A stretch of DNA of 61,626 nucleotides, the filler included, from Thelocarpon superellum (Eukaryota): the NCBI GenBank assembly GCA_026025795.1. It is 10 parts of 10 records of this genome, joined end to end, with 100 filler letters (N's around TTAATTAATTAA, not from the genome) between each part and the next. Parts side by side here need not be neighbours in the genome. Positions count along the whole stretch, not along the records: positions 25,054 to 31,176 come from JAPEUG010000691.1; 9 more parts are not named here. The stretch is one strand, 5' to 3'. The notes under the pieces are model-generated. The model was not told the DNA's origin. It searched no databases and worked only from the letters and a program-made list of their open reading frames with translations. The position numbers were made by a program, and so were the translations under genes. Below are positions 1 to 61,626 of this stretch, in pieces (the first letter of the stretch is position 1; every line of letters begins with the position of its first letter).

Positions 1-925
1 AGCCATCAGCTCATCCTATCGCCAGAGCGATGATGTGCTGAAGGGCGACTGAAAATAAGATGCGTTGCCGGTAACCGATGCCTTCAGCGACTGCGGAGGA
101 TGACCGGGTGCGACAGGCCGAGCACTGTTCGCCGCGTCATTCCGTTCTTTGTCACGACCGCTTGCAGCTAGGCAACGCGCGAGGCCAATGGGCCCACCGG
201 CAACGGTTCGTGTTGCGCCCGGAAGGAGTTTGCTGAACGGCTGCGCCGCCTACCACTACTCCCGATTCGTATGAGTACGTACGGGTACGAGGCAGGGTAC
301 ATCATTCGCTTCCCATGTCTTCATGGGAAAGCGAGTACTAGAACGAGTACTCTGTCGTACCCCCCCCCAGCTGGAGCCGCGCTGTTGTAGCCGGCGCGGG
401 CAGCCGTGGCAGGCATTTCCGTAATCGTCTCGAATTCGTTGCACCCCCTGGCCTTGGCGCCACCACGGTCGCCCTGTCGGGACATTACACGATCCGCCGC
501 ACTTGGTCAACATCGTCCACTCATACCGCTTCCTTCATCGAGTCGTCTCTCTCCCCTCACTCTGATCTGTTCACGGTCCGTGGTGAGCCTTTCAAACGCT
601 GCCGCGCTCCCGACGTCGCCTCTCGTGGTCGAGCCCGCACCGACGCCTGAGGACGACACGACGCTCGCTACCATCTCCCACATCACCCATCATCCGACAA
701 CGTGGACCCTCTTCTCCCATTCTCCCAGTCACTTCCTGCGGACCCGTTCCTCGATCGACGCGCAACGCACTGCTTGTCCCCAGCCTAGGCCTGGGTGGTG
801 CACGCAACCGAGTAGGCCGGCCGACGTGGTACCGAATCTGGACCGAACGACGACAACCAGCACCACCACGACATTCCCCCAACGAGGAGTAACTTCTCCT
901 CATCCCGCCCCCTCTCCCACTCGTC

Positions 926-2505
926 ATGAAGGTCTCATCATGGGGCTCGCCGTCCTGGACGCGACTGCTCGTCAGCACTGTGCTCGTTGGTGGACGATGT
1001 AGCCAGGCAATTCAGCTCAACCTCAACGATCCTGGTAAGTCCCTCACGATCTACTTAGGGCCTCATCCGTATGCCAACCTCCCTTTCTCCCACAGGTTCC
1101 ATCAAGTCTGCCGCGAAGACAATCGCCGCGGGCATGTGGACCTATTACAACAACACCGAGGTGCCCGGTAACCTGCCACAACCCTATTATTGGTGGGAGG
1201 CCGGCGCCATGTTCGGCATCTTGATCGACTATTGGTTCTACACTGGCGACACCACCTATAACGACGCTGTGTCCCAGGGCCTGCAGTTCCAGGTTGGGCC
1301 TAACAGTGACTTTATGCCCCCGAATCAGACCAAGACGGAGGTAGGTGATGGACGTGCGCGACGCCTCCTCGCCAGAGTCGGCGCTCGTGTGTGCTTCTTC
1401 AACTAACCGCTCGCCTCACGACAGGGAAACGACGATCAAGCCTTCTGGGCCATGGCGGCCCTCTCCGCGGCCGAGAACAAATTCCCGAATCCCCCCGACA
1501 ACCAGCCGCAATGGCTGGCCCTTGCGCAGGCCGTCTTCAATGAGCAAGCGTCGCGGTGGGACAACCAGACATGCGGTGGCGGGCTACGATGGCAGATCTA
1601 TACTTTCAACAACGGATACAATTACAAGAACTCCATCTCGAACGGCTGCTTCTTCAACATCGCTTCGCGCCTTGCACGATATACGGGCAACCAGACGTAT
1701 GCCTTGTGGGCCGAGACCATGTGGGATTGGACCGGCGCCGTCGGGCTCATGGACCAGAACTATAAGTTCTACGACGGCACGGACACCACGCTCAACTGCA
1801 GTCAGGTGAACCACATCCAGTGGACCTACAGTGCCGGCACGTATCTTCTGGGCGCTGCCAACATGTACAATCTCGTTCGTCTCTCTTCCTCCCCTTTGCC
1901 GATCGATGCGGTGCATGGCTGACCCGGTTTAGACCAACGGCTCTGCCATCTGGCAGGAGCGGACCATGGGTATTCTGAATGCCACGTCAGTCTTCTTCAC
2001 CACCACCCCCCCCAACGTCATGTATGAGGTGGCGTGTGAGCCCAACGGCAAATGCGACGTCGACCAGCGCTCGTTCAAAGCCTACCTGAGTCGGTGGATG
2101 GCGGCGACAATGCAGCTCGCGCCCTTTACCGCAGAGTTCATCATGCCCAAGCTGCAGGCTTCCGCCAACGCCGCGGCTCAGCAATGCACTGGTGGCGCGA
2201 ATCAGCAGACGTGTGGTATCAAGTGGAACCTTGGCACCAACGATGGGAGCCCCGGTGGCGTCGGCGAGCAGATGAGCGCGCTCAGCGTCATCCAAGCCAA
2301 CCTGATCCAAGCCGTGACCGCACCCGTCACCAACTCATCTGGCGGCACCAGTAAAGGCAATCCCGCCGCCGGTGGCACCATCCGGGGGACGCCCACTGGT
2401 TTGGAGACCCAACCAGTCACCACAGGCGATCGTGTGGGTGCTGGCTTCCTGACCACCTTCATCCTCATGGGCGTCATTGGCGGTGCCTGGTGGATGGTTG
2501 TCTAA
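926..2505 (+). CDS. DCW1: GH76 mannan endo-1,6-alpha-mannosidase (Dcw1/Dfg5 family), GPI-anchored; 4 exons (926-1034, 1096-1340, 1425-1874, 1933-2505)
   Basis: Spliced product contains [21 protein letters not shown] (catalytic Asp-Asp, formed across intron 2), [23 protein letters not shown] and SFKAYLSRW. It has an N-terminal signal-like segment and a C-terminal hydrophobic GPI signal. Introns are GT..AG. Dcw1 versus Dfg5 paralogy is not resolvable by eye. Confidence 0.93.
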
Positions 2506-3296
2506 TCGAAGCGGAATCGCTTCGTCATTCTCGCCGCCACCTCCTCCTCGGATCGTCTCTTTCGACCGTTCGTCCAAGATCCCTTTGTGCTCTCCCACTT
2601 TTGCATACCCCGCGACATAGATGGTGGGCGGCGAGGCGTGGGTCAGGCTGGCCATCCTGGTCAGAGGATTCTCGATTTCGGTCTCACCGATCTCTCGTAT
2701 CCGTCCACCGGGTGACGGTCTTCTGGAGCATGGAGGGAATGGAGACGGAGAAATGGAGCGGCGATATTGGTGGGGTTCTCAGGCCCTCGCCCCCCCTGAC
2801 CCACGTCACTGTACCTACTATTTCCGCCAGCTGATGAGCCGCACGTGTCAGTGAACACGTGCTTCTGTTACGCTTCCCTTTCTACCTTTCTTCCGTACGA
2901 CGGTCTCTGGTGTTTGTTGGACGGGTGACAATGCTCTGTGCTGATCTTTCTTGCTTCATGGACTGGATTGTATTGTATTTGTGGACCAATGCCCACCTTT
3001 TACCAACCGAAATCAATGATGTCGGGCCGCACTTACCGCATATGTGAATCGTGAATCGTGATCGTGACTCGTGACTTGATACTACTACTAATAGTAGTCA
3101 ACGAGGGGCCTCGAAATGCCGCGGGTGAGCTCAATTCATCGGGAAACACTCAATGTCGTGACGCAAGGAGATGTATACAATCCCTATAATTATCATGGGT
3201 GGATCTGCGTACGTAAGATAACATTCATCAGAGGCCATGCGTCTTTTCTGCCTGATTGGCTGGTATGAAGTACTTTATCCTCTTTTCCCATGTATC

Positions 3297-3362
3297 ATGT
3301 CCTGTCCTGTCCTGTCGGATCCGATCCTATCCTATCCTATCCTATCCTGCCCCATCCTATCT
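3297..3362. repeat. Pentanucleotide microsatellite (GTCCT/ATCCT)n
   Basis: Tandem GTCCT and ATCCT units in the region between the converging GH76 and GH3 genes. Confidence 0.8.
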
Positions 3363-3439
3363 TGTCATACACTGTTGCATCTGATCCAAACCCATCCACT
3401 CGAATTCACTCCACTCTGGTCCATTGGAAACGTGCCTGA

Positions 3440-6208
3440 CTACCATTCAACACTCAGTGGCAAATCACGAGAACTGGTGCCGACGCGGAAAGTGAACGGC
3501 CCGCCGGCGGTCGGCATGATCCAGTTGCCGTGCTGGACATTCCAGTACGAGAGATCTCTGCGCGTGAGCGAGAAGGACAAATCCTTGCTTTCGCCTGGCT
3601 GCAGCTCGATCTTGTGGAAGCCGCGGAGCACCTTCACGGGGAAATCGACCGTTGTGGGGGCATCGCCAGCGCCGGTGCTGCTGTCGTCACGTGCGTGAGG
3701 CGATACGGTCGTCTCAGGGTCCAGCGGCTCGTTGGAGGGGAAGCTGGCGTAGAGTTGGACCACCTCTTTTCCTGCCACTGGGCCCGTGTTCTTCAGGCTG
3801 ACATGCACTTCCGCGTGGATGTCCCATAGGCTTGGGTTACCGCCTTCGCCACCGCCCGCGGGAGAGGGGTCCTCGGGAGTTTCCCATCCGTCCGGGTAGG
3901 GGTACGGGCCTCGTGCGGTGTCGTCCGTAGACTCAATGTACGGGTATATGTACTTGGTGAGCTTGCGGAAGCCGTCGGGAAAGAGCGCCTCAGTTGCTGG
4001 CGGAATCTCCTCACTGAAACTGGGCGGCTCCAGCGCGTCTGGTCGACGGGCTGGGAAGGGCGATTTGGCTTTCTTCGTCACGACGGAGATGTCGGACAAA
4101 TTGAAGGTCGTGTAGGAAAGACCATATCCAAACTCAAACTGTGGCGAGATGTCGTATTTGTCGAAATGCCGGTAATCGATGTACAGCCCCTCGTCAAAGT
4201 GCTGCTGTGGGATGGCCGCGTTGGGATAGTACATGATCTGGCCCGCTTCTCCGTAATCGCTCAGGCTCTTGCCCACGGTGTAGGGTAGCTTGCCGCTGGG
4301 GTTCACATCTCCAAACATGACGTCCATGAGCGCGTTGCCACTCTCCTGGCCGGGGAGGTTGGCCATGATCACCGCGTGGACCCCCGGGGAGTCGATCCAC
4401 CGATCCACCACCACGGGTCCTATGGCATGGATCACCACGATCGTTCTCCCCTTGCCACCACCGCATCCTCGAGCCACGGTCAACACCAGCCGTTCGCCTT
4501 GCTTTTGCACGTACAAATCATTACGGTCGCCTCGGATGCCACCTGACGCGATGAATCCCTCGCCCCCGTCGGAGTTCACAAAGACAAGACAGATGTCTTG
4601 GTGGGTGAGCATCCCCGGCGCCTGCTTGAAGGGGACTTTGTTTTTGTCAAAGGCCGTAAGCGCTACCTTATCGGGGTTGACCGTCGCTTGCAGCGCGTCC
4701 AGCGGCGTCACGAGATACGGGAAGTCGACCGCACCGCTTCCCCAACCCGAGGCCAAACTACGGACACGATCAGCAAAGCGGTACGAATTGGTGAAACCCC
4801 ACGGGATACTCACGTTCCCTGGTTGCATCCTCGATCGGGGCACGCATTCATCCCCTCACCCGGACCAGAATCTTCACCGAAGATGGCGATTCTGAGCTTC
4901 CTGAAAGGCTTCGGCTCCGCCCCTTCGGCCCACCCGTCGCGCTTCAGAGGTAGGATGCCGTTGACGTTCTTGACCAGCACAGTGCCCTCGGCCGCGATCT
5001 GCCTCGCCAGCTTGCCGTGCGAGTCTTCGCCCTCCCCTTGCGCGTTCACGAACTTGTTCACCACACCCTTGTCTTCGCAGTCGCTCCCTGGATGTAGCAG
5101 GCCGACTTCCTCAGTGGTCCACGAGGAGAAGTTAGGGCCGCCGTCCCCTTCGGGCGCCGGGGCCGACCACTTCGCTCGGTCATCCTGACCCAGCTGATAC
5201 CAGGCTGCGACAATGCGGGTGACCATGTCGTTGAGACGCGACATGGGCAGGGAGGTGTTCAAGGCAGCCCGCGTCAATTCCGCGCCCCACAGGGTCACGC
5301 CGTCCGCCCATCGTAGCCCGTCGCCCGGCATGGACATGTCTCTGTCATACGTCAGCACGATCCACATCCAAGCGGTCAGAGACGTACAAGCCAGCTAGTG
5401 CGCTCGCCACTCCACTGCGTTGAGCGAGCCAGTCCGACTGTACGAACCCTTGGAAGCCCAATTCGTCTTTTAAGATTCCATTCAAGAGCTTGCTGTTCCC
5501 GCACGCGTACCTTGAGTCGCCGTCAGCAGTCGAACATCAGGCAGCAGTAGGACGGAGCCTTACGAGTTGTTGACCATCTGGTATGAGCACATTACACTAG
5601 CCACGCCAGCCTTGATGCTGTCGGCGAACGGCCACAGGTACAGCTCATGAAGTGCTCGATCATCAATGTTCGAGGACATGGCGTTGGGCAGCGCCCATTC
5701 GTAAGACTGTCGAAAGTGCTCTTGTTCATTCAGGATGTAGTGTTTTGCTGTCTAAGGTCAGAGTCTCTGTCACGTTCACGAACAAGGGCCAAGGGCTCCA
5801 CGTACCCGTCGCCATGACACCTTCGTCTTGGATTCCCCGGATGGTTTCCGATGCCGCCACACCCTGTAAGACGGGGTCTGAGCCAAATCCTGACGGCGGA
5901 ATCCCGTCAGCCGGCTTTCTGCCACCGTTTTCTGGCCCCAGTGAGCGATCCGCACGCACCTTCCCAATTGCGACCACCCGCGGGCATCCGTCCCAGTGGA
6001 CCCATGGACGGGCCCAGGAGAACATTCACTCCTTTCCGCCGCGCTTCCACCCCGAGCGCTCGGCCCCGTTTATACATCAAGTCCCGATTCCACGTCGCGC
6101 CGGTCGTCAGTCCGGCCGGAAAGGCGGTGATGTTGTCGACAAATCGCAAGCCCAGCGGTCCATCTTGTAGGCAGAGGGCTGGAAACTGTACTCCATTGGC
6201 GGGACCTG
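3440..6208 (-). CDS. GH3 beta-glucosidase (BglE-like), multi-exon, 5'-truncated by contig end
   Basis: Motifs [45 protein letters not shown] (nucleophile Asp), [35 protein letters not shown] and [10 protein letters not shown], plus a C-terminal Fn3-like domain. Five GT-AG introns reconstructed. Confidence 0.95.
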
Positions 6209-6308
6209 NNNNNNNNNNNNNNNNNNNNNNNNNNNNNNNNNNNNNNNNNNNNTTAATTAATTAANNNNNNNNNNNNNNNNNNNNNNNNNNNNNNNNNNNN
6301 NNNNNNNN
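6209..6308. other. Artificial contig linker
   Basis: 44 N + TTAATTAATTAA (stops in all six frames) + 44 N. Confidence 0.99.
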
Positions 6309-6379
6309 AGGTGTCCGCACAAAGAGAAAGACAGGGGCAGAGAGAGTCAGAGATTTGCAGCCGTTCCGTGCGCATACGT

Positions 6380-9330
6380 TCATTCATAATCACTAGGGAT
6401 ATTCTTGCCGCTTCCCCCTCTCAGCCCTCTTCTCACGGATTGCTTGAGCTCGACGTTGTGAATCGCGCTCTGCAAGGCGGAGGTGAGACTGATGTGGAAC
6501 ATAGGCCTGCTCAGCCCATCCACGATGTGAAAGAGCGGTCGGTCGAGTCCGGAGACGACGGCCACCTTGGGTGATCGAATGACCGCGGCATAGGCGGTGG
6601 AGCTGGCGAGTTGTTTCTCGAGGTCCTCCGGGGAGATGCCCAAGTTGTCTGGGTCCCGATCCCATTCACCCAACACGGGTTTCAGTGTCACCCGCCCCGG
6701 TACGCTGGGCGCTTCGGAAACACCGATCGTCGTCTCCACTTGGATGCCTTGATCGGGAGGTCGGTCGAGCTGTGACAGTCGATGGCCCGATTCGAGATCA
6801 TCGCCTTCATCGACGCTCGAGAGCCGTCGATGAGTCCCTTTTTGAGAGACGCTGCTACTCTTGTCATCCAACCCGGAGACACGACGAGAGGATATCTCGC
6901 TTCCCCCGACCCTCCGCCGGCGTCGAAGCTTATCGCGTTCACGAAGTCCTGCCACGTTGGCTGCCGAGTTTACGCCTCCCATCTCCGCCACACTGAAGAC
7001 CGGCTTCCACCGATGGTACTGAGGTGAGTCCGGGGTCGGGTAGCCAAAGCCAGCATGCACCAGGGCGCGGCGGGTCCAGCGATTGCTGATACAGGCTATG
7101 TGCCACTCCAGACTGTCGGGCGCGGCCCATCGGTCCAGCTCGTTCCGCACGTCGACCAAATGCTGGATCGAGGTGACGTCGACGTGGTTCACGGAGGAGA
7201 AATCGAGGATGATGGATTGGAGGGTGGGGTAGTCTTCCTTCGCCTCTACTTCACCGAGTCGCGGGCCTAGATCATTCCACGGCCGGTCCTAGATGGTCGT
7301 TAGCGGGATGGACAGGCAGTCCTCGTGTCTGCGTCGACTTACCCCGATGGCTCCATAGCCGGCCGTATCGGTACGTCGAGTCGAGTTGTAGATCACCTGC
7401 GTCATGTCGTTCAGGTAGTGGCTCGCGTTGGGAAAGTTGAAGCCCTCGGAGAAGCGGTAAATGAAGATGCCCGGGTATGGCGATTCGACCTGAATGTCAG
7501 GATTCGATCCGTCCTTGCGATCGATGGGTAAGAAGACATTCCGCGCGGCCAAGTCGGGCCCATTTTTGTTCGGGAATCCCTCACGGTCGATCCTGCCGTG
7601 TTCTGGCATGAGACGGTCCCCAATGACGGTGTGCACCTTGACTTTGCCGAGGAAAGTCCCTCGGGCTTTGGCGAAGCGGAACAGCAGCATGGCGACCGAG
7701 AGACAGATGGTCGTGTAGATGCCGTCTTCGATGCTCGCAAAAACGGTCACAATGACGCCAGCAAAGAAGATGACGACCTCAAAGGGCGACACTTTCCAAA
7801 ATTGGTACACCGTATCTGGCGCGGTGATTAGATCGCCAACGGCGTGGATGATGACTGCAGAAAGAGATGCATTCGGGATGTAGAAGAAGACGGCAGGTAA
7901 TGCGTAGATCGACAGGAGAACGATGATGGCCGTGACTAGGCCGCCCCCAGGGGTACGAACGCCGGCTTTAGAATTGATCGCGGTGCGAGAGAAGGAACCG
8001 GTACCGGGATATGCGCCGAGGAATGCGCCCCAGACATTCGTCAACCCCGTAGCCACCATTTCCTGTGACGGATCGATCGCGTAGTGGTTGATGCGACCAA
8101 ATGACTTCGCGATGGCAATATGCTCGATGACCAGTACGATGACGCTCGGCGGCAGGCTGCTGGCGAAAGTGCGGATGATGCCGACGTTGATGGTGGGAAC
8201 ACCGGCATTCTGGAAGCCGCGAGGCACGTTCCCAAGGATGCTGAATAGAGGTTTCTTCTTGTGATTGCGATTCGCGAGCCAGCTGATCATGACGTAGAGT
8301 AGGATGACGAAGGCGACGCGGAGGGTTCCGATGAAAGTGAACCTCTTGCGGTGGTTCGGCCATCTCTTGGCGCCAAGATGACAAGCTATGCGGATGAGGT
8401 ACAGCATGGTCAGAGCCGTCAGGCCCATGGCGGCGTCCAGTTTCGTGCGGCCCAGATGCTTGAGAATATTGATGAAGACTTGGTAGGTCGCATCCCGCGA
8501 GTTGAAGCCAGTGATGCCCATCAGAGAAGGCACCTGGCCTACGGCGATGTTGATGGCCGAGCCCGTCATGAAGGCCGAAATGGCCGCCAGAGAGATGAAG
8601 TCGACAATCCAACCACAGCGGATGAGGCCGATGAAGAGGATGACGCTACCGGCCATGACGGCCAGCGCGGAAGCGATCACTTGAGGAGGGATGTCGGGAT
8701 TGGACTTCTTAGCGGCGAGGACGACATTGCCGGTGATGGTGGACATCACGGCGACAGGCTTTCAACCCGACCGTCAGCAGGGGCTCGGGCTTTGGGGCGT
8801 GGGGTAGAGCGACAGGCCCATGTAGGACTTACACCAATGGTGATATCTTTGGACGTGGCGAACATCCAATAGATCAACACGCCCATAAAGGATGAGTAGA
8901 GACCGTATTGAGGAGGTAGCTCAGCCAGAGAGGCATATGCCATTGACTGGGGCACGACAACCGCGCCGACGGTGATGCCTTCGGACCCGATGAGCTGGGA
9001 ACAGGAGAACAGACAGGTTCATGCCTCCTTACCTGCCACGACATCGCCCAGCGCCCACTTCCAATTATACCGCCGAGCCCAGTGGACGAAGGGAAAGAGG
9101 CTGACGACATAGCCGCGCACGTCCTCGGACGTGGGTGTGATCTCATGGATCCATTCCAACACCGTGGGCTCGCCGTCGACGCTGTAGGACTCGGTGGTGG
9201 TGAGGGACAAGGTCGATTCGCCTCGGGTGACACTTCTCGACGGGTCTTCGATTCGGTGCCTCTTCACTTGCTGAGGACTCAGGCCGATGCCCAGCACCTT
9301 GGCTGCGATCCTGCCCGCCCGGGGAGCCAT
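6380..9330 (-). CDS. SulP/SLC26 sulfate permease with C-terminal STAS domain (CYS-14/SB/Sul-like); 4 exons
   Basis: GDVVAG|ITVGAVVVPQSMAYA, PQYGLYSSFMG, FATSKDITIG|PVAV, EHIAIAKSFGR, GSFSRTAINSKAGVRTP, PGIFIYRFSEG, IILDFSSVNHVD. ATG at 9330. Confidence 0.95.
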
Positions 9331-11506
9331 GCTGGCTAAAGGAAAGCGCGACGACGCAAGGGAAATCACCACCGGATTACGAAGACAGTGATGAGCGCAG
9401 TGCTAGAGCAACAAGCCAGGCGGGAGTAGCGGGCCTGCTCCTAATGTACGAGAATTGCATGCAAACACAGTGTGGCCGCTCCATCACGACCATCGATGTT
9501 CGAAGTGATGGCCACCGCCATACTGCCGGTACGAGTTGGGTCCGCGGAGGTGGGAGGTTGGCAGGTGTGGCCAATGGCATCTCGCCCGCCCTGAGTAACC
9601 GGGCACACCCGAGCGATGAGCGGAGCAAACTGCATCACGACGATGTCGTGATCGCGGCACGTCCGCCCTCAACCCGTTCCTGCCAGACCGGGTTATGAAC
9701 AGCAACAGGGCGAGGATTAGCCAGCCGCTTCTGGGACTCCTCCGTCAGCCATCATTTGGTGTCCATCCAGCACGGAGTAATACCAGAATGACAGGGAATA
9801 ATAAGATGGCGGGATGAGTGCCCGGGGACGTCCATGACAGTTGGCTGGTGGGGACGTTGGACTGGTGTGGCAGTTATTCGTTCTGATAGGCAGGCGATGG
9901 GACGAGGCCCCCCGCCTCAGCCAATCACGCCGAGGATGGGGCGGAACTGTGCCTCACCCAGCCGCGTCGCTTAAGCGAGCAAGCCCGGCGTTGAGACCGC
10001 GCCACCCCCCGACGATCTACACAAGGTTCCATCCAGGACGCGTCCTTCGCTGGCCCGTGAGCAGCGGCGCAGGAAGTGCCCTGGGCGGAAAGCTTGTCTT
10101 CAGGTGGTCTCGCAATCGTTCTACGAACACGAATCGGGCGCCATTTTCCCCCCTCCAAGCAAGAAGACGGATGTCAGGGAGAGCCACCTCGATCGACAGG
10201 ACGTGCGGGCCGGCGGGGCTCGAAGTATGTCACGTTAGGTAACATGCCGCGCCGAGCCGCCCTCCTCCGAACGTTAACGGCCTACTGGTTGGAGGCCGAG
10301 TGCAAGCGAGGGACCCACCGACCACGGGAGACGAGCGCCCGGGCCCTCGGTGGACGTTGGCGCACGGCGTCAGCGCCTGCCGCTGTGCATAATCCTTGCA
10401 TTCTCTTCCGCTGCCGGGGTGGCCTGCTGCGAGCCCCGAAAATCATAGGACTATTGATAATGGACTGCCAATCAGCTAATTACATCGCCACGACGGCCGA
10501 GATTCTAGCCGAAGCGCGGAAGTTCCACGCATGGTGTCGAACCCTCGTCCGTGGCTTCGGGCAAAAGCGCCAACGGGCCCTTCCTGAGCTGTGCTGCCAC
10601 TCGCACGGATCCTCGTCCCGCCCGTTGATACGTGTCGCTACCGACGGAGTGTAGCTTGTTGCAAGCTACAGTGGATGTCTGATGACTGTGACGCTGACGA
10701 GATGTAACGGATAGGTCTGAGTGCGCGGATTGCGTAATACCATTAGATTCTCGGCCCCGCACGATCGTCCCTAGCGCTTGGATGGATCGGCGACCGTCAC
10801 CAGCCCCCGACCCGTGCTGTGCTACCCTGCCAGTTCGCAACGTGATGATAAGGAGGCTAGAGGCAACTCTTACCCATGACGGAAGCTTCCGCGACTTCTC
10901 GACACATCACGTCTTGGCAATCCAATCGGACAGTTCAGGTGCCCCAGAGGGCGGGGTACAAGGGTGTGCGGCCAGGAGAAAAGTGAGCAACACCCTTGAC
11001 GAGCAACGCTAGCCTCCATACGTAGTTCCTAACCATCTTTGCGAGTTGGATTCGTCTCAATTTATATGGGCGTGTGAAGAGCGCGCTCGTCGCCATCGCG
11101 GGTCTTTTGCGAACTCCTGAAGTAGGGACTGGATAACCTTAGAGTTGCAGGGTCAAGCCGAGATGCTCGCGCACTTGTGTCCCACTCTTCCATGAGGCTT
11201 GTTCACGTTCAACCATCTACCTCGAGCGACTACGACACGCTTCCGGAGATCTTGTGCCTGAAAGGGCTCTACCGGGGATCTCCAGGCCTTATCGTATCAT
11301 TCCAATCGTGAAAAGTCCTAACCGGCTAATTCCTGAGCTCTGCTCCTCGACAACCAAGTGTCGGGCTGGCGGCCCCCTTTATCTGTTCCACACTTAGATC
11401 TTTCCGTAGACGCTTGAACGCTCAAGAACTTCTGGAAGACCCTCTCGATTTGCACTCTCTTCGAACGCAGACTTCCTGTCTCCCTTCCCTCATGCCTAGA
11501 CTCCCC

Positions 11507-12483
11507 TCAAGCTAGGTATCCACCATCGCGCGGATCACGGTCGGAGCGATCGTTCCTGGCTGCTTCAGACTTTTGCAGCTCCGGGGTTGATACGATTCTC
11601 CGACCTCGCGGGCGATCTTTCAGCACTCGAACGACTTGTCGAATCCATTCGTCGTCGTCCTCCTCCTCCTCCTCATCGTCGCCGCGGACGGGTGGCAGAT
11701 CAAAGAAGTCTTTGACTGGTCCATTGAAATCCGGCACGCCGTGGTACATGTCGAGGTAGTGCTGCCACGGGTTCTGTTCCGAATATCCGGCCGCGGCGGA
11801 TTGCGAATAGAGCATCAAGCAGAAGACCGTGACTGCCACGAAGAAGTAGAAGACTATTTTATTGGATCGGACGTCGTCCGTCGGGCCCGTATTCGAGGTC
11901 CAGAGGCTGTACAGATAGACCCCAAGACCGATGATGTACGTACGAAGGGCGTAATTGAGAAGAAGCTTCGATCCGGAGATGCTGATGGCCGAGGCGATGC
12001 AGGGAATGGAGAAGTCGGACTTGGCATGCTTATACTTGTCCCCGCCCGTCATCCAATCGCGGATCTGCTTCGGTCGGACAAGCAGCCCCGAGGCATGTTG
12101 CTGGTTGGCGGCATAGTAGACGGCGAAGAAGCCGCAGATCGAACTGAAGATCCACATCGCACGGGCGAGCCAAAAGATCTCAAAGACTTTGTCTAAGAGC
12201 AGCGACGTGGTGGCGATGAGCGCGATGATTGTTCCCTTGGCCTGTCAGTCGCCGTGATGCGGGCTACAGCCTCTACCAGAGGACTTACCGAAAGCGCGGT
12301 GATGGAGATCTCCGCATCTTGAAGGCCCCTGAACTTCTCCAGGCCCGCGTCTGGTCCCACGAGAAGGTCGAATTGAACGCGCCAGACATGGGAGCTCTCA
12401 AATAGTATCAAAGGCACGGTTCCGAAGCCGTACATCGTCCACCAACATTGCCATTGGCCGAGCCACGCGACGTTCACGAAGGT
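11507..12483 (-). CDS. Hypothetical multi-pass membrane protein, 5'-truncated
   Basis: Two ORFs join in frame through a GTAAGT..CTGACAG intron (about 12242-12288). About four hydrophobic segments and an acidic tail. No family recognised. Confidence 0.65.
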
Positions 12484-12583
12484 NNNNNNNNNNNNNNNNN
12501 NNNNNNNNNNNNNNNNNNNNNNNNNNNTTAATTAATTAANNNNNNNNNNNNNNNNNNNNNNNNNNNNNNNNNNNNNNNNNNNN
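12484..12583. other. Artificial contig linker
   Basis: 44 N + TTAATTAATTAA + 44 N. Confidence 0.99.
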
Positions 12584-12586
12584 ATC

Positions 12587-13144
12587 ATGTCTGCACAGGG
12601 TTCCCGCGTGGGGTTGTATCTGGGCCTGGCCGTCGCCGGCGCCGGTGGCTACTATTTGTACCAAGCAGGCGGCGACACCAAGGTCGCAAAGAAGGAGATC
12701 GAACGTAGGTGCCCGACATGGCCCCCTTCTTGACCGTTGATCGCCCTTGCTGATGCCGTCGTCTAGATGATGCCGCTCGGGTCTCATCCGCCATCAAGAA
12801 GGATCTGCCCGGCCGGGAAAAGGAGGCCAAGAAGCAAGGCGAGGAATGGGCCGCCAGGGCCGGGGCCAAGCTCGATAGCTCGGTATGTCAGACCCATCGC
12901 CAAACACCCTCTGATTCCGACCGTCTGCCCCAGTCGTTCCCGGTCGCTCATGCCTAGCTCACGCTCACGTCCGCGTGCTTAGGTTAACGACGCGAAAGCC
13001 AAGCTCGGCCAGACGGAAGCCAAGTTGGACCAATATCGCAAGGAGACCGGGAATGATCTGAAAGCCAAGATTGATCAAGTGGACCGAAAGGTCGAGGAAG
13101 GCGCGGCCAAGGCGAAGAGCGGGATCTCCGGCTGGTTCAAGTAG
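12587..13144 (+). CDS. Small conserved fungal protein with N-terminal membrane anchor and charged helical body; 3 exons
   Basis: MSAQGSRVGLYLGLAVAGAGGYYLYQAGGDTKVAKKEIE|HDAARVSSAIKKDLPGREKEAKKQGEEWAARAGAKLDSS|VNDAKAKLGQTEAKLDQYRKE...VEEGAAKAKSGISGWFK*. Two GT-AG introns. Absent from the ORF track because of splicing. Confidence 0.85.
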
Positions 13145-13309
13145 ATCGTCCGACCCCGACATAACCTGTACTTGTCTCCCCGAATCCAGTTCGCCGGACC
13201 CCGGGACGGGGTCATCTAAACAGTACGAAGTAGTCTAATTGGTCTCGCTACGTTAAACATGGAGTCCCCCCTTGTATCCCGTAGTCCCCAAATGCAAGCC
13301 ACGCACCGT

Positions 13310-15028
13310 TTATTCCAGATCCTCCCCAAACGTCCGCTCCCCCTCCCGATCCATGACCCAAAATGCGTACGCCAGTGCGGCGACGCCTACCGATCCTAGA
13401 CTACCCAGAGCGAGCCATTGAAAGTAATGCGGATTGCCAAAAACCGTCGTCAAGATCCAGTATGAGAGCTGGAAGAGAGACCGAAAAGCTTCCTCCACGC
13501 CGCCATACACCGCGCGCGTGCCCGCGGGTGCCAGCACTTGCGTCAGCTCAGCCGACGTCAGATCAAAGGCCCAGTACCCCATACGCGACAGCAACAGGAA
13601 GGCGAAGAGTGGCATGACAAGAGGAACGGGCCCGTGGTGCGTCCAGAGGACGGCATGTGAAGCGTTTGAGATCGGTCGAAGTTGGAAAAGAATGGCCGTG
13701 ACAGGGATGAGGCTGAAAAATTGCCAGGAGATACCAATGAGTCCCAACCGTTCCAAGGTCGAAGTGTCTTTGGTCGGTCGTGATCGCGATGCATCGACCT
13801 CGTGCATCGATGCCCTCGTCTTCTCGGACTGGGCGCGGCGTCGCGCTGAGAAAAAGTGGACGATTGAAGGTGCCAGCACAGTGCCTCCCAGATCCATCGC
13901 GCTCCCTGTCGAACTGGCAAAGGTGACAAGGGTCACCGAGTAGCCACTGTCGAGAAGGTAGGTGATAAAGGACGTCGAATATGCCAGGACGGTTAGATGC
14001 AGCAAGGCCCGGGTGATCGACGGAATCCATGCGACACTAGAGAAGTAGACTTGGAGTCCCGAGGTCTGAGCGTGCGTGGCCAGACCGGCTCGGTGCAAGA
14101 GGCTTCTTGGTCGTGGTGCCATTTGCGTTGTGGACATTTTGGCATCGCTCATCATCGGTCTGCGGTTAGGAACCGCGGGGCTATGACGGTGGATCTTGGC
14201 ATCTCGCAAGGATCTGTGGGAATTGTAGACTTTTCGTGCGAGCCAGAGCTCCGCCGTCCAAGACAACAAACTCCAGGTGGCAATAAGTACGATGCACAAA
14301 CGATACGATCGTATCATCGACATTAGGAACGTCACAACTAGCGGCGTCAGGAGTCGACACGCCAAGTCGATTCGCCGGTGGACCGCGTTCAGCTGAGCGA
14401 GGTCGTAGCCGCCTGTCCTAACAGCGGACGAGGGTGCCAGCGCAGGCAACCATTCCTTGTCGATCGAGATGCGGTTGGCGACAGAGCTGAGTGCTTCCAG
14501 CGAGCCGAGCAGCAGAAGCGGCCCGAAGAGAGCCTGCTTGATTGTCCTTTCCGCCGCGTCCGGCTGTATCAGATCGAAAGGGCGCCAGAGCTGTCGGAGA
14601 TGGTCGAGGGCTATCGGGTCATCAAGGATGTATAGCCATACAGCGTAGGCGGCTAGGCTGGTACAACGATGGGCCCCGATGGAGCAGGACAGCGACCGCA
14701 GCCGGGACGGAGATCGGTCGATCCACGCCCAGAGCGTGGCGGAGAAGCAGACCGACGCTAAAGCCACAGAAACGCCTCTGCATCTCGTCAGTATCGCCCA
14801 GCTCGCGGTGGTCTGTCGTCTGACGTACCTGATCGATGTGGCCGTGAGCGTCCCCGGATATGCCGCGGCCGTGAACAGAATGGCCGCAGATTCGTACGTG
14901 TGGGCATTCCACGTAAACAAGAAATGAAGTGCGTACAAGCGCCAGGCTTGCAACCGGGTCAGTGGGGGGGAGCCGACATCAGGCTGGTGCAGCTCCGCGG
15001 GCACCGCCAGCTCCAATTTCGATGCCAT
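13310..15028 (-). CDS. Ferroportin (SLC40/FPN1) family transporter, divergent; 51-nt in-frame intron 14778-14828
   Basis: RLYALHFLFTWN, WIDRSPSRL, LNAVHRRIDLACRLLTP, LSRMGYWAFDL and the C-terminal P..FQWLAL segment match the ferroportin family pattern. First ATG at 15028. Confidence 0.82.
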   Translation of the reverse strand: MASKLELAVPAELHQPDVGSPPLTRLQAWRLYALHFLFTWNAHTYESAAILFTAAAYPGTLTATSIRYVRRQTTASWAILTRCRGVSVALASVCFSATLWAWIDRSPSRLRSLSCSIGAHRCTSLAAYAVWLYILDDPIALDHLRQLWRPFDLIQPDAAERTIKQALFGPLLLLGSLEALSSVANRISIDKEWLPALAPSSAVRTGGYDLAQLNAVHRRIDLACRLLTPLVVTFLMSMIRSYRLCIVLIATWSLLSWTAELWLARKVYNSHRSLRDAKIHRHSPAVPNRRPMMSDAKMSTTQMAPRPRSLLHRAGLATHAQTSGLQVYFSSVAWIPSITRALLHLTVLAYSTSFITYLLDSGYSVTLVTFASSTGSAMDLGGTVLAPSIVHFFSARRRAQSEKTRASMHEVDASRSRPTKDTSTLERLGLIGISWQFFSLIPVTAILFQLRPISNASHAVLWTHHGPVPLVMPLFAFLLLSRMGYWAFDLTSAELTQVLAPAGTRAVYGGVEEAFRSLFQLSYWILTTVFGNPHYFQWLALGSLGSVGVAALAYAFWVMDREGERTFGEDLE

Positions 15029-15815
15029 GAGCCCGAACGAGGGAATTGGACATGAAGTGGATGAAACCGCACAATGTGCAAGAAGGGGAGAGTACAAAGA
15101 GAAAGGAAAAGATCCTTGAGGATGTCGGAGAGGATTTGGGGGCCTTGTGCCATCAGTGCCCAGACCTCACGCGACTATCGTCACGGCTGAATGATTGGGG
15201 GCCAGAATTGGCGCTGCGCCTTGTCTTGGCTGTGCTAAGCCTGAAGGGTGGCTTCTTACTCTGACCGTGAGCGCACGGACGGTTCACGGCAAGATCTGGT
15301 CCCCTCATCTCCAGGCTTCTGCTGTGGTGTCGTTGGCGGGCACGTCTGATACCATGAGTCTGCAGCCGCAGCCATACACATAGACTTGAAGGGAACGAGG
15401 TCTCGCGAGGGTTTCGCTCCCTGCTCCGTGTGTTGGCATCGCGGGAGCCCTCCCGCGTCTAGCGTCGGCTCTGCCATGAACCCTCCATTACGATATTCTC
15501 GTCTAGTACCCAGAAACGTGACATGATCCTCGTCGACCGTAGAGTCAAGAGCAATGCAAAGACAGCCTCAAGATGCCTCGAGACGAGGCTCAACCTGCGG
15601 ATCCTCAGTTGCCGTCAAGGGTATAACTTACGAGTAGAAACCCAATTCACCTCGGCCCGTCCGTTTTCAGGGCGGTGTAGTACTTCATACGTAGAAGTAT
15701 TGTGAACCTACCGTGGCGAGGTCCGAACGTGCTTGGTCGGAGGACTCCGGGGTTCTCCGGGGGCCTCTCGGACGCCCGAGGCTCTTGACTCAGGCTCCGC
15801 CCTACGGGGGCCGTG

Positions 15816-15869
15816 ACGCGGCTAAGCGCTCTAGCCTTACAACGCGTCTCACGGGGACGCGCTTACGCG
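15816..15869. promoter_or_regulatory. Cluster of four MCB-like (ACGCG/ACGCGT) elements upstream of CDT1
   Basis: ACGCG at 15816, ACGCGT at 15842, ACGCG at 15857 and 15865, 130-180 bp upstream of the CDT1 ATG. Confidence 0.7.
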
Positions 15870-15996
15870 CCTGAGTATCACTTGGTGGACGGACCTCACC
15901 TTCTCTCCTCTGGACGATGTCACATCGACCCCACCATCGCGACCGGGCTTCTTACGAGGCCGCGACTGCACGTCGTAGGTGGACTCAGAAGCAGCA

Positions 15997-17545
15997 ATGC
16001 GTTACGCAAAGCGGTCCAAGGTCTCCGTGGTCCGGAAGGGTCGCAATCTTCTTGCCCGGGAAGGCATCGAGTCCTTTGGCACCATCTCCAAGGCGCAGGC
16101 CCCGGCGACCAAGTCCAAGGCCTCACCTTCCCCCTTGCGCCCTGGAACGATTGAGAAGGGCTCGACGGGGCTCATGGCCGAGAATCAGCTGGCTGGGCAG
16201 AAGAGGAAGCTTGGGGAAATAGAGGCGCCCCTGACCTTCGAGAGGGAGGTCTCGACCGAGACGACACCACCATCGCCCTTACTTTCGTCCGATGCGTCCT
16301 GCTCCCGTTCGAAGAGCCTTCCGCCGCGAAAAAGGAATCCGCTCGAATGGGGGCCGCCGAAGGGTCGACCACATGGAGCGTCACCGCCGTCCTTCCTAGA
16401 GCACCCCGAGCTCGCCCGTCCCGTCGAGGATATCCAACGTCTATTTGCATCTTTTTTAACTGGTCTATCGTTACATTACGCGCATCATGGTACCCTATCA
16501 CCGGCCGACCTGCGGATGCTGGTGCCGAGCATGGAGCGTGCATGGGGGAAGAGGGCGGTTCTCGTGGAAGACGTCCAGAGGCTGCTGGGTATTCTCCGAG
16601 CTCCACAGCCCAAACACAATGCGGCAATGCGGGATCTGGCCGAGAGATTCGAACTCTTGGACTACGGAGATGGCAAAGTCTGCGTCGAGACGACCGAGGA
16701 GGCGAGCATGAGCGGCACCGCAGGACGACCCATCGACCATGACGCATTCAAGGGCCTCTTCCTGTCGAATCTCGCTGATCTCTGGGAGGTTTACGCGCGA
16801 CGAGACTCCCAAAAGCGACCCACTGACTCAGACGAGGACATCCATCAGTTCTTTGATCAATTGCCGTCGGCGCCCGTTCGGATGTGCTCATCTGTTGACA
16901 AGATCATGCCGTTGCTCGCCAAAGGCCAACGACGACTGGAGGAGATCCGCGCCATAGCCACGACAAAGAAGACCGAGGATGTGGACAAGAAACAGAGTAA
17001 TCGGCCATCAAGGAACGCTCGAGCTGTAGCAGACCGAGGAAAGAGTCTACTGGAACGGGTAGGGGATCCTGACGCCTAAGTATCGAAGCCAGCTGACAGC
17101 TCAGATCCGCGCAAAAGAGTATCAACAAGCGCAACTTCCCAGCGCACCCACGCCAGCCGCTCTGGCACGTACATCGGCGCTCGACCGGCTCGACGAAATC
17201 GTGCCCATCCTGACACACCTCAGCACCGCAACGAGCACGACGTGCCTCACCGGTGCCGCTTCAACATCCACGCCACAACGCGTCTCCATTCCGCTGCGTA
17301 CGCTGATCCAGCACCTGCAAAACTCCCTCATCAATCCGCTGTCCGCCGAGGAAGGTGAAGGTGCTGTCCGTCTCCTTGCCACGTCGGTCGCGCCTGCGTG
17401 GGTGGAGGTAGTGTCCATGGGCAAGTTGGTGGCTGTTGTGGTCAAGAAGCGGTTCAGACCCACGGAGGCGCAGTTGAAAGCTGGCCTTGTGGCTGCTGCT
17501 GCTGCTGATACCCGGAAGGAAGAGGGAAAGAATGCCTCTTCTTGA
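15997..17545 (+). CDS. CDT1: DNA replication licensing factor Cdt1-like; 2 exons (intron about 17059-17104)
   Basis: FLTGLSLHYAHHG, MERAWGKRAVLVEDVQRLLG, ELLDYGDGKVCVE, KGQRRL, SLLER|IRAKE and LIQHLQNSLINPLSAEEG..VRLLA..VAPAWV (C-terminal winged helix typical of filamentous-fungal Cdt1). Confidence 0.8.
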
Positions 17546-17887
17546 ATACGCTGGCGCTTGGATCCATTTCGCTCTGGATTGGATCAGTCCGTCAGTCGTT
17601 GGGCTTTCGACAGGATTACTCTGCATGGACCGTTGGAGTTACGTTCTGGGCAACTACGGACTGTATGCGTCATCATGGGCAATGAAACAGGGACGGTATC
17701 CTAGCGTATGAACCCAAGTAGATAAGAATGGAGAAAACTGGGTATCGTCGACATCATCACGCGCGTCAAAATCTCGTCCTGGATGCGTGCATCAGATCTC
17801 CTTCCCGTATTAATCCCCTCTCACTTCCAACTCATCTCCTTCATCCACTCACCGCAGGCAGTCCCGACCAATGCGAATGTCGATGCA

Positions 17888-18718
17888 TCACCCACTAGAG
17901 GCGCTACTACCAGAGTCATCGGAGTCGCTACCGGAGCCATCAGAGCCTGAGGTGGACGAGGAGCTCGAACTCGACGTCGACGCATCGTCGTCGATGCCTA
18001 GCGCGTCATCGCGACCATCACCACCGTCTGACGATCCGGAGTCCGAGTCCGATCCGGAGCTCGATGTCGAGTCGCCCTCGGAGACTGAGCCGCTGGAGTC
18101 CGAACCCGAGCTGGAAGCGGACGAGGCGCTGGAGCTCAGGTCGGCGTCGTTGGAAGCTGAGGCCGAGGCCGAGCCGCCGCGGTCGCCCGTTCGCAATTTG
18201 CGCTTTCGTCCCGCTACCCGTACGCTGCCATCGTTCAGCTTGATGCGTTTCTGGCCGTCGCCCTCCGTCGTGTCGGGCTGGGGTGGGGGATCTTGCGTCT
18301 GTGTCTGTGTCTGTGTCTGCGCGGTAGTGCTGGGATCGCTGGGGTTGGAACTGGAGAGGGCCCAAAGGATTACTTCCGCTCGTCGTCGTCGTCGTAGTCG
18401 TCGCTTCATCACGTCCTCGGCCTCTTCGTCGTCCTCGAGTGATGGAGGCGCGCGCGCGTTCTCCATCGGTAGGCATTTAGGACCCTCGGCCCGTAGGTCG
18501 TTTAGAAAGCGCGCCACCGCGTCGTTGTACTCTGCCGTCCTTCGTTCCGCGTCTTCCATGGTGTCGTGCTTGGCGCTGTCCTTGTCAAAGGATTGGATGG
18601 TGCGCGCTGCAGCTTCGACTCGCGCCCGTGCGGCGACGCCTTGCAGGCCACTGATGTATGCGGCCAATGCTTGGTCGTGGCGCGATGGGATTTGATCGAG
18701 GTCGAAGAGGCGTTTGAG
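17888..18718 (-). CDS. Probable WKF-domain nucleolar protein, 3' part only
   Basis: Frame is open from the contig end: LKRLFDLDQIPSRHDQALAAYISGLQGVAARARV resembles the second half of the WKF domain. It is followed by RRRRAEVIL, RKRKLRT and a Ser/Asp-rich tail. The WKF motif itself lies beyond the contig. Confidence 0.6.
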   Translation of the reverse strand, partial: LKRLFDLDQIPSRHDQALAAYISGLQGVAARARVEAAARTIQSFDKDSAKHDTMEDAERRTAEYNDAVARFLNDLRAEGPKCLPMENARAPPSLEDDEEAEDVMKRRLRRRRRAEVILWALSSSNPSDPSTTAQTQTQTQTQDPPPQPDTTEGDGQKRIKLNDGSVRVAGRKRKLRTGDRGGSASASASNDADLSSSASSASSSGSDSSGSVSEGDSTSSSGSDSDSGSSDGGDGRDDALGIDDDASTSSSSSSSTSGSDGSGSDSDDSGSSASSG

Positions 18719-18818
18719 NNNNNNNNNNNNNNNNNNNNNNNNNNNNNNNNNNNNNNNNNNNNTTAATTAATTAANNNNNNNNNNNNNNNNNNNNNNNNNN
18801 NNNNNNNNNNNNNNNNNN
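18719..18818. other. Artificial contig linker
   Basis: 44 N + TTAATTAATTAA + 44 N. Confidence 0.99.
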
Positions 18819-20581
18819 GACGCGATGTATCGGCGTACTTGATCTTCTCTCTTTCGAGCAATTTATCATAGAAGTAAAGCGTACTCATGCAGTCCTTGAT
18901 ACGGCATGTGCCAAGTCAGCTATGCGAGATCGAGATCTAAACCTTACGGTATTCGCCTAGCCGATGCCGCCTGATGCGCAGAATCTGTAGGAATCAAATT
19001 CGGACTCGCGACGTCATCAGTCGTGTCTGGTTTCCGAGGTTTGGTGCCCGGCGCCAGGCGGGTCCTTGTCTTGGTGGGGAACGAGACGAGTTGACGAATA
19101 CGGAACGCCAAGTCACGGACGCGTTTGTACGAGGATGTGGTCGACTCCGACACGAGGCCTCTACCGAGATCACATTCGCTCCCGTTGCATCATTCCCGTA
19201 CTTGAGGCATGGTGACAGGGAAGCGTACAGTTCGACAGATTGACAAGTTCGCCATGCGTAGCGTCAGGTGCTGTTCAGCCTCATCCTGGATCATGAAACC
19301 TATGGTATCGAGGGCGCCAGGGTGGACCGACGAGAGCTCTCATGGAGCCTGATCAGCCACAGCGACCAGGGTTGTGACGAGGATAGTTACGCCAAAATCC
19401 GCTCTGGGAGGTGATGACGTCTCAGGTAGTGCACGAAAACGGGGGGCATCAAGGATGACGGCACAGTGGCGAGTGGATCGAGACCGACGCCACCAATCGA
19501 GTCGTGTGCCAGGTCAGCGAATCAGAGCGGGCGACGGGGCGGGGAAGTCCCTAGGTGCCGCAGTAGCGAGCCGCGAGCGCCCAGGATGGCCGTTGTGGAA
19601 ATGCGATGTGGTTGACGCCAAAATTCGCACGAGAATGACGTCGTGCCGAATCCTTCACTTCGCCTTGGCCTCGATCGTAGCGCTTCCCACCGCCTTCGCA
19701 GGTCACTCCATCCAACTGGCTACCCAATGCCGACCTGGCCGCTGCCGCCGTGCTCGCTGTCATTTTCGAGAAGAAATATGTCGAAAAATTCCGGCGACCG
19801 TAGGCGGATCTCGTAACTCTTCGATGCTTGCGGTTAGCGGGCGCGGTTTCTGCTCGGAGAGGCCGCCGGTGCTCGCAGTAGGAATTTCCTGGAAAGGACA
19901 CGACCTCCGCACCCAGTGTCCTTGTCCTGGAGGGCCGCCAGATGACGGCAGTAGCGCGAATGGCAACCGTCTATTCGTCACGGCTCTTGCTTATGGTGGA
20001 AGCTAGTTGCTCCCCAACATCTTGCATAGCTCATAGCCTATGGCCCATTCCCTGCCCAGCGGTGCATGGCCGGGCCCTCGCGTTACGGATCGGTGTCGTC
20101 AGAGGCCCCTCGACCGCTCGACCACGTCCAAGCGCCGCCGTGTCGGCAATTTGCGAAGCTTGCCCACACCGTAGACCCGACTACCAGCAGCGCCCTGGTG
20201 CAGTTCAGTTCGTCATCGTCCCGGCTTGCCAGCTTGTTTTTGGCTCTTGCACCCTGCCTTAGCTCGCCGGCGTGTTGTGGCCCACCTGCACTCCACCTGC
20301 GCTCCACCTTGCATTGCTCTCGCTTTTCTACTCGCCCCCTCCCCCAGAATATTAATCGTCTCATTCCCAACCATCCGTCTCCATCTTCATCCAACCCTTC
20401 CTCTCCACATCAACATCGTCCCACCCACTCTAGTAACCTGTGCACGAGCTGTGATACCCCATTGCTTTGAACCCTTCATAACGAGTCATACTTTGATCTC
20501 GTTAAGCGTCCAGAACGTTGAATTCTCATTCATCCACACTTCCACATCATCGCTCGACTGCAAGTCGAATACACACACAAC

Positions 20582-23500
20582 ATGGCGTCAAGCGTCAACC
20601 GACCGACCAACGTCAAGCTGAGAGATGCAGACATCAACCAAAAGCTGCAGCTCTATGGCATCTTCAGCGGTTAGCTCCCTTGCAACGACCCTCTCGTGTG
20701 GCATCATCACCGCTGGGCTCACTGATGACTGACACTCTTCACCTACGCAGGATTCTCCAACGGCAAAGTACCTTCGGTGAGCAGAAATAGGTCTCGGCTC
20801 TTCAGATCGTGACACTGAACGATTGCAGAACAAACAAATTGACGTCGCTCTCAACAGCCTGCTTGCCTCATCGCCGTTGGCGAGTCCGTCAAACCAGCTC
20901 TCTGCAGAGGGCAAGCACCTCATCGCCGACGCCCGCGATGTGATCGAGCAGGCCAAGCAGCTCGTCCTCTCCAAGAACGAGGGCAACTTGTTGCAAGATT
21001 TCATTTGGCACTCATCCCAAATTAGCGGCGGGAGTGCTCAGCTGCCAAACGCGCCCGTCGACAAGCAGACAGCCCAGCAGCACGGCAACCAAGCCCTCGA
21101 CGGTCTGCGCACGCTGGGGACGCTGCTCATTTCGAACGGGCAGTTCCGCAAGCTCTGTAAGTTGACGCTCGCTCCGACGAGGGTTGGGGTCGTTTGGCTG
21201 ATGTTTCTATAGTGAAGGATTCTACTATCCTGCTCCGAGACATGGCTGGCGACGCTGCCCAGACGGCCGCCTCCAAGGTTAATCCGTCTCAGGATGCCCT
21301 AAACCAGATTGATCGCCCGGCCGATGACAACACCTGGCACGATGTGCCGACCAAGGACGATCTCATGAACCAGGCCAAGGGCACCTTCAACAAACAGAAG
21401 CCTGTCGGCCGTGGTGATCTGAAGGATGCCGTTGGTGATGCCTCTGCGACCGCCCATCCGTCGGGCACGCGTGATCCGACCGACGTCGCTGCGACCGCGG
21501 CCCAAGATCAAACGCAAGGCACCAACTCCGGTGTTGACGCGTCGGCCGGTGCCTCGGCCGCTGCCAGCACGTTGGTCGACCGGGCTCGGGCCAACGTACC
21601 CGATGAGACGCAAGACCGGGCCAAGGACACGGCGCGCACGGCCCAGAACAAGTCCAAGGACTACCTGTCCAAGAAGATGCCGCAGGAGCGTCGGGAACAG
21701 GCTATCTGGCGCTTGAAGAAAATGGTCGTGGAGATCCAAGGTCACCAAGACTGTATGCAATCACCTGCCTCCGTGCTCGTGGCCATGCTGACGATGGAAC
21801 AGACCAAGAAGCCATCGAGACGCTCTTGAGCCTGGCGGAGCAATACCGTGGTCATGCGACCAACGTGGCCCAGCAATCCACCGGGACGGTGAAAGGTGCA
21901 CATGATGATGATCATTTGCAGGCTGCTGAGGCTGACTTGCGCGTACGTTCAACCTAGGCTTCGTCGCCGAGAATCAAGTTATGCTGACCGACTTGAAGAC
22001 TCTACTGGAACGCTTCGCCAATTCCACTTCATCGGATGACTTGTTTGACTCCATCAACGCCATCTACCGTGATGCCGAGCGTGACCCCGAGCTCAAGAAA
22101 TGGTTCACCGACCTGGACCGTTTTGTGCGCAAGTGCCTCAAGACCGAGGGCTTCATCATGCAAGACGACGCCACGGTGGAGTACAACAAGCTGTACGACC
22201 ACGGCAACTTTCTCCTCCGTGATCGCTATCGCAACCACACCAATCGCGTTCTCGATGAGGTCAAGTTCATCGGGGACCAATTCGACGCCGATCCGCAGAA
22301 CCAAGCCTTTTCCCAGTCGCTGCAGAAGCTCTTCAACGACCTGGGCAACGACCAGAACGGCCGTCCCACGTTCAAGCCGCACCTAGTCAAGGACCTGAGC
22401 AACGTCATCCTGCCGCAGCTCTTCGAGAGCATTCGCTATGTGCCTATTCCTCGCATTGAGTATTCCGACCCGCAGCTGGATGCTATTGTCGAGAACCTCG
22501 TCATTGAAGGCGACAACCTGATGCCCAACGTCTTTGAGTTTGGTAGCGACAACTACGTCCGCTTCGGCCGCAAGCAGATCGCCAGCAAGGCGAGCAACAA
22601 GACAATGTTGTCCGTGTCGGGCGTGCAGATGGATATTCGAGGTACGTTCATCACGAGGGTTGCTTTTCATCACGAGGGTTGTTTGAAAAATGACACTGAT
22701 GATGTGTAGATGTCAGCTACTACGTCAAAAAGAAGCAGGGCTTCCCCTCCGTCAGCGATACGGGTGTTGCCGACATCTTCATGGGCGGTGAGGGTTTCAG
22801 CTTCAAGGCGAAGATGGCCACGGCCGAGGCGAAAGACAAGCAACATTTCTTCAAGATGGAGTCGGTGGTGGTGGACGTCAAGCACCTCAACATCAAGCTG
22901 AAGCAGTCCAAGCACAAGCTGCTCTTCAATTTGTTCAAGCCTCTACTTTTCCGCGTCGTGCGACCGGCGATCCAGAAGGTGTTGGAGAAGCAGATCAAGG
23001 ATGCTATCACACAGGCTGACGCGTATGCGTACGCCATCCATCAAGAGGCCCAGCGTGCTGCCAACGAAGTGGCCTCTGATCCGGACAATGCGCCCAACGT
23101 GTACAACCGCTACTACACGGCAGCGCAGCAACGCTTCATGCAGGGCAAGAAGAAGTCGCAGGACGTGGCCGCCGATAAGAAGGTGAATGTGGCCATCACG
23201 CAGAAGGATAGCATCTTCCCGGATATCAAGCTCCCCGGTGGCATCTCGACCAAGGCCACAGAGTACAAGGAGCTTGCGGCCCAGGGCGAGCGCTGGGAGT
23301 CGCCCGTGTTCAGTCTCGGATCGGCGTCGGAGTCGACCAATATTCCCAAGGTCTCGTCCATTCAACGCCGCCAGCACCAGACGGCGTCGAGCCAGATCCG
23401 CGGTACGAACAACCTGGAGTCGACCAGCCATGGGTTCAGCAACCAGGTCGACCAATCATTCGGTAACCAGCAAGACCTCTCCTTGGGCTCGAACGCGCCC

Positions 23501-23653
23501 AACGGGACGACGACGAACGGCGTCAATAAGCCAGCCGGGTATACGAACGGTGACAGTACGACGGAATTCAACGAGAAGACGCCGGCGGCCAATGGCGGTA
23601 CGACGCTTGGTGCAAATAATCCCGTCCTCTCGGGCACCAGTACGTACCGTTGA
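20582..23653 (+). CDS. Conserved fungal DUF5923/DUF4449 protein (SPAC32A11.02c-like); 7 exons including a 26-nt micro-exon 20751-20776
   Basis: MASSVNRPTNVKLRDADINQKLQLYGIFS|GFSNGKVPS|NKQIDVALNS, LRTLGTLLISNGQFRKL, IWRLKKMVVEIQGH, YVPIPRIEYSD, VENLVIEGDNLMPN, GGISTKATEY. Six GT-AG introns keep the frame. Confidence 0.85.
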
Positions 23654-24257
23654 TTAAATGAATGATGGACATGACGACTAATGGGCTGCAACAGCGCATT
23701 AAACACGAAACCGACCGATCGAATTGTCTTTTCTTTTTGCGATGCTGTCGTATCCGGCGAGTTGATACCACTTCCTGCGCCTCGCATTCCCAAGGATGAC
23801 GATCCTAAAACGAACCTAATGTGAGATGGGCGTGAGAAACACGAGTGATCAAATTGTATGAGTGACTGGTTGATTATTGGTTGATCATTGATTCGAATTG
23901 CGTTGGCCGAGCTGGACGGAACGAAACAGGTTGGTTGAGTTGGTGCATCAGTTGGCAGTGTTGGATGGTTCTGACTTAGCAACACTAACCAATCACTACC
24001 ACCAACCACCTCCAAGCGTGGCCCTGCACACACACCATCTTTCCTTATCCGTTCTTGTTTTGTTTTTCGATAGCGTTGTTGCCTATGGTCTACCCCGAAA
24101 ATGGAATTCAAAAAGCAACAAGAGTAGAACAGAATATGTGATGCAGCGAGTAGACTTTTCACACGTGATGAATGTGTTTCGCAACGGTCGTAAAATGTAC
24201 AACTACTTACATGGAGACATTGGGATAAATGAAGTGAACGCGGAGGGGAGAAGGGGG

Positions 24258-24953
24258 TTAAGAAGAATAAGCGACTTCGACCCCCACAGAGGTAAACGGC
24301 TGATCTCTGCGACCGAGATGGAACGTACTTCCAAGCGTGAAGAGGAGTTCTTTGATGCGTCCTTCCCATAGGAGTCCGATCTGGCCCGTTGCGTCCAATC
24401 TGGCTTTTAGCACGCCTTGAATATCGTCGCGGTGTCTTCCTCCCCTTTTCCCTCCTTTCTCTTTCTCTTCGCTCCTTCCTTCTTCTCCCGTTTCCGTTTC
24501 TTCGGTCAACGGGAAAGGAGGAGTGTGGGGGGTGGTAGTAGGAAAAGATGACGAGAATATAGAGGATGAGGTCGACGCTGACGATGACAACGAAGAGGAA
24601 GACGACGATGAACCAGCCTCCCGCCATCGCCAAAGCTCACAACCAAACGAAACACCACTCTCATAACTATACGCATTGAAATCGAACCTAGAAGCGAGCG
24701 CCAGGTCCGGCGAAGCCTGGACGGCGTACGTGCAGCTCAGATTCCCCATCAGTGGGTTGGCGGTCAATGTCATGGTCAGGGGAAAGCCGGCGTAGTCTGG
24801 TAGTGTGGTCAGACGTAACCCTGTGCTCAGCCCGATGGTGGAGTTTAGGAGGCCGTAGTACAGTTCGCCTCCTGCGCTTAGACGCGTTGCGTGTTGTTTG
24901 GACGTGGGCGGTGTTGGAAACGAGGGGCTGGAAGGGGATGTGAGAGTGGAGGT
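24258..24953 (-). CDS. MDM10: Mitochondrial distribution and morphology protein 10 (ERMES/SAM beta-barrel), 3' part
   Basis: GELYYGLLN..GLSTGLR, TMTLTANPLMGNLSCTY, SRFDFNAYSYES, GCELWR, VLKARLD, GLLWEGRIKELL and terminal GVEVAYSS*. Confidence 0.92.
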   Translation of the reverse strand, partial: TSTLTSPSSPSFPTPPTSKQHATRLSAGGELYYGLLNSTIGLSTGLRLTTLPDYAGFPLTMTLTANPLMGNLSCTYAVQASPDLALASRFDFNAYSYESGVSFGCELWRWREAGSSSSSSSLSSSASTSSSIFSSSFPTTTPHTPPFPLTEETETGEEGRSEEKEKGGKRGGRHRDDIQGVLKARLDATGQIGLLWEGRIKELLFTLGSTFHLGRRDQPFTSVGVEVAYSS

Positions 24954-25053
24954 NNNNNNNNNNNNNNNNNNNNNNNNNNNNNNNNNNNNNNNNNNNNTTA
25001 ATTAATTAANNNNNNNNNNNNNNNNNNNNNNNNNNNNNNNNNNNNNNNNNNNN
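24954..25053. other. Artificial contig linker
   Basis: 44 N + TTAATTAATTAA + 44 N. Confidence 0.99.
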
Positions 25054-25675
25054 CTTGTGACGATAGCGGTGATCACGAAGACCGTTTATCAGCTCGAGAG
25101 CCCTGCATTGCACAGCGCGGAGGCGATCGGACTCAAGTATCCTTCGGGGTCCTTGGTCGCGAAATTTTTTGACACGCACACACCTTTTCGTTGATCCTGC
25201 CGCCTTGGGCGTCAGATTGAAGAAGAGTCACGGTCAAACCGAACTGCTCTATCCCCATTGTCACAGGATTCCGTTGTAGCGGCGCCGGCTTGAGTAGACA
25301 CATGTACATGCTGGCCACCATGAACAGAGAAGCACCGGCCAAGTGTCGTGGCGGTAATAGAATTTGAGAATAAAATAAACATTTTAATCTTGTCACCGAA
25401 TATCTGCCTGGTTTGACGGGCCTTGAAATATATGTACAGGCTACCGTCATCGTCACAAAGTTCAAAGATGCTATCGCATATCTTGATTTGTGTTCAAGTA
25501 TTCGAAGCTAGGGAAGGTTGTAGATCAACGTGGAGCCTAGCAATACCATTCTAAATACCTTAGGTGGCCGCGGAGACTCATGGTGGCTGATAAATCCAAC
25601 CTCGGCTGCGACGGCGTCACCGTGAGAGTCCCGTCACCACCAGAGGGAGGCCCATCCACTATCTGACCGCGCTGA

Positions 25676-25682
25676 TATAAAG
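25676..25682 (+). promoter_or_regulatory. TATA box of the glutaredoxin gene
   Basis: TATAAAA 130 bp upstream of the ATG at 25806, followed by a pyrimidine-rich leader. Confidence 0.6.
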
Positions 25683-25805
25683 TCCCCCATCTGCTCCAAT
25701 CCACCCTACATCCGGTTCATCGGCTCCATCTCATCCCATATATCGTTGCCCACCATTTCGGTCCTCCGCCGCTTCCTCTTCTCGTGCGCGAGTAATCCCA
25801 AAGCC

Positions 25806-26245
25806 ATGTCTGCCGCAAAGACCAAAGTCCAGGACATTATCAACAATAATGCAGTCGGTAAGTCCAACGTCGTCTCGCGAATCTCCACTCTGAGTTAAGA
25901 CTCTGAGTTAAGACTAATGTCTCGCACAATAGCCGTCTTCAGCAAGTCTTACTGCGGGTTTTCGCGGGCCAGCAAGGCTCTCTTGACGGAGCTGGGTGCC
26001 AAGTACTACGCCATCGAGCTTGATCAAGTCGGTACGTTTTGCTCATGATCTCCTTAAGATCAAGTGCGCTGACTATGATGGGCGCAGATGACGGCTCTGC
26101 CATTCAAGACGCCCTCAAGGACATTACGGGACAAACGTCAGTTCCTAACATCTTCATTCAGCAACAGCACATTGGCGGCAACTCGGACCTGCAGGCCAGG
26201 AAGGGTGACCTTCCGACGCTGCTGAAGGACGCTGGAGCCGTATGA
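25806..26245 (+). CDS. Glutaredoxin, class I scaffold with monothiol CGFS active site; 3 exons (25806-25857, 25933-26031, 26088-26245)
   Basis: Spliced: MSAAKTKVQDIINNNAVAVFSKSYCGFSRASKALLTELGAKYYAIELDQVDDGSAIQDALKDITGQTSVPNIFIQQQHIGGNSDLQARKGDLPTLLKDAGAV*. Canonical GTAAGT..TAG and GTACGT..CAG introns. Confidence 0.95.
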
Positions 26246-28721
26246 TGATCTCTACTAGTAGTGGAGTCGTACACCTTGTTGATATGTATGAGAGCAAAGG
26301 AAACGCACTGCAATAGGTGGATGCGAGTCGGCCACAATACCAAATAAACCTATCGATCTTGGCCCGCGCGTGCTATTCGCGTTCCTGGATACATCAAGCT
26401 CAGCCCATAGGTACCTTCCGCGAGAGCAAGGAGCCAATTCCGGATCGTAAATGCGCATCCCAGGCAGGTACGAAGTACGTCCACATGCTCGGCCCTTAGC
26501 GGTTGGATGATGTCAAGTGTTTTCTGAGGGTTATGCAAGCGATGAGACGGGAACAACTGCGAAATTTGTATCCTCTCCGATCATGGAGAAGTCATGAGAA
26601 CAGAACCAGATGCGTTGTCTATCCGAGGATCCACCGATCATTTGTGCCAGAAGGCAGGGGTAGGAGCCAAATGCATAAGCTGCGTGGTAGCCTCGGCATC
26701 ACCGCTACATCGCCTCGTTCGGGGAGTAGGTACTCCGGGGTAGGTTCCCCGGACTCGCTCCGGTACCTGTCCTCGTGGTTACTTTGGAGGGGCATGACAC
26801 CAGTTTCGTCAACAGACCACGTGATATTCTACTAACCCTACCGGCTTATGTTTCAATTTAGAAGATCATGGGAGACGGTCTGTCTTCGAGGTCACGACCG
26901 GCCATTTCGATCGCCAGGGACCATTACGAGAGACACTCCGTCGTCATGGACGGGGCACGCCTGACCATGGCGGCGCCAACAGGAGCCGGCTTATGCCAAC
27001 GTGGGGCAGGGTTGACGATAGGTAACCGGCTATCGACCGTCTATCGACCGCGCCTTGCTAAGGGTGGGCACTAAGAGACCGAGGGGGGCCGCGAGGTGGA
27101 ATCGTCCCAAGGGACCACTACGCACAATCGATTGCACGATGCCGCCCCATGACCTAGCGAGCTGTCGACAACGCATCTCCACGAATCAGATGGATCGGGG
27201 GGGTCGATACAACGCCGGTCAGGTTGCGGGTTGGTGCAGCACGTCTGTGCGAGGCTTCTTCATCCCCGAGGTTGATTCGCATATGCACGCTGGGCCCAGG
27301 TGCGGTTCGCGCTGTGGTGCTTGGGGCTGCAGGCTCCTAACGAATCATCGATCCCGCGACCGGACTAGCCCGACAGATGATCACGCCGAACCATGGCGGG
27401 CCAGTGGGAGCCACGGCTAGTTGCGCTGGCAAGACGAGCCATGTGCCCGAATGTGTGCCACAACTTTACCGTGGGGCAAGGGCCGCGCTGCAAGGGATGA
27501 GGGGTTGCCGACCAGTGGCGACGGCGCATGCTGACCAGGCTCTTGCAGCTCGGGCGTACTAGTACAGTACAGGGACCTCGCTGATTGCTGGAGAAGCCTT
27601 CGGCAAAGCCCCCATCCCAAGCCTTTGGCTCATGACCACTCAGGCGAAGGCATGAACGGCGCACGCTGCTGCAACACCATGATCTTGGTGTCCACGCCAG
27701 CGAGAACATGCACCAATACCGCCGCTCTCATCAGCTTTCACCAGCAGCGTATCCGGGGAGGGTGGAAGCGGGGCTGAAAAGGACGACGGGCGCTGTCGCC
27801 AGGTTCCGAAAGTTGTCGGAGAAGAGCAGGCAGCCACTTTTGGTCGCACCGACGGGGCGTAAAGAAGGCTCGACCTGTACGGGGGAGTACGAGGAGGAGT
27901 ACAGGTACGAGCAGGCAGATATTGAAACGAGGCGTAGGCGTGGGGAGACTTGACACACGGTACCGTAGAGGACGGCACCCCGCTTGCCGTGTCATCTGTC
28001 TCAGCTTATTGTGCGAAGTACCTGCAATGTTCACTGCGGCACCTAGCGGGGACCCGCGACCGTAGCCTGTAGCCGTAGCCGTAGCCTGCAGCCCGCAGCC
28101 CGCAGCTCGCCGTAGCGACGGTGGTCTTCGCGTTGCGCTCGTCGCTCGGCACCACCAACAAAGTCGCCTGGTGTGCAGCCGTAGGGCCACACCGCCTCAC
28201 TCCGGGGTGGGCATACGGTAGGAAACGAAGGGTGCTGACCGCCCGAAAGGGGTCTTACATGTAGCCCCGCTTCGTCGATTCCTTCCATATAGACACCGCT
28301 TCGTAAGTAACGCTCCGCATTCTCCATCTACGCGTCCGAGACTCTTCACAGTTCGACCTGATCTCATGCTCCGTGCCGAGGAAGTGTGATGCGTCGTCCT
28401 GGGCGCCGCGTTCTCGCCACTTGACCTCTACTCGCCCGGGCCAAGGTGCGTAGGCGCGCGACCGAGGATCAGTGGCGTTGTGATTCTCCCGTCCGGCCGG
28501 GCTACTCAATCCGGTTACCGCTTTGCCTTCCGTCATCACCTCCACCACTTCACCCCCAAGCCCCTTCACCCCGACCCCCACCTCCGAGCTGGAGACGGAG
28601 AGGTTCGTGTGCGCGTCCATACTCTACGGCCAAGCTTCGAGTGAACGACTGCTTTCCTCTTCGTCGCCAACTCGTCGACATGGAGCCGGGTCGCTGGTGA
28701 ACGCGCGCTGGAGCAGTTAGC

Positions 28722-30593
28722 ATGAACTCGCCACTCCCTCCCGACCCCTTTGAGGTCTTGGGTGTCCCTCGGGACGCCTCGCCAGCTGCCATCAAGTCGG
28801 CCTATCGAAAACTCATCCTTCAGACTCACCCCGACAAGATCCAAGATGAGTCGCTCCGAGCGCAGAAGCAGGATGAGTTTCAGCAGGTCCAGCAAGCCTA
28901 CGAAACCCTCAGCGATGACACGAAGCGACAACAGTACGAAGATCAAGTCAAACTGGCCAAACTGAGGAAGGCTGCCGCCGCCGACCCGTCTCGCGCCACC
29001 GGCTTCCGATTCGAAGTACGCACCGCTGGCTTCGACGTCCGCACCGCCGCCCCTCGGGAGTATGTGTACGAGCAGCGCAAGGCCAGTCGCTCCTTCGAAG
29101 ACGACATCGGATACTTTGCGGATCGATCCTCATCGAGGAAAAACGATCCCCATGGCTCGTCGCGTCGACCATCGCGCAGTTACGATGACCGAAAAGCGTC
29201 GCACACGTTCGAAGAGGAACGCGACCGTATCCGGATCGATCATGACCGTCAACGCGCCCACGATCGTGGTTATCTGTCGGAGCGACGGAAGAACCGCGAC
29301 AGAGATCGTCGACGAGAGTTTGACGAGAAATATGCACGCGCTTCCTTCGACGATGACGAGGAACTGGACCGACATCGCCACAAGATCGAGATGGACGAGA
29401 CGGCCGGTCGGCACCGACGCGAGGCGCGTCTGAGTGACGACTCTCTTCGTCGGGACTCGACGCGACGACGACACGATGAGGAGTTCTACGAGTCCGAACG
29501 TAAACTGTCAAACGCCCGCGATTACATGGAGCGATCGACTCGTGCCGTGACCGATGAGCCGGTCAGTCGGCCTGCGGCACCGCATCGGTCATCCACGACG
29601 CATTATCTTCGACCAGTCGCCCCAGCGCCACCGTCTCCCATCGAGGACACTGTTCGAAGATCTCGAGCACGAAAGTCGGGAGACCGTGAACGGTCACGCG
29701 GCGGAGAGCGACATCGCAGCTCACGGAAGGACTCATCCCGCGGACCGATTGGCATTGTCGACCCCCCAACTCACGATTCAAAGTCACGTGATGCGCCGAG
29801 CATGCCGCACTCAACGTCTTCCCCAGCAGCGCTCCGGGCTGCCATGCACCCCACACCCCGACGCGCTGAGACGATGGATTTCGCACGCGAGCAGCGCCCC
29901 GAGATACCACCCCTCCCCCGATCTTCGACCATGCCTGTCGGCGAACCGTCGTCCACTCGAAGGCGGGAGACAGCTACTCCTGGCTCGTCCAAGTTGAAGC
30001 CCGAACCATTTGATTCCGGCTATTCCAGTCCCGGCACACCAGACGCTGGTCCAGGAAGACGACACGAGTCCGAATACATCGTCGTCGAGGAGGCCGAACC
30101 GTATCCCTCTCGGTCCAGTCGACGTCATGAGGCATACGTTGAAGCAGATTCTGAGACCGAATCCGAATATGACATCGATCTTCGCGACATCTCTCCTCGA
30201 CGTCGGGCGTCACCGTCCACCCGTCCGACTCTCTATCGCGAGATTCCCACCAGCGGAAGGACCCCACCGATGCGAAGCGCATCGTACGCGTACGTCACGG
30301 ATCCGCGCGGACCTACTCTTGTCCGCGCGGACACCGGATCAACATCCCGCGGGTCACCCTCGTTTCTTCGTACCGGATCTGGCTTTGCCTCTCGCGGAGG
30401 GTCCTATCAATCAGGGGAGTCGAGTCATTCGCGGAAGGCAGGGTACCCAGACATGCAATTCTCGCCACGGGAGGTGCAGTTTTCACCGAAGATCAAGCGA
30501 GAGGATATTGTTTTCAGTCATGGCCATGGGCGAAGGGGTAGTGATGATTATCATCATAGCTACAGAGTTGATAGGGGTGTTAGGGTGGAGTAG
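28722..30593 (+). CDS. J-domain (DnaJ class C) protein with long Arg/Ser/Asp-rich disordered C-terminus
   Basis: DPFEVLGV..IKSAYRKLILQTHPDK..FQQVQQAYETLSD..RQQY with an intact HPD motif. Single 623-aa ORF. Confidence 0.92.
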   Translation: MNSPLPPDPFEVLGVPRDASPAAIKSAYRKLILQTHPDKIQDESLRAQKQDEFQQVQQAYETLSDDTKRQQYEDQVKLAKLRKAAAADPSRATGFRFEVRTAGFDVRTAAPREYVYEQRKASRSFEDDIGYFADRSSSRKNDPHGSSRRPSRSYDDRKASHTFEEERDRIRIDHDRQRAHDRGYLSERRKNRDRDRRREFDEKYARASFDDDEELDRHRHKIEMDETAGRHRREARLSDDSLRRDSTRRRHDEEFYESERKLSNARDYMERSTRAVTDEPVSRPAAPHRSSTTHYLRPVAPAPPSPIEDTVRRSRARKSGDRERSRGGERHRSSRKDSSRGPIGIVDPPTHDSKSRDAPSMPHSTSSPAALRAAMHPTPRRAETMDFAREQRPEIPPLPRSSTMPVGEPSSTRRRETATPGSSKLKPEPFDSGYSSPGTPDAGPGRRHESEYIVVEEAEPYPSRSSRRHEAYVEADSETESEYDIDLRDISPRRRASPSTRPTLYREIPTSGRTPPMRSASYAYVTDPRGPTLVRADTGSTSRGSPSFLRTGSGFASRGGSYQSGESSHSRKAGYPDMQFSPREVQFSPKIKREDIVFSHGHGRRGSDDYHHSYRVDRGVRVE

Positions 30594-31069
30594 TCGTAGC
30601 ACAACCAAGAATGAATATACAGACAAGGAACTAAGTGTTATCTTCACACAGAAACGTAGTTTGGATGATCTAACCCTAGTAATGTCATGGATGTACTGTA
30701 CTTGACATCTACGCAACTGTGACAACAAGGCCTACAGCTAGGCAGAAACAGCAGATGTAGTCAATGGAGTTGACTCTGTGGCTCCTAGGGCTCATAGACC
30801 TATGACTAGCCTCCTTGTGTTACTCGAGTTGAACACTGGGGCTCTGCTAGCTCACAGCAGGACTTGGTTTATATACAGCATGCCAGGTCATGTGCTGTAT
30901 CACATGATCACTCCTATCCTCGTGGCGAGGCATGGAGCTCCTGGTCTCACAGTTGTCTTTCTGGTGGCAAAGCCACTAAGTATCTTGCTTTTGAGTGTGG
31001 GGAGAAGGTGTAAGGGGGTGTTCAAGGAGGGACACAAGGGAGCGTCATAAGGGTTGGTAGGGTCGTTAC

Positions 31070-31176
31070 TAGGGTTAGGGTTAGGGTTAGGGTTAGGGTT
31101 AGGGTTAGGGTTAGGGTTAGGGTTAGGGTTAGGGTTAGGGTTAGGGTTAGGGTTAGGGTTAGGGTTAGGGTTAGGG
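31070..31176 (+). repeat. Telomeric repeat tract (TTAGGG)17 at contig end
   Basis: 17 perfect TTAGGG units at 31075-31176, preceded by TAGGG and degenerate units. The G-rich strand runs 5'->3' toward the contig end, the orientation expected of a chromosome terminus. Confidence 0.97.
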
Positions 31177-31276
31177 NNNNNNNNNNNNNNNNNNNNNNNN
31201 NNNNNNNNNNNNNNNNNNNNTTAATTAATTAANNNNNNNNNNNNNNNNNNNNNNNNNNNNNNNNNNNNNNNNNNNN
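31177..31276. other. Artificial contig linker
   Basis: 44 N + TTAATTAATTAA + 44 N. Confidence 0.99.
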
Positions 31277-31722
31277 AGTAGACACCTGGTGGCCAACATG
31301 CCGACTTGATCCGCTAGACGAGCTGTATCAAACCCGTCATCAAGCAATATTGAAGTCGTGGTGACACTCCCGGTCGTCTCTCTGGCAGGGGGCGAGTCAT
31401 CCGCTTAACGCTGGCGCCGTCACTCTTTCGCCGTCTCGGTCCTTTTCCACGTCTGCGTTCACGAACCACCCTCCCCCTTCTGCGCTATCTCTTCCCCCGG
31501 ACCCGGCAGCGAGCCCGTGCCCGTCTCTTTGACTTCCGGCACGAAACCCTCCCCCTCTATCGGCAGCAAGTCCAGTCACGCCTATACCGCTTCCTGATCG
31601 ATCGGCAGACGCAGAGACGACAGCGGCGCGCGGACGCCAAGGGCTGGACCCCCCTCTGGCGCCATCGACGCCACCGACTCAGCAGCCGCCTTGCAGAGGA
31701 TGCGGGCCCAGCGCGGAGGAAG

Positions 31723-34512
31723 ATGACGCCCGTCGGAACTTCGGAGGCAGGGGTAGGCGTCGGGCCCATGGCTCGGACCGAGTCGAGCATCAGTCTAGTA
31801 CCTGCCGACGGAAGAGATCGAGGGGCGCGCCGGCGCAAATTGGCTGGATATCTCAAGGCCGCCAACGAGCTCCGTCAGACATATCAGCAGTCCTACACCG
31901 CTCGTGGCCAGAGAAATGAGTCCGATGAGATCGACCCGGGCATTCCGGGTGCCTTCCCGGACGTATCTATCGTCCGCAGTGGCGACGAAGAGATGGTCCT
32001 CTTCCCCAGCTATGCACGGCGGCACGTCAAGAAGCCAAAGCCCGCCGAGATGGCCCCACGCGCGGAACCTCGCATTGGCCCGACCGGACGCCCACTCTCG
32101 ACCGCCGACGAGGCGGACTTCTGGCACGCTGAGTGGCAACGGCACGAAGACGACAAGGCCGTGGTCGATGTCGATGTCCGTGGCTGGATCTACGCGCCCC
32201 ATCGCGGGCCCATGTCGCGAAAGAATCGGCTCTTGATCGGCTTGGCGCGTCAGTTGAGCGGCATCCCCGCCCCAGCCAACACGCCACAAGCCGCGGGCGA
32301 CACCGGCCAGGCGAAAAGCTCGCGCCACGAGCAGCAGATGGTCGAGCGCGAGGCCGAATCCATCGTGCACCGGGGCCAGGACGAGGCGGAGGCCGCTGAA
32401 CGCGGCGAGTACAGCGAGCGGCCGGCGCTTGACCTCGACCAGATCAGCCTTCACAGTCAGAGCGACCGGCACAGTCGAGGTAGCAGCCCCGACACTGCGG
32501 CGAGGGGCCTGCGGCTTGGGCCCGCCAGGACACCACGCTCACGGAGCAAGAGCCCCTTGGCCTCTGATCAAGAGGACGCGCCCGAGGCGGGTGGCGTGGA
32601 CAAAGACAAACGCAAGTGGTGGAATCAGCCGGCCGAGATGAGCACCGAGGAGCTGGCTGTGGCCAACGCACATCTGATGTCGCGGTTGGGGCCCTTCTTG
32701 ACCGATCCCATCGTCAGCACCCCCGTCACCATCTTTTTCTACAACGCCGAGACGTCACAGTCTCGGTCGATCGTCACCAACGAAGCCGGGCACTTCACCA
32801 TCCGCGTCGCCTTGGACTTTGTGCCGACCGACGTGCGCGTCCTGGCCTCGGACACGCTCTCGGCCACGCAGGAAATTCGCATTACGGAAGCGCAAGGGGT
32901 CAGCATCATCAGCGACATTGACGACACCATCAAACATTCGGCCATCGGGAGCGGGGCCAAGGAGATCTTCCGGAACACCTTCATCCGCGATCTGCACGAT
33001 CTCACGATCGAAGGTGTGCGGGAGTGGTATGGTCGCATGTCCGAGCTGGGCGTTAAGTTCCATTACGTCTCCAACGCGCCCTGGCAGCTGTATCCCGTCC
33101 TAGTCAGCTACTTCGCCCTGGCTGGGCTGCCTCCGGGCTCCTTTCACCTGAAGCAATACAGCGGCATGCTCCAGGGTATCTTTGAGCCCGTGGCCGAGCG
33201 TAAGAAGAGCACCTTGGTGCGGATCATGCACGACTTTCCCGATCGAAAATTCATCCTGGTCGGAGACAGTGGGGAGGCCGATCTGGAGGTCTACACCGAC
33301 ATCGTCATGGCCAATCCGCGACGGGTCCTCGCCGTCTATATTCGCGATATCACCACCACCACGCCGCACCAATTCTTTGACTCGGCCATGGGCTCGCTCA
33401 ATGGCGACCGGAAGCAGGCTGAGCCCATCGTGGGCGAGAAGGGTCCGTCGGAGGAGCGGCCGGCGCTGCCGCCGAGGCCAAGCAGCGTGCCGTCGCAGCC
33501 GGGCAAGACGGAACCTCCCATGGGTCAACTGATTGACTTTGGCGACGATGCGCCAACGGCGAACCTCTCGCCGGAGCAGGGAGCCGGCTCGGACCTCTCC
33601 CGGTCACGGCCAAGCCAGCGGTCGCCCGGACCTGGGCGGCCGGCCAAGCCACCAAGGTTACGGAGCGAAGGGTCCGGCGGAGACGCCGACCACCATCCGG
33701 CCAACGATGATGTGCCAGACCTGAAGCCAGCAAAGAAAGGACCGCCACCCTTGCCACAGAAACCTCGGCGATATTCGGGCAACAAGATCGCCCCACCCAA
33801 CGTCTCTGGGCATGGCTCGACCGCTCCTCCTAACGCACCACCCAAGCCCCTGGACCAGGGTCCGCCGACGGCAGCACAAATGTCCCTTGCGCGACAGCAG
33901 AATTATCTTCCGTCCATGCGGCAAAAGATGACCCTTGCCTACAACAAACTGCCCTCCGCCGCGACGATTGTACAAACCCTCGCCGGTGAGATACAGGGCC
34001 CTCCGCCACCCCCGCGACCGAGCGAGTCCGGCAAAGACCGCGTCGCACCCAGTCCGCACACTTGGCAGAGCGCCACCAACACTGCGCCTCCACCACCAAC
34101 ACCCCGTCGAGGCCTCACTTCCTACCCAGCCGCAGCAGCGCAGTACGCCTCATCACGCATCAACACCGCGTGGAACAACGCGGCGGTCAGCTCGTCGGAG
34201 AATTCGTCCGTCTCCTCGCCCTCGTTGCAAGCCCAAGTCGGCGCGGGCTCCACCAACGCAGGCTCGACCTTATCGAAGAAGGAAGAGCTGTGGAAGCGGC
34301 GGTGGGCGCGCGCCAAGGACGTGCTCGAGGGCAAAGGCGTGCAGCTGCGGAGCTGGCACGTCGGCCAGGACGTCATGCATCATGCCGAGCTGCTGGTCGA
34401 GCAGGCCCTGAAGAAGGATCGCCACGTCACGGAGAGTCGCGGAGAATTTGGCGCCGGTAAGCGTCGTCCGGACTCTCCGCCGCGGCCGTCGACTTCGTCC
34501 TCGTCGTCATGA
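31723..34512 (+). CDS. APP1: Phosphatidate phosphatase App1 (actin patch protein 1)
   Basis: GVSIISDIDDTIK (DxDxT HAD motif), FHYVSNAPWQLY, LPPGSFHLKQYSG, FILVGDSGEADLEVY and Pro-rich C-terminal half. Start may be 31723 or 31768. Confidence 0.92.
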   Translation: MTPVGTSEAGVGVGPMARTESSISLVPADGRDRGARRRKLAGYLKAANELRQTYQQSYTARGQRNESDEIDPGIPGAFPDVSIVRSGDEEMVLFPSYARRHVKKPKPAEMAPRAEPRIGPTGRPLSTADEADFWHAEWQRHEDDKAVVDVDVRGWIYAPHRGPMSRKNRLLIGLARQLSGIPAPANTPQAAGDTGQAKSSRHEQQMVEREAESIVHRGQDEAEAAERGEYSERPALDLDQISLHSQSDRHSRGSSPDTAARGLRLGPARTPRSRSKSPLASDQEDAPEAGGVDKDKRKWWNQPAEMSTEELAVANAHLMSRLGPFLTDPIVSTPVTIFFYNAETSQSRSIVTNEAGHFTIRVALDFVPTDVRVLASDTLSATQEIRITEAQGVSIISDIDDTIKHSAIGSGAKEIFRNTFIRDLHDLTIEGVREWYGRMSELGVKFHYVSNAPWQLYPVLVSYFALAGLPPGSFHLKQYSGMLQGIFEPVAERKKSTLVRIMHDFPDRKFILVGDSGEADLEVYTDIVMANPRRVLAVYIRDITTTTPHQFFDSAMGSLNGDRKQAEPIVGEKGPSEERPALPPRPSSVPSQPGKTEPPMGQLIDFGDDAPTANLSPEQGAGSDLSRSRPSQRSPGPGRPAKPPRLRSEGSGGDADHHPANDDVPDLKPAKKGPPPLPQKPRRYSGNKIAPPNVSGHGSTAPPNAPPKPLDQGPPTAAQMSLARQQNYLPSMRQKMTLAYNKLPSAATIVQTLAGEIQGPPPPPRPSESGKDRVAPSPHTWQSATNTAPPPPTPRRGLTSYPAAAAQYASSRINTAWNNAAVSSSENSSVSSPSLQAQVGAGSTNAGSTLSKKEELWKRRWARAKDVLEGKGVQLRSWHVGQDVMHHAELLVEQALKKDRHVTESRGEFGAGKRRPDSPPRPSTSSSSS

Positions 34513-34712
34513 CTGGTGAGACGAACAGCAGATGGAAAGTACATGATGCAGCGTAGACACTGAAATCGATGCCAGCGGGCGGTCGTGGGATACCGGGTAC
34601 CATACACCATCGGAGAGCCTCTGTATTGTCTCATATCGCTGCAAAATCCACCCCGTATGGACTGTACATACATCTTCACGTCACGGCCACATCCAGATCC
34701 ACTCTTTTACCA

Positions 34713-35093
34713 TTAGGCGGCAAATTCGCCACCATTCTTCAATGACATTGCATAGTCTATCTTCTTTGGGATCCTTGCACCAGCTGACGCTCGCGTTTTG
34801 CGGCCTCTTGTGGCTGCCGCTGTGGCTGTGGCTGCCGCTACTGGCGCTGGCGCTGGCGCTGGCGCTGGCGCTGTGATTGGCGCAGTCTGGATCTTTGACC
34901 TTGACCTCGACCTTGACCTTGGCCCTAACCCTGACCCAGATTTGCGTTTCTTCTTCGTCTCGGGTTCGCTGTCTTCTGCCAATGAATCGGGTAATTCTTC
35001 ATCTGATAACGTCTCGGGCGTGGGCGTGGGAATGGGCCGTCTCTTGGTAGGCGTTGCTCTTGCTGTTCTCTTCGGGACAGGTGTCGCCGTTGG

Positions 35094-35124
<31 letters not shown>

Positions 35125-36872
35125 GTTCTCTTCTTCGGCGACTTCTCTTTCGTGATGGCCTTGTTTTTCTTCGGCATCTTTTCTTCTCCCTCCCCCTCCT
35201 CCTGCTGCTGCTGCTTCTTCTTCGTCGCCACCACTCGCTTCGCAGGCCGTAGCCACTCCTCCATCCCCGGTGGCCAGTAGACTCTCCCGTCTGGGCCGCC
35301 CATGCTGACTTCGGCGTCGGGTATTTTGTGATCCGTCATGCTCTCGTTCGCCGGCGCCGTGTGCTCTGCGATGCTCTCCTCTTCGTCGTCACCGTCCTTC
35401 GTCGCCTGCTTCTTTGGCATGGCGCGTGCCCGCACCACCTTGGCCAGGGTGTTTTCGTCCTCGCGCACGTGGGGGATGAGATCGCCGAATCGGTCAAACC
35501 CGGGCAGTTTGAAGGTGCGCATGAGCTCGAAGACGGCCTGTTCTTTGTCCTTGGCTTCGATCATGAGGTCCATGTCTGGCGCACAAGGCGGGAGCGTGGC
35601 CACGCGCGGACTGTGCTTGCGCCGCTGTCGGGCCGTGATGGCCGCCGCCGTCGGCTCCGAATAGTGCATCTTCTGCGTGATGTTCTTGCGGGTCCAGGTC
35701 TGCCTGATCGCCTCGTACAAGGGCATGATGTCCAGCGTGCCTTCGCGCACCGCGTCGGAGTGGATGATGTTGTGGTGGTGGTAGTCCAGCACCAGCGGGA
35801 TGTTGAGTTCCTGGCAGATGGGCAGCAGGTCGTGCACGGACCAACTGACGTCGTCGTTCTCCAGCACCAGCCTTGCCTTGACGTCCTTCGACAGCGGCTT
35901 GTAGTTCTCGCGGAACCGATGGAGCGTTGCTTGCTTGTCGCCAAACACTCCTCCCATGTGCAAGATCATGACGGCGTCGCGGTCTTGCTGCGCCGGCAGC
36001 TTCAAAAGACTCAGGAGCTCGGCGTGGTATCCGAGGTCGCGGTGGGAGGCGGCGATGACTTCCGGGCGTGGCGACCCGAGCTGGGTGAACTGTCGCACAC
36101 TCAGCCACGGATGTCCGGGACCTGCGCTGGGGATCGACCTACTTGACCCGGATGCGTCGTCAAGCGATGCCCCAACTCTGCCGCGACCCGACCGGCGGCG
36201 GCCAAGACCTCGGAGGCAAAGGGAGCCAGTTTGTAGCCGTAGAGCGCGTGGCTGGCGAAGGGGAACATCTCACTGCTCAAGCGGAGGAAGCGAATGCCAA
36301 ACTTCTCGTTCCAGCGCAGCATCTTGACGATGTCGCGCGCGTTCGCAAGACCCAAGCTCTGCACGTAGGCCTGTCCTCGCGCCACCTCCGCCGGCTGCTC
36401 TCGATCGGGCCGATTCTTGGTGGGGTGGTGCGGCATGCTGGGGTCCTTCAACGGGTGACGCTGTTCGAGGATCGACGCGATGCGGCATGTGCGCGAGCTG
36501 AAGACAGGCGGATTTGCGTAGCGCAGGTAGGTGCAGAGACAGGCCTGAGCACTAGGTCAGCCTGTGCGGGACGATGGCATCTCGGAACCAGCTCACGTAT
36601 CCAAGACGCCCTTTCCACGGCAAAGGGAGATAGTCGCTGTGGACTGGGGGTGGACGATGCGCAGCCACTTGCAGCTCCTCCGCGCCGCCCGGCTCGTCGT
36701 CTTCGTCGGCTTCTGGATCCTTGAGGACGTCTCCCGCCTCCCCTGCTCCTTGGGGGACTCCATCGGTCGTCGACGCCGAGGACACCCCGGCAACTGCCTT
36801 GGTAGACACGCTCCGTTTTGACGGACGCTTTGACGGGGCCCGCCCCGATACGGGCGACTTTCGCTTCACCAT
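34713..36872 (-). CDS. UVE1: UV-damage endonuclease (UVDE, Uve1/Mus-18); 3 exons
   Basis: LPWKGRLGY|ACLCTYLR, FSSRTCRI, GIRFLRLSSEMFPFASH, HRLTTHPGQ|FTQLGSP, ILHMGG, RLVLENDD, LDYHHH, KMHYSE, DLMIEAKDKEQAV. Confidence 0.96.
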
Positions 36873-37308
36873 GTTGGAAATCTTCCACCTAAAGAGACAG
36901 GCGCCTGGCCTATGGAAGGGAACAGTGGAAACACGACGTGAAGACGGACCTTGGCGGACAAATGGACTACGCAGCGAGGGAGAGAGCACACGCCAGGGAA
37001 CATGAGGTAGCATCCGTCAGAGGCAAGTCATACAAGTGAAGTCCAGGCGGACGACTCCAACACGGCAGACGCGCCCCTAAGCACAAGGATCTAGCGCGCC
37101 GGAGAACTGGTATGGTCGCACACGAACAGCATCGGTGACGTAGAGTCCTGGCCCCGGATCATGCACCATGATTCCGCACATGACATTCTTGCAGCATTCG
37201 TACATCATACACCACCTACGAGGCAAAGAGATGTTAGCGCCGTCGGCGCTGCTCGGTAACTTGGCGCTGCTTGTCGCTCGCTCATTGTAAGGCGGAAGAA
37301 ACCAGCGG

Positions 37309-37408
37309 NNNNNNNNNNNNNNNNNNNNNNNNNNNNNNNNNNNNNNNNNNNNTTAATTAATTAANNNNNNNNNNNNNNNNNNNNNNNNNNNNNNNNNNNN
37401 NNNNNNNN
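37309..37408. other. Artificial contig linker
   Basis: 44 N + TTAATTAATTAA + 44 N. Confidence 0.99.
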
Positions 37409-38423
37409 TCAGCACAACAACCTCGGTGCCTAGCCGACCCATGTCTTGTTGAATCATCCGTTGCACCTCTTCGGGGCGATACTTCCGCGTCCGGATGGGA
37501 TAGGCCGTGACCCCGCCAATCACTTTCTCTTCGTCGTGCGCGCTGATCCAGCATCGGGCGAGCAAGTTGCGCGCGATCTCCAGGCCGCCGGGCACGCCCG
37601 ACGAGACATTGCCACCTAGCCACCATGGGTTTTGCACCCGATCGAATGAGTGGAGCAGTGCCGTGAGCGGTAGGGCCGCCTCCGACACTAGGTGCGACGA
37701 GGCGTAGGCCTGCACGTGGGGGTAGGAGACCCCGTGGGGGGCGTAGAGCACGGAGATGGCGCGGTCATGCGACCGGACAAAGGGTCGTAAGCACGTCGAG
37801 TCCGAGGTGGGCGGCGTATCCGGCGGGGTCAGGGGCATGGCGGACGGGGCAGGGGCGAAGGGCGGCGCGGATGTCGGGGCGCGGTAGGTGATGCCGATGG
37901 CCGAATGAAGGCCGGCTAGGTCGCGTCGACTGGGGATGTGAGCGATGGTCACCTCGCCCGGCAGACCCGCCGTCGAGATGGGAGGGATGGTAAAGCGCCG
38001 GAGGGTTTCGCGCCTGGCTTTACGCTCATCGTACTTGTCCAGCACCTGGACCTTGTCGGGGTGGAAATAGCGCCAACTCCGAATGATCTTGGCCGCGTGC
38101 GGGTCGGCGAGGATGAGTGTCTTGGTGTGGTCGGCTGGTAGCTGGCAGAGCGTTTCACGGTGGCAGTGGTCCGGCTTCCCCTGCGAGATGCACACGAGGT
38201 CCGGCTCCGGGAGGGCCGTGAGCGACGGGATGCATGAGGGGATGGTATGTTCGGAGACGTTGAAGGTCCGATGGAATAGCTCGCTGGCGCCGAAGAGCCA
38301 TGGATCGAAGAGGATGGAGAAGGAGCCTGGGACAAGGCCGGGCGAGGGAGGCGAGTCGCGGACGGGCTGAAAGGTCAGTAAGAATGTCGAGTCCGCGTTG
38401 AGATGTCGGATGGTCAACGACAT
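37409..38423 (-). CDS. Conserved fungal protein with metallo-beta-lactamase-like fold, 3'-truncated
   Basis: LTIRHLNADSTFLL, ILFDPWL, DLVCISQGKPDHCH..TL, YAPHG, WISAHDE. The HxHxDH motif is degenerate (QGKPDH). Confidence 0.72.
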
Positions 38424-40787
38424 GACGAAGGTGTCGCCGCAGGATGGTGCAGGTCTGGTGGCAAGGATTGGTCAGGCCCGGTCATGGACGGGTCGAGAAC
38501 GGCATGGCACGGACATACGCATCCGTATATGCCCCAATAACGCTGGCATAGGAGGATTCCTGTCGCAGCGGTGCGTCGTGTAGGGTTCGCAGGAGTGAGG
38601 AGAAAGGCGACAGAAGCGGAGGCCGTCGTCGGTCGGAGGAGGTACCGCTTGTATGTGCCGCGACGCGGAGGTCGTATGGATGGCCCGGGGAGGCGTGTGG
38701 GACGCTGACATTCGGTGGCGCCATAGCCATGTCCCGGTCTTCGTCACTTCCTGCTCTTCCTTCGCCGGCCCAGGCCTCGAAAGCCCTAGCACACGGCAAC
38801 GGGCACCGGGTTTCTCGCGACGATTTGCCCGTTTCGCCACCACGACTCGGCTCCAGATGCACCGCTCTCACGCTTCCGGCGATCGATCCGGCACCCCATC
38901 GACAGGGACAGGGCTTCGTCTTTGTCGGCTGCGCGGAAGTCGCGGGATTACACTCACTCGTCCTGTACCGGTCGGGTACCAGACTCCTAGTCCTACGTCG
39001 GATACGCTACGTAGGACCGCTACCTCCCAACTGGTGAAAGAGTACTCCAGACTATGTTACCTTAAGTTACTCAATCACTGGGGGAATCCCCATCAACTGT
39101 GCTTAGTAAACAGGGGATCGCCATCAGCTGGCTCAGTGGTTAGGAGAGCCCTCATCAACTGAGCTCATGTGCTGGTACGAGGAATGAGCGTGCTCAGTCC
39201 AGATCCTGGGCGGGTGCGCCGACTCACATCCAACATTGCACTATGGAGTCTCGTATCGGCCGACTCGTCGGAGTGGTCAAGACGCCGACCGTTGTACCAA
39301 TACCTTTACTCATTCTGCGATCTGGCGTTGGAATGTCTTGGGGGCCCTCAGCTATCTGCACTGGGCGGCCGGACGGCGGCAAGACCGGCTACGTCACAAT
39401 AGTTCCTAACTATGCCGGCGAAACACAAAGCCACCCGACTCTGTTTAGAGAAAACGTCGGATATCCTGACACCAGTGTCTGGCGTGACCAATCTAGCACA
39501 GCTCAAGGCGGCGGTGGAGCCCCGTTGTGCGGCGCGGTAAGACCGCTGGTACCGTTGAAGCTGATGGCAGTACATTTCCGTAGCGATGGTCTTCTCATCT
39601 CGATTCTACAGGTGCCATGTCTTGAGCAGAAGTTTCTTCAAGGCATCGGCTTTCAGCGGTTGGAGCGAGTGGAGCAGATGATGCATGTCGCGCTGAGTAC
39701 ATAAGGATAATCGGCCAGGCCACGACCGGGTGGCAGCGAACGAGCCATTAATCCTACGCTCTTACCGACCGACATGGCCGCACGAGCGAGATGACGCCAG
39801 CGATGCATCAACTGGACGAACATGGAGATGCGCGGATGCGTTGATGCGCGCGCGGTCGGGGGTAGAGGTGGTCATGGTATTGGTATCGAAGTTGGCCGTG
39901 GACTTCGACGGCTATCGATACCAGTCCAGCTTGCGCTCGCTTGCTGCGACCCCTCGCCGTCGGTTGGCTAGAGTACTTGAGCTAGCGAGCGAGGCCCCAG
40001 ACGAAGAAGGAATCTTCGAAGAAGCAGCGTGTCCAGTGCCCCATCCCGACCCAGCGAGCCATGTGATGCGGCCGGACGTTGGGTCGAAGCATGGCCGGTG
40101 GAGCACGCCGCTGCTTGACACACTTCTCAAGCACGTCGGCGCGGTCGAGGGGGAGCTGTTACCCCTGATCATCCTGGCGTGCTCGGGGTGCCGTGTCCGG
40201 CCCCTCGACCAGTGCTCGTAGTCCTTCCCAATGCGGCAAGGACCTGTCGAGCTTCGACAAATCAGCTGGGGGCGCCAGAGCTTCAAGCTTGCCAGCTTCT
40301 AGGGAGGTACGGCGGGCGCTCTGGAGGACGAGTACTCGTCCCCGTACTCGACCCCTCCCCCTCCGCTAGGGAAGTGGGCGGGAGGAAGCAGCCACGAAGC
40401 GATAGAGGGAGGGGGCCGTCAGTCCCCCCTCCCCCACCGCCACGCCAATCGGCTTCAGCAGGGAGAGGGTCGACGCTCGAGCATTGGCCGGAATTGGTCA
40501 GGACCTGATCGGGTCCTCCCATCCGCCACCACGACCCAAGCACCAAGCAGCAAGCACGACGCACACTCACAGCTCGCATCCCACCAACCGCCACCTCGGC
40601 CAGCTCCACCCAGCTCCACCCAGCTCCCACGGCCATCGTCGTCCAGTGCACCGGCAGCCTCCCCAATCCAGCTCCCGGCCCGCCGTTGACACCTGCGCTC
40701 GACGTCCTGACATCCTCGCCACGCCGACCGCAACGCCGCCCGCAACGCATGACCGATCCACCGGGCCCACGATAGATGCGTCAGGCC

Positions 40788-42352
40788 ATGCCACCGCGAT
40801 CCTCCTTAACCTCGTCATTCTCCGTGTCGGATGCGAACAACGAGGTCGTCTGTCCGCTCAAAAATCAAGATGGCTCGAGCTGTCGGAAGCGCTGTCTCGG
40901 GGTAGGTCGTTCCGCTGCGCCCCGCCCCCCGCTCCCCGCTCCCCGCTCCCTGCCCGCACTTCCGCCCGTGCGCGCAACCTCATTCCTCAAGCATGACATG
41001 GTAACGAGTGCGCTCGGATCTACAGGAGAAGCGATATCGCTCGATGCAAGAGCATATCCGCCGTGCCCACCCGGAGCATTACATCTCCAAGCTCCCTGCG
41101 ACCGAGGAGAGCTTCTCGCTCATGATCAACACTCCGCCGTCCGACCCACCGCGGACCTCGACATCGGCCCATGGGCCAGCCAACAATGCGGGTAAGTATG
41201 ACGGTGATGGCCCTCCGGTCTCGATCCGCTCGCCACGGCTGACCCGTCGTCCAGGCTACCCGCGCGACCGACCATGGGAGGAGCCCAGCGCCCCGGCTAC
41301 GCCGCGACATAGCGACGAGTATACCACCAATGCCCACCTACCAGCTGCCAGTGCCGCGGCGGCCTTGGCACAGCTCCACAATCATCGCGTCGAGTCGGAC
41401 TGGGAGTCAGAGCCGGTCAGTGGCGGCACTCTCGTTATTGGGGAGGAGCGCTGATTTGACGCAGGAGGTGGCATCGGAAACGGAGGCGTACAAGCGGACC
41501 ATCAGCACTTCCATTGAGCTGCCGGGCATCGCGCAGATGAAGCAGGAAGCGGGCCTATCGAATTATGTGTATGATCCCGCCCGACCGCGGACGCTGCTGC
41601 CGTCCATCTTGTCCAAGTCGCCGCCGGGGCGCTCATCCACCCTACCGCCGATCCAACGACGGGACAAGCTCAACCGTCCGCGAAAGTCCTCCGTCACTCA
41701 CAATGCGCGGCGACCGCAGCACGAGAAGAAGCGATCACGCCACGAACAGGGTGGTGGTCTGAGCTACGACGGGCGCAAGGCCTTCTCCGCGGAACCGACC
41801 AGCGCGGCCTCGGCCATGGGGAAGCGCTGGGAGGACTTGATCGACGCGGCGACGACAGCCACGACGGAGGTCGATGACGACCAGACTCCGGTAGGACGTG
41901 TCGCTCCGTCGGGGAAGTGGGGCGGCTTGCTCACCCTTGAGACGCAGGTGCCCCCGTCGCCCCCCAACGCCCATCGTGCATCGCTACCGCCGTTTCCTAC
42001 GTCACACTTTCAGTCATATCAGGCCTCACCATTGCAGCATGCGCTCACCCCTCCGTCCTACGCCCCGGAGCCGTTCCCCAGCGTCGAGAGCGGCGAGAAT
42101 TTCCACATCGAATCGCGGGGCCTGGAAGATTCGTCGCCGTCGTCGTCATCACAGAATGTACAGATCTACTGCGCCGCATGTCAAACGGTCACATACCTGC
42201 GGAATGCATATGCATGTACGGAATGCATCTGTGGCATGTGTCGGGACTGCGTCGATGCACTCTTGGCGGAATCCGGACCACGATCCAAGGGCTGCCCGCG
42301 GTGTGGGACCGTCGGCGGACATTTCCGCCCCTTTCAGCTGGACATCCGATAA
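40788..42352 (+). CDS. Conserved Pezizomycotina zinc-finger protein (N-terminal C2H2-like, C-terminal RING-like C8); 5 exons
   Basis: CPLKNQDGSSCRKRCLG|EKRYRSMQEHIRRAH and C-terminal CAAC..CTECICGMCRDC..CPRC. Four GT-AG introns reconstructed. Confidence 0.82.
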
Positions 42353-43414
42353 GGGGCGGAGGATGGTTGGGGTGGTCGTGCCAAGGCTCCGCGCAGCATC
42401 ATAGAATGGCGGGTGGCGTTGGAAGCATTCATCTACGGGCGTTGCGTGTTGATCATTGTCGTTTGTTTCCTCTCTGTCCGCATTTTGTAGTCTGCACCTG
42501 GCGTACGCCTCCTCGTATCTCTTACGCCGTCTCCCTTGCCATGGTCTCCTTCCTACCAAGGGTGTGGAGTTGGAGGGATGCGGGGGACTCCGTCCGTTCG
42601 TGACACTGGACGGATGCAGGTGAGATATAGTGTTTAGTTATCGGCGTTCAATAGCACACGGGATCCCAGAACATTATACAGGGATCTCCGGACATGGTAG
42701 TGGCCCGATTGATCCCCTCCACGATACCTCGAGAGAAACACCGACCCATCGTTGCCGCCGCTATTGTCGAAGCACCAACTGGCCGAAGGCTGCAAGCCCC
42801 GCTGTAGCAAGCTGGTCAGGCGAACTGTGCGAGGATCGAGGACAGTCAACTCCGCCGAGCGGTCCTGCCGTGGTATGACTGGAACCAATCCGGCTGGAAT
42901 CGCTAAAGTAGTTGTCCTCGTGTTTCAATACCTACTGCATGAGAGTACTTCCAACACCTTCAGGTGACGGTCTATGCTACGTTGTGGGAAAATGGACGAA
43001 CGTGTCCTGATCAAGATTCTCCCATGTATATCCCCAGAAGGTTCCTTGACGAGCCACACCTTCATTCGGTATCATCCGTAACCTCAATCGTTCCCTTTCA
43101 ACATCCAAGCGATACCTACTCTTTGACCGCCGACAACGTGAGATCCTTGATCGTCATCCCCATCACAATGGCAGCGGCCACGACCATGCCAGAGCCTCGG
43201 GCTAGCAGGCTGACGAGGATGATCAATGTGATCGATGTGTCGCTGTCACCAAGTCCACGATCCAATCTGCAGACAGCAGCATGTCTGTCTGCCACAGCAG
43301 GAGGAGGGACATGGAGAGCTCTAGCGTTGTATGGAGTTCCCACTAGGTTTAAGATCGGCCGGCGGAGAGGGCATCAGAAGCCACATGACAGGATTGATGA
43401 TGAAAATCCAGAGC

Positions 43415-43514
43415 NNNNNNNNNNNNNNNNNNNNNNNNNNNNNNNNNNNNNNNNNNNNTTAATTAATTAANNNNNNNNNNNNNNNNNNNNNNNNNNNNNN
43501 NNNNNNNNNNNNNN
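43415..43514. other. Artificial contig linker
   Basis: 44 N + TTAATTAATTAA + 44 N. Confidence 0.99.
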
Positions 43515-44895
43515 CCGAAAACCTGCAAGAAGTCTTGAAGCGGGACATTCTCGAGGATATCATCATCAAGCAGGACCGATCGCTGGTGGTCTACTGGGGT
43601 GCGCATTTACCCGTTCCGGATCCGCACCGATGTTGCGGGTCGGAACCCACCTCGGCCGGATCCGCGGGACCCCTTGCATGCAGCAGCTGATGATGGCGCA
43701 TCCTCCCAGGCACGGCGACCACGGGTCGACCCCACTGCGGCTACTTTGTGCCCGTGATCAAGCTCGCGCATTTCCTGCGGGCCGGCTGCACGGTCAAGAT
43801 CCTGCTGGCGGACATCCATGGCTTCCTCGACAACCTCAAGGCGCCACTTGACCTGGTCAACTTCCGCGCCGAATACTACCGCCATGTCATCACTGCGCTG
43901 CTCAAGTCGGTCAACGTTCCCATTGACCGGCTGGAGTTTGTCCTGGGCAGCTCCTACCAGCTGTCGTCGAAATACACCATGGACCTGTTCCGGCTGAGCT
44001 CGGTGGTGACAGAACATGACGCGAAGAAGGCGGGAGCGGAGGTGATCAAGCAAGTGGCGAGTCCCTTGTTGAGCGGCTTGCTCTATCCGCTCATGCAGGC
44101 GCTGGACGAGGAACATCTCGGGGTCGATGCGCAGTTTGGCGGGGTCGATCAGCGAAAGATCTTCACCCTGGCCGCGGAGACGCTGCCGAAGATCGGGTAT
44201 CGCGAGCGGGCCCACCTGATGAACCCCATGGTGCCGGGGCTGGCCGGCGGCAAGATGTCCTCGTCCGAGCCCGACTCGAAGATTGACCTGCTCGACGGGC
44301 CGGACGTGGTGAAGAAGAAGCTGAAGAAGGCCTTCGCCGTTCCCAAGGAAGTGGACGGAAACGGCATCATCTCCTTTGTCGAGTACGTCCTCCTTCCCGT
44401 GAGCGCGTTGAAGAATGCCGGGCAGGCACGCTTCGTCGTGGAGAAGCGCGAGGGCGAGGGGGAGCCGATCATCTACCGCAAGATTGAATCCCTGAAGGAT
44501 GACTACCGGGCCGACAAGGTCCGTCGTGACGCGTGCACCCATCAGAAAGCGCCCAGCTGACCATGGTCTAGCTGACGCCACAACTCCTCAAATCCTCCGT
44601 AAGCGCCGCGCTCGTCGCCCTCCTCGAACCCATCCAGGCCGACTTCCAGGCCTCATCTAGCTGGCAAGAGATTGAGCGAAAAGCCTACCCGCCGCCGGTA
44701 GAGGAGAAGAAGAAGAAGAAGGCTCCCAAAGACAAGGGCAGTCGACATCCTGGTGCAGGTGCGGGTGCAGGCACAGGCACAGGTGTCGTCGCGCAGCCCG
44801 ACGGATCGGTGCGGGGGCCTCGAAAGGCCGAGGCAAGTGTCGGGACGGGCGTCGAGGAGGCCATGGCAAAGGTCGATGTACAGGACAAGCAGTAG
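43515..44895 (+). CDS. TYS1: Cytoplasmic tyrosyl-tRNA synthetase, 5'-truncated; 3 visible exons
   Basis: VYWG|TATTGRPHCGY (HIGH-like), LLADIHGFLDNLKAP, YPLMQALDEEHL, AQFGGVDQRKIF, KMSSS. Last exon LTPQLLK..QDKQ* ends at 44895. Confidence 0.97.
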
Positions 44896-44992
44896 ATACC
44901 TATCCGCTCTAGTTAGTGGTCACCGGGGAAACTGTTCTGATGTTCATGCATGATCTACACCTGAGCGTCTGAGCGTCTGAGCGCTGTCTACC

Positions 44993-45863
44993 TCATCTTC
45001 CCTTCTTCACCCAGCTCTCCACCGCCGCTCGTCCTCCCTGCACCTTCTGGTCCACTATGGCCAGCGCCCCCTCCGACTGCAGACGGGCCAGCCTCCACGT
45101 CTCCTCGACTGCGCCTTGTATCCGCATGTGATTGTTGCTGATGACGGGCACACGCTCTTCAAACTTCCATATCAGCTCGCCCACGTTCCGCATCGTGCGG
45201 GGCATGACGACCCAGCCGGCGCCAAGTCCCAAGGCGACGGGCACGCTGGCGCGGAGGAGAATGTTGCGATTGCGGCTGATGATGGAGCCAGCCATGGCTG
45301 CGACCAGCACGTAGACGACGCCAGGCAGGACTCGCTCGCCGGATTCCCTGGGCGGGGCCAAGGAGGCGATGGTCCCGGTAAAGGACGACTCCAGGTGCAG
45401 GAAGGAGGTCATGAAGTCATTGACTCGATCCTCGCCTGCCGCAACATGGGCAAAGACGAAGAGACGAGCGCGTCGAATTTCTAGCGCCAGGCGGTCGGTC
45501 GGAGTGAGAGTGGTGGGTTGAGGCTCGGTCGACGCTCGGGTCGATGGCGAGAGCCGCGCATTGGAGGTGGCAGGGTCTGACGCGGGTTCGGCCGAGGCTC
45601 TTGACCTATCGTAGATGGGTTTCCTGGACTGTCCAGGATGTTCAGACCCATGATCATGCACACTGGCTGAGGTGGGAGCTCACGGATACTGCCAGCTCGG
45701 GAGCTTCGGCATGGACGACACGTGCAGGGAAGAAGACCATGCTCCCCGAGACAAGCGCAATTGCTGCTGGAAGGGCGGCACGCTGTTGCATGTTAGCTGT
45801 GGAAGCTCTTGTAAGGTCCCACCGCAGACGACTCACATGCCGAAGCATCGGACGGTGTGCCAT
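44993..45863 (-). CDS. MIC26: MICOS subunit Mic26/Mic27 (apolipoprotein O family); 3 exons
   Basis: VHAEAP, RKPIYD, TPTDRLA..IRRARLF, TIASLAPP.ESGERVLPG..YVLVAAMAGSIISRNRNILLR, P.TMRNVGELIW. Mic26 versus Mic27 naming is uncertain. Confidence 0.87.
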
Positions 45864-45945
45864 GTTGTGGTCGAGCGGTTGAGAGAGGATCTCGATCCGT
45901 GAGGGGAATCGGGCGGAAGATGTTGTCATCGGCTCCGCAAAAACA

Positions 45946-46036
45946 AGCCGAAGGGTGGAATCGGGTAGAGCATTCAGACCGCTATGGCAGAGCCGAAGGG
46001 TGGGAATCGGGTAGAGTATTCAGACCGCTGTTGCAG
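45946..46036. repeat. Tandem duplication of about 45 bp in the divergent MIC26/OCT1 promoter
   Basis: AGCCGAAGGGTGGAATCGGGTAGAGCATTCAGACCGCTATGGCAG followed by AGCCGAAGGGTGGGAATCGGGTAGAGTATTCAGACCGCTGTTGCAG. Confidence 0.9.
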
Positions 46037-46137
46037 ATCTGTCGGCGTCCTCCCGGAGCTGCTGGTGGATCTGCACGCCGCCATCATACCGTGTGTAGAC
46101 TCAGTCGGCATCTGGACATCTTGGAGAGCCTCGGGGG

Positions 46138-48653
46138 ATGTTTCAAGCACTGAAACCTCGACCATGGATCTGTGCGAGATGTCTGGTGCGTGCTCGACCC
46201 ACGACTCGTCGCCTGGCGACAGCAGCAACGGCTCCCGCTCATCCGGAGGGCACCGAGATCAAGCTCGCTCAAGCTACACATTCGCCTCCCGGGGTCGCCC
46301 AAGACGACGCAAATCTACGAAAAGTCTTTGACTCGCCGTCGTTCTGGAACGAGTTTTCACAACAGCGTCAGAGCGGGGCGGAGGCTCCATCTCGGGGTCT
46401 CGTCCACAATCGGCACCTGACCGGCCCAGATGGCTTTCAGACCTTTGCCAGGGTGACGGTGGCAAAGGCGCGGCGAATCGTGGAGAAGGTGTTGCACGCC
46501 TCGACCGTGGACGAATACCGGCCCATCGCTCGTGAGCTAGACCGGCTGAGCGACTTGCTATGCCGAGTCATCGACCTCTCCGACTTTGTCCGGTCGACCC
46601 ATCCGGATCGCCATGTCCAAGCGGCGGCGTCACAGGCCTACGCCTTCATGTTTGAATACATGAATGTCTTGAACACCACAACGGAGCTGAACGACCAGCT
46701 CCAGAGAGCCATGGCGAATCCTGAGGTGACGGCAGCCTGGACGGACGAGGAGCATGTCGTGGCGCAGATCCTGATCAAGGACTTTTCCAAGTCGGCTATT
46801 GATCTGCCGTCGAGGGATCGGCAGCGGTTCATCGACTTGTCGAACGAGATCAGTAGAGTGGGGGTGGCGTTTGTGGACCAAATATCTCCGGAGGAGCCGT
46901 ACCTGGCGATCAACGGCAGCAAACTCAAGGGCATGGACCCGGTGACGGCGCGACAATACACAAGATGGGGCACGGCGACACTTCCAAGTGTTGGCTCGGC
47001 GGCGACCCTCGCTCTGCGATCGGTTGAGGATGAAAGCGTTCGGAAGGAGATCTACCTGGCCAGTCGAACGGCGGCGCGTGGTCAGATTGACCGACTGGAG
47101 CAGCTTCTCCAAAGTCGAGCAGAGCTGGCGACACTGTCGGGATATGAGAGCTATGCACACATGGCGTTGAGTGATAAGATGGCCAAATCACCTGGTCAGT
47201 CGTCCGCCCAGCTGCATGACGTTCGCTGACATGGCCAGAGTCCGTGTCGAGCTTCTTGAACGCCCTCACTATGGATAACGAGGAGAAGGTCGACCTGGAG
47301 CTGTCTCAACTTCGACGGGCTAAGCAAGCCATGCACGGCTCCACCTCACATCTCGAGGCATGGGACAAGGATTACTTTATCGCACGGCAGCTAGAGCAAA
47401 CCCGATCGAAGTCTCGAACGCCCGACTTTCTCGCGGCGTACTTTTCTCTGGGGACCGTGATGCAGGGAATCTCACGGTTGACGCAGCGACTGTACGGCGT
47501 TCGACTGGTCCCCCGTGAGCCGTCGCCAGGCGAGACGTGGAACGGAGATGTGCGACGTCTCGATGTGTTGGATGAGGATGACGGGCACATTGCCGTGGTG
47601 TACTGCGACCTGTTCCAACGGGCTGGCAAGAACCCGAACCCTGCGCACTTCACCCTGCGCTGCTCGCGACAGATCTTCGCTCCCGAGATGGACGAGGCCC
47701 GAGCGTTGACGACGTCTATGCAAGACGCCATCGACGATGTCACGGACGGAATGGCATGGACGCGGGACTCGACGGGGCAGGTCCACCAACTCCCCACCAT
47801 CGCGCTCATCTGCGACTTCTCCCGCGGCGCCGGCACGCGACCGACGCTCCTCAGCTTTGCAGAAGTGCAAACGCTCTTCCACGAGATGGGCCATGCCATC
47901 CACTCGATGCTCGGGCGCACGGCGCTCCAGAACGTGTCGGGCACGCGGTGCGCCACGGACTTCGCCGAACTACCCAGCGTGCTGATGGAGCGGTTCGCCA
48001 GCGCGCCCGAGGTGCTGGCACTCTACGCCCGCCACTGGGACACGGACGCGCGCTTGCCGTACGCCATGGTGGCCGATCGGGTAGCGCGGGATCGGCGCTT
48101 CGACGGCCTTGACACCGAAGCCCAGCTCGTCCTCGCGGCGCTCGATCAGCAGTACCACTCTGCCGTGCCGCTCTCGCCGTCGTTCAATAGCACGAGCGTG
48201 TATCACGACGTGTACAATCGACATTCGAGCCTGCCCGAGCCCGACTCGACCAGATGGCAGGGCTTTTTTGGCCACCTGTTCGGATACGGCGCCACATATT
48301 ACTCTTATCTCTTTGACCGTGCGATCGCGGGGAAGATCTGGAGGGATGTGTTTGGGGGAGACGCATCAGGAGGAGCAGGGGAGGTAGGGGGGGAGAGAAG
48401 GGGAGGAGGAGGAGGAGGAGGAGGAGGAGGAGGAGGAGGAGGAGGAGGAGGAGGGGGAGGAGGAGGAGACGGAGTAGGGAGGAGGAACGTCCTAAGCAGA
48501 GAAGCAGGGGCGCGTTTCCGATCCGAGGTGCTGAAGTGGGGCGGAGCGCGCGACGGCTGGACGTGCGTGGCGCGGGTGTTGGATCGACCGGATCTGACGG
48601 CCGGTGGGGAGCGCGCGATGGAGTCCGTGGGGAAATGGGGCGTTGGTTCTTGA
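46138..48653 (+). CDS. OCT1: Mitochondrial intermediate peptidase (M3 family); 2 exons (intron about 47195-47238)
   Basis: Presequence with [47 protein letters not shown] (HExxH), [27 protein letters not shown]. Confidence 0.96.
48402..48467 (+). repeat. (GGA)n tract encoding 22 Gly inside OCT1
   Basis: (GGA)17 GGG (GGA)4, in frame. Confidence 0.95.
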
Positions 48654-48773
48654 ATCCAATGTTCGTTGTACTCTGTACTGTGTACTTTGTACTCTCTAGG
48701 ATATCTATCGCTTCTACCGACATATTCAACACCGACTATCCAAATCAACCAAGCATCCCTCAGACCAGGCAGG

Positions 48774-49501
48774 TCAACGCAAGTGAGCAGCAAGAAGAAG
48801 CACGCAAGTGGCGAGAGAGCCTAGCACGCCCACTCCCACTCCCCTCATACGAACAGCGCCGCTGCTCTTGGCGCCCGTGGTCTGATATAGCGATAGCTTC
48901 AGCGACCCACCGCACACTTCGCTCCCGTTGCCTTGGCACGGTAGGTTGCATGCTGCGTCGGGCAGCTTGACGGATAAGGCGGAGAGGTAGGGTGAACACC
49001 AGCATTCTCTGCATTTCATTCCCAGTCAGTTGATGGGTTGGGTTTGGATGGGAGTCTGGTTATGAGATGGACGCTTGACGTGGGATTGTGAGGGGGCGGG
49101 ATGAGGAAAGGTAAGGCGGGGTGGAAAGGGGAGCCGACTCACCGCGAATACTCCAATCCAGCATAAGTACTCCCTCCGCAGTAGGTCAGGCACGATGCAA
49201 CAGTCATGGTATCGAGTGCTTCCTATTACGCAGACCCCACTCACTCGTCAGCCACTCATGTCCGTCAACGGTGATCATGGACATCTCGTATTCTTCACTT
49301 ATTCGACGTCGTGTTTCGGGAACAAGTCACGAACCATTTTTCCTTTGGTCCCGGCGTCCAAGGCACGCGAGTCCTGCGTCCCAGGGATATCGGTCGTTTC
49401 ATTATAGCAGCCGACGTATTTGTAGGATGATTCGCCGCTGTTGATGACTGCTGTTGTGGAAGGAGTTGGGGCAACGGACGTGGGAGCGACGGAGGAGGAG
49501 G
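48774..49501 (-). CDS. WSC-domain cell-surface protein, 5'-truncated; 3 visible exons
   Basis: YKYVGCYNETT..RAL..|EALDTMTVASCLTYCGGSTYAGLEYSR|ECWCSPYL..CNLPCQGNGSEVCGG..LSLY, followed by a hydrophobic C-terminus. Confidence 0.88.
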
Positions 49502-49601
49502 NNNNNNNNNNNNNNNNNNNNNNNNNNNNNNNNNNNNNNNNNNNNTTAATTAATTAANNNNNNNNNNNNNNNNNNNNNNNNNNNNNNNNNNNNNNNNNNN
49601 N
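49502..49601. other. Artificial contig linker
   Basis: 44 N + TTAATTAATTAA + 44 N. Confidence 0.99.
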
Positions 49602-50517
49602 TCTTCGGATGGCGATACCGCACGTGGGGCTTCTTGGTCGGCTTGACCGGAGGCCTGGCTCTCGAGATCGTAGGCTATGCCGGCCGCGTTCAAATGCATT
49701 CGAATCCATTCACCAAGCCGCCCTTCCTTCAGTGAGTCCTCTACTGCTCCGGTGACGATCGCCAGAGCAATGCTCACCTTCGTCTTCAGGTACCTCATCT
49801 GTTTGACCATTGGTCCCGCATTCCTCAGTGCCTCCATCTATCTCTGCCTCGCCCGGATTGTAGTCGTGTTCGGCGAACACATCTCACGCTTCCGCCCGGC
49901 AACGTACACCATCTTCTTCGTCGGCTGCGATTTCATCTCCCTGCTGCTGCAAGCTATCGGGGGTGGCATCGCCGCCACCGCCAATCCCGACGACAACACC
50001 AAGGATGAGCTGGGCATCCACATCATGATCGCCGGACTGTCCTTCCAAGTGGCCTCCTTGTTCGTCTTCATCGTCTTGTGCAGCGAGTTTGCGCTCCGCG
50101 TCTACCAGCGACGGTCGGAGATCTCATCCTCCGGGATGCCGCTCGTTCGGTCACTCCGATTTAAAGGATTCCTCTTCGGTCCGTTACTGTTTTCCACCAC
50201 CTGCTTCAATGCCCACGCTGACATACGGGACCCTCACAGCGCTTGCCGCTGCCACCCTCTTCATCTTCATCCGGTCGTGCTTCCGCGTCGCCGAGCTGAA
50301 TGGGGGCTTCCATGGCACCCTCGCCAACCAAGAAGTCACCTTCATGCTGCTGGAGGGTATGATGATTGTTCTCGCCGTGCTGTCCTTGACCGCCTTCCAT
50401 CCCGGCCTTGCGTTCGGCGAACACTGGCACGCAGCCAACTTCACATTGCGGAAGAAGACGGAAGCCGTCTTCGACGAAGAGAAGACGGGTGACCAGATGG
50501 CGAGTGGCAGCACTTAA
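49602..50517 (+). CDS. RTA1/Rsb1-like lipid-translocating exporter, 5'-truncated; 3 visible exons
   Basis: [66 protein letters not shown]. Confidence 0.92.
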
Positions 50518-51131
50518 AGCACTCAATTCGAGATGCTTCACACGACCTGGTCGATCTTGCTGTCAAGCGTCTCCCTACTTGATGATTGCGGCATCACCGG
50601 ATTTTTGAGTCGGCCCCTGTAGTGGATATGTCACCACACTTTGTCGCGTCTGCAGGGCCTTAGATAATACGGATGTCAATGAGAGTCTCGAAGGTGGCGT
50701 AACTTTGAAAGACTAAAGATATCCGCATTACACTTGTCGTTCATCCTCTGCTCTACCCACTCAGTGAGCAGAGATCGATATGAATACGCGTACATCTGAC
50801 GGAGCTCGTAGGTACTATGGTCTCATTGGAGACTAAGAGACAATCGTGATGCAGCAGATCACCCAACTACGCAGCCAGACGCAAGAAAAAGACTCGAAGA
50901 AAATCGCCCCCGTCGTCAGAAGATCTTCTTCATGGTAGGTAGGTTGTATTGGACATCGTTGCTCTATCTTTCCCGTGGCGGAGGTTGTGTGTGAGGGAGA
51001 GGCGGATTGGAAGGAAGGTGCTAAAGGCGAAGGAGGAGACGAAACTATCGGAGGCGGTAATAGGGCGCTTCCAGATGGTTGAAGAGATGGAAGACAAGAC
51101 GGGGGTCCGTTCTGACGCACCATGGACGCCT

Positions 51132-52037
51132 CTAACTGTAGAACCAATACCTTCCGGACGCAATGTTAGTACTGTTCAACCAGCGTGGAGGAAGGGACAC
51201 CATACTCGGCGGCATAATCAACCTCAAAAGCACTGGGCATATCCTCACACGTCATGGGAGGCTGTCCACCGGCCGTGTTGATCCGATAAACTTCCTGAAT
51301 GTCGGCGTCGCCCGATTTTCTCTGCAACTGGAGCCACGGCACACTGCCAAACCCCTGGCCATCTTGACCCGGCGTCGACGACGACGGCGCCGGCTGCGAC
51401 CCCTTCTTCGCGGCGTGAATGACGCCCAGCGAGGTACCTGGCACGTTCAGGTCAAAGGACGGGGTCGTGTTGTCGCTGAAGTAGTGGATGCCCATCAAGA
51501 GGAGCTCCGACGGCAGCAACGCAGTGTCCCCCGTGGGCGTGTCAAACTGCAGTGCGATGTCGGGAATCATGGCGAGCAGGTCCGGGTAGTTGGCCGCAAT
51601 GCAGGTGGCATTGTACAGGTTGGCAGTGGCACCAATCGCCACCGGGGCAGCGTCCGAGGTGTTGTTGACGCAGGTATAGTTCTGCGTGCCGCGGCCGATG
51701 GCCACATTGCTCACAGTGAGACCGGGCGTGGCGGATGCGAGGGCTGACGTCGTGGCAGAAACTGTGCGGGAACGGGCGGTTCAGTGACGAAGAAGCGCTG
51801 CGGGGAGGGGCACGTACTGGTTGGCATGGCACCACTGCCCACCTGACAGGGAGGGGGGCTCGGAGGCCCGTCACTCGTGTCTCGGATCACCTCCACATGG
51901 TTCCCAAGGACTTGGAAGTAATTCATCAACAAGGTCGAGGAAGTGGCATCGAGACTGGGCTCCCGCTTCTCCAGCGTGGGCTGGGCTGAGGCAATGGTGG
52001 CGGTCAACGCCAGGGCCAGGTAGGAAAGGGACAACAT
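51132..52037 (-). CDS. Secreted DUF3455-family protein (often mis-annotated as malate dehydrogenase); 3 exons
   Basis: Signal peptide MLSLSYLALALTATIASA, VAIGRGTQNYTC, AIGATANLYNATC, GIHYF, VPWLQL, VYRINTAGGQPP, YAAE|YWFYS*. Confidence 0.87.
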
Positions 52038-53311
52038 GATGTTCGGGAGCGTGGACTTTGAACCAGGATGAACGCCAAAATGCTCGCGGTAGGTGAGGCA
52101 GGAATCGCTCCAGGCACGAGTAGCTCAACCAACACCGCGTTTGCTCCGGGCAGATGAAAGACGAAACATCTGGAGCAGCAACTTTGTCTATACCTATATA
52201 GACGTTGGAGGCGTCTCTTCAGCGATCTCGAGGGCGTCAAGACGCTGGACTTAGCCTTGTGGCCAGGATGTGTGCTATAAACAGGCCGGGAGCTAAGCCC
52301 GCCAAGGACAGCCACGAACGGGCATTTACGCAAGCCAGCCCCGGTTACACGACTGGGGGCATGGGGTGCGGGTGCGGCGCGCTGATTGACTGGTGGTGGC
52401 AGGGATGCGGCGGGAAGTCAAACTGCCTGGGCGGCTCCACGCTGCAGCCTTGCCGACTTCCTCCAATCCGTCCACCGCCCCAGCCGATCTGATCCAGCGC
52501 ATGCTAGAAATAATACTGGCCCTTGGTTACACCACGGCTGTTTGCGTCATCTGTCGGAGCATCCACTGGATGCAGACCGTGGAGACGACGGAGACTGGGG
52601 AAACGAGGGACGCCGCCTTCTCTCGTGGACCGGAGTTGTTGCACCGGACCGTGAAGGACAGCCACGACAGCGCCCTCTCTTCTTAAGCGCCTGGCCACGC
52701 AGTCCGTTCGCCGCCGTTCCTACTTGCAGCTGACGACGGGGCGCGGTGATGGCACGCGACCATTCATATCACCCCTCGCACGACCAGATGCCTGCTCGCT
52801 GTACAATAAACTTGTGCATGAGCTGTCCGTATACAGCGTCACACATCCCATACAGAGTTTGCATCCCTGCGGGGCAGCTGAAGACCTGCCTAATCCAGAC
52901 GATTTAGTCACCATTCGCAGGGCGCTTCGCGGTCTGCGTTGGCTGTCGGGGTTTGCCAAGATCAGGAAAGAAGGCTAATTAAGTGTCTTTGGCTCCACCG
53001 GACCGGTTAGTCCCGGAAGGCCAGCCAGTCCAAATCCGAAGACTCGTATCTTACTGCGTTTCCTTCGTCCCAGTACTACGGCGCAGGTCGGGTAAGCGCC
53101 ACTTGCGAGAAGGGTCCTGACCGCGACCAATCACGGCGCGACCAGGCCAACACACCCGTCTTGGCAATTGACGCCGTGCCACCGACGACGCCCGATGGCC
53201 GCTGACGCCCCCGGTCCCAGATTTGATCTCTCCTAGAGCGCACCTGAAACAGAGCGCGAGCTATTTATACAACGAACGTTCGTACAGATCCGGCGCAGCA
53301 GCGGCGGGCGA

Positions 53312-55578
53312 TCATCCGCCGCCACTAAAGCCTTCTTGATGCCAGTCGCCATGATGAGCCTCGCTCCCACTGGCCGCTCCTACTGGCCCAGCGGCCGCTG
53401 CTGCAGCCGCCGCGGTGGCGACATCGCCCAGGTTGCTGGCATGGCGCTCCAGGTCCGATGTCCCCATCCAGTACAGCAAGACCAACACCAGGACATGTAA
53501 GGCGAAGCAGTAAGCCGCAAACATGTTGCGACTCGTGCGATTAGCCAGGACCATCCGGGTGATGGAGAAGACCACACGTTCCGGCAGGCTCATTCGCTTG
53601 AAGGCGCGCGCGCTCTCGCGGCCCCGGAAGGCGGCAAAGGGGGAGATGTTGGCCTCGTACGCCGAGCGGTACCGGTCGAGCGAGGGGCTTGCCGACTGCG
53701 ACGACGACATCTGGACGGTGGCGGGGTTGTGGTTCAGCGCGTAGGCGGACGAGGAGGACGACGTCCCCGTGGGGCCGCGGTGGTAGGATGAGACGTAGCG
53801 CGTCTTCTCGTAGAGGTCGAGATTGTCCTTCTGGAGGGCCGCCACCTCCTGCCGCAGCGATGACACCGACGTGTACGCCTTGGACAGCTCATCTTCGAGC
53901 TGGGCGTTGCGCTGCTTGAAGCGGTCTCGCTGCGCCGTCACCATGGGCAGGATGCCGGAGCCGCCGCCCACAGCCTCGCCGGCCCGGATAGCGTCCAAGG
54001 TGCCCGAGTATCCGTTGGACGTCTCGATCCCCGAGATGATAGACGACGTGGGTGAGGCCCGTCCACGCCGGCCCGCCACCGAGTGAGCCGCGGGCGAGGC
54101 GTACGACTGCGGGTGGCGCGACACATAGGTGCCGGCCACGGAGGCATTGGACGGGAAGACGTTGGAGGCTTCCTGTTGCACCTTCACCAGGTCATCCTCA
54201 AGCGTTGCGGCCAGTTGCCGGAACTTCTCCTGCGCCGTGATGGCCTCGGACAAGTCGTGCTGCATCGCCTCCAGCCGAGTTTGCAAGTCGCGGTGCGAGA
54301 CGCGTAAGATGGTCAACTCATCCGCCAATTTCTTGTTTCGCGCCAGCAGGAGCTTCTCCAATGTGTCTCCCTTGCCGGTCGAGGCCGCTCCGTTCTCCCC
54401 ACGCGGTATATTCGACGACGGGACGTCGGTCTCGTCCTTTGGAACCAGGTCATCCTCGTCACCCGTGGCAAATTCAATCGACTACCGTCCTCCCATTAGC
54501 GTGAGGACGGACCAACGGACAGGCGTACTTCACCGACCTTTAACATCTCCAGCTCTCGCTTGACTTCGTCGTAGTCGTTCCACTTTTGCAGTTTGCTCCG
54601 AGCGTTCTCTCGATCGACCTTGACCTGGGCAATCTCTCGCTCCAACGTTCGCACCTTGCCTTCGAGATTTCGTGCCTCTGACTCCTTCTCGATCCGGGCA
54701 GCCTCGATCTTCCGCAGGAGCGATGCATTCTCCGACCGCAGCCGGAGGAAATCCGGGTCCTCCTCGGCGCTGTAAGACGACGGTGCGCTCTGCGAGTGTG
54801 ACGCAGTGTGCGCCAGCTCGAGGCGGAGCTGCTCGTTTCGCGACTCCACCTCGGCCAAGCGTAGGCTCGTCCGCTCGAGATCCGATGCCATCATCTCCAG
54901 CTCGGCGGCAGATGCGACGGCGCGCACGCCATCCTCCCCGCCTCCCTCGGCCGAGCCGAGACGTTGCGATACCTCATAGCTCGCTTTGAGCTCTTTGAGC
55001 AGGCGGTCCTGGTTCTCCACCTTCTCCTCGAGACTACGTTCCTTGGCAGCCCAGTTGTCTTCCTTCTCCTCCATCACCGCGGCCCACGACGCCTCGACCT
55101 CTTTGGCTTTCTTCTCCTGCGCCTCCTCTAGCGACTTTTTGGCCACCCGCTCGCCGTCCAGGCGCTGCTCCGTCTCGTCCAGCTGGCTCGTCAGTTTGCT
55201 GATGGAGCCCTGGAGCCGTAGGTTTTCATCTTTGATCCTGGGGAGGGTATCTTCGGACAGAACGAGCGACTCGACGGAGGCCTCGAGTAAGGGGTACGGA
55301 TCCGGCGCTTCAGCGAGAGACGAATAGATCTGGAGAAAGGCTGATGACGTGGATTTGGCATGGTTCGATAAGGAGTCGATAAAGGTTTGATAGGCTAACA
55401 ACATCCGTCAGTCCTGCCCGTGCACCACGCAGATCAAGCCGTGGGCGACATTACCTTTCAGCAACCCCTTGATCTCAGCTAGTTTGTCCGTATCATCGAG
55501 CTTTCGAAACTCCTTGGTCTTCTGCGCCAGATCTTTTCGCTGCACCAGTGACTCTCGTTGGTGGGAGACAATGTCGAC
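53312..55578 (-). CDS. COY1: Golgi coiled-coil membrane protein CASP/Coy1, 5'-truncated; 3 visible exons
   Basis: QRKDLAQKTKEFRKL, YQTFID.L, EAPDPYPLLEA, DYDEVKRELEMLK|SIEF, LEKLLLARNKKL, ILPMVTAQRDRFK, DNLDLYEKTRY, YEANISPFAAFR and C-terminal TM with conserved Y/H. Confidence 0.95.
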
Positions 55579-55678
55579 NNNNNNNNNNNNNNNNNNNNNN
55601 NNNNNNNNNNNNNNNNNNNNNNTTAATTAATTAANNNNNNNNNNNNNNNNNNNNNNNNNNNNNNNNNNNNNNNNNNNN
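55579..55678. other. Artificial contig linker
   Basis: 44 N + TTAATTAATTAA + 44 N. Confidence 0.99.
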
Positions 55679-56494
55679 GGTTGGGCTTACGAGACGGAAT
55701 CCCCACAAGCAGTCGTTCCCCCGCGGTGGCACAGCAGAACCTCTTGCAATTCACACATTCACGACGGAATCCGCTGAAGGGTTGACATGAGACATGTATG
55801 ATTGGCGGGAGGGAGACCCTAGGCATGATGCGCGGGCGTAGCCGCAGAGGAGGCAAAATCTCATCTCATCACGATGACTGATTTGTCAGAGGAGGACGTG
55901 AAGGGGAGGACGGATCTTCTCCAGACCCATTCCGGGCGGGCGCCATGATGGCCCCTGGTTCCAGAGCGAATAGCCCAAGCTACAGTTCAAACTCAACGGC
56001 AGTGGGACATGATGGTAGTAAGCAGCACCTTGGCTGACCATTGGCAGACTCCAGACGCCGGGCTCCGGTAAAAGCCGCACTCAGCACTCGGCAGTCCTCC
56101 AGCAGTAGTATGTTATTACTCGCATGCTGGAGTCGTCTCGTGATATCTCTACCTCGTCTGGTCCTCGTCTGGTCCTCGGATGGCAAGGGTACCGCAGCCT
56201 ACGCGGTGGGACGACTGTTGCGTGGTGCGCACTGCCGACCAAGCTTGACCAGGAAGGGAAGGCGACGATGCAAAGGAGGCGATTCGCAACATCGAGCCTT
56301 CGATGCACGCAAGAGCTGACAGGGACGGGAAGAACAAGTGTATTGTTCCAGGCAGCATAAAAGGATTGTCGACGGATGACCAAGAGTATTTCACGACAGA
56401 CCAGACGAAGGAAAGCGCCTGCGGTCCAATCGTAGTGTCTTCCTGCGGTCTGCGCTGCGACTGATCGTCAAAGCTTACGAACTCCAGGGGTGGC

Positions 56495-56500
56495 AAAAAA
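56495..56500 (-). terminator. RNA polymerase III terminator (T6) of the tRNA gene
   Basis: AAAAAA on + (T6 on -), 4 nt after the discriminator base. Confidence 0.85.
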
Positions 56501-56504
56501 CATT

Positions 56505-56576
56505 TAGCAACACCTGGTTTCGATCCAGGGTCCTCCGGGTTATGAGCCCGGCGCGCTTCCGCTGCGCCATGTTGCT
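56505..56576 (-). tRNA. Initiator tRNA-Met (CAT), intronless
   Basis: AGCAACATGGCGCAGCGGAAGCGCGCCGGGCTCATAACCCGGAGGACCCTGGATCGAAACCAGGTGTTGCTA. Perfect acceptor stem with A1:U72, GGG/CCC anticodon stem, CAT anticodon and ATCGAAA T-loop (A54/A60), all eukaryotic initiator signatures. Confidence 0.97.
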
Positions 56577-56818
56577 GAGAGGTATTGGAGGGGCTTTATT
56601 ACGTTATCTCAACGTCCCGCAGATGATGGGTTGCACCACGGCAAGCTCCGTGGAGCTCCACGTTCTTCGATTCCCAGCATTAATTGGATGTGTCTCGGTG
56701 CGAAATGACTGAAGATACGCACTTGTCTCGATGTACATAAACAGGTCTCTAATCTCGGTCTAGAGCTATGTATGTTCCGTGTGTTTTCTGGTCATAGCTA
56801 GACGCGCAGACATCGACA

Positions 56819-58537
56819 ATGACCCATCCTCCGCTGTCCCTTCGGAATCTGACGTCACGGCCACTAGAGTTGAAGCTCCTGGAACGACATGAAGCGCTGG
56901 AAGACGGCAAGAAGGCGGGGGGCATGATGAGCATGACCTTTAGCTTGACGGCTTGCTCGAGCAAGAGCACGGCGCCGACGGCTGGCAAGCTCGCCCTCAA
57001 TGCGCAGACCTACCGGCAGGAAACGGTATCGATCCGGGTCCCGCCCTTCGAGACCGTCCGGACCGATATTGAGACTCCGTCCCGCTCAGCCAAGGAGAAG
57101 CTGCGTCTCACGTTTGAAAGCGAGGGCGAGAGACACCGGTTGTCTACCGCGACCCTCTCCAAGGATTCCACACTCCTCACGCCGTTGACTCCTTCGCCAC
57201 GCTTCAAGTACACGGCCGTCTTCCTCGCGCCGCATTCGCACATTGCCCTCTTCTCTACGACTAGCCTGGCCTCATGGATGCAGCACCTCCGGGACGAGAC
57301 GCCCCTCTCCGGTCTCAGTATTCCCGGTACCCATAACTCCGCATGCTACTACCGCGCTCTCCCCTCCGTCCGATGCCAGGCCGTCAGCATCCGCGACCAG
57401 CTACGGAATGGGGTTCGATTCCTCGATATCCGCCTGCATCCAGAGCACCCGAAAGACCCGTCAAACGACAGCCTAGTCCTCGTTCACAGCGTGTTCCCGA
57501 TCTCACTGACGGGCACCAAGTATTTCCGCAAGACCGTCCACGAAGTCTACGCCTTCCTGGATCAGAATCCCAGCGAGACGGTCATCATGTCGCTCAAGCG
57601 CGAAGGGCCGGGCCAGCACAGCGACGCACAGCTCAGCCTCGCGCTGCACGCGCACTACGCGAGCGACGCCGAGCGATGGTACACGGAGCCGCGGATCCCG
57701 ACGCTGGGCGAGGCACGGGGGAAGGTAGTAGTGATGCGACGCTTCGGGCTGGACGAGCGTCTGAAGCGCGAGCACGACGGCCGGGGGTGGTGCATCGACG
57801 CCGAAACGTGGAGGTACAATACGGCCGAGGATCTGTGCCCCAGCGGGGATATCTGCGTGCAGGATTTCTGCGAGGTGCTGGAGACGGTCAATATCGAGAA
57901 GAAGATCGAGGTGTCGCAGGCCCATCTCCACCGCGCTGCTGCCCAGCGCGTGTGCCCTGTTCCCGCTCACCGCCGGTCATTGGAGACCCATCGCGTCCCG
58001 TCCAGGCGGGAGAAACAGTTGGCCGCACCGCAACACCCCCTCTACCTCAATTTCCTCAGCGGGTCCAACTTCTGGCGAACGGGATGCTGGCCGGAGCGGA
58101 TCGCGGCGAAGGTGAATCCAGCGATGGTGGAGTTTCTATGTCTGCATCATCATCGTCGTCTTCACGGGGAAGTGGGCTTTGATGAGGGGGAAGATGATGG
58201 CGAAGAGGGGAATGATGATGGTGATGATGGTGATGATGGTGATGATGGTGGTGAAGATGCTCCGCTGCCGCTCATGAACGAGAATGGCACGAATGGGAAT
58301 GCCAAGAGGAGCAACAGGAAGAAGAAGAAGAAGAAGCAGAGCAGCGAAGAACAGACAGAGGATGGAAAAGGAGATGGTGATAGGGTGAGAAGCAACGGAG
58401 ACGGAGACGGCGACGGCGACGGAAGCACCGGTATAGTCATCTGCGACTGGGTAGGACAACGGGGCGACTGGGACCTGGTGAGGTGTATAGTGGGAATGAA
58501 TTCTTTATTGGAGTTGCGAGGCCCGCATCTAGACTAG
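56819..58537 (+). CDS. Phosphatidylinositol-specific phospholipase C, X-domain (bacterial-type PI-PLC) protein
   Basis: LSIPGTHNS and LVHS (the two catalytic His positions), QLRNGVRFLDIR, PSETVIMSLKRE, IPTLGEARGKVVVMRRF, VQDFCEV, LYLNFLSGS, GIVICDWVG. Confidence 0.92.
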   Translation: MTHPPLSLRNLTSRPLELKLLERHEALEDGKKAGGMMSMTFSLTACSSKSTAPTAGKLALNAQTYRQETVSIRVPPFETVRTDIETPSRSAKEKLRLTFESEGERHRLSTATLSKDSTLLTPLTPSPRFKYTAVFLAPHSHIALFSTTSLASWMQHLRDETPLSGLSIPGTHNSACYYRALPSVRCQAVSIRDQLRNGVRFLDIRLHPEHPKDPSNDSLVLVHSVFPISLTGTKYFRKTVHEVYAFLDQNPSETVIMSLKREGPGQHSDAQLSLALHAHYASDAERWYTEPRIPTLGEARGKVVVMRRFGLDERLKREHDGRGWCIDAETWRYNTAEDLCPSGDICVQDFCEVLETVNIEKKIEVSQAHLHRAAAQRVCPVPAHRRSLETHRVPSRREKQLAAPQHPLYLNFLSGSNFWRTGCWPERIAAKVNPAMVEFLCLHHHRRLHGEVGFDEGEDDGEEGNDDGDDGDDGDDGGEDAPLPLMNENGTNGNAKRSNRKKKKKKQSSEEQTEDGKGDGDRVRSNGDGDGDGDGSTGIVICDWVGQRGDWDLVRCIVGMNSLLELRGPHLD

Positions 58538-58557
58538 CATTTCAACGACGGCTGTCT

Positions 58558-58605
58558 TTCCTTCCCTCCTTCCCTCCTTCCCTCCTTCCCTCCTTCCCTC
58601 CTCCT
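58558..58605. repeat. Polypyrimidine 8-mer tandem repeat (CCTTCCCT)n
   Basis: About five copies just downstream of the PI-PLC stop. Confidence 0.8.
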
Positions 58606-59146
58606 ATTTCCATCCATTCTCATCACGTTCATCAGTCCCATGGTGACATATCACCCATCGTCCAGATCCCGATGAGAAACAAATGTAATAAAGTCTTCGT
58701 TGTCCTTGCATTTCATAACTCATCAGAAGGAAATAACGGTCCAGAAAGTACTCAGAGAAGGGCCGTGCCATATCATGTCACGTCATGTCATGTAGTGAAG
58801 GTGGCTGCGAGGAGAGTGAAGGGGAATGGGGAGGGGGATGTGATTGTGAATTGCGACTCGGGAGGAACGCGAGTGGGGCACGTGACAGGACCAAATGTGA
58901 AATCGAATATCGTCACGTCGTCACATCGGAGATCAACAGCTGAAAAGGGAAGAAGAAGAAAGATCAGAGGTAGAAGAAAGAGAGTAAAGTAGGAGCAGAG
59001 CAATAAGAAATCCTTCCCAAACAGCCTACATCTGCTCATTCATCTCCGTCCCTTGCTCCACCCGTCTATCCATTCACCGCTCACCGCTCACCGCTCACCG
59101 TTCACCATTCAGCCATCATTCCGTCCAACAATCACGTCATGGCCTC

Positions 59147-61321
59147 CTAATGTCGTCGCGAGTCCGATGCGAGCCCGCCTGCCGCGTAAGGGTTCCCGTC
59201 GGCATACACCGGTCCGTTCGCGTAGCCATTGCCGGCCGCGGCCGACGCTCGAGGGTCTGTCGGACGCGAGGAGTCAGTCTTGCCCGGTGCTCCAATGGCG
59301 CGCCCCTGGCGCTCAGCTGCGATGCGACGGTGCCGCGCGAGCTTTTCCTCGAATTCCCGCGCCTCATGCCGCTGCTCGTTCATCTCCTTCCACGTCGCCA
59401 CGGCGCCGTGGATGCCGAGCCCGGCGATGCCCACCGCCGCCAGATCTTGCGCCCTCGACAGATTCTTCTTGCGCTTCGCCTCGGCCGGGCTCATGTCACC
59501 CTCCAGCACCGCCTTGCGCCGTGCGTCACGCTTCTCCATGCTCTCGTAGATCTCGTGCGCAGCGTGCACCGTCGCCACCGTCGCCAGACCGGCCGTGAGA
59601 AGTTCCTTACCTCGCATCTTCTTGTGGCTCTTCTCCTCTTCCGAGAGCGAGAATTGGCTGCTCGAGCTCGTACTGCTGTCCCGACGCCCGCGGGCCCCGC
59701 TCGCCGCCCCGGCCCCAGCCCCGGCCGCCGCTCCGCGCGCGCGGCCGCCACCTTCCCGTGGCACACTCCGGGACTGAGGGTCGCCGCGGGCATTGCCAGT
59801 CCGCTCTTGTCGCTCGCGCGCGGCGTTGGCCTCGCCGAAGCCAACCTTGGCCATGCCGCGATCGATCATGGCGCTGACGCTGCGGCTTCGTCGGTTGCGT
59901 GAACGCGGCGGAGGCACGTCCGAGTCGTCGTCCGCGCTCGAGCTGTATCGTCGCGAGCGCGGCCGGGCGTTGGATCGGTCGGGATCGCGGGCGCCGGCGC
60001 CGGCGCGCGAGCGCGAGCGCGAGCGAACCGCATCGTAGAGCTTCTTGCCCGCCCCGGCCGCGAGCGCGGCCCCCGCCAGGTCCTTCAACCCGCCGCCTCC
60101 GCCTCCACCTCCGCCTCCAGTGCTGCCACGGCCGCGCGAACGCGAGCGAGAGCGGCCGCCGGTCCCAAAATCTTCCTCCTTGGATCCGTTCACGAGCCGG
60201 TTCAGGAGAAGGCCGCCGATGGCGCCCTTGCCGATGTTGCGCTTCGAGTGTTCGTCAGGATCGTGGTCGGCGAGCGCGTCGATACCGCCCGCGCCAACGG
60301 CAGCCGTCAGGATGCGACGGGCCTTGGCACCATCCAGGATTCCGCCGGGCTCTTTCCGACTCCGCCAGGCCTCGGCGGCCGCGGCGACCAATGCCGCTTG
60401 CGCGGCTTGCTGAATCTTGCCGGACCGCTCACTTTTATCGTCGCCACGGCCACGACTGCGGGTCGAGCGGGTCGAGCGAGTCGAGCGATCCGAGTCGCTG
60501 GAGAAGCTGCGGCGCCGGTTGCGGCTCCGATCAGGGTCTCGGTCGCGACCGCCTCCCCGAACGGCGTGGGCGGCGGCGCCGATGCCCAGCGCGCCAAGGG
60601 CCGCTTCCCCAAAGGACTTGCGGCGGCTCGGCTTGGGAGGCGTGGCGTAGACGTCCGCCTCGTCGTGGGAATAGTAGTCTCCTGCCCCTCGGGTGTCTTG
60701 GCCGAGTCGTACGCCGCCGTCGTCAGTCTCACGGCGACGCGACGCCCGGCGCTTATGGTACTGCCGAAAGGCGACGTCCCCAGCGACGGCGCCCGCGACG
60801 CCGAGCGCGGCTTGCTCGATGCGCTGGCGGGACTTGGATCGATGACGGTGCTTCCCGCCGTCACGGCGGTCCCAGAGCTCCTTGGCGCCAACCGCCAGGC
60901 CCGCTCCAGCCGCGGCACCGGCTAGTTCTTGTGCGCGCGCGACGGAGCGGGCGCGAGAGCCTCGGCGACCCCGCGTGCGGCGCGACGATTCGACGTCGTC
61001 ATCGTCCACCAGGCTGCGCTCCAGGGACTGGGCGCGACGAGCACCATAGGCTTCGTCTCGTCGGACGGTGCGCTGGGCCGTGGCGACGGGGCCGGTGCGG
61101 GGAAAGTCGCGCGGGTCGCGGACAATCTCTTCGACATCATCGCTGTCCGCACGAGGGTCTCGAATCAGCTCCATGTGACGAGTGGCGCGAATTCCGTTCT
61201 CGCGTTCGTCGACGTAGGAGGATTCAGCGTACTCGGTCGTGGGGGTGCGCTGGCGATGACGGTGCGTGTGATGGCGACGAGGTCGGTCCTCGTCATCGTC
61301 GTAGTAGCCCCGGTTGGACAT
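59147..61321 (-). CDS. DUF3824-like Arg/Ser-rich fungal protein
   Basis: 724-aa ORF with repeated AGAAAG helices and RSRSR runs. Conserved C-terminal block KKMRGKELLTAGLATVATVHAAHEIYESMEKR..QDLAAVGIAGLGIHGA..WKEM. Confidence 0.8.
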   Translation of the reverse strand: MSNRGYYDDDEDRPRRHHTHRHRQRTPTTEYAESSYVDERENGIRATRHMELIRDPRADSDDVEEIVRDPRDFPRTGPVATAQRTVRRDEAYGARRAQSLERSLVDDDDVESSRRTRGRRGSRARSVARAQELAGAAAGAGLAVGAKELWDRRDGGKHRHRSKSRQRIEQAALGVAGAVAGDVAFRQYHKRRASRRRETDDGGVRLGQDTRGAGDYYSHDEADVYATPPKPSRRKSFGEAALGALGIGAAAHAVRGGGRDRDPDRSRNRRRSFSSDSDRSTRSTRSTRSRGRGDDKSERSGKIQQAAQAALVAAAAEAWRSRKEPGGILDGAKARRILTAAVGAGGIDALADHDPDEHSKRNIGKGAIGGLLLNRLVNGSKEEDFGTGGRSRSRSRGRGSTGGGGGGGGGGLKDLAGAALAAGAGKKLYDAVRSRSRSRAGAGARDPDRSNARPRSRRYSSSADDDSDVPPPRSRNRRSRSVSAMIDRGMAKVGFGEANAARERQERTGNARGDPQSRSVPREGGGRARGAAAGAGAGAASGARGRRDSSTSSSSQFSLSEEEKSHKKMRGKELLTAGLATVATVHAAHEIYESMEKRDARRKAVLEGDMSPAEAKRKKNLSRAQDLAAVGIAGLGIHGAVATWKEMNEQRHEAREFEEKLARHRRIAAERQGRAIGAPGKTDSSRPTDPRASAAAGNGYANGPVYADGNPYAAGGLASDSRRH

Positions 61322-61626
61322 GGTGGCACAGGTGATGACGTGGTCGCGCGATGGCGCGGGTGGATGAAGGAGGTCGGGTCAGATGTTGAGGGAAGGTGAA
61401 ATGCAGATGAGCCGATGGTGATGGATTGATGACGGTGGCAGCCCGAGCTGTTATACCCGGGTGAGGGTCGATGAGCTGGCAGGAAGCGGGGGGTGGCAGC
61501 GCGTAGAGATGCGTCGGCAGGTATGGTAGGTGGCCGCGATCGTCGGCGGATCGGCCCAGCTAAGCCTACGGCTCGGTCGCGGCGACTAGGCGCCCGTTGA
61601 CAAACGATAAGGGGGGTGCGTGGGAT

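Follow-up and report, generated by a model that had tools for sequence, protein, structure and literature searches.

The window analysed here, a stretch of 61,626 nucleotides of Thelocarpon superellum DNA, harbours a gene whose product is a class I glutaredoxin (Grx) everywhere except in its active-site motif, which reads CGFS; on the basis of profiles, sequence ranking and fold, it is not filed under class II. The gene is an intact, probably single-copy Grx1 orthologue, cytosolic by prediction, of a lichen-forming ascomycete. The reading that we favour, with moderate confidence, is that CPYC was rewritten to CGFS on the own lineage of this orthologue, that constraint on the remainder of the class I scaffold continued as normal, and that the protein has a monothiol and cluster-binding mechanism.

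The gene is located at 25806-26245 on the plus strand. It was spliced by hand and consists of three exons encoding a protein of 102 aa, with the following features:

25806-25857, plus strand: exon 1, with the ATG at 25806-25808, encoding MSAAKTKVQDIINNNAV and the first base of codon 18
25858-25932, plus strand: intron 1, GTAAGT...AG, phase 1, with a branch-point-like site ACTAAT
25933-26031, plus strand: exon 2, encoding beta1, the active site and helix 2 (AVFSKSY-CGFS-RASK...ELDQV), matched by Pfam PF00462 (E 2.1e-07)
25953-25964, plus strand: active-site codons TGC GGG TTT TCG, for C25, G26, F27 and S28
26032-26087, plus strand: intron 2, GTACGT...AG, phase 1, with a branch-point-like site CTGAC
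26088-26245, plus strand: exon 3, matched by Pfam PF00462, with the stop codon TGA at 26243-26245

The Pfam Glutaredoxin family (PF00462) was matched by the translations of both exon 2 and exon 3, the latter encoding helix 3 (IQDAL), the cis-Pro loop SVP, the glutathione-binding motif GGNSD and the C-terminal helices. The spliced product was identical over 102 aa to the database protein P0003, which is named by one source as a hypothetical protein of the Thelocarpon superellum metagenome-assembled genome. The active site is K22-S-Y-C25-G-F-S28, and C25 is the sole Cys of the protein; the coordinates, the CGFS reading and the single Cys given in the original prediction were exact. Both intron positions coincide with read-through points in the mis-modelled relative P0191, and the position of intron 1 also in P0227. 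No in-frame Met was found upstream of the MSAAK start within the stop-to-stop frame 25626-25898, so a cytosolic form alone is predicted, and no organellar isoform. An N-terminal extension and a thioredoxin (Trx) domain were absent from the gene model and the upstream frame. Intron 1 contains an exact 13-nt tandem duplication at 25887-25912 (ACTCTGAGTTAAG twice), directly upstream of ACTAAT, and a TATA-like element (GATATAAAG) is located at 25672-25683, about 125 bases 5' of the ATG.

The family HMM, run over the six-frame ORFs of the window, matched the three exons of this gene only and detected no other Grx domain. The GC content around the gene was unremarkable (0.43-0.63). Other genes located in the window were the following, an ordinary fungal housekeeping set:

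21936-23653: HAM1-like gene, in two ORF pieces with a probable intron between them
24258-25001, minus strand: MDM10
28701-30593: DnaJ-domain protein
31354-34512: APP1-type phosphatidate phosphatase

The motif was compared with public sequencing data. In run X1, a Logan contig of 986 nt with a word depth of about 150 corresponded to positions 25781-26400 with 0 differences and 0 gaps; X1 is probably the source data set of the window itself, so this match checks the assembler and not the sample. No second contig at least 85% alike over exon 2 was present in X1, and the other pieces from this run, with depths of 2-10, were confined to exon 1; thus, no near-identical copy with another motif was visible. 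Runs X2 and X3, the only other public runs with matches, from another study and labelled as moss metagenome, did not cover exon 2 but were identical at 26042-26286 (exon 3 and the 3' flank). Their contigs also matched 25600-25687, with 0-2 differences over both stretches and depths of 2-3. These matches indicate that the same or a very close organism was present in the moss-metagenome material. RNA runs matching the gene were not found among the public runs listed. At the active-site codons, TGC CCN TAY TGC was the reading in 15 of 19 related metagenome loci, and from this state the window departs by five or more base changes inside a stretch of 8 bases (25956-25963). The argument that a single sequencing error cannot explain CGFS was therefore well founded, and CPYC, which was to be looked for in the reads, did not appear in the contig of X1, the probable source of the window.

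Concerning the scaffold, the protein reached 88.9 bits with NCBIfam TIGR02180 (GRX_euk), above the cutoff of 87.25, and 31.6 bits with TIGR00365 (Grx4-family monothiol), which fails the cutoff of 117.1. The CPYC protein P0136 of Thelocarpon impressellum scored 101.2 and 24.2 bits, respectively. In a phmmer search against the PDB, class I entries were the best matches (E about 7e-24 to 1e-14), headed by buckwheat Grx 5kqa (7.3e-24), poplar GrxC1 (1.5e-20) and yeast Grx2 (1.1e-19), whereas class II entries were far weaker, with 6.6e-06 for yeast Grx5 (3gx8) and 4.2e-04 for human Grx5 (2wul). The AlphaFold model, calculated with a 107-sequence alignment, had a pLDDT of 96.7 and a pTM of 0.88. All of the 50 Foldseek matches listed for this model were CxxC/S-type Grxs or Grx domains, including poplar GrxC1 in its holo form (2e7p, TMq 0.92), the dimeric holo form of human Grx2 (2ht9, 0.91), monothiol GrxS12 3fz9 (0.93), holo GrxC5 3rhc and, as another monothiol class I entry, 5j3r.

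Four protein areas separate the Grx classes according to PMC7138851, the motif being area (i), and the helix-3 Gln and the WP motif belonging to areas (ii) and (iii). Of these four, area (i) alone is class II-like in the window protein. CGFS fits the pattern C-x-x-S and departs from the CPYC consensus. K22, invariant in 162 of 162 orthologues, lies three residues before C25 and forms the short loop; only S and Y stand between both residues, and the five-residue insertion of class II is absent. The WP motif is likewise absent, the region reading GQTSVP in a protein without any Trp. The helix-3 Gln, Q57, is present as in 160 of 162 orthologues, and position 67, which is usually basic, is Thr, as it is in 43 of 162. 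The class I scaffold proposed in the original prediction is consequently borne out by profile scores, PDB sequence ranking and fold search in agreement; the short K-S-Y-C loop without a WP motif was read directly in the sequence, and the protein did not group with class II; such a grouping had been named as contrary to the proposal.

The closest matches were fungal proteins of 102 aa named Grx1 or glutaredoxin. Identity to the fungal CPYC relatives was 74-84%, the highest value (84%) corresponding to P0006, with which identity outside residues 26-28 rose to 86.9%. In a 70-row tree the window protein was placed inside the fungal group (33 rows, SH-aLRT 93), with an end branch of 0.18 against a median of 0.24. 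Orthology to fungal Grx1, which had been proposed from the sequence, was thus upheld by both the 84% identity to a CPYC protein and the tree position. Of the 162 full-length orthologues, 160 have Pro at position 26 and 161 have Cys at position 28; at position 27, 155 have Tyr and six have Phe. The window protein breaks only two of the columns conserved in at least 98% of the 162 orthologues, namely with G26 and S28. Over the other 99 columns it shows 16 differences from the consensus, the median of the set being 17 (rank 54 of 162), and its nearest neighbour differs at 13 positions (median 10, 90th percentile 17). No signs of gene decay were seen in the conserved columns, the consensus distance or the branch length. 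Since the nearest sampled relatives are only 76-84% identical, the change to CGFS is not necessarily a recent one and may have proceeded in steps; possible intermediates (CRFS, CAYS, CSFS and CGYS) occur in other proteins.

To determine how frequent the motif is among relatives, two homologue searches were considered, one seeded with exon 3, so that the active site had no influence (best 120 of 199), and one with residues 11-50 of P0003 (best 120 of 310), a seed that favours proteins sharing motif words. The first contained CPYC in 114 proteins, CPFC in two, CPHC in one, CGFS in one (the query) and two mis-modelled N-termini; the second yielded no further CGFS among its best 120 of 310. In the union of 205 retrieved proteins, CPYC was found in 193 (192 and the mis-spliced P0104), CPFC in seven, CPHC in one, CSYC in one (P0174) and CGFS in the query, and two lacked the N-terminal active-site region. 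None of the other 204 relatives (best 120 of 199 plus best 120 of 310) carried CGFS, and P0136 of Thelocarpon impressellum carries CPYC. The possibility that CGFS is common in fungal class I Grxs, which would have spoken against the original prediction, found no case among the fungal Grx1 relatives retrieved. Full-text searches of the main articles of openly accessible literature found no previous description of a class I or short-loop Grx with CGFS; the nearest published statement concerns bacterial CPYC-class Grxs with CGFC (PMC2679010).

Searched exhaustively with HMMER, 1.84 billion cluster representatives yielded 3935 matches, of which the best 150 were listed, 149 of them new. In these 149 proteins, 174 short-loop sites were counted within the best 150 of 3935 matches: CPYC 72, CPFC 46, CPYS 9, CPFS 5, CSYC 3, CGFS 2 (P0290 and P0303), CGYS 2, CGYC 2, CGFC 1, and one each of CSFS, CSYS, CRFS and CAYS; 21 of the 149 showed no site by the motif pattern. 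P0290 (TIGR02180 88.9 bits, TIGR00365 44.5) and P0303 (72.8 and 32.1) both have transit-peptide-like N-termini and are class I by these scores. Among the 119 nearest relatives of P0290, which include diatom and haptophyte names, 61 carry CPFC, 56 CPYC and none CGFS. The organisms of P0290 and P0303, judged solely by their nearest named relatives, would be diatoms and haptophytes. A further case was found on the ENA metagenome contig L019 (coverage 1.4), where a class I protein of Grx6/7-like type, membrane-anchored and carrying FSKSYCGFS, is encoded at positions 905-1487; the gene is GC-rich and eukaryotic, with one intron, and GRX_euk was the best match of both exon pieces.

Other variant motifs were also observed. 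The AT-rich marine contig L017 encodes at 1498-1611 a class I Grx with CGFC, and L009 reads CPYA near 652 (YSKSYCPYAGATK), without the second Cys. Within the fungal Grx1 type, the active-site Pro is missing in P0227 (CSYS), P0256 (CSFS) and P0174 (CSYC, named Tothia fuscella), indicating that loss of Pro recurs in fungal Grx1 and that the second Cys was also lost in two of these proteins. Six class I proteins have Gly at motif position 2 (P0290, P0303, P0332, P0374, P0381 and P0448, with CGFS, CGYS, CGFC or CGYC), several of them with transit-peptide-like N-termini and with diatoms and haptophytes as nearest named relatives. They share one unresolved tree group of 18 rows and may form an organellar subfamily of Fe-S-binding class I Grxs.

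Each of the four short-loop CGFS proteins stands alone among relatives with CP[YF]C, and a clade conserving the motif was not observed. Each case being a singleton, the pattern fits short-lived tolerated variants as well as adaptation. When the motif columns were dropped, the free tree required three changes for the three CGFS rows; constraining these rows to one clade cost a delta lnL of 31.3 and was not rejected by the AU test (p 0.156; 101 columns, long branches). An independent origin therefore rests on group support and on identity levels, the window protein being 46% identical to P0290, 60% identical to P0303 over a local stretch of 70 residues, and 84% identical to a fungal CPYC protein. 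The natural hybrid described in the original prediction stands as far as CGFS in a class I short-loop scaffold is concerned; it is not unique, as P0290, P0303 and L019 occur outside the fungi. Tentatively, these proteins might reflect a wider pattern, in which class I Grxs would repeatedly, and probably independently, reach CGFS without the class II loop, the natural hybrids being active monothiol oxidoreductases that hold a stable [2Fe-2S] cluster and intermediates between the classes. A bolder version of this proposal is that micro-conversion could have brought in the 8-base patch as a copy from a class II Grx gene of the same genome; a second copy of the 17-mer around the motif was not found in the window at up to three mismatches.

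With respect to function, analogy with published engineered mutants leads us to expect a monothiol (de)glutathionylating oxidoreductase that would hold a stable GSH-bridged [2Fe-2S] cluster, and not an Fe-S transferase. As C25 and K22 are retained, together with aromatic F27, the Gln of helix 3, the SVP loop and GGNSD, the protein would carry out the monothiol reaction with glutathionylated substrates and GSSG, and the absence of C28 would leave it without the dithiol mechanism on non-glutathionylated protein disulfides. Gly in place of Pro26 would permit GSH-bridged ligation of [2Fe-2S] as a class I-type holo-dimer, like that of GrxC1 or Grx2. Protein-protein contact in holo-Grx dimers is almost nil. 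The cluster would be relatively stable, suited to a sensor or storage form (redox or iron) and not to a Grx5-type transferase, and the protein's GSH-dependent reductive half-reaction is possibly slower than in the CPYC orthologues.

These expectations are drawn from published mutants. According to PMC7138851, glutathionylated substrates do not require the second Cys, ScGrx7 Y110F has about wild-type activity in the GSSCys assay, and Fe-S binding is blocked by the active-site Pro, the elongated loop being an off-switch. The same paper describes the active-site Pro as important for activity in HsGrx5 gain-of-function mutants, so that Gly26 may cost activity. Replacement of Pro by Gly (GrxC1) or Ser (Grx2) is given as enough for ligation of [2Fe-2S] by two active-site Cys and two GSH (PMC7503856). 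In PMC7351949, the five-residue extension is stated for all CGFS-type Grxs, the loop is considered the main determinant of transferase function, and Fe-S-binding CxxC/S Grxs are reported not to rescue yeast grx5 mutants. The engineered 'Grx5-loop' described there, with CGFS and a short loop, showed roGFP2 oxidation at 285% of Grx2, reduction at 1.7% and HED activity at 0.5%; its cluster was more stable (k 9.4e-06 vs 4.1e-05 s-1), and it did not rescue the loss of Grx5 in zebrafish (PMC7351949). As the scaffold of 'Grx5-loop' is of class II, these kinetics may not transfer to the window protein.

Three other explanations were weighed. It is scarcely credible that CGFS is an artefact arising from an error of sequencing or assembly, from a chimera or from an uncommon variant that the assembler fixed. 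The source is indeed a metagenome-assembled genome in which exon 2 is covered by one data set, and contigs hide minor variants; nevertheless, the contig of a second assembler is identical over 25781-26400 at word depth 150, no contig at least 85% alike covers exon 2 with another sequence, and at least five base differences in 8 bases do not correspond to a single error. In addition, for a chimera with a class II gene, long words would have to be shared on both sides of the 8-base patch. Very improbable as well is a shift of the protein to a class II function, that of an Fe-S transferase or iron sensor of the Grx5 or Grx3/4 type. The exact CGFS motif and the single Cys would be in accordance with such a role, which is unlikely because the protein has neither the loop and WP motif nor the profile match and architecture of class II: there is no five-residue insertion, N-terminal extension or Trx domain, and TIGR00365 gives 31.6 bits against a cutoff of 117.1. 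Furthermore, the short-loop CGFS mutant failed in the rescue of Grx5 loss (PMC7351949).

The explanation that deserves most attention, rather unlikely in our opinion, is that of a tolerated hypomorph, in which one complex mutation or a series of mutations damaged the dithiol site, thioredoxins and other Grxs compensate, and CGFS is incidental and has no Fe-S role. Every short-loop CGFS protein being a singleton among CP[YF]C relatives, with no conserved clade seen, is in its favour, as is the variety of motifs found on class I scaffolds (174 occurrences in the best 150 of 3935 matches); as these scaffolds tolerate many motifs, CGFS combines residues each of which is tolerated by itself. Moreover, a monothiol Grx can replace yeast cytosolic Trx and dithiol Grx, as reported under the title 'One cysteine is enough' (PMC7286987). 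On the other hand, the remaining conserved columns are all intact, the branch is not accelerated, and at least five base changes are packed into three highly conserved codons. This concentration at the active site suggests a changed selective regime there and not a general relaxation. Published mutants also predict cluster binding from the change of Pro to Gly alone (PMC7503856), which is contrary to the lack of an Fe-S role. The reading of a constrained Grx1 orthologue with a monothiol and cluster-binding mechanism is therefore the one we retain.

Two studies of 2020 argued from engineered chimeras that the loop before the active-site Cys, and not CGFS, sets oxidoreductase versus Fe-S transferase function (PMC7138851 and PMC7351949). 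A class I protein that naturally carries CGFS without the loop extension constitutes a natural test of this loop-switch model, for which the CPYC orthologues, 76-84% identical, are matched controls, and it is a rare natural counterpart of the hybrid proteins built to study both classes. If the wider proposal of natural hybrids were true, these would be intermediates between the two classes, and the statement that the loop is the switch would become testable in native proteins. Classification of Grxs by the motif alone would misfile this gene. The value of the finding is moderate, since it concerns one small gene in one metagenome-assembled genome, with an inferred function and at least three analogous singletons elsewhere.

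Among known systems, the fungal cytosolic dithiol Grx1 of Pezizomycotina (102 aa, CPYC) resembles the window protein in length, N-terminus and intron positions, and its invariant columns are kept except 26 and 28; it has CPYC, whereas the window protein has CGFS and lacks the second Cys and the Pro. Poplar and Arabidopsis GrxC1 (CGYC), human Grx2 (CSYC) and buckwheat 5kqa (YCGYC) share with it the short loop and the replacement of Pro by a small residue. GrxC1, Grx2 and 5kqa are among the best sequence and fold matches, and the same cluster-binding mode is predicted, but they keep Tyr and the second Cys, while the window protein has Phe and Ser and is strictly monothiol. Yeast Grx6 and Grx7 (CSYS/CPYS) and poplar GrxS12 (WCSYS) have the class I fold and Ser for the second Cys, as in the window protein; they belong to other paralogous lineages (secretory or plastid) and retain Tyr, with Pro or Ser at position 2. 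Class II Grx5 and Grx3/4 have in common with it CGFS, the single active-site Cys, the Lys, a TVP-like loop and the GG-x-D motif, and differ in the five-residue loop insertion and the WP motif, neither of which is found in the window protein. Finally, the engineered human 'Grx5-loop' (Trnka et al. 2020; PMC7351949) combines, like the window protein, CGFS with a short K-to-C loop; its scaffold is of class II, with the WP motif and the class II helix 3, and was engineered, whereas that of the window protein is of class I and natural.
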